From: the human T2T-CHM13v2.0 reference genome, Homo sapiens
DNA: 64,000 nt
Assembly (NCBI RefSeq): GCF_009914755.1
Contig: NC_060930.1
Reading direction: 5' to 3' (one strand)
Position 1 is the first letter of the stretch. Each line of letters begins with the position of its first letter. Shown in pieces: positions 1 through 64,000 of this stretch. Made by a program: the position numbers and the translations under genes. A model generated the notes under the pieces. That model was not told the DNA's origin. It searched no databases and saw only the letters and a program-made list of their open reading frames with translations.

Positions 1-58
1 AACAGTGGGCCCTTCGTTTTCATTTTGTGCTGGGCGCTGAAAATTATATAGCCAACTC
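1..58 (+). mobile_element. 3' end of MER45-like hAT DNA transposon
   Basis: GGGCCC..TTTTCATTTTGTGCTGGGC..AAATTATATAGCC resembles the MER45A terminus as I recall it. Confidence 0.45.
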
Positions 59-1129
59 TCAACACAGGCATGGGCACAGTCATTGGTATTCTCTTCTATA
101 TTGTTTTTCAGCCTAGGAGCCTTTCTGCGAACAAAATTCAAGGGATATAAATAGATCAAAACCCTCCCTCCCAGCATGGGCCCTGGGGGCTCCTCTAGCC
201 ATCCCCAGCTGGGAGGTAGGCCCTGTACACAGCAGGAGTGGGGCTGCCCACCGCCAGTTCTGCTCCTTGCCCCAGGGTGTGGAATTTGAGCCCCACCATG
301 GGAGCCTGCCTCTGGGTCAGACATTGTTTCTGGAGCCCCCTCTGTGAAGGTACACATGGCCACCAGGAGGTGGTAGCAGGTTAACCCTTATCAGAGAAAC
401 AGTGGTCCTCTAGACCCCAGCAGGCACTCCCGAGGGGCTGAACCCAGGCACCAGGAAGGTCCTAAAGGGAGGTAGAGCGAGAGGCGGCCTTCGGGCTATG
501 ATCTCCCCTCCTCTCCCACCCACCTGCCTCTTAGCCCGCTGGTGCCTGAACTCCCACCATCCCTGCTCTCCTGTGTGGATGGGCCCTCACTGCACTCCAT
601 CCTCCATGAGGAATCCTGCATTCAACCTCACTAGTCATGTGCTCCCCATGGTGAAGGAGCTTGTCTGAGCTGAGTTTGATACAGGAGGACAGAGGACACC
701 TGGGGTGAGGATAGGGCACAGGAAGGAGCAGCTGTAGATGTGGATGATGAATTTCCTGCTTTCGTGCTAGGCCTGGTGGGTACAGGGTTCGAGGGGCCCC
801 AGTGGGGGCACCAGGGAGCTCTGCCTGCCTTGTGCTTCTGCCGGCTGACCCTGATAGGAACCAAGATCCTCCAAATCTGTACAAACCAGACAAATAAACT
901 TCCCCACACCCTGATTGCCTCTGCAGCCACGTCCTGCCCAAGCATGACTGAGCAGTAACCCCACGTAGTGGAGAAAGCCCGCTCAGTGTAATTCCAAATG
1001 GCTGTGGTGTTAAGCCCTGGAAATCCGGGCTAAGGCTGGGAAATCCAGCCGCCTGCTCACCAGAGTGGCACAGACAGCTTCACTCTGTGACAGCACCTGA
1101 ACCCTGGGGGAACGGGTGCAGCTGAGCAT

Positions 1130-1682
1130 GTGCAAGTGCGTGTGTGCATACATGCATGCCTGCTCACACACACATCAATATACACGTACGTACCTGCATT
1201 GACACATACACCTGACCTCACAGCTGCACATTTGCATCTGACTCAGCTGGGCTCTCTCTCTCTCTCTCTCACACACACACAAACACACACACACACACAC
1301 CTCTTCACACATGGGTACACACATATACATAGACACAAATGTACTCACACATCTACACACATCCACCTGCACACACTCACTAACATTTGCACTCACACAT
1401 CTGCACACTTGTGTGCACAAACACTCCTGGGCACATATGCTCAGCCTACACATCCATACACACACCAGCAGCTACATACCCTTCAGCACACCCATCAACC
1501 CATCCCCGCTTAATCTGCATGCACATGGGCACACACCTGTGCACACACACCACACATGCACCACTGAGCATGTACATGCACAGAAAGGCACACACACGTC
1601 TATACACACACACCTCTGTAGGCACACCACAACTCCTGACAACAGCCACACCCCGCTTGATCTACATGCAAACACACACACT
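1130..1682. repeat. Degenerate (CA)n-rich tract with (CT)n(CA)n microsatellite at ~1253-1300
   Basis: Directly visible low-complexity CA/CAT sequence; UG-rich on the GRM4 sense strand. Confidence 0.9.
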
Positions 1683-2952
1683 TAGCAGCCAGACCTGCAG
1701 CTTGCACTGGGGCATCTTGCAGCTCGGCATGACATGGCCCAGACACAGCCCCAGGTTGCCTGAGTCTCTAAGAAGCCTGGTAGTCTGAACCGCAGGAACT
1801 TCAGAACACATCTCCTCCACCGCCTCCCGTTCAGAGGCCCAGAGTGGGAGAGGTGTATGTCCCATGTCCTAGGCCACCAGGGAGAGAGCACACTGGTGTG
1901 AGGCCAGCCTGTCGTATGACCTGGGACAAGTCCCTGTCCCTCTCTGGGCCTATGAACTGATCATCTCAGGGACTCCCTTCATAATCAGGGCTGGCTGGGG
2001 GAGCCTCCTAAAAAGGCAGGAATCAGAGGCTGGTAGGTCACCTGCAGAGATTGAAAGGGTAGGGAGGCTGAGTTGGGGGGCTGGGTTGCAACATCTGGAG
2101 ACTGGAGAGCCTGATATCCTGGGATGACAGGGACCCCACTGGGGAGTGGGCTGCTGGCAGGCAGCCAGGGGGAAATATGGCAAGGTGGAGGGAGGGGCTT
2201 AACCATCACGTGTGGGCCTCCCAGCCAGGTACCTTTACTCCCTGAGGAGGTGTGGGAAGGGGCCTCCTGGTATTGTTGAGGGTAATTTCTCAAGCTGCCA
2301 GTTTCCTGGGGTATGGGATGGCCTCCCTGCTGGCTCCATGGGGCCCATGAGCATTGAGAGGCGTGAGGGCCTCTGCCTGCACCTGCGCTCAGCAGGGAGG
2401 GTCTCCCACAGCAGGCCTGGTGGAGGCCAGAGACCCAGCTCACAGCATGGGCCGGGCGCCATGGCTGCACCAGGGCTGCTTGGCTCAGGCTTGCAAGGTG
2501 GGATCCCCCTGCTGAAGCAGACCCAGTCTCAGATCTCAGATCTTAGGACACTCACTGCCAGCCCCAAGGTCTGCCTCTTAGGGCCCCCACAGGGCCCCCA
2601 TTGGAAGATGACCCTTGAGGAGCTGTTGGAAAAGAGGTGGGCACCTACCAAGGAAGTCCCAGGGCATGAGGTATCCCAGAGCTGCAGGGGGGAAGGGTGT
2701 GCTGGGGATGGGGGGGTGCTCCTAAGTTAGACAAAGTGGGGTCAAGTCCAGCTGTGCCACCAAGGCAAGTCACTCCCCCTCTCTGTGCCCCTGAGTCCTC
2801 ATCTGTAAGCAGGGGATGATGAGACCTCACCAGCTGCCATGGGGCCAAACGGCCGTTAGGTAAACTGTCTCCACATGACGAGCACCCCATCCCATGGCTG
2901 CCTCACTGAAAACTAGGCAACCCTGGGAGCTCAGACTGGCGCTCACAGCTCG

Positions 2953-3338
2953 CTCTTTCTTTCTCTCTCTTTCTTTCTCTTTCTCTCTCTCTCTCTCTTT
3001 CTCTTTCTTTCTCTCTCCCTCTCTCTCTCTTTATTTCTTTTCTTTTCTTTTTCATGAGATAGACTGTCACTCTGTCACCCTGGCTGGAGTGCAGTGTCAC
3101 AATCTCAGCTCACTGCAACCTCCGTCTCCCAAGTTCAAGCATTTCTCCTGCCTCAGCCTCCTGAATAGCTTGGACTACAAGCATAAGCCACCATGCCTGG
3201 CTACGTTTTTGTATTTTTGCTAGAGACAGGGTTTCACCATGTTGGTCAGGCTGGTCTCGAACTCCTGACCTCAAGTGATCCACCCGCCTCAGCCTCCCAA
3301 AGTGCTGGGATTATAGGCATGAGCCACCACACCCAGCC
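2953..3338 (-). mobile_element. Alu (S-type, antisense to + strand) with expanded (CT/TTTC)n tail
   Basis: Reverse Alu motifs: GCTGGAGTGCAGTG, CCTGCCTCAGCCTCC, CCCAAAGTGCTGGGATTATAGGCATGAGCCACC. Confidence 0.95.
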
Positions 3339-3359
3339 TTGGGCTCACAGCTCTAGATG

Positions 3360-3950
3360 CCAGGCTCAGGCTGACAACTCCTCAGATATGTCTCCAGCCC
3401 AGAACTTGCCCCTGAACTCCAGACTCCTATATTCAACCACTGACTTGGCAGCTGCATTTGGACGTCTAATGAGCATCCCAAACTTAGCATGTCCAAAGGA
3501 CCCCTTCTCCTGCCCCTCCCAGGCTCCTCTCATTGTCTGCTCTTCCTTAGCATGGGAAACTCCTTCCTTCCTGATTGCTCAGGCCTCAAAGCATGGTGTC
3601 CTCCTTGACTCGACTGTCTCCTCGTCTCCCACCCAACGTGCCATCCATTGGAAACCTGACCAGCCAGTCTCCAGACAGGCCCAGACTCCCCCACTCCCCA
3701 CTGCATCTGCTGGGGACACCCTCTCCTGCAGAGCATGACAGTGACCTTCTCACAGCTGCTCTTGGCAGCCAGAGGGTCCTTTTCAACCTACATCAGATAG
3801 CACCCTCACCTGCTCAGAAGCCTGCAGCGGCCTCTCTTCTCACTCATGGTAAAAGCCAATGTCATTGCCACCATCTGGCCTGTCACCTCTCTGATCTCGT
3901 TCCCCACTCCTCTGGCTTCCTCAGCTCCACACTCCTTACAGTGTATTAAC
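3360..3950 (+). mobile_element. Old L2 LINE fragment
   Basis: L2-like motifs (CCCTGAACTCCAGACTC, CTTAGCATGTCCAAA, CTCCTTGACTC); boundaries approximate. Confidence 0.55.
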
Positions 3951-4389
3951 TGTTTGTGCACCCACTGTGTCATGTGATTGTGACAATACCTGGAAAGACT
4001 GCAGGGAAAGGGACATGGTCCCAATTTACTGATGAAGAAACTGAGGCCAGGGAGGCCAACTGGCTTGCCCAGATCCCACACTTATACATGGCACTCAGAC
4101 CAAGACCTGGGTCCTTGGTGCACCTTGATGCCCTGCCTTCAGTGACTCCCAGTACTTCCAGATAACACCCCCGAGTCACCCAGCCAGCACCAGGACTGGG
4201 ATGTGGGCCGAGCATACAGGTCTCTTGGGGTGTGCCCAGGTCCTCGGACCAAGCCAACAGGAGGCAGAGGTAGCCACTCTGCAACTCCAGCCAAGGGAAG
4301 GAAAGGCCCTCTGCCAGCCCCTAGCCTTTAGGCTTCCAGGGCAGCTTGGGGCTGGGGAGAGAAGCGGGATCCCATGGGGATCTTGTGAG

Positions 4390-4798
4390 GGGTAGATGGA
4401 GGAGGGAGAAGAGAGGAGTGAACCAAAAGGAAGACAGGGTTGAGCAGGGAGAGAGGTAAGAGAAAGGAGTCTAGAAAAGAATGAAGAGTGAAGGAGGGTA
4501 CAGCGCTCCAGGCTTATGGAGGGGGGAAGGGGTGAGAGAATAGGAGGAGGAAAGAATGAAAGGAGATGGGGTAAGGGCAGCAGGGATGGAGAGACAGGGA
4601 GAAAGAGGAGGAGGGGGGAAGGAGAACAGGGGGAGGATGGAAAGAGGGAGTAAAGTGGGGCTGAAGGAGACAAAAGGAGGAGAGAAAAAAGGAGAGATGA
4701 GACAGAGAGAAAGGGGGAGAGAGAAGAGGGAGAGGGGCAAAAACAGAGAAAGAGGAGAGAAAACCCAGAACCCAGAGAGAAAACTTGCAGCTGGGAGA
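4390..4798. repeat. GA-rich polypurine/polypyrimidine tract
   Basis: About 400 bp almost entirely G/A on the + strand (CU-rich on the pre-mRNA). Confidence 0.9.
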
Positions 4799-4893
4799 GA
4801 AGGCAGAATGAGGCATGAAAGAAGGCAGAATGAGGCATGAAAGAAGGCAGAATGAGGCATGAAAGAAGGCAGAATGAGGCAAGAAAGAAGGCA
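4799..4893. repeat. 22-bp minisatellite (GAAGGCAGAATGAGGCATGAAA) x4.3
   Basis: Copies start at 4799, 4821, 4843 and 4865 (one substitution), with a partial copy at 4887. Confidence 0.95.
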
Positions 4894-4990
4894 TTTCTGG
4901 AGCAGGGGGGAGGCCAGCCAGCCTCAGGAGGCTGCCCCTTGCTCACTGCCCTCACCTACCCACCGTCCACCCCCGGCCCCCACCACTCAC

Positions 4991-5926
4991 CTTGTCGGCC
5001 GACTGCGAGGTGCCAAAGAAGATGGGGATGAAGGCCAGCCAGACGATGCAAGTGGTGTACATGGTGAAGCCAATGGGCTTGGCCTCATTGAAGGTCTCGG
5101 GCACGCCGCGTGTCTTGATGGCATACACGGTGCACGTGACCATGAGCAGCATGCTGTAGCCCAGCAGGCAGATGAGCGACAGGTCCGAGATGTCACACTT
5201 GAGCACACCCCTGGCGAAGCGGGGGTCGAGTGTCCGCTGGTCCTGGAAGTCCACCACCGAGTGGGAGGGGTCCACCACAAACCACACACAGATGCCCAGC
5301 AGCTGCAGCGAGATGAGGCTGAAGGTGATGGCCAGCTGTGAGGCGGGGCTGATGAAGCGTGGGGCACTGACCGAGCGCTTGCCCTGCTCGAAGATGCGGT
5401 AGATGCGGTTGGTCTTGGTGAGCAGGGCTGCATAGCTGATGCTCATCCCTAGTCCCAGGAAGATTCGGCGCAGCGAGCAGGTGCCAAGGTCGGGCTCAGC
5501 GATCATGAGGAAGGTGGTGGCATAGCACAGGAAGATGCCTGCCAGCAGCACGTAGCTCAGTTCACGGCCCGAGGCCTTGACGATGGGCGTGTCGTTGTAG
5601 CGCACAAAGGTGATCACCACGAACAACGTGGCAGCGATGCCCACCACGGCCAGGAAGAGGGGCAGCACGGCCCAGGGCGAGCCCCACTCAAGCTTGATGA
5701 TGGGGATGGGCCGGCAGCCCGTGCGGTTCTCTGTGGGCCGCATGTCATAGGGACACGTCTTACAGGTGTAGCGGTCCACCTGGTACTGGTACCCTGTGCA
5801 AGGCTCGCAGTGCCAGCAGCAAGGCATGCCCTTCACTGTCTTCTTCCGCTCACCCGGTTGGCAGGGCAGGCTGCAGATGGAGCGGGGCAGCTGCTGCCCG
5901 CTCCCCGGCCAGTGCATCCGCTCTAT
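4991..5926 (-). CDS. GRM4: mGluR4 coding exon (exon 9, 936 nt; cysteine-rich domain + TM1-TM6)
   Basis: Acceptor ttgccag|ATA GAG, donor GAC AAG|gtgagt; [22 protein letters not shown]...CCWHCEPC...[11 protein letters not shown], with the 9-Cys domain and 7TM motifs ([23 protein letters not shown]); phase 0 to 0. Confidence 0.98.
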
Positions 5927-6290
5927 CTGGCAATGACAGCACCGTAAAGCAGGCCTCAGAACATGCCACCCGGTGCCCCGGACCATCCTACTGGGTGGTG
6001 GCACCTTGTAGCCCCACACTCAAATCACCCAGCTAGTTGGCTAAAAGTCCAGCTGCCCGGACCCCACAGGGACTTACTGAATCTAACAGCTGGAGTTAAA
6101 AAAGGTCTCCGGCATAACTCAGACATAATTGACCTACAGGGAATCCTGACTGAACCCGAAACTCTCAAGACTCATATGAAGAAACTGAGCCCAGAAAGCA
6201 GTAGTGACAACCTAGAGTCACAGGAAACAACAGTGCAGAGCAAAGAGAACTCAAGAGTCCTGACTCTTAGCCCCTAAGGCCTTGCTGCTC

Positions 6291-6443
6291 ACAGTGGTCC
6301 CCAGGGCGGCAGCAGCAGCCTCACCCAGGAGCTTGTTGGAAAGGCAAATTCCAGCCCCATCCCAGACCTACTAACTCAGAATCTGAGTTTCAGCAAGACC
6401 CCCAGATGATTCCTGTGCACACTGGAGTGGAAGATGTGCTGCC
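6291..6443. mobile_element. MER5A-like hAT-Charlie DNA transposon
   Basis: CAGTGGT..CAGCAGCAGCCTCACC..GAGCTTGTT..CCCAGACCTACT..TCAGAATCT..CAAGACCCCCAGATGATT. Confidence 0.7.
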
Positions 6444-6905
6444 CTACGGCCCAGCCCAAGGCACCTCTGCCAAACAGCAGAGAGTTGGATTCAGCAGAGA
6501 GCTGAACAAAGGTTTAATCAGAGGATGCTTAATGTGTGCTCAGGGGTTAGCATTTCTTTACATCTTGCTCTAAATTAGTGCTACCCACAGTTACACGTCC
6601 CTGAAGACACAATGGCTGTGAGCAATAGAGCCACACGAGTGTTGTCACACCCTACTGAATATGTTACAATATTCTGGAAAGTGAGAGTCCCAAAAGAGTC
6701 TCAGGCATCAGGCAAAGGGACTTGACTACACCTGGGAGCTGTATTCAAAGCGACTGTTCTAAATAAAGTGTCTCTTAGGAAGTGCTCACTCTCAGAGCAC
6801 AGCAAGCCTGGCTAGACTGGTGCATTTGCACTGGGTGCTACCTCCTGATAAAGTGTAACTAGCTGGTTGGGGGGTGTGGGGAGGGCTTTAGAATAAAGGA
6901 AAAGG

Positions 6906-7200
6906 GGCCAGGCATGGTAGCTCAGGTCTGTAATCCCAGCACTTTGGGAGGGCAAGGCGGGAGGATCATGAGGTCAAGAGATCGAGACCAGCCTGGCCAA
7001 CATGGTGAAACCCCGTCTCTACTGAAAATACAAAAATTAGCTGGGTGTGGTGGCGTGCACCTATAATCCTAGCTACTCAGGAGGCTGAGGCAAGAGAATG
7101 GCTTGAACCCAGGAGGTAGAGGTTTCAGTGAGCCAAGATCATGCCACTGCGCTCCAGCCTGACGACAGAGCAAGATTCCGTCTCAAAAAAAAAAAAAAAA
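6906..7200 (+). mobile_element. Full-length AluS with target-site duplication
   Basis: GGCCAGGC start, poly(A) tail, TSD GAATAAAGGAAA(A)GG at 6891-6905 and 7201-7214, L1-endonuclease-type TT/AGAA site. Confidence 0.97.
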
Positions 7201-9498
7201 GAATAAAGGAAAGGGGTAAGGTGGGTAAGTAGGGATGCCTCGTGGCAAGGTAGGAAGAAAACCTCAAGGTAGAAGGTTGTCCTGTGGCTCTGGGCATGAC
7301 AGGATGTGGATTAACTCAGAAGCCAAAGCGCACAGAGCAAGGACAAGTGCAACCTGTCCTGCAGGAATTTGGAGGCGAGACGGTCCCTGTGGACTGCAGC
7401 TGTGCAACTGCAGGGGAAAGACCCTTCCCCAGAGGACACGGGGCGATGGTGAGTGTTCCGGAAAACTCTGTGATTCAGATGGAAAGAGCAGTGACTGAGG
7501 TCAAGTCCTGGGATCACAATTCTGTTGCTACCTGGCTGTGCGTCCTTGAGCAAATGGCTTCTCCTCTCTGAGCCTTTGTTTTCTCATCTGAACCAATGAA
7601 AGCAGATATGAAGCCACTTTGCCCTTTGTTACTTGGAGTGACCTCCATTTAGAAGTCATAATGGATATACTTTTTAATATTTCACTAGAACGTCAGCTCC
7701 ATGAGGGCAGAGGCATTGTGTTAACTTCCCTGCTGTGTCTCCAGCCCTCAGCACAGGCTGGCACATAGTAGAGGCCCAGCAGGTCTCTGTGGAATCTATG
7801 AAAGAATAACTACACAGGCAAGAAGGTCCAGGGTACCAGTGATGCGACGCCGCCACACCCTGAGACCCTGGAGGAGGACAGTAGCCAGGTAGGTGGTTAC
7901 AGGTACCTTGCTTGCTCTGTGGCCTTCACAGCACAGCCCAAACTGAGCCACTCACGGAGAAAGTGGGGAAGGTTGATGGTTAAAGTCCAACCCCATCTCA
8001 CCTCCCCCCCACCACCTCAGCTCTGTCCGGGCCTTACAGGTGAGGAGGACTAAGAGGGCATTGTGAGCTGCATCAGAATGGGCCATGAAGACGGTCTGGC
8101 CGGTGGAGGGGCCTTGTATTCCTGGGGAGGGGACTTTCAGGGGAAGGGCCCACTGCCGCTCACACATGCCCAGTCCCTGCCACCTTCAGTTAGGACATCT
8201 GGAAAATGGGGATAACTGCCTGCCTCACAGAGCTGTCATCTTCACAGCAAGGGGACGTGCTTAGAGTAGCAGCTCGGACACAGCAGGTATTCAGTAAGTG
8301 CTAGCTGCTGCGGCTAGTGAGTTGCAGTCCCCGGCCCCCGTGCTCTGCCCACTGCACCAAAACAAAACGGGCACATCGACTTGGTGTTATCCCACTTTGC
8401 CAAGTGCTCCTCACACCCTGTTGTGCCCATCGCTCTCCACCCAGCAATCCAAGGAGCCTCATTTAGGAACAGGCTGTTCCTGCCACAAGGTGTGGCCTTT
8501 AGGAGAGTCCTTCTGCCTCCCCAGGGCTGGGTTTCCTGGGAGATTTCCTCTGACTTAGAAGATAAGGTTGGGCTAAATAAGACTGCAGGCCAAGAGTACT
8601 TTGAAGAGCAGAGCACGAGGGGTTCCTCGCTGGAAGAGATTATGACAAGAGGAGACAGCAGGGCCTCGATGCAGCACCCACGGGATCCCAGGACAAGGAG
8701 AGTGGAGGCCAGATGAGGACCTGTCTCTGAGTCTCTCCAGTCTATCCACGGGGTCACAGTGGGCCCACCCCGGTTATGGCTCACCCCTTCCCCTTGCAAG
8801 GTAGAGACCAAGTCCACAAGCACTTTGTTGAGGAACAAACCAAAGGTCCTTTCTCTCCGAAAACACTGCTCTGTTTCACAGCTGGGATACTGAGGGCCAG
8901 AGAGGGAAAGTCACCACATCCGTGGGACATTCCATGAGCTAGGAAAGCGTGGCTAGGAGGACCCAGAAAAATGGCTGCCTTCTATCGTGCTTTGATGGGG
9001 CTGGGGAACTGGCAACTGGCTCACTACCCACCAGTCAGTGGCACAAATCCCACCGTTCAACCTGGGTCCTTTGCCTTAAGACTTCCTCCTTTGTCCAAAT
9101 GCAGCCCTCCCCCTCCTCACCTTATTCCCCCATGCCCCCCCCATCACCCCCCACTTGCCCACCCAAAAAGCCTTTGAGCCATTTCACACTGGTGTGAATT
9201 CTTCTATCCAGAGTCCCCCCATCCCCTCCTCAGTGGGTAGCAGGCAAGAAGGCCCCAGGCTAAGGGAGGGGGCAGGGACCAGAATGGCAGCAGAACTCCG
9301 ACTGCCCTGTCTTCCATTTCAGGGTGGGGGCCTCAGAGCCGCTGAGGTCTGGGAGAGGGCACTGGGAAGGAAGCCCCAGCCTGGCAGCAGCGGTCCTGGA
9401 GGTCAGGGCTAATCAGCAGCAGCCTCCCCTTGGGCCCCCCTCCCAGGGGCTGGAACTGCGTGAGTCACTCTCCACCCACTCCCTGCCCTCCCACTTAC

Positions 9499-9635
9499 TC
9501 TAAGGTGCAGGTGGTCAGTCCAGGAGCCAATGACCTTGTACTCGGCAGAGTCGTTGCGCAGCTGGTATTGGTAGATGTCATAGCGCCCAGGCGCATCTCC
9601 ATTCTCATTGAAGGTCACAGGGTTCCCTGCGATGC
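9499..9635 (-). CDS. GRM4: mGluR4 coding exon (exon 8, 137 nt)
   Basis: Acceptor ccttacag|GC ATC, donor AGA|gtaagt; [46 protein letters not shown]; phase 1 to 0. Confidence 0.97.
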
Positions 9636-9868
9636 CTGTAAGGGTGGGCGGGTGTCTTTGCAGAGCCTTTACCCAGAGGCAGGGCGGATGATGAGCCTGG
9701 GGCAGAGACCTCTCTGACACACCCATTCATGGAACATTCTGGGAGATTTCACCTCTTGGAAACATCAGGAGAGGCCTCCCATTCCCACCCCACAGAGCCT
9801 AAGGGCCCCTCCCCTCGGGCATGGCCCAGGATACCCAGGGTCAGGCACAGTCCGCACCACACCCCCAC

Positions 9869-10069
9869 CTGAGAAGTTGACGTTTCGGATGTACTTAAGC
9901 AGCTGGGTGCCATCTACAGGGTCCATGCGCGGGCAGAGCCCCACGCGGCCGGGACACAGGTCACGGTGCATGGCGTGCAGCGCGTGGCCCATGGCGTACA
10001 CGGCATCGATCACAAACTGCACCTTCCCCTCCTGCTCATAAGCTGAATCCTGCCCAATTCGCTCACGGT
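9869..10069 (-). CDS. GRM4: mGluR4 coding exon (exon 7, 201 nt; contains K405)
   Basis: Acceptor cattgcag|AC CGT, donor TCA G|gtgggg; [67 protein letters not shown]; phase 1 to 1. Confidence 0.97.
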
Positions 10070-11291
10070 CTGCAATGAAACACCAGGAACAGGGACACTC
10101 GTGAGGCCCACTGTCCTCACAGTGGTGTCATGGGGGCCAGACCACCCTCTGGCCACCTGGAGAAGTGGCACGGCCCATCTGTGCATGGCCAGGCCTCCTG
10201 ACTCCCAGCCCAGTGCTCTATCACCCAGGAGATGGCCCTGTGGAGGTGCCTGGAGACAGGCCCATGGGTGTAATGGGAGGGTCCACCGGCCTGGACACCG
10301 TACCACTGATGCCTGTGCCACCCAAGGTCCCAGAATATCCAGGGCAGACTACCTTGTCACCTTTCACCATGGAAGGCAGTGTCCCAGAGGTCTCCCTGTG
10401 GCTGTGGCCCTTGTTGCCTTCCCCCAAGCCTGGCCTGGGATAATCTTGAGAGCAGCTGCCCCTCTCGAAGTCTGGGAAACAGCCAGGACAGGGGCTATGT
10501 CCATCAATGAGGGGAGTGTCCTTAAAGCCACTCACCCATGGGCAGTTGCTCCAGCCAGAGGATGTTGCCCTCACCCCAGGGTATGGGTAGGGAAACTGAG
10601 GCCCAGAGAGGCTGAAAGACTGCCCTCAATGGTTTCTAGTCACCCTAAATACCAGAAGTCACCATTGCCCCATCCATCCCTCTTCTACCTCAGGGACAAC
10701 CCTCTTGTCCCCCAGTGGCAAGGATAAGTGAACTTTGCAAACTGAGAAACCCATCCCCATGGGCTTCTCACTGCTAATTGCAATGACTCCCCAAGGCACC
10801 GTGACCTGGGGTCTGACCTCCCATCCTCCTCCCCTCCCCTCCGTGTCCACTGACCTCTGCTCTGGGGCCCTGTGCAGCCTCCTTGGTTGTCCACGTCAGC
10901 AAAAAGGGGATCATGATCCCACCTCACAGAGCTGCCATGAGGCTTCCATGAGATAAGGTACCGAAAACACTTGGCAGCCAGCAGATGGCTCGTCCACAGT
11001 GTCCTATGTGCTAAGTGGGCAGAACAGGGGCTTCCAAGAGGGCTATGGAGGTCCCTGGGCTGGAGCAGGTGGGACGACTTTGTGGAGGGGAAGGTGGTTC
11101 TTGGCCTGGGCCCTGGGTAATCATGATATTAGATAACATATTGAGTAACAACAATAACATTAAGTAAGTAACTTCCACCAGTACTTGCTATGTGTCAGGC
11201 ATTGTACGGAACTCTTGATGTATATTCACTCATTGATTTCTCACAACAATGCTATGGTGTAATCACCTCCATTGTAGAGATGAAGAAACTA

Positions 11292-11590
<299 letters not shown>

Positions 11591-13339
11591 AGAAACTGAA
11601 GCCCTGAGCACAGAAAAGCTCAGTAACATTCCACGACTATGAAAAGCTGATGTGAACCCAGGTACTCCAACTCCAACCCTGAGCACCACACTCTGCCACA
11701 CAGGGATGCAGGTGGGCAGGAATGTGGGGAGGGGACCAGGGATCTGAAGTGAGGACATGGCAGGAGGATGGCTGGGAGGAGGAAGGGGGAGGATGGGCAG
11801 AGATAGGGAAGCCTGGATTCCCCTCCTAAGACCACAGCCCTTGCATACAGCATGGCCTTCTTCCTCAAGGACAGGACGAGGAAATTACTCCTCCTATCAT
11901 TCTACTCCTAGCCCGTGCCTCTCAGCTAGAGGGCACATGCCACACTGCACAGAGGCAATTCCCCAGAGGGCAGCAGGGTGCACACCTGCACCTGTGTCCT
12001 GCCCCCATAGGCCAGGGTTAAGCTGGGTCCACATGAGGCAGTGATTCCCCGGGGACTCCAGAGGTCACTGTGTCCAGCCCCCTGCCTTGGACACCCTGAA
12101 GGCAGACCCAGGGTGCAGGGGATCTCACTGCCTCTCCCTGAGGCAGTACCCTCTAATCCCCTCACACCCTCTAATCCTGGCCACACCAGTGGCCACACCC
12201 ACACAAGGATGTGGGGATGGGGGATAGCTGGCCTGGTCGCTCATTAACCCTGCCAGCCAGAACCACATCCCATTTTCAGCCTTCCTCAGGGTAGGTACTC
12301 AGATATTGCTGAGTGGACAGTAGAAACCATAGAACCACAACACTAGCGACACCAGGACCACGGGGGTCATCTGCCCCCGCTGCCATTTTAAAGACAAGAA
12401 AACTGAGGCTGGTGGGAAAGCCCAGGTCACACAGCCAAGGGCGACAGGATGGGCACTTCCAGCTTCTAGACCCCACCCCTGCTCCATCCCAGGCTGCATT
12501 TGACTTGGGTCGTGTCTGCTAGCTTTGCTAACCAGCAACACTTTTTCCAGGCCAAGGCACAAACAGACAGGATGAACACAAAAGACAGCTTCACCATCCT
12601 GCCTTGTCCGAGGCCTCTGATCACAAGGTCACGAGGGCCTAGGGAGAAATGGAATGGACGATCCCATCCCCAAAGGACATAGAGAAGGCTGGGACAGTGT
12701 CGCCTGGAAAGACCCTCCCTGGACCCACACTTGCTCCCCGCAGGCCCCTAGGCCCTTCCCTCTCCAGCCTGAAGAAGCATAAAACACTACTTGACTCCCC
12801 CACAGCTCCCATCACACCCTCATCTCATATGGATGAGAGACTAAATTATTAACCAGGGATGGAGTGGGAGGCTACGGCCGCTGCAGAGAGAAGGCAGCTC
12901 TCTCTCAAGGCCAAGGACGCACCCAGCCATGGGAGGCTAGCTGGATCTCTGGGGAAACACACCTCCCCCAGGAGGCTGGCCTCAGCCTCTCCTCAGAGGC
13001 TCCCGCTGAAGCATCCACTCCTGGGCCACTTGGGCTCGGGGCCAAGTGCTCTCTCTGGGGTCACGAAGCCATCAGTATGGATGCTAGTGTGGATATCCCG
13101 CAGGAGCCCCCTCACCAGGGTAACCTGCCTCCACCCAGGGCAGCTCTGGGGGAAGGGCTCCAGAGTGCTAGGCCTCGGGTGCTGCCCTTACAGAGCATCC
13201 ATCCCAGTGCTGTCACAGCAGCGTGGACTTCTAGCAACTTCTCAGCTCCCTGTGGCCTCCTGGACTTTTGTCTCAAGTCTACCCCCAGTAGCATATGGAA
13301 AGACTGGGGTGCAGTGAAGTGACCAGACCATGAGGATGC

Positions 13340-14420
13340 CCACCACACACATACACACACACACACATAGACATACATACATACACATATATACACAGAC
13401 ACACACACACACATAGACATACATACACATATATACACAGACACACACACACATATACATACATACACATATATACACATACACACACACATAGACATAC
13501 ATACATACACATATATACACACACATATATATACATACATACACATATATACACAGACACACACATACACACACAGAGACATACATACATACACATATAC
13601 ACATACACACACACATACACACACACATAGACATACATACATACACATATATACACAGACACACATACACACAGACATACATACATACACATATATACAC
13701 AGACACACACATACACACACATAGACATACATACATACACATATATACACAGACACACACATACACACAGACATACATACATACACATATATAGACACAC
13801 ACACATAGACATACATACATACACATATACATAGACATACACAGATACACACACAGACATACATACATACACATATATACAGACACACACACATAAACAC
13901 ACAGACATACATACACATATATACACAGACACAGACACACACATAGACATACATACATACACATATATACACGCACACAGACACACACACATATACATAC
14001 ATACACATATATACACAGACACACACACACAGACACACACAGACATACATACACATATATACAGACACACACACATACACACACACATAGACATACATAC
14101 ATACACATATATACACAGACACACACATACACACACATAGACATACACACATACACACACAGACATACATACATACACATATATAGTCACACACACATAG
14201 ACATACATACACATATATACATAGACACACACACACATACATACACATATATACAGACACACACATACACACACAGACATACATACACATATATACACAG
14301 ACACACACACACATAGACATACATACACATATATACACATACACGCACACACAGATACACTGAAATAAACACACACACACCACACAGATACACACACACA
14401 CCCCCACCACACCACACACA
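13340..14420. repeat. ~1.1-kb CA/CATA minisatellite (~40-46 bp unit, e.g. ACACAGACACACACATACACACAGACATACATACATACACATATAT)
   Basis: Directly visible; near-continuous alternating purine-pyrimidine. Confidence 0.97.
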
Positions 14421-14672
14421 CTCCTCAACTCTGACCTCAGATGCCTCAGGCCCTTCCCTTGTGCCCCACAGGAAACAACGACAGGACCTAGGTGACTCCC
14501 CTGGAGGGGTAGCGGGGCATGTAGGGGAGGGGTGGGGGATACTGCAGGAACCACAAACCCTCACTAAACAAGACAGGACGCTCTGGCCTAAATGAGCAGC
14601 TGCAACTGTGCCTGTGACGGCAGCAGCTTTGGGCTCACACAACCCGGCTCCTCAGCAGGTGACTCTGCAGCC

Positions 14673-16245
14673 GTGGCTCATGCTTACCCAGAGCCATCGT
14701 GTGCCTGGCACCTCGCCTTCCCACAGCTCTGGGAGACAGGCTTCACTGGCCCCCTCACAGGGGAGGTAGCAAGGTTTGCAGGTGGGTGGGTGGCGTCCCA
14801 GAGCCTCACAGGAATCCTGGCACCAAGTAGGTGTTTGACACATTCCTGTAGATGGAGCTAGCTCGGAAGTGGTGGGGCTGGGACTTGAACCCAGATGTCT
14901 TTGGTTGTCCAAAAAAGTCTTCAGCACCCTGAACTGCCCCTCCTCCATTTAGCCGCTGACCTGCCTCCTTCCCCACTGTCCTGCAACCCAGGCCCTGCCC
15001 CCATTGTCTGGCCAGGCCCAACCAGGGATTAAGGACTCCCTGTCTGCAGGTCTAGAACAGGAAGGTGGCAGTGGAGAGAAAGGGGTAGGAAAATCCCCTC
15101 TCATGGGTGGGCAGGAACCCCAGGACCAGGCAGGGGCACTGCAGTTCTGGGAGGAAGCAAGACATGCATTTCTGAGAGCTGTTGTAGGAGACAAATTCCA
15201 GACACATGGCAGTGACAGTAGCAACAGTTTGAAGATGTCCTAATTGTGTCCCGGGGCACAGTGAGGCAGAGATGCATTTGGCTCTGCCATGGGTGACAGT
15301 CAGCTGGGGAACCATCCAGGGAGGATTTTCTCTGTCAAAACCCCGAAGCGTGGTTACTACGGCGACTGCAGCCTTTGTCTGCAGGTTGTAAATTGTAATT
15401 GAAATGAGTTTTCAAGGTTGAAATAATCAGAGTCCTTCTCGTCTCCCCCCTCACTTCTCCACAACTCACCAGCCCAGCCACAATCCTCCAGTTCTAGCAC
15501 TGGTACACACGTGCGTGCACACACATTGCTGAAGCAGCTCCCTCACGCCAGGGTAGACAAAATCCACCACACAGACACTCACAGGTATTCACATCTGCAT
15601 GCATAGAGTAGCAAATACACAAACCTTCATGCATTTACACATGTCTACACACACATGCATGCTCTAACACAGATGTACATATAAATGCTTCTAATATAGC
15701 TACAGCTACACATTTAACACGACACTAATACAAACACATGGGCATTCAGATTCACCCACTGGCTTAGGCTGAGAAGTCCCCAAGCAGATGCTGAGGAGGA
15801 GTTGAGAGCAAGGGTTTTATTGGTGGGTGATGCCCGGAAGCATGAGGAGGGGACAGGGAGGTGAGGTGGGGGAGGAAAGTCAACTAATGCCAGCCTGTGG
15901 GGTTCCGTCCTGCTGGGGACCTCCAGGAGACCCTGCAAACTACACCTCAGCATTGTCCCATCCACAGGGATAAATGCTCCAGCTCCGCCAGTCCTAGGCT
16001 GAGGGCTGCTCTCAGGGGCATGAGCCCCATTGGTGCACACAGGGATGGTGAGTGCTGAGGGGTACGGCTGGGGCAGCGATAGCATCTGCTAAACATGCAC
16101 TCATTCACATGTGCAGTCAAGCATCGATCCATGTCTACACCACACACCTACACAGATATAAACCTGCATTTACACAGCCTGTCTCCCAGAGCTGTGGGAA
16201 GGTGAGGTGCCAGGCACACGAAGGCTCTGGGTGAGCATGAGCCAC
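14673..16245. repeat. 70-bp inverted repeat: arms 14673-14742 and 16176-16245
   Basis: Hand alignment of the reverse complement gives 67/70 identity, no gaps; 1433-bp spacer. Confidence 0.95.
15760..16090 (-). mobile_element. Degenerate ERVL-type LTR (LTR16/LTR33-like)
   Basis: CTTAGGCT..CAAGCAGATGCTGAG..GAGCAAGGGTTTTATTGG..GTGATGCCCGGAAGCA pattern; family uncertain. Confidence 0.45.
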
Positions 16246-17973
16246 AAATATACACCTACACCCGTTTTTGTCTCTTAAGCAAACTTCCAGGGAGTAGGGA
16301 GTAAAACAAGGGGGTCCCAGAACCCCATCAGAGGGCTGTCTGGTGTCATGGACCAAACAAACACACATGGCTCTGACTCTTGGCTGGGCCATGGCCCAGC
16401 TATACACTCTAGGCCAAGTATGGGAGTGTTCTAGTGCCTCAGTCTCCCAAGTGTGAATTCCGGATAGTAAGACTTACTTCGAGGGGCCACTGGGAGGACT
16501 GAGGGAGATGCAACACCATGTCTTGTGCACAGAAGTCCTCTCTCAGCCTCAGCTCTCCTTTCCTCCCTGACACGCCCCTGCTGGATGACACCCCACCCCT
16601 GGAGGCCTCCCCTCCATCCTGTCTGCAGCCTGGCTGGCACTGGCTCTAGTGCTGATTCTCCCCACTCCTTCCCCACCAACATGCGATGGGCGAGGGATGC
16701 CCACCGCATAGACAGACCCAGACCTAGCCCAACATATGGATGGGGTGGAGAAAGCTGCCACTCTGTGCTTCCTCAGACATTCAGTTCCTTCTGTCCCTCA
16801 AGTCCTGTTCCCGAGTCCAGGCTCACCATCCCACAAGCCCCCAAATTCCCAGAAGTCACCAGCCAGGATCTCCCTGGCCCAGAGTCACACGCTTGCTTTT
16901 CAGCCCTATACCGCAGTTTTGCCGGCCCCCTCCTCTCGAATTTTCATCCTCATCAAGTCGCCTGCCTTCCAGTCTGGGAATTTCTAACCCACTTGGCTGG
17001 GTCTCCTCCATCCCTAGCTCTGTCCCCCACAACTCAGCCTTGGCCCAACACCAACTCCTTCCAGTCCCAGTGAATGATGCATCCAGGTGTTTCGAGGGCT
17101 TAGTGGTTGGGCCAAAAGGGATCCCCATCTCAGTGATAAGGAAACTGAGGCCTGAGGAGGTGAAGCAGCTTACCCAGTGGGAGTCGATTCTTGACTCCCT
17201 CTCAAGTGTTCTTTTACAAGCTCCAAGAGCTCTGTGGTAGCATCGCCTGGGGCTCTTCAACCTTGAGCCAGCCACAGGCTCCTTTTGAAGGAAACCATTC
17301 TTGCAAACCCTCAAGAATATGACCCCAGCAAAAAAACACTAAGGAGAGAAGCTGAGAGTTTGGCTATGACAGTGAAGCCCAACTGTAAATGACCACAGCA
17401 GCAGAGAAGCCGTGTCTCTCAGACTGGGAGAGCTCACTTGGGGATGGCCATCAACATGAGAATGCAGACTTTAAGAATCCTCACGGCACTCCTGTGTCCC
17501 TGCGAATCTGGCCTCAAGAATGTGTCCTCAGATGTCCACAGACCTAGCTTTGAGAAACAGGATTCGAGCCCCAGGGTCTGGTGGGGCCAGCTGGAAACCC
17601 CCACTCAGCCCCTTGCTGGGCCTGGCAAGTCACTTAGCATCTATGAGCTTCAGGCCCCTCGTCTGTGAAGTAAAGCTGGCACCTGGGACTAGGCAAGGAG
17701 AGTCACACCTGGCGCCTGCACAGCCCCGTGCCCAAGAAGGATCAGCTCTCGACTCCTGCCTGGTTCTGAGGCCAACACACCTCGGCTGAGGAGCTGGGGC
17801 TCAGCTCTCCCACACAGGAGGGGCTGGGGCTGGGGGTGGGGGAACTCTGGGGACTGACTCTCAGGCAAATGTGGATGAGCCGCCCCTGCTAACAACTCCC
17901 AACGCAGACATCCCTCTCCCCCATTATTCAGCAGCCTCCCTTCAAGGAGCATCTAGCTTTCCACCTTACTAGG

Positions 17974-18351
17974 TGACAAGGTTTGGCTCTGTGTCCCCAC
18001 CCCAAATCTCACCTCGAATCATAATCCCCACATGTCAGGGAAGGGACTTGGTGGGAGGTGATTGGATCATGGGGGTGGATTTCCCCCATGCTGTTTTCAT
18101 GATAGTGAGTTCTCAAGAGATCTGAGGGTTTAAAAGTGTGGCACTTCCCCTCTCGCCTTCTCTCTCCTGTTCCACCATGGTAAGCCGTGCTTGCTTCCTC
18201 TTCGCCTTCCACCATGATTGTAAGTTTCCTGAGGCCTCCCAGTCGCGCTTCCTGTACAGCCTGCAGAACTGTGAGCCAATTAAACCTCCTGTCTTCATAA
18301 ATTACCCAGTCTAAGGTAGTTCTTTATAGCAGCGTGAGAACAACTAACACA
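17974..18351 (+). mobile_element. Solo ERVL-MaLR LTR (THE1D/MSTA-type)
   Basis: TG...CA termini, 5-bp TSD CTAGG (17969-17973 and 18352-18356), GGTTTGGCTCTGTGTCCCCACC start, AATTAAACC..AATTACCCAGTC..TCTTTATAGCAG end. Confidence 0.93.
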
Positions 18352-18399
18352 CTAGGTCTTTCTCTTTAAGGTAGAAATATGAGGTCATTTCTCCGATTT

Positions 18400-19647
18400 A
18401 AGCAAACAAACAAATCCCCTCTCTTGACCCACCCCTCCCCAGCTAGCATCCCCTTTCTCTGTTCCTGCTTACAATGTAGCTCCTCATAAGAGGTGCCTCT
18501 GCTCACTGTCATCAGTTTCTCTCCTCTGTCTCCTGACCAACTCCAGTCTGGCTTTTGCACCCACCTCTCTAAGGAGACTGCTTTTGTGGAGGTCACAATC
18601 GCCCCCCAGGTGGCTAAATACAATGGCCCCGTCCAGCCCTTGTCTCACTTGGCCCCTGGACAGCATGTGATGGAGACAGTCACTCCCTCCTCCAGTCCTC
18701 TCTTTATCGCCGCCGGGACACCACGCTCTGGGCCCTGCTGCCTCCCAGGCTGCCCCTTCTCAGCTTCCATGCTGGCCCCCTTCTCTCTGCCCCCAACACT
18801 CCAGCATCCAGGGCTCACTGGGACCTCTTCTCTAGCCACACACACTCCTTGGTGCTCCCAGCCAGCCCCATCTGTACTCTGCCACCTCCCTAGTCACATG
18901 GCCACTCCAGCCTCTCCCTGACTCCAGCGCCTACTCCACAAGGCCACGTGGGTCCCAGCAGGCATCCCACTCTCCACATGGTCTCCACCAAAGCCCTGCC
19001 TTCCTTCCCAGCCTGCTCCTCCTCCCGCCCACCCCATCGTAGTGCGTGGCCATTTCATCCATCTCCTTGTTCCAGCAGAGAATGCTGAAGCCATCCTTGA
19101 CTTTCTGTCATCTCTCTCTCACCTTCAATCCTTCCATAAACACCACGGCCACACTGCAAAGTTTACAAAGAATCTGACCCCTTCGCACCACCTCCATGAC
19201 CACCACCCGCCCCAGGCCCATCATCCCCACCTGGATTACAGCACCAGCCTCCTAACTGGTCTCCCACTCTGCCCTCGCTCCCAGAGAGGAGTGAGCAGTT
19301 AGTGGCCCAGTGATCTCATTAGGACATAAATCAGGTAACGTCAATCCTCTTTCAAACCCTGCAATGGCTTGTCCCATTCTGCATAAAAAACTAAATCCTT
19401 ACAAACTGCCCACAAGGCCCACATGATCTGCACTACCTGCCCGTTGCTCCCCCATGACCCTATCTCCTGCCTGTTGCTCTCTCTGCTTCAGCCACACTGG
19501 CCTCCTCATTGCTCCCCCAGGCTTGCCAGGCATGAGCCCACCCCAGGGCCTTTGCACTTGCTGAGCGCTGTGCCTGGTGTGCCCTTTCCTAGGTCTCCAC
19601 ATGGCTCTCTCTCTCACGGCCTTCAGGTGTTTGCTCCAGGATCACCC
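18400..19647 (+). mobile_element. L2 LINE 3' region (interrupted by the MSTB LTR)
   Basis: CAGCCACACTGGCCTCCT..CAGGGCCTTTGCACTTGCT..CACATGGCT..CTTCAGGT is typical of the L2 3' end. Confidence 0.75.
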
Positions 19648-20028
19648 TGAAATCGTTAGGATGTTTGTCCCCTCCAAATCTCATGTCAAAATGTGATCCC
19701 CAGTGTTGAAGGTGGGGCCTGGTGGGATGTGTTTGAATCATGGGGGCGGATTCCTCATGAGTGGCTGGACGCCGTCCTCATGGTAATGAGTGAGTTCTCA
19801 CTCTATTAGTTACAAGATTTGATTGTTAAAAAGAGCCTGGCTCCTCCTCCTCTCTTTCCCGTCTCCCTCCCACCATGACGGGAAGCCTCCTGAAGCCCTC
19901 ACCAGAAGCAGATGCAGGTGCCACGCTTCTCGCACAATCTGCAGAAACGTGAGCCAAATAAGCCTCTTTTCTTTATGAATTACCCAGCCTCAGGTATTCC
20001 TTTATAGCAGTGCAAACAGACTAGCACA
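19648..20028 (+). mobile_element. Solo ERVL-MaLR LTR (MSTB-type)
   Basis: GATGTTTGTCCCCTCCAAATCTCATG start, GAAGCAGATGC, AATTACCCAGCCTCAGGTATTCCTTTATAGCA end; TSD CACCC/CACCT. Confidence 0.9.
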
Positions 20029-20559
20029 CACCTTCTCACTGAGAACTTCTGACTTAAAAGTGCAGCATTCCTGTCCTCCCAGCACTCCCAGTTTCCTCCA
20101 AGAGGCCTCCAGGCTCTGCCTTCTCCACCCTCACAGTTAGGCCTTTTCTGGAGCCACAGCACTGACTGCCAGGCCACGCCACCATCCACTATACCTTGTC
20201 TGCAAGGCCACTCGCAGGACGGCTCCCCAGGGCAGGTCTGTCCCCCTCACTGAGCCCAACACAGAGCTGGCTGGGCACACAGTCAGGCTCTTCGTCTATG
20301 CTGTTGGTTTCTCAGTTGATGAGTGGGAAGCAGCACTGAGTGAAGGGCCAATGGTTTGAACAACTGTGAGTTCCTCTAATGGAGGCACGGCCTGGCACAT
20401 AAAGGGTGCTTCCAAATGTTGGCCTTTCTTACTTGCCCAAGGAGGGAGGCTTCCTCAGGTTCTCTTCAGGATGCAGAGGTGGGAAGACCTTTCACCGGCA
20501 GGGTGGAGAAGCCAGGAGGGGCCTGGGGCTGGGATAGCACCTGGTCTAAGCAAAATGTC

Positions 20560-20750
20560 TCTGGAGCCAAATGGTCGGATTCAAACCCTAACTCTGTGTG
20601 ACTCTGGGCAAGTCCCTAACCTCTCTGTGCTTCAGTTGCCTCATCTGTAATGTGGGTTGCTCCAAAAATTAAATGCAAAATACTGGAACAGAGCTTGACA
20701 ATTAATAAATGCTATATAAATATTAGCTGTGATTATGTTTTCACTATTAT
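20560..20750 (+). mobile_element. MIR SINE
   Basis: TTCAAACCC..TGTGTGACTCTGGGCAAGT..CTAACCTCTCTGTGCTTCAGTT..CTCATCTGTAA. Confidence 0.75.
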
Positions 20751-23049
20751 TGTTGTCACTGCTGGTAGCACAGGCTGGGTGACTGGCATCTCCCCACACA
20801 CCCCCAGCCACCATGCAGCTGCCCTCCCTCTCTGAGCTCCCAGCCCCTGTGTGCAGCAGGCAGTAAATTTTTCCTATCTCCTTATAAACCAGGCCTTCCT
20901 CCGCTCAGCCGTCACCTGGCTGGCAGCACTGTCAAAAAGACGGATGCCACATCTGCCTTGTTTACGACTTTAATTCCCAAACCCTGTTCTTTGGGCTCCC
21001 AGGGAGGGCCTGGGAGGAAAGGAGGAGGCAGGCGCTATCTTCCCGTAGGCTTGACAGCTGCAGAGATGCCCCTCTTGGTGACCCCAGCTCACTGAGGTTG
21101 GGGGGATCCACAGGCCATCTGCAAGTGCTTCCTGCAGATAAGCTCCCATCACTTCCTTGGAAGCCATGAGGGAGGTAGCACTCTGCTGGGGATGGAGCTC
21201 TTGGGAGAATGGGAGGGGATAATATAATTCCCATTGCACAGGTGAGGAAATCGAGGCCCCCAGAGGTGAGGTAACCTGCCCAAGGCCACGTGGCTGGGAA
21301 GTGGCAGCACCAGCATTCACACCCAGGTCTGCAGGACTCTAATAGCCGTATGCTTGAGAAAGAATGAGTGCTCCACCATACATCCAACCCTGACCCCTTC
21401 AGCACACACCAGTCCAGCCTCCAGCTGCCAGCATGTGCCACCCTTCTGAGGCTTTCTTGGGCACAGGAGCCCTCTCTGCCCAGGCACTTGGCAGGCTGGA
21501 GGTGCCAAGGAATTAATGGCCTCTCGGAGCATCCCTCCACCAATGCCTGATGGGGCACACACACACCCCGGCTCCCTCTCGCTCTCTGTGTGATGACTGA
21601 GAGGTCTGTTCCTCTGTCCCAAGAGGATTAAGCTCCAATTGTTCACAGTGGCAACCAGCTTGATCTCACACCCTTCATCTCTGCTTTCTCTCTTCTTTCC
21701 TGGAATCCCCTCCTAAATCAGCTACTTGCTATCAAATCCTCTTCTTGGGGGAACTCCACTTCAGACAGCATTGAAGGATGAATGAAATCTTCCCAAGTGT
21801 AAGATCCCAGGATAAGGGTCCTTCCCACCCTCTTGGACGGTCACCAGGCCCATCCATCACCTGGGGTGGGAAGGAATGGATTTGGCAAAGGACCCAGGAG
21901 TGGCACTTGCTCTCCGTGAGACCTTGAGCAGGGCAGGCCTGTGGGACTGAAACAGAGGCCGACTATGGAATGTGAGCACCCGAGAGAACAGAGTGAGCTG
22001 ATCCTAAAGAAGTGAGGGGGAAGCTAGACTCTGGAGACAGACTGGGGGCAGGTGGAGAATAGGTCTCGGAGACCACAGAGCATGCCTGGGCTGGCTGAGG
22101 GCAAGAGAGAGGGGCCCTGGAGGAGTGAGAGGGAAGGAGGGGAAGGGCAGGGGTGGGCACTGGCTTGACAGCCAGGCTGCCTGGGTGTGAATCAGCTCTG
22201 ACAACTCTCTAGCTCTGTGATAGTCACAAGTTGCCTCAGTTTCCTCTTCTGTAAAATGGGAGTTGCATCTGTGACCATCTATACTACCCACCTTCAGGAT
22301 GGCACATTCTTTCCTCCGGGATTTTACAGCAGACAGACAGAATTGGTACCAACAGACTTGGACTATTAGATTACCCAATTGCCTGTCTAAATCCCAACTC
22401 TCCCACTTCCTCTCTGTATCAGCAATAACAATCATTTTATCAGCACCTATCATACACATCATTCTCAGCCAGCCTCCTCACACGCTTTATCTCTAAACCT
22501 CACAGCTCACTGAGATAGCTGTTGCCTTCCCTGATCTACTGACAGCAGCTGAGACTCAGAGAAGTTAGATAACTTGTCCAAGGTCACACAGCAGGGAGGA
22601 GGCAGAGCCAGACTCAGACCCAGGGGTGGGTCCTTCCCCTGCCCCTGCTCCCAGCTCTCTGTGGGTGTCACTCCAGCCCTCCTGGCCTAAGGCCTTCTCC
22701 TGTGGGACAGGCTCAGCTCAGGGGCAGGACCATGGGGAAACCAGAGCTGCCTGCCCCTCCCCCCAGGGTCTCAGGTCCCACAAACATTCCCAGCAGCCCC
22801 CTCACCCGCCCCTCACCTCACCCAGAGATAGACAGAGAGGCTCACAGCGCCTGGCCTGGGGCCACACAGGGACTCTGACCTGTCTCTGCTGGGGCTCCCA
22901 GTGCAGCAGGAAGGATTCGGGTCAGCTGAGACATACCGCGTCTAGAGCCCCTGCCCTTTTGCTCATGCCTCCTCACCTGTTTAGGGCGCACGCCTGATTT
23001 AGGGCACCCTCCTGATTTAGGAGGGGCGTCACCCACCCTTCCCTCCAAG

Positions 23050-23375
23050 CCAGAGGCTCGCAAACTTTGCTGCATAGTAGAACCACCTGGGGCACTTCAA
23101 AAAATCCTGACGCTCAGGTTGCATCCAGTGCAAATTAAACCGGAATGTCTAGGGTAACCGTATTTTTAAAAGATCCCCAGGTGATTCATTGTGAACAAAG
23201 CTTGGAAACCACTGCTCCAGCCCTAAACACACATTAAAATCACCTAGGGAGCTTTGTAAAAATCCACGGCCTAGGCCCCACCCCTAAGGTTCTGATCTAG
23301 TTGGTCTGGGGGTGGCGCCCTGGTATGGTGTTAAAAGCTCCCAGGTGACTCTAACGCACCTCCAGGCTTTACAGC
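23050..23375. mobile_element. Two adjacent MER5-family DNA transposon fragments
   Basis: AACCACCTGGGG..AAAAATCCTGACGC..CCCCAGGTGATTC..GGAAACCACTG, followed by AATCACCTAGGGAGCTTT..GGCCCCACCCC..AGCTCCCAGGTGACTCTAA. Confidence 0.7.
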
Positions 23376-23531
23376 TGCCACTTACAGATCAGGAAGTGCC
23401 TCCATTAACGCTTCACTTCCTTCTGGAGACACCCTCTGGGCTGGCTCATCAATCCCGTTGCTCAGATGAGAAAGCAAAGGCCCAGAAAGGTTGTAGAGCT
23501 TGCCTCAGGCTCATGGGAAAGCTCTGTGCTC

Positions 23532-23835
23532 TTTTTTTTTTTTTTTTTTTGAGACAGAATATCACTCTGTTGCCCAGGCTGGAGTGCACTGGCACAATCT
23601 CGGCTCACTGCAACCTCCACTTCCCCAGGCTCAAGCAATTCTCGTACCTCGGCCCCCCGAGTAGCTGGGATTACAGGTGCCCACCACTAAACCCGGCTAA
23701 TTTTTGTATTTTTAGTAGAGACGGGGTTTCAGCATGTTGACCAAGCTGGTCTTGAACTCCTGACCTCAGATGAACTCCGTCCGCCTCGGCCCCCCAAAGT
23801 GCTGGGATTACAGGCATGTGCCACCACGCCCAGCC
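23532..23835 (-). mobile_element. Full-length AluS with 14-bp TSD
   Basis: Poly(T) followed by reverse Alu; AGCTCTGTGCTCTT on both sides. Confidence 0.96.
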
Positions 23836-24791
23836 GAGCTCTGTGCTCTTCTGAACCCTGCTCCAGTCCTCCTTCCCCACCTGAGCTGACAATCAGACCA
23901 AACGCCTCCCTTAGGACTGCTGGAGAGTTTCTTGAATCCTGCCCCAAGGACTAGGAGTCTGGACAGAGCCTACAGGAACTGACCAAAGCCTTCTCCCCTC
24001 CTGTCCCTCTCAAAGAGAAGATTCCAGAAAGCCCTTCCCCTTGACAACCCAGACCCCTCGACAGCCTAGGCACTGGGTCCAGGAGGCACCAGCTGTCCAT
24101 CTTGCCACCGCTTCCAGTCTTCCCACCCCATCCCCACCTCATCCATCCCCACCCTCACCCCTGATCTGATCTAGGTCTGCTGATCTAAATCAGGGTGCCC
24201 ATACAATTTTCCATCCCGCCTGGGCACTTCCAAGAACCGAAGGGGATGCTCTCAATAATTACACCAGAACACGGGAGACAGGATGCACGGTCACCCCACC
24301 CATGAGGGCTCAGCCTCCACACCCAGGCATCTTTGCACTTCTCACACCTCTATTGTGATTACTGCCTGATGCAGGCATTTGCTGAGCAGCCTCGGGCAAG
24401 TCACTTGGTCTCTCTGACTCTCCATATCCTCGTCTAGAGTGCAGGAATCTTAAGAGTTCCTAGAGTTGCTGTGAGAGTGAAATGTCTTTCACATTTTAAA
24501 GATGATGTCTTTAAAGTGTCTGAACACAGTGGATACATAGTAAACAGCAATGTTTATGTTTAGCTCACCCAGGAATACATAAGCCCCACATAAGACACAG
24601 GCACACACATCCCTTCTCTCTCAGGAACACCAGCTCACACACATGCAAAGTCATGTGCCACAGGTGTATACACAAACACTGCCACACTGGGCACACTCAC
24701 ACACTAGCACTCACTCTGCAGATCAGGTGGGTTTGGCTGTGAGCTTCTCTGGGTCCCCAGTGGTCCAGTGGCTGCAAGTCCCCGTGGGCTC

Positions 24792-24810
24792 TGGCCACCA
24801 GAGGGCAGCA
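24792..24810 (+). promoter_or_regulatory. Strong CTCF motif TGGCCACCAGAGGGCAGCA
   Basis: Perfect match to the core consensus CCASYAGRKGGCRS with the TGG 5' flank; occupancy not shown. Confidence 0.65.
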
Positions 24811-25649
24811 TGCTCCCCACCCACCCTCATCACACTCACTTCTCCCCTGGCTCTGGAGGAGCTAAGACTCCATGCAGCGCGTCCCCCGCCCTTTGCCCAA
24901 ACTGCACGATCAAGTCTGAGAGAATACAGGAGATAACTCATCATCCTCGATTAGGCACCACTCAGGCTGAGAGGCACCAGAGCACCCCAATGTTATTGAG
25001 TCTGGGTCCTGCCGCAGAGCCACCCAGACCCAGGGCGCGCAAAGACCCCTGTCCGGATGTATCTGAAGTGGACACGCCATGATGGCTACCTAGGGGGCGG
25101 GGGCCCTAGGGCTCAGACCCAGGAGCAAGTCATGCTCTACCGCCCTCTATCTATGGGAATTCAAGTCCCTCTACTCACCTCCTCTAAGCCTCGGTTCTCC
25201 CATCTGTAAAATGGCCCGATCACTGCCCCTCCCCTGTGCGGCCTATCCCTCTCATGTGAGGGCTCAGATGTCACCTGCGCAAGCAGGCCGTCCCTGGCCA
25301 CTTCACAGTTGCAGTTTCCCTTCCCCTCACACTTTCCGTTCTTTTTATTGTCTGTTTTGTTTCTTCTGCACATTTCTGTTCTGACATATTCTATCATTCA
25401 CTCGTCTTGTTGATCGTCTGTCTCCCCATTAGAATAAAAACTCCAAGCGCCATTGGACTCTTTCTTCACTGCTATATATCCACCATGCTTAGAACAGGGC
25501 AAGGCACGGCCTAGGAGCCAAACTGGTGCTTGCTGAGTGACTGAGGGAACCCTGGAGGTTAGAGGTAGTTTCTGGAAAGTGCCCAGCCTGGTGTGCATCA
25601 AGACTGGATACAGGTTAGGAGGGGTCAGTTCAGTGCTGTGGGCTGGCCC

Positions 25650-26110
25650 TAGGGCCGTCCACATCAACCCCGAGGCGGCCAGAGGCCTTACCACTCCCAA
25701 GGATCTCAAGGCCACACCCCAAATCTGCTGTGGCCCCGCCCCTCAAGGCCCCGCCCCAGACCTCCCAACTCCACCCCAGGTGCAGGCCCAACTGCACGTC
25801 CTGCCACGGCCGGCCGACGACAGACAAAGGGAGACTCTCGGCCTCAGGCCCCCAGGCTCGGCCCTCCCCGGCTCCTCCTAGAGCCCGCCCGGCCCTGCCC
25901 GGCCCGCGTGCTCACTGGTGCACTTCTTGACGTGGCTGCCCTTCTTGAGGGCGTGGCGGCTCAGCTTGCAGTGGAAGTTGTCCTCCCAGAACTCGGCAAA
26001 CCAGATGTTGCGCCGGTTGTTGTCCAGCGTGCGGCTGGAGAAGTAGCGGTCGAAGCCTGGCAGGGAACCAGGACGTCAGGGCCTCACTGGCCTTCTTCCC
26101 CACCAGCCCC
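25650..26110. promoter_or_regulatory. Intragenic CpG-rich patch over exon 6 and its donor, with two GGCCCCGCCC GC-boxes
   Basis: CpG density is far above the flanks and extends ~250 bp into the intron; GC boxes at ~25732 and ~25748. Confidence 0.6.
25916..26056 (-). CDS. GRM4: mGluR4 coding exon (exon 6, 141 nt)
   Basis: Acceptor ctgccag|GC TTC, donor ACC A|gtgagc; [47 protein letters not shown]. Missing from the ORF track in this frame; translated by hand; phase 1 to 1. Confidence 0.96.
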
Positions 26111-26836
26111 AGCCCTCCCCGCCTCCCCCAGGATAAGAGATGGTCCAGGCGGAGGGAGAGAGACCAGGAGGAGCACATCCTCTGATCCAGGAGAAAACAA
26201 AATGTGGAGCATTTCGTTTCTTTCAAAATGAAAAGAGCTGTATTAGGTCCCAGGGGGATCGTGTGTAATCTACAACTGCTGCCTTTATGGAAGAGAAGCA
26301 CACCGATGAGGATGTTTCCACGGCCTTTAACCGCTGCAATGCTAACAGCGGGCTTTGAGAAGGAGCCGCCTGGGAGTCCTGAGATTACAGCACAGAGGCT
26401 GGTGGGGCTGCCCAACCCGGGGAGCACCTGAAGAGGAGACCAGGCCAGACAAGGAGGGAGGGAACCACCCAGATCACACAGCAAGACCAGGACCTGGACC
26501 TTCTTCCTTCACATCCAGGACGTCCCCATCACTGACAGAGGCTGCCTGCCTCCTCCACATGCTCTGCGTGGCTCACACTTCTGCTCTCAGCCTTGGAAAG
26601 CCTGTCCTAGGGTGGGCAGGCTGGCGGTGAACAACACCCCCTCCTCCTCCCAGACGCCCCTCCTGCCATACTGACTGTTCTAGGCACTGTGGACTGAGCT
26701 GCTCTGTATGGGCCAGAGGCCTGAAAGCTCAGCGGGGCCACGTGGAGCTTCCTGCCCATGGAAGCGTCCAAGTGGAAGCAAAATGACCGGCCACGTGGCA
26801 GGAGACGCACTGGCATCGAGCAGGAGGTTTGGCCTG

Positions 26837-27055
26837 CAGTAGGATTTCTCAGCCTCGGCACTGTGGACGCTCTGGGCGGGATAATTCCTGTGGGGGGCCA
26901 TCCTGTGCACCGTACGATACTGAGCAGCACCCCGACCTCTACCCACTGGAGGCCAGCAGCAGCATCCCCCAACTGTGACAACCAAAAATGGCTCCAGAAA
27001 TTGCCAAATATCCCCTTGGGGGGCAAAATCGCCCCCAGATAAGGACCATTGTTCT
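26837..27055. mobile_element. MER20 DNA transposon
   Basis: TTTCTCAGCCTCGGCACT..GGATAATTC..TCCTGTGCA..AGCAGCA..CTACCCACT..GTGACAACCAAAAATG..CTCCAGA.ATTGCCAAAT.TCCCC..GGGGGGCAAAATCGCCCC. Confidence 0.88.
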
Positions 27056-27340
27056 AAAAGTTTCTCTAATGTTCCTGAGAGAAAAAGTACTTGTCAGGCA
27101 AGTCCTGGATTCTGGTCCCAACTCTGCCACTCGCTGTACTGTGTGTGTCTCAAGCTCTCTGAGCCCTGTGTATCCATCTACTAAATGCGGGGAAGAGTGC
27201 ATCACAGGGATGCTGGGGAGGCTAAAGGAGATGTCTGTAAGGGGCCTGGCACTGGTAAGCACCATAGCAGTTATTGTTATGTTGTGTTTATTGTGGCTGG
27301 GGCTGGTATGGAAACTCTCGCTATGTGTGTGTGGTGGGTG

Positions 27341-28930
27341 GGTGGAGGCGTGTTGAATGTGTGATGGGGTAAGAGCTGTGGGGATGGATGAGCCAGGAAG
27401 GCATGAGTCTGAGAGGACCGGGGCTGGGCAGAGGTGGTTCCAGAGCCTGAGTCAGACATGGGGCAGGTGTGGATGTGGGGGGACAGATGTGGTCTTTGCA
27501 GGGACAGGCATGGGCCTGGGGGATCACACTGGGCCTGTAGGCAGACGTAGACCCGGGGGGCAGGTTTGGATGACATGGTAGCCATGGGCCTCTGGACAGG
27601 TATGGGCCAGGGCTAGAAGGCGCCATGGGCCAGGGAGCTCCCTCTGCCTCAGTATGAAGAGAGGACACTGCTGTGTGACTTTGAGCAAGTCCCTCCCCTC
27701 CTCAGGCCTCCGTGTCTTGGGAAGTACCTTGGAGAGGCAGATGTCTGCAGTCCCTCCCAGCTCCATTAATGCTGGATTCTATTGAAGGGAGGGAGGGCAG
27801 GGAAGGAGAGGGCCCAGGGAGCCTTCTCCCCATGGTGAGGACTGCCAGGTCCCTGCCAAATCAGGCCATTAACGAGAACGTCACACCTCACTCTCTGTGA
27901 GGTTCTGGCCAGAGAAGTTCGTTCCTGCCCAGGTGACTGTGGGTTCTGCCCTGAGAGGAGGGGATTCAGGGTGAGGCAGGCCCAACCTCAGCGCCATCCT
28001 GGGGCCTGTCAACCCCAGGCAGACTCTTCAGGAAAGGCCTGTCCTGTAGCCCCGGCAGGGCGGCTCCCAGCCTCTTTCAGCAGCAGACTCTCCACACACC
28101 TTCCACCCCAAAAATGTCTGAGAAGAGAGGAGGGAAGGTCTTGAATCTGGATTCAAATTCTGCTTTGTTGCACGTGGCCTAAAAGAACTCCCAGCCCAAA
28201 CCTCAGAACATAAGAGGCTGTGGGCCAAGGAAGAGAAAAGGAAGGATATGGAAAGAGGCGGAGCAGAAGGGGAAGGAAGCCGAGGAGGGATGGCAGGAGG
28301 AGCAGTCCAGGATGGTGCCGACCACCTGCACCCGCCCAGCCTTACCTCGTACGGACATCCTCTTGGGGAGGATCGTGACAGCACCCTCAGCCACCTCCTC
28401 CAGGTGCAGCACAGGTGCAATCTTGGAGCCCCAGCTGTCAGAGCCCATCCAGAAGAAATGGCCTGTCTGGTTGGCCCTTCGTGCTGCCTCCAGCACACGC
28501 CTGTAGGAACATACACCAGCCCAGCCCAGCCGTGTCTGTCCACGAAACTGCCCCCACTCCTGGCCACACTTGCTTTGGGCCCACGTCCCTCACCCCCAGA
28601 AGCCCAGGGTCCACAACTGTCCCAGCACCGATGCTTTCACCCCAAGCCATGGATTCCCCCTACCCGCTGCCCTCACCTGCTCATAGACCCATGGCTACCG
28701 CCTCATCCAACCTGCCTGCCCCTGGGCCCACGCCTGCTGCAGGCCCAGCGTGATTCTCCAGGCCTACATCTGTCCCTGCAAAGACCACACCTCTCCCCTC
28801 CAGATCCACACCCGCCCCACGTCTGACTCAGGCCCCACAACCACCTCTGCCCAGCCCCGGTCCCCTGAGACGCATGCCTTCCTGGCTCATCCACCCCCAC
28901 ATTCCTTGCCCATTCTCACACGCATCCACC
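27341..28930. repeat. Non-Alu inverted repeat flanking exon 5: arms ~27341-27601 and ~28675-28930
   Basis: Core 27377-27601 vs the reverse complement of 28675-28901 aligns at ~83% by hand; also visible as paralogous peptides on opposite strands in the ORF track (DEPGRH...TGAGQRW...LSQTWG). Confidence 0.93.
28346..28500 (-). CDS. GRM4: mGluR4 coding exon (exon 5, 155 nt; contains M309, D312, K317)
   Basis: Acceptor ttcctacag|G CGT, donor CGA G|gtaagg; [51 protein letters not shown]; phase 2 to 1. Confidence 0.97.
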
Positions 28931-30769
28931 ATCACACAACCGCCGCCCTCACCCCTCTGCACATGCTGCCTTCTGCCCACAGCTCCCTCTTCATTCACCG
29001 CCCTCTGTGCCAAAATTCCAGGTCCTTCAGAGAGCTGCTCCCCACACCCTGAGTGGGAGTGGGTGATGGAGGGAGATGGGTGTGGAGCCAGCTGCCCAGT
29101 GCTCACACACAGCCCAGTCTGCCTGTGATGGTAATATAAATCAAACCAGGGACCCAAGAGCCCAGCCCGGGGCTGAGGAGCCCACAGCAAGCGCTCAGCC
29201 AGGGCTTCATGGAGGCATGAATTAAGTGGCCCCTCAAAGACATCTCAGAGGGGAAAAACAAGGAGGAATGGGCAGAATTCCCCTAACCCAGCTCCCACAA
29301 AAAGAGACTGAGGTAGGGAGGAGGCAAGGAACTTGCTCACAGTCACACAGCAAGTGAGAGGCTGTGATACTACAAACTGTCCAGGCCCTTCCGTTGGTGA
29401 GGACCAGGGCACAGACTCCAGGGCTGGGGGGTGGCTGCTGGGCCTGTGCAGGAGGCGGCCAGCTGGGACTGGAGGGCCTGGGCTTCCAGGGAGAAACAAA
29501 TGTTTCCAGGCCCCAGAGCTTTCACCTGAGCTGGCCTTGTCCATCTCATCCCACCCCACCCTCCATCATCTCCCAACTCCTGAGGCTTTCCAGCTCTGCT
29601 CACTGGTGTAGCCCCCCCGCACCCTAGGTCACCACTAATGGCAGGTAAGGCTGCTCTCAGAACCCACACCCACACCCTATTAATACCCGTCTGCATCCGG
29701 CCAGCCTGAGATGGCCAGAGCTCCCGATCATCCAGCCCTGCAGAGTCACCTGGGTTTATTTTTACTTCTGTTTGCTTCTGAAAATGCGTGTGGATTTCCA
29801 GAAATGACCCCCGCCTCCTACCCCACTTCCCGCAGCCTGCTCTGGAAGTCAGTCTAGCTCCCTTCCAGCCCTCCCCTAGGGGCTTCTTCGCTGGGACAAA
29901 AGGCCAAGTGCTTTCAGTCCCCCTCCCAGAATGTGGGTCCATCTGAGCTGAAGGTGTCCTCAAAAACAGCAGGCCTGGAGTGAGGCACATAGCTGGGTGG
30001 GGTGTGGGAGCCTAATCTTACCAGGCTTTGGGATGGGAGTAGGGGGCAGGAAGTCAGGGAGTGGGGCCCGGTGGCTCAGAAGCTTCCCCAGGAGCTGGCT
30101 GAGCGGTGGCCATCATACACGTTCAGAGCCAGAACTCAGGGGACCTGCACACCTCAAGGGACTGGGTGCCGCCTCTGTGCAGCTCTGAGGGTGTCAGGAT
30201 GGGGCTTGAGGGCCTCCCCTCCCTGGCCTTTCGCTGCCTGAGACAACCATTGCAGTTTGTCCTTTTGGCTTTTGAGGCCGTGATGATCTTCCAGAAGCCC
30301 TCCTCCATCCCTCCAGGGACCCACCAATGGCCTGGGAGGGTATCTGTTTTGCAGCAACTCTGGAGTCCAGGTTAGAACATGAGAAATGGCTTGGGAGCAC
30401 TGGTGAGGAATAGGAGGAAGCCTCCTGGGAAGGACTGGGTACACGGAGCAGCCTTGGCTGGTCCAGTGAGGGGGAGTCTGAGGGCACAGCAGGCTCTGCC
30501 AGCCCGGGCCAGATATCTGAGGAGACCTGGCAGGGGCCACATCTGCTCTCAGCCTCCTCTCTGAAGGAGAGGTGACCAGCAGGGACTAGAGGGCCCTGCC
30601 AGATTCTAGGCAGGGCTGTATCTCCCCTTATCCTGGGGCTCCCTGAGGACAGAGCTGTGTCTCCCCTCAGGTTGGGCTCTCTGAGCCTAAGCCAAGACTA
30701 GAACCAAACACAGCCCAGAGCTCTTCTCTGTACTCTGAGCTCACCACAGAAAGGAGGGAGGGGCTGAGG

Positions 30770-30990
30770 TGGCCCACATTTACTGGGTGCCTATTTCATG
30801 CCAGACCTTACTCTAAGCCTTTTATGCACATTCCTGCATTGAATTCTCAAACACTATCAGGCAGGTATCATTAACTCATTTGTTTTTTAGCAGCAGAGGC
30901 CCAGAGAGGTTAAGAAATTCACCTGGGGTCACACAGCTAGTAGGTGGGAGAACAGCATTAGAACCTAAGTGGTCCGGCCCCAAGCTCACG
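30770..30990 (-). mobile_element. MIR SINE
   Basis: CATTTACTGGGTGCCTA..TGCCAG..GAGGCCCAGAGAGGTTAAG..GTCACACAGCTAGT. Confidence 0.7.
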
Positions 30991-31264
30991 GCCTCAGCCC
31001 TCTGTTAAAGCACCCAGGTAGCCATCCCTAGCAGGTGGAATGGATGCAGGAAATGGAGAGGGGAGGGAAGGAGTGCCCCATAGCAGTAGCTTGTGCTCTA
31101 GCCTGTGGGTCTCCCTGCCCACATACCCACTCACCAGCACCCACCTCTCTGGATCCCAGGGTGGGGTCAGGCTCGCCTGGGAAGGTCTCCAGCAGGACAG
31201 GACCCGTGGCTTTGCCCACACCTGCATGGCTCCCGGTGCCCACCCTGCTGCCACCTGCCCTCAC

Positions 31265-31400
31265 CTGATGTCATCCTCGTTGGCAAAGATGATGACTGCC
31301 CTGGCGTTCGAAGTCTCCAGGAGGCGGCGGATGATCTTGTCGAACTCGCCTGCCTTGGGCTCCCGTGGTATCTTCACCGACTGGGCGATGCACACGCCCC
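31265..31400 (-). CDS. GRM4: mGluR4 coding exon (exon 4, 136 nt)
   Basis: Acceptor cctgcag|GG GGC, donor ATC AG|gtgagg; [46 protein letters not shown]; phase 1 to 2. Confidence 0.97.
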
Positions 31401-31659
31401 CTGCAGGAGGGGCACCAGTTAGTTGGGGTGGGCAGGGGAACCTGAGTCTCCCCACCACTCTCCCAACATACACTCCGGGAGATGGGGGCTGGGTGCTGCC
31501 CAGGCTCCCCAGCCTGACTCCCAGCCCTGGGATCCCAGCCTCTGGATATGGGCTGTGCAGTCAGGACAGCTTCAGTGCCAGTCTTGGCTCCACTTACCAG
31601 CTGGTGACCCTGGATATGTCACTTAAGTACTCTGAGCCTCAGTTTCCCCATATAGCAGC

Positions 31660-31890
31660 TAGAAGCAGCACGGCATCATGCTTAGGAGCTAGACTGCCTG
31701 GGTTCAAATCTCAGCTCTGCCACTTACTGCTGTGTGACCTTAGGTCAGTTACTGGACCTCTCTGTGATGAACATACATCACCTATAAAGTGGAAATAATG
31801 GTATTACCTATTTCATAGAACTGTTATAAAACAAGTGAGGTAATGCATATAAAGACAACATCCGGTACCTAGTGCTTAGTAAATGTTGAT
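31660..31890 (+). mobile_element. MIR SINE
   Basis: AGACTGCCTGGGTTCAAATCTCAGCTCTGCCACTTACTGCTGTGTGACCTT. Confidence 0.8.
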
Positions 31891-33599
31891 AATTTTTATT
31901 GTAACCCGCTCACAATGTTTCTTGGAGGGTTAAAGCTGGGAATAGAGCCCACCCTGAGGCATCAGTCCCTGCTACACCCATATCCATGTGCTTCTCAGGG
32001 CTCCTGTCCCTGGGCCCCATGCCCATCACCAGGCCCTTGGTAGGAGCAGCGTGCATGGCCACTGGCTGGAACCATCAGGAGAGGGTCAGTACTTGATGTT
32101 GTCAGGATTCACGACCAGGCTGGGTGGCCATCAGAGACCCTGGGAGCACTTTGTCCCAGCCATCCCCAGCCCCAGATGTGCCTCTCAAGTGCTGGCAGGG
32201 GACAGATGTCATTCACGTATTTAAATCTCACCCGACCTCGTGGTACAGAGCATCTGTGGGCCATGCTTGTGTCAGCCACTGCCTTTGACGGATGAGGAAA
32301 CTGAAGCTCAGAGAAGAGAAGTGGCTTACCCAAAGCCACACAGTTACCTGCCCTACTGGAGTCCAGGAGCTGGAGACCCCCAGAGAATAAGACCCCAGAA
32401 GCCCCTGGTGGCAGTCGATGGAAAAGCATGAGGGATTAATCTTGAAGCCGGTCTTGGTATCTAAGGGCTGCCCTCCTCTGGGTCCCACTCAACTCAACAC
32501 AATGCCTCAAACCAAACACCTAGGCTGGGCACCGCTGGGCTTCCAAATGACCTGGAGGTCCAGGCTGGGGCCACCTGAGCCTTCTACACAGACTTGCCCC
32601 ATTACATCAGAAAACTCTGGGTGGAGCTGCCAGGGGCTCAGAGTGCCGGGGACACGACTACCACCAGCCCCACAGGGCAGTGCCAGCACCCAGCTCCACC
32701 CATGGAGGGGTCCCTACCTGTGGGCAGGGAGATGGCCGCCAGGGAAGGCTGCCCAAAGGCAGTGACACTGGGCTGAGTCCTCAGAGGATGCAAGTGGCCA
32801 GGCGGCAGGCATTCTGGAGAGAACAGGGTACGCTCTGGAAGGAGTGGCTGCTCTGTGCCAGGCACCCTGCTGGCCTGGGGCCACAGGACACAACACACAC
32901 ACACGCATGCACACACACGCACATGTGCGTGCACACACACACACAGCTCCTCAGGTCTCTCCTAAGACACCAAGAAGTCCCAAGTGCTAGAGAAGAGCAT
33001 GTTTACTAGGAGCTCATGGGGAGGGGGGAGAAGGAGCAAGGTGCTTGGGCAGGACTGGGGCCCCTGTCAGTCTGGGGTCACAGAGGGAGCCAAGGGAGGT
33101 AGCCACTGGCTGCACCACTGGCCGGGCCGGCTCTCAGTTCCCAGCTAAACCCTCCATATGGTTTCTTTCCACTTAGAAAGTGGGCCAATTGCGACATTCC
33201 TCCCCCCATCTGGGGAGACAGATGGACAGAGGAAGAGGCTGGACTGGGAGGAGAGGGAAGGGAAGGATGAGCCACCTAGCTCCAGGAGCGGGAAGGAAGG
33301 CAGGAGAAGGGAGTTAATTGCTCTCAAACAGGGAGAAACTGTTAGGTTAAGTCATATTTCTGAGATGCTCCTCTAAGAGGATCCGCGTGATGGTCTTGCC
33401 TGGCACCTCAGGGCATATCTTGCAAGCTTCGTTTTGCTGGTGAAGGAAGGATTAGGTGACCACGGCTCAGTCAGCGGGAGTGTGAGTGAGCCACAAGCAA
33501 CTTGAGATGCAAGTGCAGTCTGAGGAGGGTTTGATATTCTTGCAACTGCAAGAGATTCAGACCAGAAGGGAGTGCGGGGGGCGGGGGTGTGCAGAGCTC

Positions 33600-33820
33600 C
33601 GTAATACTAATGAACATTTATGGAGTGTCCAATGCATGGGAAATGCTATTCTGCAAATTTTACATGGATTCACTCATCTGAGGCCAGTGTAATCACCATA
33701 TCTCCAATTTATAAATGAAGAAATTGAGGCACAGAGAGGTTAAGTAGCTTCCCCAGGATCACAAAGATAGTCAGGGGAAGAGGTGGGGTTTGAACTTGGG
33801 CCATCTGGCTCCAGCGGCCA
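33600..33820 (-). mobile_element. MIR SINE
   Basis: AATGAAGAAATTGAGGCACAGAGAGGTTAAGTAGCTTCCCCAGGATCACA..GGGTTTGAAC. Confidence 0.8.
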
Positions 33821-35619
33821 CCTTTCATCCAGTCATGTAGTGAATGGATAGGATTGTGGAGTTGAGGGGGCTTGTGGGCCCATGGGCATGATGGGGCATG
33901 GTGCCCATGCTGGGGTGAGTGCCCACTGGTGTTGCTGCCCCCAGGATGAGAAACCAAGTGCCCGTGGGTTCCCTCTGTTTCACAGCCCTATTGTCAGCAT
34001 GTCCGCTCAGGGGAGTGGGTAAAGGAACTGGCTCACAAGCCAGGCCCTCTCCTGGGATGACACAAGCTCCTGGCAGTGGCACAATCTCTGCCTCAACTGC
34101 TCTCTTGGTGCCTGCTGCAGCCAGAGAAGACCAGAGCGGCCCGAGAGGCCACTGAGCACCCCCTGCATGCCTGGCACCATGCGAGGCCCAGTCTCAATGA
34201 ATCCTTACACATTAGCCGGTGCTAATATCCCCATCTCACAGATGAGGAAACTGAGGCTCAGGTTGCTAAATAGCCTAACCAAGGTCACACAGCCAGTCAG
34301 TGGGACTGCAATCCTGGTCTGTGTCCAGAGCCTCCCTGAGGCGGAGAGGCCCCCATTTCCTGCAGCCGCTCCTGGACAGTTCCCTTTCCTTGCAAAGCAA
34401 TGACTCCGCAGCAGCCACTGAGAATAAAGGGGCAGTGTTTCATGTGCCGGAGCCTCTTCTGCAGCCCCTGTTGTTTAGGTGGGTTCATGTACATGTGTGC
34501 ACACATGTGTCCACACACAGTCACAGAATGCACGCACTGGCACAGATCAACATCCACCATCACCACAGCCCACCCTGTGCATTCCAGGCCACGCTGCTAC
34601 AGACCCAAAGTCACACCAAGCCCACCAGCCATCCCTGTGCCCAGCCCCTGGGCCACACGACTAACACTCCCGCAGACGCCTGCTTCTAACCTCTCCCCTA
34701 GGGAGGGGCACGCCTCCTCACCCTGTGCCCCAAGTCTCTCTCGTTGAATAAAGTAAGAATCCATGGTCCATACTGAGAGTAGATAGAATCAAATGAAAGC
34801 CCACAAAGCCCTCAGGGAACAAGCCCACTCCGTATCTCAGGGCAGAGGCTGGAGCCCTCCACTCCCCAGGCTCCAGGCACAGGACCATACGGGGAGGGGG
34901 ACACACATGAAGAAGTCTGGGGGTCCCCATGGCCTCCTTGGCTTTCCTGGGTCTCCCTTGGCAAGCCCCTGCCCAGCCTCCTGCCAGGACCCCAGCCGCC
35001 CAGGCTCCTGACAAACACCCGAATGCCACTTGCCAGCTGCAAGCTCTGCCATCCCGGCCAAGCTGGTGCGTCTGCTCGCCGGCCAGGGGCAGGAAGCCAC
35101 AGCCTCTTGCCAAGAAAATCTGAGCATATCAAGTCCGTGGGGACCTTGGAGACCTCCTGGCCCAAGTTGGATGGAGAGTGAGGAGACAGAGGCCAGAGAG
35201 GCCTTGCCCAGGGGCACACAGTAGCAGGAGCAGAGCCACCTTCAGACGAGGCTCTCACCACTGCGCTGGGAAGTTTGGGATCCAGGCCAGCCCCTGACTG
35301 CTTTCCAGCAGGAACCGCTATCTCTCCCAGCTCTGCGCCTCCTCCCCAGCCCGCCCAGGTTCCACACCTCCCCTCCTCCCTGGGCTACCCCACCCATCAA
35401 AACCGACTTATGCTTGGCCCCATCCCTCGGGGCCCGCCTTTACTACAAGACAGCTGGACACCTGATCAAGGCGTGTCCATTGGAACCCTCTGCAGAACCA
35501 CACGGCAGCGTCTAGTAAAGCTGAACGTGCCGGCTGCCTCCAAGCCAGTGCTTCCCCGTCCACACTCGTCCCCAGGGAAACCCCGGCACGTGGGCACAGG
35601 AGACCCACACAGAGTCGCT

Positions 35620-36170
35620 CAACACAGCACTGTCTGAAACTGCAAAAAAATGGAAACAACCTAAATGTTTTACAACAGAAGAATGAATAAACTGTGGTGT
35701 GTTTGCCCAATGGGATATTATGGAGTTAAGATGAATAACAGTTCTCATGTGTCAACATGACAAATCCTGAAATCATAAAATTGATGGACAAAAGCAAGTT
35801 GCAGCAGGATTTAGATTTTATGTAAAATCTAAAGACCACATACAATATTTATGAAGATGCATATATATGTACTATACATATATGAGTGAAGGCTGCATGA
35901 GGGCGGGAGACTTTGTCCGTTGTTTTCATCACACTCTTCCCCAGTGCCTAGAACACTGCCTGGCCCATAGTAGGTGCTCTCAAGTGTTCGCTGAGTGACT
36001 AAACAAGGACAGGAAGGGAACCTGCCACCTCTCAGAATCATGGTTACCTCAAGGGAGAAGAGAGGAACAGGACTGAAGAAGGTTCCGACTCAATCCATGT
36101 TTTATTTCTTTAAAAAAATAATCAGAATCAAGCAGATGTGGCAACATGGGACTACTCAGCAAATCTGGGC
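35620..36170 (+). mobile_element. Old L1 (L1M-type) 3' fragment interrupted by an L2 tail (~35885-36005)
   Basis: AAAATGGAAACAACCTAAATG..AGAATGAATAAACTGTGG; the insert ends CCCAGTGCCTAGAACACTGCCTGGCCCATAGTAGGTGCTC. Confidence 0.7.
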
Positions 36171-36698
36171 CACAGAACCCCAGCTGGACAAAACTTTTAG
36201 ATATGGGTGACAGCAAGGGTGCCGCGGTCCTCACGTGGTGCCGCCTGACAGAGAACACAGCAGGGCACACCAGAGCCTCCTTGTGTTCATCTGTGAAATG
36301 GGCTGCATAGCCGCAGCTAGCCCAGGGGCTTCCATAGGGAAGCTGCCTGCCTTCCTCCACCTTCCTCCATGCCCACCTGCCTGGGGCTGCCCCTGTCCTC
36401 CCAGCCGTGTGGTTCCTGAAATCCCATCGTCCCGTGAGAGCAGGCTCTCACCTGGCCAGCCCTCCGCTGGTGTGAGCTGGAACCGTCACCACCCCAGGCT
36501 TCAGGCATCCCCACGTGAACATGACATAGACACTTCGTGGATGAAACTTGGTATCAGTTTCCTGTCGTATTTTTCAGTCTCTCCGTCCTTTCCATCTGTG
36601 GTCTGGTGACCTTTCCTGGTGGTCTCCAGGCCCAGCTGACATAACTGTGTCAATGTCCACCTCCCGCTGCACTTCCCAAGGTCAGGGTCAGGTCTATG

Positions 36699-37012
36699 TC
36701 CTTTCTTCCTTTCTTCCTCTCTTCCTTCCTCCTTCCTTCGCTCCCTCCCTCCGTCCTTCCCTCCCTCCCTCCGTCCTTCCCTCCCTCCCTCCGTCCTTCC
36801 CTCCCTCCGTCCTTCCTTCCCTCCCTCCCTCCGTCCTTCCCTCCCTCCCTCTCTTCCTTCCTTTCTTCCTTCTTTCCTTCCTTCCTCCATCCCTCCCTCC
36901 CTTTCTTCCTCCCTCCCTCTGTCCCTTCCTCCCTTCCTTCCTCTCTCCCTCCTTTCCTCCCTCCCTTTCTTCCTCCCTTCATGCCTTCCTCCCTCCCTTC
37001 CTCCTTCCTTCC
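36699..37012. repeat. (CCTT/CCCT)n polypyrimidine repeat with CCCTCCCTCCGTCCTT sub-repeats
   Basis: Directly visible. Confidence 0.95.
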
Positions 37013-38535
37013 ACTGCCCTGCTCAGTTCCTGGTATAGTCAGTCCCTAAGAAATGATATTGAGTAAGACTCCTTCCTCAGGAGCTCTCAGTCTAGCTGGG
37101 GAAGCAAGACCAGAAGGAAAAGCCATCATCCTGAGCAGAAGCACAAGGAGACAGTGCTCCGGGTCAGCCTGAGCATGCAGGTGGCAGAGGAAGGGCCCCC
37201 TGGAGCCACACCCCCACCGCACAACCCCTAAGCACCATTCTTCAGCAGCCCACATTTACTGAGCATCTGCAGGCACATCTTCAGGGAAGTACAGGCCCCT
37301 CTCACATCACCTGCCTGCCTGCTGCCACCACTTTCCCTTCGTGGAGCCCGCAGACGTGTACTGAGCGCCTCCTATGTGCCAGGCATGGCGTGAGACACTG
37401 GGATGCAGCCATGCAGAGGACAGAAGCCCGGCGCCATGCAGCCTGCGTCCCAGGGTGGGAAGGAACCGTAAACATCCTGGAATCGGTGCAGAGGAGGACA
37501 GCAGCAGCATGACGTGCTGGAGGGAGACGGGGGGGCTGCATCCCCTCAGCCCACCTGGATTCACCCTGGAGAACAGGGAGGCTTGGGCTGGGCCACGCAG
37601 CTGGAGAGGCAGAGGCTGGATCTGAACTCGGGTCTGACTGTTCTCTAGGAGCTGCTGCCTTGCCCGAGACCCCAGGAATTGAGAACACTCTGGACTTGTA
37701 AATCCCACTTACCTTCAAGTGAGGCGGGACGTGCTGCTAAATGAATTCATATTTCTGTCCTGCACGACCTGGGGTTGTCTGAGCCTGAGGTGAGCTTAGG
37801 TTTACAGGAGGTCTGACCGTGGCAGGACCCTCTGAGCCCCCACTGTGCCTGGGATGCTCTCCTTGCAGCACTTCCCCATCCTCCCTGGCATGGCTCTCCC
37901 CACCCCACCTGTCTCAAAAAGTCCCCCCTCCATCCTGCAAGGCCAGCCCTCCAGCAGCCTCCAGATCACCTGCCTTCAAAGACCCATCCCCCCGCACCAC
38001 CACTTGTGGGATGTGCCTATCTCATGCAGTCAGCCTGGGTGGGCTGAAAGGAAAGGCCTCCCATAAGAGGAGCCGGCTTGTGCCCTGCCTCACCCACTCC
38101 CTGCTGTGGGGAGACAGTCAGGGGTCCCCCAGGCTGTCACCTTGGACACTGGGCTCCAGACAAGGAAGGAGAAAAATCCTCCTCCAGACCCCTGAGCCAG
38201 CTCCCTCTGGTGGTCTCCAGGCCCGGCCTCTCGGGGCCCAGCCAGCTGGTCCTGAGGCCAGCAGAGACATAGGCACATCCTCGCTTTCTCCCTTCCTTTA
38301 AAAAGAATTTTTTTTTAATTTAAAAAGAGAGGAAAATAATGAAAAGACAAACCCTAGGAATTCAAGTGGAAAAATCTACCTTATGGCAAAATGTGAAGGC
38401 AGCAATTTCCAGTGGGGTAGGGGGTGGGGAGTTACACACAGGGACAGGGGCAGGAGAGCAGGTCCCCCCGGCTCCCATAGGGGAGGACAGAGGGGAGGAC
38501 AGGGGCTGGAAGCTACCCCTGGACCCTCATGGGCG

Positions 38536-38538
<3 letters not shown>

Positions 38539-38585
<47 letters not shown>

Positions 38586-38586
38586 C
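38539..38586. repeat. (CA)n microsatellite
   Basis: About 20 perfect CA units plus an interruption. Confidence 0.95.
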
Positions 38587-40519
38587 GGCTCCTTCCTTCT
38601 GACTTCCAAAGCCAGGCCCTTCCCCAAAACAGCTCTCAGGAAGGGGACCAGAAATAGCTGCTCAGAGGGCTTGGTGACTGGTGACTGCTACTTTTATTTT
38701 CAGCTGGGGGCGAAGCCTGAATGTAAATAATGGAGCCCAGGCAGCAGTGTTGTGGCCAGAGGGGGTTTCAAGGTAAGAAGGACACCAGGCCCCAGCAAAG
38801 GCCCTCCCCATGCGGCTGCTCCAGAGTGAGCTGGGTGCGGGACACACGAGGGCTGGGCTGGCTCCAGCTGGATCTGGGACTGCACAGAGGGCCAGGCCTA
38901 GTTCCCGTCACCTGTCACCCCTGCCCCATCTGCTCCTGCGTGTGACCCCGCTCCCCAGCTCATCAGTCTCCAGCCCCTCAACACACTCCCGGCTTTACAA
39001 CCCTTGGCAGCCCCCAGTGTGTGTGTGTGTGTGACCCTGAGCGCCTGCCTCTTCTCCCAGGAGGGTCTCCCTGATGCACCCAGTGAATTTGGATTTACTG
39101 CAACATCCAGGACTGCCCCGGTCCCCACCAGGATCCACCCATCTGGCCACATCTGTGCCCCCAACAGGCCTCTGCACATGCTGCTCCCTCTGCCAGGAGC
39201 ACCCCCACCTCAGCTGCTCAGCCACCCTCTAGCTCCCCACCCAGTTCTTCCCTGGCTGGACTGCATTTATCTCCCTGGGGTCTTTCTGCCTGGGGCCTTA
39301 CAGAGCCCAGGACACGTGCGGGGCCTGCCCAGGACGGCGGTAATCCACACTTGCTGGACGAATGGAGAACTGAGTTCCTGACTGACGGGGTTTTGAAGGG
39401 ACAGCTCGGCAGGAGCTGCCAGCATGGGCGTGAGGGCAGAGGCTCTGTAGGAGTTGGAGGTGAACACTCGCACCTGCTCACACGCTCCCATCCCCTCGGT
39501 GACCTCCCCTCTGAGCTGCCACCTCCTTACATGCACAGCCACTGGACACCCCATTTGAGCCTGGCATCTACTTTGCTCTGGTCCACAGTGATACTCTGTG
39601 CTCAGCGTCCACACGCGTGGGGTGGGTACCCACGTGCACCTGGACGTCTCCCTCCGTCCTGCCTTCTGCTGGGATTTTACTTTCTCCACCAAGACATCAA
39701 TTCCTTATCATGAGTGCTCAGGAAATCGGCCTGCAAAGGATGAGCAAGTGAAGAAAGGTGCATGCTGGCTGTGCAAAGGCACCGGGTCACAAGGGCCCTG
39801 CCTGAAGACAGGTGACTCAGTTGATAGTTTAAACTCCACCCGATAGGGCTAGTGTGAGGGCCCAGTGTAGTGGTGTTTGTGCAGGTCTGCCCCCTGGAGC
39901 CAACACCTCTGGGGAGCGGGTAAGGCCTAGTGGGGTGGGGCTGCTGAGGCAGGAGGGCAGGAGCTCGGAGGACAGGGGCCTCATCACTTAGCCAGGCCAG
40001 GACCCAGGACCCAGGGCTGGGGAGGTCTACAGCTGGGCGGGGGGACCAGGGCACCAGGATTATCCAAGGCAGCACACACATCCTTTCCCTCCTGAAGGCT
40101 CTCAGCACCCCCACCACACCCCCGCCACACCCCCAGCCACACACACACACACACACACACACGGCAATGCACACCCTTACAAAATCACATACTACACACC
40201 ACCACAAGCTCACAAAGTTTCACGGTCACACACGCTCACCAGGGACACAGCTCCCATCACACTTATGGACCCACTAAGAACCTCGTACAGCCTCATAGCC
40301 ACAAAGATGGGCACAGGGCCATACGCACACACTGACAGAGTCACAGATCCCATAGTCCCACAGCCACACAGGCTCACCCAGTCATCACACAGCCTCGCAC
40401 AAACACACACACTACACCCAATCCCATCACATCCTCCACATACACACCCACAAACCCGGGCACGCAAGTCATGTAAATCCCCAACCTCACACATATTTGC
40501 ATCCAATTATAATTTCAGA

Positions 40520-43500
40520 CAACCCCTAGCCACACACAGACACACACCTATACATCACCACACAGATACACACCACACATACCCACACATCACCACACAC
40601 ATACACACACATCACCACAGAGATACACACCACACACACACATCACCACAGAGATACACACCACACACACACATCACACAGATAAACACCGCACCACACA
40701 CACACATCACCACACAGATACACACCACACACATCACATGGATAAACACCACACAGACACACACATCACCACACAGATACACACCACACACACACATCAC
40801 CACAGAGATACACACCACAAACACACACACATCACCACACACATACACACCACACATACCCACACATCACCACACGGATACACACCATACACACATCACA
40901 CAGATAAACACCACACACACACACACATCACCACACAGATACAGACCACACACACACACATCACCACAGAGATACACACCACAAGCACACAACATATCAC
41001 CACATAGATACACACCACACACACACATCACCACATACACACCACACATATACACACCACAGAGATACACACCACAAACACACACATCACCACATACACA
41101 CCACCACATACACACCACACACAGACACACACACAACACACAGATACACACCACAGAGATACACACCACAAACACACCCCCACACATCACCACACAGATA
41201 CACACCACACACACACATCACCACACAGATACATACCACACACACATCACCACAGATACACACCACACCCCCACACATCACACAGATACACACCACACAC
41301 ACATATCACCACACAGATACACACCACACCCCCACACACCACACAGATACACACCACACAGATACACACCGAAGACGCACCCCCAAACATCACCACACAA
41401 ATACACACCACACACAGACACACACATCACCACATAGATACATGCCACATACACATATCACCACAGATACACACCACACACACATTACCACACAAATACA
41501 CACCACACACACGACCACACACACACACAAACACACATCGCCACACAGATACACACCACACACACATAATCACCACACATACATGCCACACACACATCAC
41601 CACACAGATACACACCACACACACAATCACCAGATACACACCACACACCCCTACACATGACTACAGTACACTACACACCACACACAGACACACACATCAC
41701 CACAGATACATACCGCACACACGCCCTTACATCATCACACAGATACACAATCACACACCACACAGATACACACCACACACACACATCACCACACAGATAC
41801 CATACACACACACCACTACACAGATACACACCACACACACACATCACCACACAGATACCATACACAGACACACACACCACTACACAGATACACGCCACAC
41901 ACAGATACACACATCACCGCACAGATACACAACACACACAGACACACAATCACTACCCACCAGATACACAGCACACACAGACACACACATATCACCACAC
42001 AGATACACACCACACACACACTCCCACACATAACCACAAAAATACACACCACACACAGACACACACACATCACCACAGATACATGCCACACACACCCATA
42101 TGTCACCACAGATACCACACACAGACACACAATCACCACCCACCACACAGATACACACCACACACAGACACACACATCACCACACAGATACACAGCACAC
42201 ACAGACACAGAATCACCACACACCACACAGATACACACCACACACAGACACACACATATCACCACACAGATACACAGCACACACAGACACACAATCACCA
42301 CACACCACACAGATACACACCACACACACACACACACATCACCACACAGATACACACCACACACACACTCCCACACATCACAAAAATACACACCACAGAC
42401 ACACACACATCACCACAGATACACGCCACACACACACCCATACGTCACCACAGATACCACACAAAGACACACAATCACCACCCACCACAGATACACACCA
42501 CACAGACACACATCACCACACAGATACATACCACACACACCCATACATCACCACACAGATACACACCACACACACCCATTCATCAGCACACAGACGCACA
42601 CCACACACAATCACCACACACCACACAGATACACACCATGCACACACATCACCACACAGATATAAACCACACACAACCATACATCACCACACAGATATAC
42701 AGCACACATAGACACACAATCACCACTCACCACACAGATACACACCACACACAGACAGCACCACACAGATACAAACCACACACACAACCATACATCAACA
42801 CACAGCTACACAGCACACACAGACACACACATATCACCACACAGATACACACCACACACACACTCCCACACATCACCACAAAAATACACACCACACACAG
42901 ACACACACACCTATCACCACAGATACATGCCACACACACACCCATACATCACCACAGATACCACACACAGACACACAATCACCACCCACCACAGATACAC
43001 ACCACACATAGACACACATCACCACACAGATACACACCACACACACCCATACATCACCACACAGATACACACCACACACAGACACACAATCACCACAAAC
43101 CACACAGATGCACACCACACACACACATCACACAGATACACAGCACACACAGACACACGATCACCACACATCACACAGATACCACACACACATCACACAG
43201 ATACACACCACACACACATCACCACATGGATGCACACCACACACACATCCTTACATCACCACACAGATACACAGCACACACACACACACCCTTACATCAC
43301 CACACAGATACACAGCACACACACACACACCACACGCCACACACATACCACCATACAGATACACACCCACACACATCACACAGATACAAACCACACACAC
43401 ACATCACCACATAGATACCCCACACACAGACTCACACATCACCACACAGATACACAACACACACACATATCACACAGATACAGACCACACACACACACAC

Positions 43501-45165
43501 ACACACCACCGCATAGATACACACCACACACACACACATCACCACATAGATACACACCACACACACACACATCACCATACAGATACGCACCACACACACA
43601 TATCACCACAGATTACACACCACACCCACACAATCACCACACACCACACAGATACACACCACACACAGACCCAAACACATCACCACACATATACACACCA
43701 CACACAACCACACATCACCACACAGATACACACCACACACACAATCACCACACAGATGCACACCCACACATCATCACACAGATACCACACACACATCACC
43801 ACAGATACATACACACAATCACCACACAGATACACACCACACACATGCATCACCACACAGATACATACCACACACACACATCACAGATACACACCACACA
43901 CACACATCACCACAGATACACACCACACACACACATCACCACACAGATACACACCACACACATGACCATACAGATACACACCACACACACACATCACCAC
44001 ACAGATACACACCACACACACACACACACATCACCACAGACACACACCCACACACCACCACACAAATACACATTACACAAACACCCACACATCACACAAA
44101 CACACATCACCAAATACATGCCACACACACACATCACCACATAGATACCCCACACACAGACTCACACATCACCACACAGATACACAACACACACACATAT
44201 CACACAGATACAGACCACACACACACACAATCACCACATAGATACACACCACACACACACACACATCACCACATAGATACACACCACACACACATCACCA
44301 TACAGATACACACCACACACACATCTCCACACATTACCATACAAATATACGCCATCCACACACACCCACACATCACCACACAGATACACACCACAGACAC
44401 ATAATCACCACACACCACACAGACACACACATCACCACACAGATACACACCACACACACCCCCATACATCACCACACAGATACACACCACGCACCACACA
44501 GATACACACCACACACACCCACACATCACCACACAGATACATACCACACACACACACAATCACCACACACCACCACACAGGTACAAACCCACAAATCACC
44601 ACACAGATACACACCCCACACAGACACATGCACATACATCACACACACACCACACACACACATCGCCACACAGACACACACCCACATCACCACACAGCTA
44701 CATACCACACACACACACCACCACACATCACCACACAGATGCACAACACACACCCACACATCACCACACAGACACACACACACACATCATCAGATACACA
44801 CCACATGCACGTCACCACACAGATACCACACACACGTCATCGGATACACACCACGCACACGTCACCACACAGATACCACACACACGTCACCACACAGATA
44901 CCACACACACATCCACACATCACCACACAGATACACACCACACACACACACTCACACTTCACCAGATTCACACCCCCACACAGATAACACCATACACATC
45001 ACTACACACAGATACACACACAGTCACATACACACCACACACACACACACACCATCATACCACACACAGAAACACATCCACACATCACCATACACAGTCA
45101 GATACGCACCACACACAAATACACATAACCACACACAGAGTCACAAATACACCACACACAGACAC
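40520..45165. repeat. ~4.6-kb complex CA-rich minisatellite (core ~CATCACCACACAGATACACACCACACACACA) with higher-order repeats
   Basis: Directly visible; ~99 identical bp at 43401 and 44131 (730-bp offset). Confidence 0.97.
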
Positions 45166-46065
45166 AGGTAACCCTGGACAGTCACATATAACAAGCCTGC
45201 CTGACCATGGCCAACCCTGCTCCATTAAGCACAAGCAGGCGGTGCCCACCGTGAAGCATCCACACCCCCACCCTCACACTGCCTGGTGGCTCTCACACAG
45301 TCACCGCACGTGAACAAAGCACCCCTCCAGCCCATCTCTTCTTAACTGAGAAACGCCTCCTTGCTGAGTCTCCCCAGTGAATGCCCCAATTAGCCTGAAT
45401 CCTTTCCCACGGAGGCCCTGCGAGGCCCTAGCATGCACCAGGGGCTGGCAGAAGCTCACACCCCTCACACTGCTTGGGGGCCCAGCCACACCTCAGCACC
45501 ATTAGCACCTCCTCCCTTGGCCTGGTCCTCACTGGCTGGGGTGACCATGGAGGGGCCTATGGTCCAGCAACTGGATGGAGGGGATGGCACGGCTATTCAT
45601 GGAGCGGCTCTGTGGCCAGAACATTAAGGCAAAGCCCTCCTCTTGCCTCTGAAACCCCACCTCTGCCACCAGGCTCTCCATTCCTGCCCATCCCTTCCCC
45701 TGCCAGGAGAACGGGGCTGGATCTCGAGGTGCAGGGGCGCCGATGGGGAAGAAGAGGGGGACACAGACATACGACAGCCAGACTAGTGTGATATGAGGAA
45801 GCGGAGTCTGGGCACAGACAGGGGCATGTCCCATCTCAACCACCTACTGCTTCGTGATGAAAGCCACGTTGCCCACTCTCCAACCCTCCATTTCCCCATC
45901 TGTGAAATGGGATGGTATGAACCCTGTCCCCGAGACATAGCAGGGTTGCGGTGAGGATTAGAGCGGATTGCCCGTGGACAGGGTCAGCCCCTAGGGGATA
46001 TTTTGGGGTGTGGAGGAGGATGCAGGCCTTGGAGGACCTGCCAGGGCAGCTGTGAGGCTCAACAT

Positions 46066-46265
46066 CTCAGAGCTGAGCCCTTCTGCCCCCTACCAGGAGG
46101 CTGCTGGGCAGCGCAGGCAGTGTGGCTCAGAGCTGAGCCCTGCCGTCCCCTGCCAGGAGAGGAGGCTGCTGGGCGGCGCAGGCAGTGTGGCTCAGAGCTG
46201 AGCCCTGCCGTCCCCTGCCAGGAGAGGAGGCCGCTGGGCAGCGCAAGCAGTGTGGCTCACAGCTG
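46066..46265. repeat. 60-65-bp GC-rich tandem repeat x3
   Basis: Copies start at 46066, 46126 and 46191 (CTCAGAGCTGAGCCC...GCAGTGTGG), with a partial copy at 46256. Confidence 0.93.
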
Positions 46266-47199
46266 CATTATTCATGGCGCTAGGCTCTGAGCAGAGGGAA
46301 ATTTGCTGAGTGATCGACTTAATATCTCAACACAAACCCACTTAGGCAAAACACCTTTGAAGCGAGAAAGGCGGAAAAATAATAGAAAAGGGAAGCCGTG
46401 GTGTTTGGAGGCAGATGGTGGCAGGAGGGGCCTGGATGGGGCAGGACACAAAGAGATGGCTGGTTCCTGGCCCCCACCAAAAGCCCCCCAGAGGTCCCTA
46501 CCCCAGGTCAACCCACCCAGGCCCTACTGTCCCCCACCCTCAGTGGCTGTACCCAGCATTCACTGATGAGGGAATCCCACCCATTTCTTGGGTTCAGTTC
46601 ATGAAGGGAAGGGAGTCTGCTCAAGGCTTGCACAGCGTCAGAGGCCAACCAGGAGCCAGACCCAAGACTGCTGAGTGTGGGACAGGGTCCCTACCGAGGT
46701 CATGCCCTGGTCTGACCCGCGGGCAGTGCAGTGGGGCTGTGGCGAGCAGGGCCCTCAGCCTGACTGCATGGCTCTGTCCCCGCCTCAGGCCACGGTCAAG
46801 GCCGGGACACTGTGGAGTGTGGCTGAGGATACTGGAGGAGCCACTCACAGGACAAGGCCCCCAAGTTTCTTCCCACCTTCCCCAACTCCAGTGACACCCT
46901 GGTGGAGGAGGTCATAAATCGCTTTCCAGTCCTCTCCTCCGCCTCACTTCACCTCTACCACAGCAGGACCACTTTCTCCAACTCAGCCAGAACGTTCCCC
47001 TCTAGACCTTTCCCAGTACTGGTCCCTCTGCCAGAAATGCCCTTCTCACGTCTCTATCTGCCCAACCCCATCCAGCCCTAGGGCCCCACTTCTCTGCCTC
47101 TTCCCCCATGAAATATCCCAGCCCTTTCCTGCAGTGGGAGCTCATCGTGCCCGTCTGCTCCTCTCCACTGGCACTTGCCATCCTCCACTTTGTGCTGTG

Positions 47200-47410
47200 G
47201 TCAGTTTTGGAACTGGCCTGCTTCAGGTTCAAATCCCAGCTCTGCTACTTCTTAGCTGTGTGACTTTGGACAAGTTCCTTAATCTCTCTGAGCCTTATCT
47301 CCACATAACAAAGTGTGAAGAATAAGCAAGTTAATATACATAAGGTGCTTAGAACAGTTCCTGGCACATTAGTGCTCAGGAAGTGTTTATTATTATTATA
47401 CTCTTATTGT
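47200..47410 (+). mobile_element. MIR SINE
   Basis: GGTTCAAATCCCAGCTCTGCTACTTCTTAGCTGTGTGACTTTGGACAAGTT..CTTAATCTCTCTGAGCCT. Confidence 0.85.
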
Positions 47411-50400
47411 TGGTTTCCTCCATCAGCCCATGAGCCGCTTCAAGGGCAGACTGTGTCTTTCCCATTTCTAACCACCCCGTTTCCATGCTCAACCGACGAT
47501 AGCGGAAATGAACCTAGTTTCTGACAATGTTGTCTCCCCAGCCTATTCACCCCAGATACCCTGGGAATGGGAGCCAGCGCTGGGCTAGTGGCAGAGACCC
47601 TGTGTTGGGGCAGAGAGAGGCATGGGGAAGATGACCTCGTCAGCTCCACTCCATGGCAGGAGCCGAGGCACAGTCAGGCCAGCAGTTGGGCCTGGCCAGG
47701 GTTATAGGCCAGCAGCTGGGCATGTGGCTTGGCCAGAGAAGAACAGACAGTGCAGGCTGGGATGAAATATTTAGGAGCCCACATCCCTTGGAAGTGGAAA
47801 CTGAAAAGCAAAATGAAATGCTGAGATGTAATTACCCAGGCAGGCCAAGCATGTCTCCCTGCCAGAGGCAGGCTCGGTGCCCCCTCCCACCCACCCCACC
47901 GCCACAAGTAGGCGTTGGGTAATGAAGTCCCCCTGGACCCTTCTCCTGAGCTAGCCCTTGCCCCTCCTCTTCAGGCCAGGCTAGGAGCAAGGGGTGGCAA
48001 AGAGCCCGGCTCTGGCTCCCGCAGGCCACTCCTTTTGGTGGCAGAACAGCAAGAAATACAGAAAACCGGGGGCTGGGTCAAGCCCCAGCACTGGATATAA
48101 CCAGACAATCCCTTCACTCCACCAAGCTTCCTCAGCTGGAAAATGGGGCTGCTGGCCCACACCGGGGAGGAGGGACCAAGAAGATGGATGTGAGAGCTCC
48201 GTCAGCTGGCCTTGGTGGAGGGGGTGGTAACAGGATGCCTTCCCAAAGTGAGCAGGACAGCAGGGACCAGCCTCACCCAGGGCAGCAGGAGAGGCTTCTT
48301 GAGACACAGGCCTGTGGGGACTCAGGTTGGCGAAGCTGATGGACAGATGCTGGGGGCTGGGGCCCAGGGCCCAGATGTGAGCCTTGAGCTGAAGAAGTCC
48401 CCACCCCACCCCAGAAAACTTCCCCAGGCTCTTAGCACTGTTGGGAAAAGGCTTGGAGCCTCAACGCTTGGGGGCTTGCTTGGCTAGATGGGGGACATGG
48501 GGGGTGGAAGACAGGAACCAGGTAGGGAGGGAAAGGGGATTCCAGGCTTGGATCCTGGGAGCAGCCTTGAGTAGGGTCAGGAGAGCCTTGGGGAGCAAGG
48601 GCAAGGGGCAGGGCCTCTTCCTGTATGCTGGAGCTGGAGCTGGGGGAGGGGTGGGTAGCCTCTGCAAGTTTTTCTCAACAGACATTTGGAGTGGGACAGC
48701 TTTTCACAGTGTGGGACTGTCCCGTGTTACAGTGCAAGGGACTAGACGCTCAAGTCATTGTGATAATCCAAAGTGCCCCACATATTTCCCCACATGTCCC
48801 ACATGTCCCCAGAGGTAGGGTGCAGCTGTCCAGAGTTGAAAGCTCCTTTCTGATCTAAACCAGAGAGGGGCCAGGATTTGCCCGAGGCTGACCAGCACAT
48901 GCTGCTCTCACACATTCTGCCCAGGCCCCTCTCAGGCTGGCTCCGGAGCCCCAGATAGCTCAGCGTCCCTGGGGCAGGTCCAGCCACACCTGGTAGCAGC
49001 CAGCTGACCCCTCAGGCCCTAATTCACGGCGCACCTCCACTCCTGTCGACACCATCTTTCCAGACCACAGCCCCACACCTGCCACACAAACCTCAGCCTA
49101 CCCAGCCTGGCCCTTACAACTTTCCACCAAAACTCTAGTCCCACCTGGTCACTCCCATCCCTCACACCTTCAGTGGCTCTCACCTCCCTCAGGGCCAAGT
49201 CCAATCCTCAGCCCTGTCCTGAGGCCCTGCAGGACTGACTTCATCCACCCCCAGCCTCCTCTCCCACCCCCAACTCTAACAGCACCTGCAGTTTCCAACA
49301 TACATCAGAGCCTTTAGTCAGACTCTTTGCTCTGCCTTTGATGTCTGATTCACCTTCCCAGACTCTTTTCTTCAAGTCAGCTCCATCTGTTCTTAAGGAT
49401 TCAGCTCGGGCCTCCTCCTCCAGGAAGCCTTTATGGGTATCCCCAAGCTCCTCCTCCCCTGGGCGCCTATAACAATCTCAATGTCTCAATCACTGCACTT
49501 CGCACAGTGAATGAAAGTTACGGGACTAGATGCCTCTGTGCCCACCAGCCTCTGACTCCAGCAGTGGCCACTGCTGGGCCCTGGATCCACACACTGCCAG
49601 GCACAGAGCAGTCACTGTCACTGACTCAGCAACCTCCAGTGCCAGGAGCTGTCCTAGATTCTGTGGGTACAGCCTGGAATAGGACAGATAAGCCTGCCCT
49701 CGTGGAGCTGACATCCATCTATGAAGCCAACAATAGGGATGAAAGAATGAACAAATGAATGAACATGCTAGGTGGTTAATTAACTAACATTTGACCTATT
49801 GTCCGGAAGGTTCCCGGACCCATCTCCAGCTCCTGTTCCTCTGCGCTTCCTGTCTTCCCCTACTCTCTCCTGCCCACCTTCTGCTTCTTCTCTGTCTCCC
49901 CCCAAATACACACTCTCTTCGATCATTGCACAGCCCCTCATGTTCACACAGCACTCCCAGTAGAGTAACCTTTCTACGTGTTGTCTCCTGAGCTCCTTCC
50001 AGTCCACCCAGGTCCTAGGTATGATGACCATTTTACAGATAAGGAAACCAAGCCCCACCAGCCAGAGCCCAGTGCTGCGGTCCACACCTTCCCTTCTTCC
50101 ACCCCGTCTTCTTCCCCACCTCCACCTTTCTATCTCACCGTCCTCTCTGCTTCCTGCCTTCTGGGTTGACCTGACAAGTGGCCTCTGCTCTCTCAGCCTG
50201 TTTCCTACCTGTGAAATGGGGTGGGCATGGAGGCTCAGGGAGATGGTCACAGGGCCTCCACTGTCCCCTGTCCCGCACCCCTCCGCAGCCCCTACTGCGT
50301 GGCCCTCTGTTCACTCTCCGCCCTCCCTCCCTCCTCTCCTCTTACTTGTCACTTTGTCCTGCTTCCTCTCCTCCCCATATCCCAAGGCCTCCCTGGGGCC

Positions 50401-51419
50401 CCAAGCCGTCTGCAAGAGTCGTTAGCTTTCCTTCTGGCTCATTAAAAAGCAGAATTTGCATAGAATATCCATATGATCATTCTGTCTACCGCAAAATGGG
50501 GCACAGATATAATGGGGCAGCATGTAAGTGAGGGAGAGAGGAAAGGACGGTCACAACGGGAGGCTGGGAGAGGCCCAGGCGCACCCCCAGGTCTGAGGCC
50601 TCAGAGGCAGCCCCTCACTCCCTCCAGCTCTCACTAGGCCTTTCTGTTGGCTAATTCCTATCTCTGTAATTCTTACAATAACCAGCAAAGTCGGAATACA
50701 GTTGTCCCCATACTACAGGTGGAGAAACCAAGAGCCAGTGAGGAACAGTGGCTCATCCATGGACACAAGGCAAGTCCAGCAGGCCGGGGAAAGCGCTCTC
50801 TGCCAGGGCCAGCCCACCCGCCTCACGTCACCTGCTGCTCTTTCAGGAAGGCTGCCCCTCCTTACTCTCAGAAGGCAGGCACGCAGCCAGGACACCCTCC
50901 CACCACCCTGAGATAGGACCACCTCCCCTGGAGGTCTCTCCCATCACTGCTCCTCAAGGCAGCCTCCCTTCCCCCACTCCTGCCTGGCCTTCCCATCCCT
51001 GCAACAACAGTTTAGCCAGAGACACAAGAGATTTTTGGAGACAACTGCTTCAAACCTCTCGTCCCAGCTTCATCGTTGCATTCAGACCTGCCTTGTCCCA
51101 AAAAGAATTTGCAGCAGTGCCCAGAAATAAACATGTATATAGCTAAAAAAGAAACTGGTAACAAAACCAAGGGAAGAGACTGCACTTCACAGATGAGGCC
51201 CCACTCAGCATCCATAAGACTTGCCCAGAAAGGAGCCCTTGGTTGGGCTGGAGCCAACCAGGACTTCCCAGAGCAGCTGACCTTGGGGCAGACTCACCGT
51301 CCATGGTATTGAAGCCAGGAGTGCCGTGCCTGGCCCCGCAACCCCTCATCCTCCAGCCCTCTGGCCACAGGCAACCCAGAAGCAAGGCTGGTGGGCCCAG
51401 ACTTCAAATAAACCCCAAA

Positions 51420-52145
51420 TCTGTCCCTTCTTACCACCCCCACCCTTGGTCCAGGCCATTGTCACCTCTTGCCTGGACTACAGTGGCCTCCACACTGGCC
51501 CAGGGCTCCACTCTATTCCCTGCACAACAGCCAGAGGGATCTCGACCCTCCTCTGCTCCTGACCCTCCAACGGCTCCCAGCTCACCCAGAACAAAAGCCA
51601 AAGTCCCCACAGGCCCCCCCAGGGCCCCATGCAATTTGCCCTCCTCCAGCCGTATGTCTCCCTGCCTCACTCATTCTGCCCCTGCCTCCTGGTTATTCTC
51701 CAAATGCCGGGCAGGCACCACCTCAGGGCCTTTGCACATGCCAGTTCCCCTGCCTGGGGCCCTCTTCCCACAGATCTCCACCTGGCTAATGCCCTCGCTG
51801 CAGCTGGGGATCTGCCAAAAGTCACCCCTGCAGAAAGCCAGGGTGAGGACCGAAAGGCCGTCAACCTTGCAGGGAAGAGTCTCCCTTACTTGCCCCTCTC
51901 TGTCCACTTACACTGCTTTGTTCCTCTTCAGAGCAGCATCTTTCACAGCTGGTATCTCAAATTATAATTATACAGTGATGTGTTTGCTTATTCACTGGAA
52001 GCTCCTCCTGCCCTTTCCCCAAGTGTGAGCCCCACAAGGCCAGGAGCTTCATCTGCTTAGTCCACGGCCGTACCCCAGTGTCCTGGTCCAATGCCTGGCA
52101 CATAGTCAGTGCTCAATAAATATTCATTCTGCAGATGAATAAATT
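51420..52145 (+). mobile_element. L2 LINE 3' end
   Basis: CCTGGACTAC..CCTCAGGGCCTTTGCACATGC..TGCCTGGCACATAGTCAGTGCTCAATAAATATT. Confidence 0.8.
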
Positions 52146-52421
52146 ACTGTGGAGGAAAGGGATGCAAAGGCTGGAGGGCAGAAGGAAAAAAATGGCCACG
52201 CCCCTCCTCACCAGCCATACCCCTGGGGCAAGTCTGTGGGATTGGGAGGCCCGGGTCCCACCTTCTGAGTCCCTGAAAGTCCCAGAAGCATGAGGGGAGC
52301 CAGCACCAGAGGAGTGGCTGCCAGGGGATTCAGCCCTCCCAGACCACTTTCAGAAAGGGGCCGTCACAGCTCATACTTGGTCACGCAGGAGTCACACGTG
52401 ACTTGAGGGATCCTGATCCAC

Positions 52422-52429
52422 TTCTCTCT

Positions 52430-52460
<31 letters not shown>

Positions 52461-52494
52461 TACACATACATATACACACACACACACACACACA
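52422..52494. repeat. (CT)n(CA)n compound microsatellite
   Basis: Directly visible. Confidence 0.9.
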
Positions 52495-53615
52495 ACCCTT
52501 ACCATGCCAAGGTCTTCCAAGCCTCAGACCAGGTGGCGAAACCAGGGACCCTTTGAGATTACCCTGCCCCCATCCCTACCTCTTTCCTCCCTAGCCCTAG
52601 AACTGCTGGCCTCTATGGGGCAGGGCCTTCTGAGGCCTGCCCATCTGACAAGCCCACCAATGCTTCCCTGGGGAAGGCCAGATGAAGGGAACCAAATTCT
52701 CCACTTAAAAGGAGGACTCAGTCTTCCCACCTTCGAGCTCCAGAGCAAGGGCCAGTTTCGGAGTCATGCAGAACTGGCTACAAAGCCCAGCTCTGCCCTG
52801 ACAAGCTGGGAGGGCCCAGGCAAGCTCCTGGGCACCCTGGGCTGCAGTCACCTCCTCTAAAGTGGGGACAATGCTCAGGACTTCTGTGCAGGGGCTGAGG
52901 CTGGGGCCGGGGAGCAGCATCTGTCATGACAGTTCATGAACATGGCCTCAAAATGTGTGTATTACACACAAGGAGTCTCAGGGGTCTGTACACAGGCCAG
53001 GCCAGGCTGGCTGTGTGGCTGGCATGGGAGGCCAAGTCTCTTCAGGCTCAAGGGCTCTGGGAAGAAGGAAGAGGGACCAGGTTGGGGAACATGGAATATC
53101 AAGGCAGAAATGTCCGCATGCACCATTCGTGCCCAAATACATGAGCTCACTGAGGAAGGCACACAGTCCCTTTTTGGTCTTAGAAATGAAAAACCGGAGG
53201 CTCAGGGAGAAGTGAATCATGTACGGCCATACAGTGGTAGAGGGTGGGGCTGAGAGTGGGACGCAGGCTGCTGGACATCCCCGCCCCAGGGCACTTGGTG
53301 GGCCCATGTAGGCCTGAGGTGGGAAGCGCTGGGTGGTGAATGTGAGACAAGGAAGGAAACGGTGGGTTCACAGCGTCCCTCCAGGGATGCAGAGAAAAAG
53401 GCAGCTGGGGCTTATCTCAGCCACATCCCCAAGGAGCTCAGAGTGGGGGACTTGGAGTGCCAGGAACCCCACCCCAGCCAGGAAAGCAGGCAGAAGTCCA
53501 GGGTCAGCAAACAGGTGAAGACGCTTTCCTGAAGGTCAAGGCCCAAACCCGAGCTGGGGTGAGCAGGGCCGCAGGCTTCACCACTTGCCCTTTAGCCAAG
53601 GGAAGAAACTGGAAG

Positions 53616-53744
53616 GATCCCTGTCCAATGGGAGCCTGCGGGACAGATCCCTGTCCAATGGGAGCCTGCGGGACAGATCCCTGTCCAGTGGGAGCCTGCG
53701 GGACAGATCCCTGTCCAGTGGGAGCCTGGGGGACAGATCCCTGT
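53616..53744. repeat. 30-bp minisatellite (GATCCCTGTCCARTGGGAGCCTGCGGGACA) x4.3
   Basis: Copies start at 53616, 53646, 53676 and 53706, with a partial copy at 53736. Confidence 0.96.
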
Positions 53745-56700
53745 GTGCTCTGAGTGAAGAGGCTCAGTAAGGAGGAGAAAGAAACAACAGAAGAAAATGA
53801 GCTTGAAGAAATGGGATTCCAGTTTAGAGATTTGTCAAATATATCAAAATAAATAAATAAATAAATAAACAGAGGCCAGAGAAGTTAGGGGGCAGACCGC
53901 TGTGGAAGTAGCTACTCTGTGGGCTCCCCACTGGGCCCAAGAACAAGACACACAGGAAGCCAGAGACCAACTGTGGTGCTTGACCCTCCATGTGGCAAAG
54001 TGAGACAGGAAAGCCACGAGAAGTCAGTGAGGGATGTGAAGACCTGTGTTGTGGGGGACTCAGAGGTCCCCTGATGTGTTGGCTGCATGCTGTCGATAAA
54101 GCTGAGGCTCAGAGAGGGAAGGTTACCAGCCTGAAGTCACACAGCCGCCCAGGGACAAGAGCCAGGACCAGAACTCAGCCCGCCTCCCAGCCCAGGGCCC
54201 GCTGCCCTGCTCCTATTCTCTGGTTAAGAAGGAAAACAACTAATGCCTTTGAGAGCACCAGTGCTCGGTGCAGTGCCCGGCCCACCCGGCAAGCACCGTA
54301 TAGGTATTCACGCACTTAACCTCACAACAAGCTGTAAGTGAAGGACTATTACTATCCCTGTTTGACAAAGGTGGAAACTGAGGCACAGAGCCCCTCGGTA
54401 ACTGTTCAGGGCAGCACAACTCATGATGGCAGAGCCAGATTTGAAGCCAGGCCGTCTGCCCCAGTGTCTGGGCTCTTGGCCACTCTATTCTCCTGCATCA
54501 CTGGGGAAAAGGACCGGATTCAGAACGCCAAAGCCACAAAGGGGCTGCCACCAGCAAAGGGAATTTTTTCAAACCCCAAAGGAATCTTCAAACACATTCC
54601 ACAAAGGAGGCTGTGAAAGAAAATGTTGCTTCCTGTCAGGAGGGAAGAGATGCAAATTCAGAGCAAAAAGGGCTCAGCATCTGACGTTTTCCTCCTGTCA
54701 TTCCCATCAAGCTCAGAGGCGAATGCAGACGGGAGCATGTCCCCGTCTGGACGAGCGCATCAGGCAGAGGGAGCCAGGAAAAGTGGCCGCACTGAAAGAA
54801 AAGCAGCAGGCCCGGCGACACCAACCTGGGGACTTACAAAATGCAGAGGTGTCAGGCCCTGCACAGGTCAGAATGGCAGAGGAATCCAAGCCGACAGGCG
54901 CAGTCCCGGAGGCGCACCAAACAAGCGCGTGGTTCATCTTCACAACAGAACAGAGACTGACCTGGCAATCATGAGCAGTCACATTAACACCAACACCTTG
55001 CCAATCTCCAAGCCCTGGCAAGGAGACCCAGCTGGCGCGTGGTGGGTCTCGTGGCTTGGCAGGGGGCACACGTGCCAGGTCCACTTAATTTCCACCCGCA
55101 GCAGAGTGACAGGTGGCGTACAAGGGCAGCGGAAGGCAAGATGGGTCTTGGGTCTAGAAAGCCCTGGTTGATAGGTTAGAATGGGAGGTTCTGGCTGCAG
55201 GGTGGGGCCCACTCCCCTGCGTCCTGGGAAAACACAACGTCAGAGGGCAGAGTGCTCAGCCTTGGGCCGCAGGGTCCCTGGGTCCCAGGAGGCAGCTGGT
55301 GGAACAGTACAGAGGCCTCCCCCTTTGAAGCTGCTAAAAGTCACCTGATACTTGGATACAAGCTAAAGCCAGCGGCAGCACCCCTGCCTGCTTCTACCCA
55401 CCTCAAACCCCCGCTCCCTGCTCATTTCAACCATGGGTCATCTGATGAGGTGGGAGGGTTGCATGCTCCAGGCACTGCCACCATGCAATTGGCCCCAATC
55501 ATTCCTGAACCGAAACGCCAAGCCCTGAGGGGTCACCCCTGACATCCACTCCTTTAGGCCTTGCCGGACGCTTCCTTTCCAGCACTCCTCTGAGAGACAC
55601 ATTCTAAACAAGTAGTTTTCAGTGGGTGTCTGAGGGTGTCTTCAGGATGGGTCCAAATTGTGGGGAACAGGTCTTTGCTCTCATGAAGGATGCCTAGAGC
55701 CAAGGCCATGGAGGGCGAGGATGCAGCCTGTCCGTGCCAGCTGGACCTCAGAGGCGGGCTGCTGTACCCACTCCCATCACAGGTGAGAGGAGGAAGCCCA
55801 GGGAAGAGGGCTGGTCATCTGCTCACTCACTCTTCACTCTGCAGCGTGTGCTGAGGCCCTGCTATGTGCGAGGGAGGGCAGGGGGCACAGAGCTAGGTGG
55901 GGTCCTGTCCCTCCCTGGCCTCAGGAGCCATCAGTGGGGCAGGGGCAGAGGGAAGGGTCAGCAGGCGCTGTAGCCCACCTGAAGGGGCTTCCCAGGGAGC
56001 CTGGGGGGAAAAACTCCACCCCCGCCTGCTCCACCAAGGAGCACAGCTCTGTTTGGGACAGGGCAGGTGAGGGGCACCTGCAGGGAGGAGGGGCCTTGGC
56101 TCTGAGCCTCAATGGCAAGGGGACCCCTCAGGGCCCTGAGCAAGTTAGGCACGACAAGTGGAGATGGTCAGCCAAGCCAGCGCGACCCCAGCACGACCCC
56201 AAGTGCCAAAACATTTCAACATGCGGCATTGGCCTAAAAGAAACTCTCCTCAGCCCCATCTCACATGGCTCCCCACCCCACGGCCACAGGAGCTCCAACC
56301 CAGGCCTCTCATCGCTTCCATCTGCCTGTTCATTCACACCTCCAGGCTTTTGTTCCTACTGTTCTCCCACCTGGCGTGCCCTTTCCTTCCTCCTCTTGTC
56401 CAAATACACCTCCTCCAAGCCCTGCTTGCCTGCCCAGCCTGGCTAGGCTGGAGCCCCCGCAGTCCTGGGATTTGTGTCTTCACTTCAATGGACACATCAC
56501 CACATCCCTTTTTTTACTTATTCAGGCGGGCTCTGCTGAGCACCTACTGTGTGCAGGGCAGGTGCTAGGGCTGGCTGTGCATGGCTCCTCTCATGCCCAC
56601 CAAAAGGGCCTGAGAGCAGGGCCTGCAGCCTGTCTCTGTCTCACGCTGGGGCTGGGAACGTGCCCAGGGAACAGGGCTGGTCGTCTGTTCACTCACACTT

Positions 56701-57204
56701 CACTCTACAGAGTCATATGCTATGCTGAGGCCCTCTATATGCAAAGGAGGGCAGGGGGCACAGCACAGGGGCGAAATAAATCTAGGAAGTCCCAGCCAAC
56801 TGGAGACTCAAGCTGGTGGAGGACTGAGCCTCTTTCCCTTCCTGTCCCCCAGGGCAGCAGCACTGCAGGATGAAGCACCCAAGGCCAGCAGTGAGGAATG
56901 GCAGGAGGCGCACCCCACAGTTCACCTGACGCAGCTGCTGACAGGCCCCAAGTTCCTGCTCCCTACCTTATGCCTCCAGGAATGGATTTCTGTCCTCAGT
57001 GAGTCAGTAGAGAGAGGAAGGGGAACAGCCAGGGAGCTCAGTAGGGCAGGAGGTGGAGGTCCCAGGGTAGCCTGGCCTCACCCCCAATGCCTACACCCCG
57101 TCAGCCTCAGTTTGCCCCTCTGTAGGCTGAGAGAGCAACCTCTCAGGTCTAGGGGTGGGAAGAGAGCTAAAGAAGAAGTGAGTAGTTGGGGGCTGGATTT
57201 TGCA

Positions 57205-57650
57205 ATTAACCATTCATTCAACAAACATTTATTGAGCAACTACTATGTGCCAGGGCTGTGTTAGATGCTGGAGATGCAGCGGAGAACAAAACAGATTAAA
57301 ATCTCTGCCTTGGTGGACCATATACAAACAAATAAAAATGTATTAGTCTGGTGCTATAAAGAAAAACAGAGCAGGGTACGGGGACTGGAGAGTAGGACGG
57401 AGGCAGGGGCTGTTTCAGATAGGCTGGTCAGAGGCCTCTCTGAAGGGAGACATCCGAGAAGACACCTGAAGACACCAAGAATGCAGGCCGTGTGGACATG
57501 CAGGAGAAGCTTTCCCACAGGAGGACCAGCCCGTGCAAAGGCCCTGAGGCGAGCTGGTGCCTGGAACATTTGAGGAGCTGCAAGATAGCTGCTGTGGCAA
57601 GAGCGAGGGAGAGGCACGGAAGGAGGCAAGGCCAGAGAGTGAGGAGAGGC
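57205..57650 (-). mobile_element. L2 LINE 3' end (antisense)
   Basis: CATTCATTCAACAAACATTTATTGAGCAACTACTATGTGCCAGG..GTGCAAAGGCCCTGAGG. Confidence 0.85.
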
Positions 57651-58343
57651 AGCGGAACAGGCACCCTTAATGTGAGTGGGGCCAGCCCCCTTGGCTCTGG
57701 CCGTACAGATCTCCACCTCATCCCCGTGGAGCCTCCGTAGATGGGGTGCTCCATTTACAGCCAGGGACGCCACATGCCGAGAGTCTCACAGCCCACTGGA
57801 TGAGGAGCTGCCCAGCCTGGGCCTCCTGCTGCCCAAGCACTGTCTCCTCAGCGGGCTGCCAGCCATGCCATGCCACTGTGCTGACAGAGGCCATCTACAT
57901 GCAAGTCTGATGCTCAGCCCTGGGAGTCGGAGCAGGAGGTCAGACCCAGCAACAGCTTGACTCACCCGCATCTCTGGAATATCAATGGAGGGCACAGCAA
58001 CACAGCCAAGAGGTAGGGCCTCAGAATTTCCTGCTGTTCAAGGAACGAGACATCCTCCAAGGAGCAGGCCAAGCCCCCCACACTCCTTCCTGCCACACTC
58101 AGAGAGGCCATCTTGTTTCCACCCTTAAGGCACAGATGTGCCCAGACATGCTAGATGCACTTACCTGAGAGGACTAGAGACAAACTCTCGGGTGACCCCG
58201 TGGATAGGACTTCCTGCCCCATGCACCACAGAGGGTAAGTTCAGTGGCTGGGGAGAGTATCTGCAGGATTCAAATCCTGCCCCTGCCACTTCCTAGCTGT
58301 GTGGCCTCATGGGAGTTACTTAACCTCTCTGAGCCTCTGTTTA

Positions 58344-59489
<1,146 letters not shown>

Positions 59490-59654
59490 CTAAGAACCAG
59501 GCTAGCCTGGGCTCCTGTAGTTTTGTCTCTAGCCCCATCCCTGGACACACCTGTATCTCCATTTACGGCACAGCACGGGGCCCAGCACTTCCCAGGCCTC
59601 CCCAGGACTAGCCAGGCCCCAGGTAGGGCTGGGACCCAGGCAGCCAGACCCTGA

Positions 59655-60006
<352 letters not shown>

Positions 60007-63000
60007 ACACATTTTACTCTTATACCTTGCTTTATTCCCATTTCACAGATAAGAAACTGAGCCCAGAAAGACGAAATGATTTTCCCAAGACCGCACAGCC
60101 AATCAGCATCCGAGACAGGGCACAGGTCTGCCCGAAGGAGCCTGACCTCTTAAGCACCTGCCGCCGCTTCTGCAATGCAAGCTGGAGGAGACAGGGTGTA
60201 TAGGTAGAGTACCTGGTCTGACAGCCCTAGCTCCAAGTCCTGCTCTGACACCTGGCTGTGTGACCCTAGGCAAGCCACATCACTTCTCTAAGGCTCAGTT
60301 CTCCCATCTGCAAAATGGGAAAAAAACACCTAGCCCACGGGTGTTTCACCTAGCCACATGGTTATTACCAGGATCTGTAATAGTCACAGGAGGTGTCTGG
60401 CCCAGGCAGGGCTCAGTCAAGGGCCACAGGATTGCCCAGAGCATGTGTAGACAAGGGTGGGAGTGGGGAATGCCAGTGCCAGGGCTTCCTTTAGGCCTGG
60501 TGCCAGTGGCCCAGTCAGTATTGGGCCACTCCAGGTGCCACCTACAGGCTCCCCACCTGCAGGACAGAGCCAGGTTCCCATCCCAGCTCCTCCATGTTCT
60601 AGCTCTGTGGCCTTGGGAAAGTGACCCACCCCCTCTGGCCTCCATTTCCCCATCTATAAAATGGGCATAGTCATGCTCCTCTGAAGCACCCAGAGACCAG
60701 CACACAGTTGGCACCCAGGACTCACTCACCACACTTCCAACATGCATCCCAGCCTGGCCAGCATGCCCTCCCCACCATTCCCCTCTCTGGTGCTCCTCTG
60801 AGCAACTCACAGATGATTTATACTTCAGAGTATGAATCAATACAATATACGGCCAAAGACATCTTTAATCTTTCACAGGGATTAGGCTACAAGGTACAGT
60901 GGCCTCTTTCTACTGGCTGCTCAATTCTGATTTCAATTTGGCCAGCTGAAGTGCAGCTCTCTCTCTCTCTCTCTTCCTTTCTTTTCACCCACTAAAAGAT
61001 GTTCCTCCAAATCAAATTTCATTTATTGGGTTGCGCGACGAGACCTAGCTGCCTGAACTGCCCTGGCCAGGCCCCCGTAGGATGTTGCACACTGGCATGG
61101 GGTGGCCTTGGAAGTTTGGGGACGTGGGAGGCCCAGCCAAGCAGGAAGCCAGGCCCTCAGATGGTGCATGGGGTGTGGCAGGTATTGTGAGGGGCGCCTC
61201 TGCCAGGACAGGAGTGCCCCGAGCTGGAGGCCCTTGCATAATGGCAAATTTTATTTTTCTAGATCATGAAGTCCTTTTAAAAAATCTTGAGTAGACTTTA
61301 TTTTTTCTAACCGCCCAATACTTGATTAGATGTTGATAAAAAAAAAATTAAACAATAGGCTTACCTTCAGCCAAAACACAATGCCCAGACCCCACCCCCA
61401 TCCCATGCCTCTCCTGTCCCTCCAGGCTGTGTGTACATGGGTGTGCCTGTGTGTCCCTGTCATACCCTAGCACTTGCACAGGGGCTGGCCCATGTGGGTC
61501 TCAGTGAGCACGCAAATGACAGAAGACAGAGAAGACAAGAGTACAGAAACAGATGAGACCTCTAGTTCCGGAGCCAGCCATCCTGGGTTCAAATCCCTTC
61601 TCCACCTCTTACTTGCTGTGTGGCCTGGTGCTAGCTATTATTCAGCCTCTCTGTGCCTGCACTTCCTCTCCTGCAAAATGGGGATGAGGCAGCATCTACC
61701 TCGTAGGGCAGGAAGGACTGCCCAGGACAGCAGGTGCTGGGCACAGAGGGAGGCCTGCATGAGCACTGGGGGTGGCTTTGAGGTCCCTCAGGGCAGGGAC
61801 TGAACACAACTGAACACGGAGACTCAGGGCCCTTGATCCCTTCCCCCATCCTATACCTTTGCCCCTAAATCCTGCAGAGGTCATGCATTAAACAGAAAAG
61901 GTAGGAGGTTGGTTTGGGGAAGAGTTGAAGCCACAGAGGAGGAAAGGAGCCAGCAGAGCAGAGTGGGAGGTGCTGTCCAGAGGTAGGTGCCCAGGTCTTG
62001 GGTCTGAGCAAAGGAGGAAAGGACATGTGGGTGGCCCAAGGGAGGGGCTGGGCTCTGGGGCTCGGAGGCTCTGACACTGTCCGCCAGGGTTCCCAGGTGC
62101 TATTGCCAGCCCATCTGGAGCTGGGAGTGGAGTCCTGTTCACCTCTGCTTCCTTTTGCTCTGCCAGGCTGCAGAAGTGGGGAGTAGCCTGGAGCCTCAGC
62201 CATCAGTCAGTGCTGCCCCACTTCCCGCCGCCCCGCTGCCCCCTCCACCAGGTGGAGGCCCCCAAGCAGCTTCAGCTGTACAATTAAAGGGGCTTATCCG
62301 AGATTTATAGCAGGATTATGCCCACGGGGTGTTACCAACGGCAGCCTCTGGACACTCTGTAGTCCTTAGGAAAAGCAATTAGAGTCCTGAGGCCATGAGG
62401 GTATAAATATACAGACGCCATCACCCAAGGTCTCGGGCACTGGTGAGCTGTGTAGAGGCAGGGCCTTGGGAGAGACCAGGGGCAGGGCAGACGGGCCCTC
62501 TCTGCAGGAGGTGGGTCTGCCAGGAGGGAGAAGGGCCTCCCCACTTCCCCCACACACAACAGGGCCCCGAGGAAGTCACAGGCACCATCCTTCAGCCCCA
62601 CAGCCCCCCAGGAGCTGTCCCCTCTTGGCTCACCCCAGCCCAGGTGGAGGCCCCCAGCCTAGGGCTGCCTGCTGCCCCAAGATGCCCACAGCTGCAGCCC
62701 ATGCAGCCAGCCCTCTCAGGGCACCAGCAGCAGCACAGACCCAGCCAGGGGCCTGCTCCCGGGCCCTGCTAGGTGGGAGTCACCTGCCAAGGGGATAACC
62801 CTTGTTATCGCTCAGCCACTTATCACTGGGGACACCTGAAAGCTTTATCACAGAGCATCTGAGGACAGCAATTTAAGGCAATTCAGCACGCTTAATGGGG
62901 GAAGATGGCATCAGGGTACGAGGGGGAGACCTCGAGGAGAATAAATACTTGCCAGAGTTCCTCAAACCCCACCCACAGGGACACCTTCTTTACTGATGCC

Positions 63001-63413
63001 CAAACCAGCACAGACCACCCGCGGCCCTCCACCCTCACCCCCACCACAAACAGGTTAATTTTAGGGGCTCCAAATTCCTCATTCCTCTGAGAGCCTGCCT
63101 GGCTGTCCGCCCATCACCTGAGTCCCTGACAGCCCTCTAAACAAGGCCCCTCGTCGCCCCCCCATCCCTTCCTCTGCTGTGAGGAGAGCGGCCGCCCCGC
63201 AGGCTCCTGCACCAGGGAGGTCAACAGTCCCCTCATCTGCACACCCACGTCTGCAAAGGCCTCACAGTCGCCGTTGACCGGAGTCACCCAGAGCCCAGTG
63301 AGGCCATGGACCAAACCACAGTGCTCAAAGAAGAGGCCGAGGCCCACCTGGCAACAGCCAGGCAGTCAGAGCCTGTATCAGGCCCCGGCTGGGAGCTCCT
63401 GGTGGGTCAGTCA

Positions 63414-63998
<585 letters not shown>

Positions 63999-64000
63999 AA

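What the first reader, a model, noticed from the sequence alone, without database searches (positions are those of the whole stretch)
27341..28930. Ancient non-Alu inverted duplication brackets exon 5 (loop-out / circRNA / editing stem)
Seen: arms ~27341-27601 and ~28675-28930 are reverse complements (~83% over the 225-bp core, hand alignment). They lie 175 nt upstream and 745 nt downstream of the 155-nt exon 5, and I do not recognise them as a transposon. By hand count about 17 of ~35 substitutions give G-U wobble pairs in the sense pre-mRNA versus about 8 giving A-C mismatches, so the duplex is better on the transcribed strand; CpG decay explains part of this. Skipping exon 5 shifts the frame through exon 6 and stops at CAA CCG TGA at the start of exon 7, and removes ligand residues D312/K317. 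Established: flanking intronic complementary sequences promote exon skipping and back-splicing and are ADAR substrates. Inference: a structural switch controlling productive GRM4 splicing, or the scar of an old inversion/template switch.
Basis: partly seen in the sequence, partly recalled or inferred. Interest (0 to 1): 0.75.

Follow-up and report, generated by a model that had tools for sequence, protein, structure and literature searches.

The report
Unique inverted duplication flanking GRM4 exon 5
Two roughly 300-base stretches that are reverse complements of each other, and occur nowhere else in the human genome, sit in the introns on either side of exon 5 of the glutamate receptor gene GRM4; they are most likely a neutral relic of an old local DNA copying accident, not a proven splicing switch.

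Summary
Window 27325-27628 and 28647-28952 are reverse complements: 241 of 301 ungapped columns are identical (80%), and the core is 83%. They bracket the 155-nt exon 5, and skipping that exon shifts the frame to a TGA just inside exon 7.

The arms are not a repeat family. Each arm finds only itself and its partner in the 3.1-Gb genome. A shared 25-mer with up to 3 mismatches occurs exactly twice. An Alu run as a control gave 8559 candidates.

The RNA duplex is strong: cofold -503 kcal/mol against -259 for shuffles, and 258 arm-to-arm pairs persist in a 1681-nt fold.

The arms give 24 G-U wobbles against 12 A-C mismatches on the sense strand. All 12 inverted Alu pairs in the same introns show the same bias (273:168), and the sense duplex is the more stable in 12 of 12. 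This is locus-wide mutational strand asymmetry.

I found no evidence of skipping, an exon-5 circle or editing here.

Verdict: a real, old, locus-specific inverted duplication with structural potential and no shown function.

The parts
28647..28952 (-). Upstream arm in the pre-mRNA (intron 4). It is G-rich on the sense strand, carries 11 CpG, and ends 147 nt before the exon 5 acceptor.
   Evidence: Alignment; composition; CpG count; genome-wide only self plus partner.
27325..27628 (-). Downstream arm in the pre-mRNA (intron 5). It is C-rich on the sense strand, carries 5 CpG, and starts 718 nt after the exon 5 donor.
   Evidence: Alignment; composition; CpG count; genome-wide only self plus partner.
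28346..28500 (-). GRM4 exon 5, 155 nt, enclosed by the arms. It encodes [26 protein letters not shown]... Skipping it shifts the frame.
   Evidence: Hub annotation; frame and splice sites; 100% match to solved mGlu4 chains.
27629..28646 (-). The 1018-nt segment between the arms. It would form the loop of the predicted stem and contains exon 5 with both of its splice sites.
   Evidence: Coordinates. In the 1681-nt sense-strand fold, 258 of 634 pairs are arm-to-arm.
27669..27703 (.). One half of a second, short complementary pair (35 nt, 89%) whose partner is at 29318-29352. It is not colinear with the main arms and crosses them topologically.
   Evidence: Pair I4. The offset differs by 745 from that of the main pair.
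29318..29352 (.). The other half of the 35-nt complementary pair, in intron 4 upstream of the main upstream arm.
   Evidence: Pair I4.

Best explanation
A single local DNA rearrangement copied about 300 bp of GRM4 intron sequence in inverted orientation to the other side of exon 5. The likely mechanism is a templated insertion, or a replication or repair template switch. This happened tens of millions of years ago, and both copies have since drifted apart neutrally to about 80% identity.

As a by-product, the pre-mRNA can fold into an imperfect duplex of about 260 bp that loops out a 1018-nt segment carrying exon 5. I infer that this duplex forms in some fraction of transcripts. It could cause promiscuous intronic A-to-I editing and, at most, low-level exon 5 skipping (giving a nonsense-mediated decay substrate) or back-splicing. 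I do not think it is a selected or regulated switch.

- **Shown:** the duplication, its uniqueness in the genome, the thermodynamic potential, and the frame consequence of skipping.
- **Inferred:** the mechanism of origin, the neutrality, and the low functional impact.
For: - **Two copies only.** Arm A and arm B each give 2 first-look candidates, self and partner, in the 3.1-Gb genome (at E<=0.01; at E<=10). The 25-nt shared core with up to 3 mismatches occurs at exactly 2 places, with 0 for the reversed control. The same tool returns 8559 candidates for an Alu from the window.
- **Divergence looks like neutral decay.** There are 36 transitions and 24 transversions in 301 columns. K2P is 0.235 overall and 0.198 for the core. 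The longest exact match is 25 nt.
- **The sense-strand bias matches the locus background.** The arms give 24:12 wobble against mismatch. Twelve inverted Alu pairs give 273:168, with every pair in the same direction. The binomial test of the arms against that background gives p = 0.34 one-sided, and Fisher's test gives p = 0.72.
- **The energy bias matches too.** The sense duplex is more stable in 12 of 12 Alu pairs, by 3 to 49 kcal/mol. The arms differ by 31 kcal/mol.
- **This agrees with published strand asymmetry.** An excess of A->G over T->C on the non-template strand, and a G+T excess, are reported for mammalian introns (PMC2927911, passages read). The window's introns show G>C and T>A skews of about 0.13 on the sense strand.
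- **The same kind of event recurs nearby without enclosing an exon.** A 70-nt, 96% identical, genome-unique inverted pair lies at 14673-14742/16176-16245 in intron 6.
- **A 155-nt exon is short for efficient circularisation.** In a minigene study, exons of 400 nt or less circularised poorly (PMC4201285, section 12 read).
Against: - The geometry is what known structural splicing and circRNA elements look like. The arms lie in the two introns flanking one exon. No competing within-intron inverted repeat of 28 nt or more exists between exons 4 and 6. The duplex is very stable (-503 kcal/mol against -259 +/- 8 for 30 shuffles) and survives in a 1681-nt fold (258 arm-to-arm pairs).
- Inverted repeats of 30-40 nt are enough for back-splicing in minigenes (PMC4201285, abstract).
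- Three circBase circRNAs map to GRM4 (PMC9609391, table passage). I could not see their coordinates, so an exon-5 circle is not excluded.
- Neutrality is inferred from one genome. No orthologous sequence was available, so conservation and compensatory change were never tested.
- The Alu control uses 7 elements in 12 non-independent pairs.
Confidence: 0.6

Rival explanations
1. The arms are a selected RNA structural switch. Their pairing in the pre-mRNA loops out exon 5 and sets the ratio of productive mRNA to an exon-5-skipped, nonsense-mediated-decay-targeted transcript, or drives back-splicing of exon 5 into a 155-nt circle.
For: - The flanking-intron geometry holds, with no within-intron competitor of 28 nt or more.
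- The duplex is long and stable.
- Skipping gives a frameshift and an early stop.
- Short intronic repeats suffice for circularisation in minigenes (PMC4201285, abstract).
- GRM4 circRNAs exist in circBase and in rodents (PMC9609391; reviews citing Eyob 2021).
Against: - The sense-strand wobble excess is not above the Alu-pair background. On its own it is only p = 0.065, and it is confounded by arm A being AT-shifted relative to arm B (25:11, p = 0.029; CpG 5 against 11).
- The 155-nt exon is short for circularisation.
- The two rat circGrm4 records I saw span 879 bp and 32.5 kb, not a lone exon of about 155 nt. These were 2 of 9 occurrences shown in supplementary file 4 of PMC11961807.
- Full-text searches for GRM4 with circRNA, circGRM4, exon skipping and A-to-I editing returned nothing about exon 5 or these introns.
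- The upstream arm is transcribed about 1.3 kb before its partner, so exon 5 may be defined first (inference).
Confidence: 0.1
2. The duplex forms and is mainly a promiscuous ADAR substrate. It would behave as hyper-edited intronic double-stranded RNA, like inverted Alu pairs, with no effect on splicing.
For: - The predicted duplex has about 260 base pairs with scattered mismatches.
- There are 54 and 59 adenosines in the two arms.
- ADARs act on duplexes formed by inverted repeats (background statement in PMC8457003).
Against: - No RNA data were available.
- The only validated GRM4 editing sites, Q124R and K129R, use a wholly exonic 127-bp duplex elsewhere in the gene (PMC8457003, passages).
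- This is an added property of the neutral relic and is compatible with the best explanation. It is not a separate origin.
Confidence: 0.2
3. The arms are two independent insertions of one interspersed repeat family in opposite orientations.
For: - The genome search tool is blind to very old repeats. A neighbouring piece that I take, from recall, to be a MIR found only itself.
- No Dfam or RepeatMasker annotation with family names was available.
Against: - Two independent copies that are 80% alike imply a family whose other members would be about as similar. None exists among first-look candidates (2 of 2 are self and partner), and none matches the 25-mer with up to 3 mismatches. The same tool found 8559 candidates for an Alu at 85-88% identity.
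- The hub's list of its longest masked stretches names none inside 27325-28952. That list is incomplete.
Confidence: 0.03
4. The arms are the duplicated breakpoints of an ancient inversion of the intervening 1 kb (the staggered-break model), or they now mediate inversion of exon 5 by recombination between the arms.
For: Inverted duplications at the edges of a segment are the expected signature of staggered-break inversions (recalled, not checked here).
Against: - Exon 5 lies between the arms in the correct orientation and is 100% identical to the expressed protein. A fixed inversion would have destroyed the gene unless it was reverted.
- The longest exact match between the arms is 25 nt at 80% identity. 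That is poor substrate for homologous recombination.
Confidence: 0.04

Closest known systems
Non-repetitive intronic complementary sequences (reverse complementary matches) that flank circularised or skipped exons
   Same: - Reverse-complementary stretches lie in the two introns flanking an exon.
- They are far longer than the 30-40 nt that suffices in minigenes (PMC4201285, abstract).
- Non-repetitive complementary sequences are an accepted class alongside Alu pairs (PMC8391333, passage).
   Different: - No back-splice or skipping product of exon 5 is documented in anything I could read.
- The enclosed exon is only 155 nt, in a size range that circularised poorly in that minigene study.
- Function here is only potential.
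Inverted Alu pairs in introns (the usual human source of intronic double-stranded RNA, circRNA-flanking pairing and hyper-editing)
   Same: - Arm length (about 300 nt) and pairwise identity (77-87% for Alu pairs, 80% for the arms) are similar.
- Duplex energies are similar (-367 to -481 kcal/mol against -503).
- The sense-strand G-U bias is the same.
   Different: The arms exist only twice in the genome, against thousands of candidates for an Alu. They arose by local duplication, not retrotransposition.
The validated GRM4 Q124R/K129R editing duplex
   Same: It is an RNA duplex in the same gene, and it is a proven ADAR substrate (PMC8457003).
   Different: That duplex is 127 bp, wholly exonic, lies in a different part of the gene, is conserved across mammals and was validated by compensatory mutagenesis. 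The arms here are intronic, have not been tested, and are unrelated to it.
Small local inverted duplications from replication or repair template switching
   Same: - There are two copies, in cis, inverted, about a kilobase apart, and found nowhere else.
- A second, younger example lies in the same gene at 14673-14742/16176-16245.
   Different: The mechanism is inferred. I did not find or test junction microhomology or a target-site signature, and I cannot say which arm is the original.

Membership tests
Interspersed repeat (transposon) family | Multiple dispersed copies in the genome at a similarity comparable to that between the two arms | tested here: not met
   Each arm finds only itself and its partner. 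The 25-mer core with up to 3 mismatches occurs at 2 places in 3.1 Gb. The Alu positive control gave 8559 candidates. Caveat: the tool misses very old repeats.
Interspersed repeat (transposon) family | Match to a curated repeat consensus (Dfam/Repbase) | not testable with these tools
   No repeat library was available. The hub's partial mask list names no stretch inside the arms.
Intronic complementary sequence pair promoting back-splicing or skipping | Reverse-complementary sequences located in the two introns that flank the exon | tested here: met
   The arms lie in intron 4 and intron 5, at 147 nt and 718 nt from exon 5.
Intronic complementary sequence pair promoting back-splicing or skipping | Cross-exon pairing not out-competed by pairing within a single intron | tested here: met
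   Between exons 4 and 6, the only inverted repeats of 28 nt or more are the arm pair and one 35-nt pair that also spans exon 5. The arm pairing persists in the 1681-nt minimum-free-energy fold.
Intronic complementary sequence pair promoting back-splicing or skipping | An observed back-splice junction or skipped isoform for the enclosed exon | not testable with these tools
   No RNA-seq data were available. The coordinates of hsa_circ_0076039/40/41 were not seen. The rat circGrm4 spans seen do not fit a lone short exon.
Evolutionarily selected RNA secondary structure | Base-pair-preserving substitutions in excess of the neutral expectation | tested here: not met
   Within the one genome available, the arms give 24:12 wobble against mismatch and the Alu-pair background gives 273:168 (p = 0.34). 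The sense duplex is more stable in 12 of 12 Alu pairs as well.
Evolutionarily selected RNA secondary structure | Covariation (double compensatory changes) across orthologues | not testable with these tools
   No other vertebrate genome is held. The genome search states that G000 has no relatives here.
ADAR substrate (intronic double-stranded RNA) | Long, largely uninterrupted intramolecular duplex | tested here: met
   There are 264 intermolecular pairs at -503 kcal/mol, and 258 pairs in context. This is a prediction only.
ADAR substrate (intronic double-stranded RNA) | Observed A-to-G RNA-DNA differences | not testable with these tools
   No editing database or reads were available. The papers found report only the exonic Q124R/K129R sites.
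Local inverted duplication (template switch or templated insertion) | Exactly two copies, on the same chromosome, close together, in opposite orientation | tested here: met
Local inverted duplication (template switch or templated insertion) | Junction microhomology, or identification of the donor copy against the inserted copy | not tested
   I only read the flanks by eye in the output. No outgroup was available to define the pre-duplication state.

The most novel reading that the evidence does not exclude
The arm pair is a lineage-specific (possibly primate-wide) cis-acting RNA switch. By looping out exon 5, it diverts a regulated share of GRM4 pre-mRNA into an exon-5-skipped transcript that is destroyed by nonsense-mediated decay, or into a 155-nt exon-5 circle. 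It would thereby tune mGlu4 receptor levels in cerebellar neurons. That would be a non-transposon, duplication-born example of structure-controlled unproductive splicing in a drug-target gene. My evidence does not exclude it, because no RNA data and no orthologues could be examined. What I removed is only the strand-bias argument for it.
Probability: 0.08. Interest if true: 0.6.

Novelty: new member of a known kind. Interest (0 to 1): 0.25.

Why it matters
If the duplex acted on splicing, it would be a handle on GRM4 (mGlu4) dosage, and mGlu4 is a pursued drug target. It would also be a clean non-Alu model of structure-driven exon exclusion.

As it stands, the value is mostly methodological. 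An apparent 'better duplex on the transcribed strand' is the default for any inverted repeat inside this gene. Transcription-associated mutation bias turns Watson-Crick pairs into G-U on the sense RNA more often than into A-C. The 12-of-12 Alu-pair control shows that this signal must not be read as selection for RNA structure without a local background.

Tried and rejected
- **Transposon origin.** Rejected on copy number. The remaining caveat is that the tool cannot see very old families.
- **Wobble excess as selection.** Rejected against the Alu-pair background. It is also weak on its own (p = 0.065) and confounded by arm-specific GC-to-AT decay (25:11, p = 0.029).
- **CpG decay as the cause of the bias.** The 8 CpG-linked differences split 5 to wobble and 3 to mismatch, so this is not the driver.
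- **Known RNA families.** An Rfam scan of 27000-29400 gave only a sub-threshold mir-345 match (20 bits against a gathering score of 65, E = 0.41), outside the arms.
- **Link to the known GRM4 editing site.** Rejected, because that duplex is exonic and elsewhere in the gene.
- **Coordinates of the human GRM4 circRNAs.** Two full-text searches found only the one paper. Its supplementary zip yielded 61 characters of text with no hit, so this stays open.
- **The primary mouse circGrm4 paper** (Eyob 2021) is not held. I saw it only as cited in reviews.
- **The rat supplement** gave two circGrm4 spans that I cannot map to exons.
- **GRM4 with 'exon skipping'.** Five papers, none relevant. I opened one and judged the other four from their listing alone.
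- **Runs of perfect identity as a sign of gene conversion.** The longest run is 25 nt. I estimated by hand that about 0.4 such runs are expected at 17% mismatch, so it is not remarkable. I ran no formal test.
Full report
**1. The observation**

The window contains a genuine inverted repeat around GRM4 exon 5.
- The repeat finder reports three colinear blocks: 27358-27482/28796-28920 (125 nt, 85%), 27479-27540/28737-28798 (62 nt, 84%) and 27566-27616/28660-28710 (51 nt, 75%).
- A gapped local alignment joins and extends them to 27325-27628 against 28952-28647: 309 columns, 241 matches, 8 gap columns.
- Ungapped identity is 241/301 (80%) overall, 213/257 (83%) in 27358-27616, and 189/223 (85%) in 27358-27582.
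- Within the window, the arm-to-arm blastn E-value is 1e-62. The next hit is a 47-nt match at E = 4e-4.

GRM4 is on the minus strand. In the transcript, 28647-28952 is therefore the upstream arm (intron 4, ending 147 nt before the acceptor) and 27325-27628 is the downstream arm (intron 5, starting 718 nt after the donor).

- Exon 5 is 155 nt and has an ordinary polypyrimidine-AG acceptor and a GTAAG donor.
- Skipping it shifts the frame, and after 49 residues the frame reaches the TGA of CAACCGTGA, 4 nt into exon 7.
- Its peptide is 100% identical to solved mGlu4 chains and carries the GSDSWGSK stretch.
- I did not verify the residue numbers D312 and K317.

**2. What the arms are**

They are not an interspersed repeat.
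- Searching the window's own 3.1-Gb genome with arm A (E<=0.01) and with arm B (E<=10) gave 2 first-look candidates each, the arm itself and its partner at 81% identity.
- The longest shared exact stretch, 25 nt at 27415-27439, allowed up to 3 mismatches, occurs at exactly two places in the genome. The reversed control gave none.
- As a positive control, an Alu from the window (23545-23840) gave 8559 first-look candidates. Forty were scored, giving 41 matches at E<=0.01: the query itself, 39 other Alus at 85-88% identity, and one short 107-nt match at 73%.
- As a sensitivity control, a neighbouring piece that I take from recall to be a MIR (27636-27770) found only itself. The tool therefore cannot see very old families.

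That blind spot does not rescue the transposon reading. Two independent insertions that are still 80% alike imply a young enough family that its other members would be found as easily as the partner was.

The arms are therefore a locus-specific inverted duplication.

**3. Age**

- K2P distance between the arms is 0.235 overall and 0.198 for the core.
- Transversion divergence is 0.058 per site (core) to 0.080 (whole). The 21 pairwise comparisons of the seven Alus in the window have a median of 0.050 and a range of 0.029-0.086.
- The duplication is thus at least as old as the local Alus.
- With recalled mammalian neutral rates, this means tens of millions of years, roughly 50-100 Myr. I could not narrow this down, because no other vertebrate genome is held (one search states that G000 has no relatives here).
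- 'Ancient' is fair. 'Pan-mammalian' is not shown.

**4. Structural potential**

- Cofolding the two arms as sense RNA gives -503.0 kcal/mol with 264 intermolecular pairs, 21 of them G-U.
- The plus-strand RNA gives -471.6 kcal/mol with 255 pairs, 12 of them G-U.
- Thirty shuffles of one arm average -259.4 +/- 7.8 kcal/mol.
- Folding the whole 1681-nt sense segment (27300-28980) keeps 258 arm-to-arm pairs out of 634. The minimum free energy is -970.4 kcal/mol, against -883.5 for the plus strand.
- Between exons 4 and 6, the only inverted repeats of 28 nt or more are this pair and one 35-nt, 89% pair (27669-27703/29318-29352). That pair also spans exon 5 but crosses the main stem topologically.

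It matches the known class of flanking intronic complementary sequences, which may be non-repetitive (PMC8391333, passage) and need only 30-40 nt in minigenes (PMC4201285, abstract).

**5. The argument for selection**

The count is right: 24:12 overall, 20:9 in the core, 16:8 in the inner 225 bp. There are three reasons not to read it as selection.
- **It is weak.** The two-sided binomial p is 0.065, 0.061 and 0.152 for the three spans.
- **It is confounded.** The same 36 transitions split 25:11 by whether arm A or arm B carries the A/T state (p = 0.029), and arm A keeps 5 CpG against 11 in arm B. On a G-rich strand, that alone generates the dominant class.
- **It matches the local background, which is the decisive point.** I took the seven Alus of the window, three in one orientation and four in the other, all in GRM4 introns. 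I scored all 12 inverted pairs in the same way.
  - Every pair shows more sense-strand wobbles than mismatches. The total is 273:168, a ratio of 1.63 with a range of 1.04-2.64.
  - The arms' 24:12 is not different from this (binomial p = 0.34 one-sided; Fisher p = 0.72).
  - The sense-strand duplex is more stable than the plus-strand duplex in 12 of 12 Alu pairs, by 3 to 49 kcal/mol. The arms' difference of 31 kcal/mol falls in the middle of that range.
  - These pairs lie up to about 55 kb apart and were independent insertions, so structural selection cannot be the cause.

The pattern fits the published transcription-associated asymmetry: an excess of A->G over T->C on the non-template strand of mammalian introns, and a resulting G+T excess (PMC2927911, passages). 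It also fits the sense-strand skews of this window's introns, with G over C at 0.13 and T over A at 0.13. Those skews are partly inflated by long CA-rich arrays. The 12 pairs share 7 elements and are not independent, but the direction is unanimous.

**6. Direct evidence for a product**

I had no RNA data. The literature gave the following.
- Three circBase circRNAs (hsa_circ_0076039, hsa_circ_0076040, hsa_circ_0076041) map to GRM4 (PMC9609391, table passage). Their coordinates appear in no searchable text, and the paper's supplement yielded nothing readable.
- A mouse circGrm4 is cited in reviews. The primary paper is not held.
- In a rat data set, the two circGrm4 records I saw span 879 bp and 32,460 bp (2 of 9 occurrences shown in supplementary file 4 of PMC11961807). 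Neither fits a lone exon of about 155 nt.
- In the ZKSCAN1 minigene system, exons of 400 nt or less circularised poorly or not at all, although a 360-nt and a 336-nt exon from other genes did circularise (PMC4201285, section 12). A 155-nt circle is therefore possible but disfavoured.
- The only validated GRM4 editing sites, Q124R and K129R, rest on a wholly exonic 127-bp duplex elsewhere in the gene (PMC8457003, passages).
- Searches for GRM4 with circRNA, circGRM4, A-to-I editing and exon skipping returned nothing on exon 5 or its introns.
- Supplements that I could not see may hold relevant junction or editing tables.

**7. Most likely explanation**

A one-off local rearrangement placed an inverted copy of about 300 bp of intron on the other side of exon 5. 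The mechanism was probably a templated insertion or a template switch during replication or repair. The two copies then decayed neutrally.

A second, younger event of the same kind lies in intron 6: 14673-14742/16176-16245, 70 nt, 67/70 identical, 1433 nt apart, and again only two copies in the genome. It encloses no exon, which shows that such events happen here without any relation to splicing.

The pre-mRNA duplex is a by-product. I expect some intronic editing and, at most, minor skipping or back-splicing.

An inversion scar in the strict sense is unlikely. Exon 5 is in the correct orientation, and the arms share no exact run longer than 25 nt.

I put about 0.6 on the neutral-relic reading as a whole. 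Within it, I put about 0.9 on the narrower statement that this is a locus-specific duplication and not a transposon. I put about 0.1 on a selected splicing or circRNA switch.

**8. Comparison with what is known, and novelty**

- The feature behaves like an inverted Alu pair in length, identity, energy and strand bias, but it is unique in the genome.
- It qualifies structurally as a non-repetitive intronic complementary sequence pair. The defining functional feature of that class, an observed product, could not be tested.
- I found no description of it in print.
- It is a new member of a known kind, of modest interest.
- The most useful outcome is the control, which shows that a sense-strand G-U excess is the neutral default inside this gene.

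Noticed in passing
window 14673-14742 and 16176-16245: A second locus-specific inverted repeat lies in GRM4 intron 6. It is 70 nt, 67/70 identical, with 1433 nt between the arms and only these two copies in the genome. It encloses no exon. It looks like a younger event of the same mutational kind.
   Followed up: partly
window 27669-27703 and 29318-29352: A 35-nt, 89% complementary pair also spans exon 5. It is not colinear with the main arms and would cross the main stem, so the two pairings are mutually exclusive. From recall it resembles the conserved core of MIR elements in opposite orientations. A genome search with 27636-27770 found only itself, so the family assignment is unconfirmed.
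   Followed up: partly
window 3048-3338 and 6911-7190: An inverted Alu pair brackets the 936-nt exon 9 (4991-5926). This is a more classical arrangement for exon circularisation than the exon 5 pair, and a candidate source of the circBase GRM4 circRNAs whose coordinates I could not see.
   Followed up: no
whole window, GRM4 introns: There is strong strand asymmetry. On the sense strand, the intronic G-over-C and T-over-A skews are both about 0.13 (partly from long CA-rich arrays). All 12 inverted Alu pairs give more G-U than A-C on the sense RNA (273:168), and the sense duplex is more stable in 12 of 12.
   Followed up: yes
window 28448-28592, minus strand: Reading the exon 5 frame back into intron 4, the nearest in-frame stop is 92 nt upstream of the exon (28590-28592). 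The first in-frame ATG after it is the Met of FFWMGSD inside exon 5 (28448). A transcript starting in intron 4 would therefore encode a receptor lacking roughly the first 300 residues. A truncated taste-bud mGluR4 lacking about half of the N-terminal domain is described in rat (PMC4515277, passage). That its 5' end lies in this intron is my recollection only.
   Followed up: partly
window 28580-28605, minus strand: A canonical four-run G-quadruplex motif lies on the sense strand, between the upstream arm and the exon 5 acceptor. The whole upstream arm is G-rich (150 G in 306 nt) and folds on its own to -105.6 kcal/mol. That could compete with long-range pairing.
   Followed up: no
window 27325-27628 versus 28647-28952: The two arms have decayed unequally. 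Arm A keeps 5 CpG (observed/expected 0.23) and arm B keeps 11 (0.48). At 25 of 36 transition sites, arm A carries the A/T state. This may reflect a local difference in methylation or in GC-biased repair close to the exon. It remains unexplained.
   Followed up: partly
window 29136-29227, minus strand: A weak Rfam match to the mir-345 precursor model scores 20.2 bits against a gathering score of 65 (E = 0.41). It is most likely chance.
   Followed up: no
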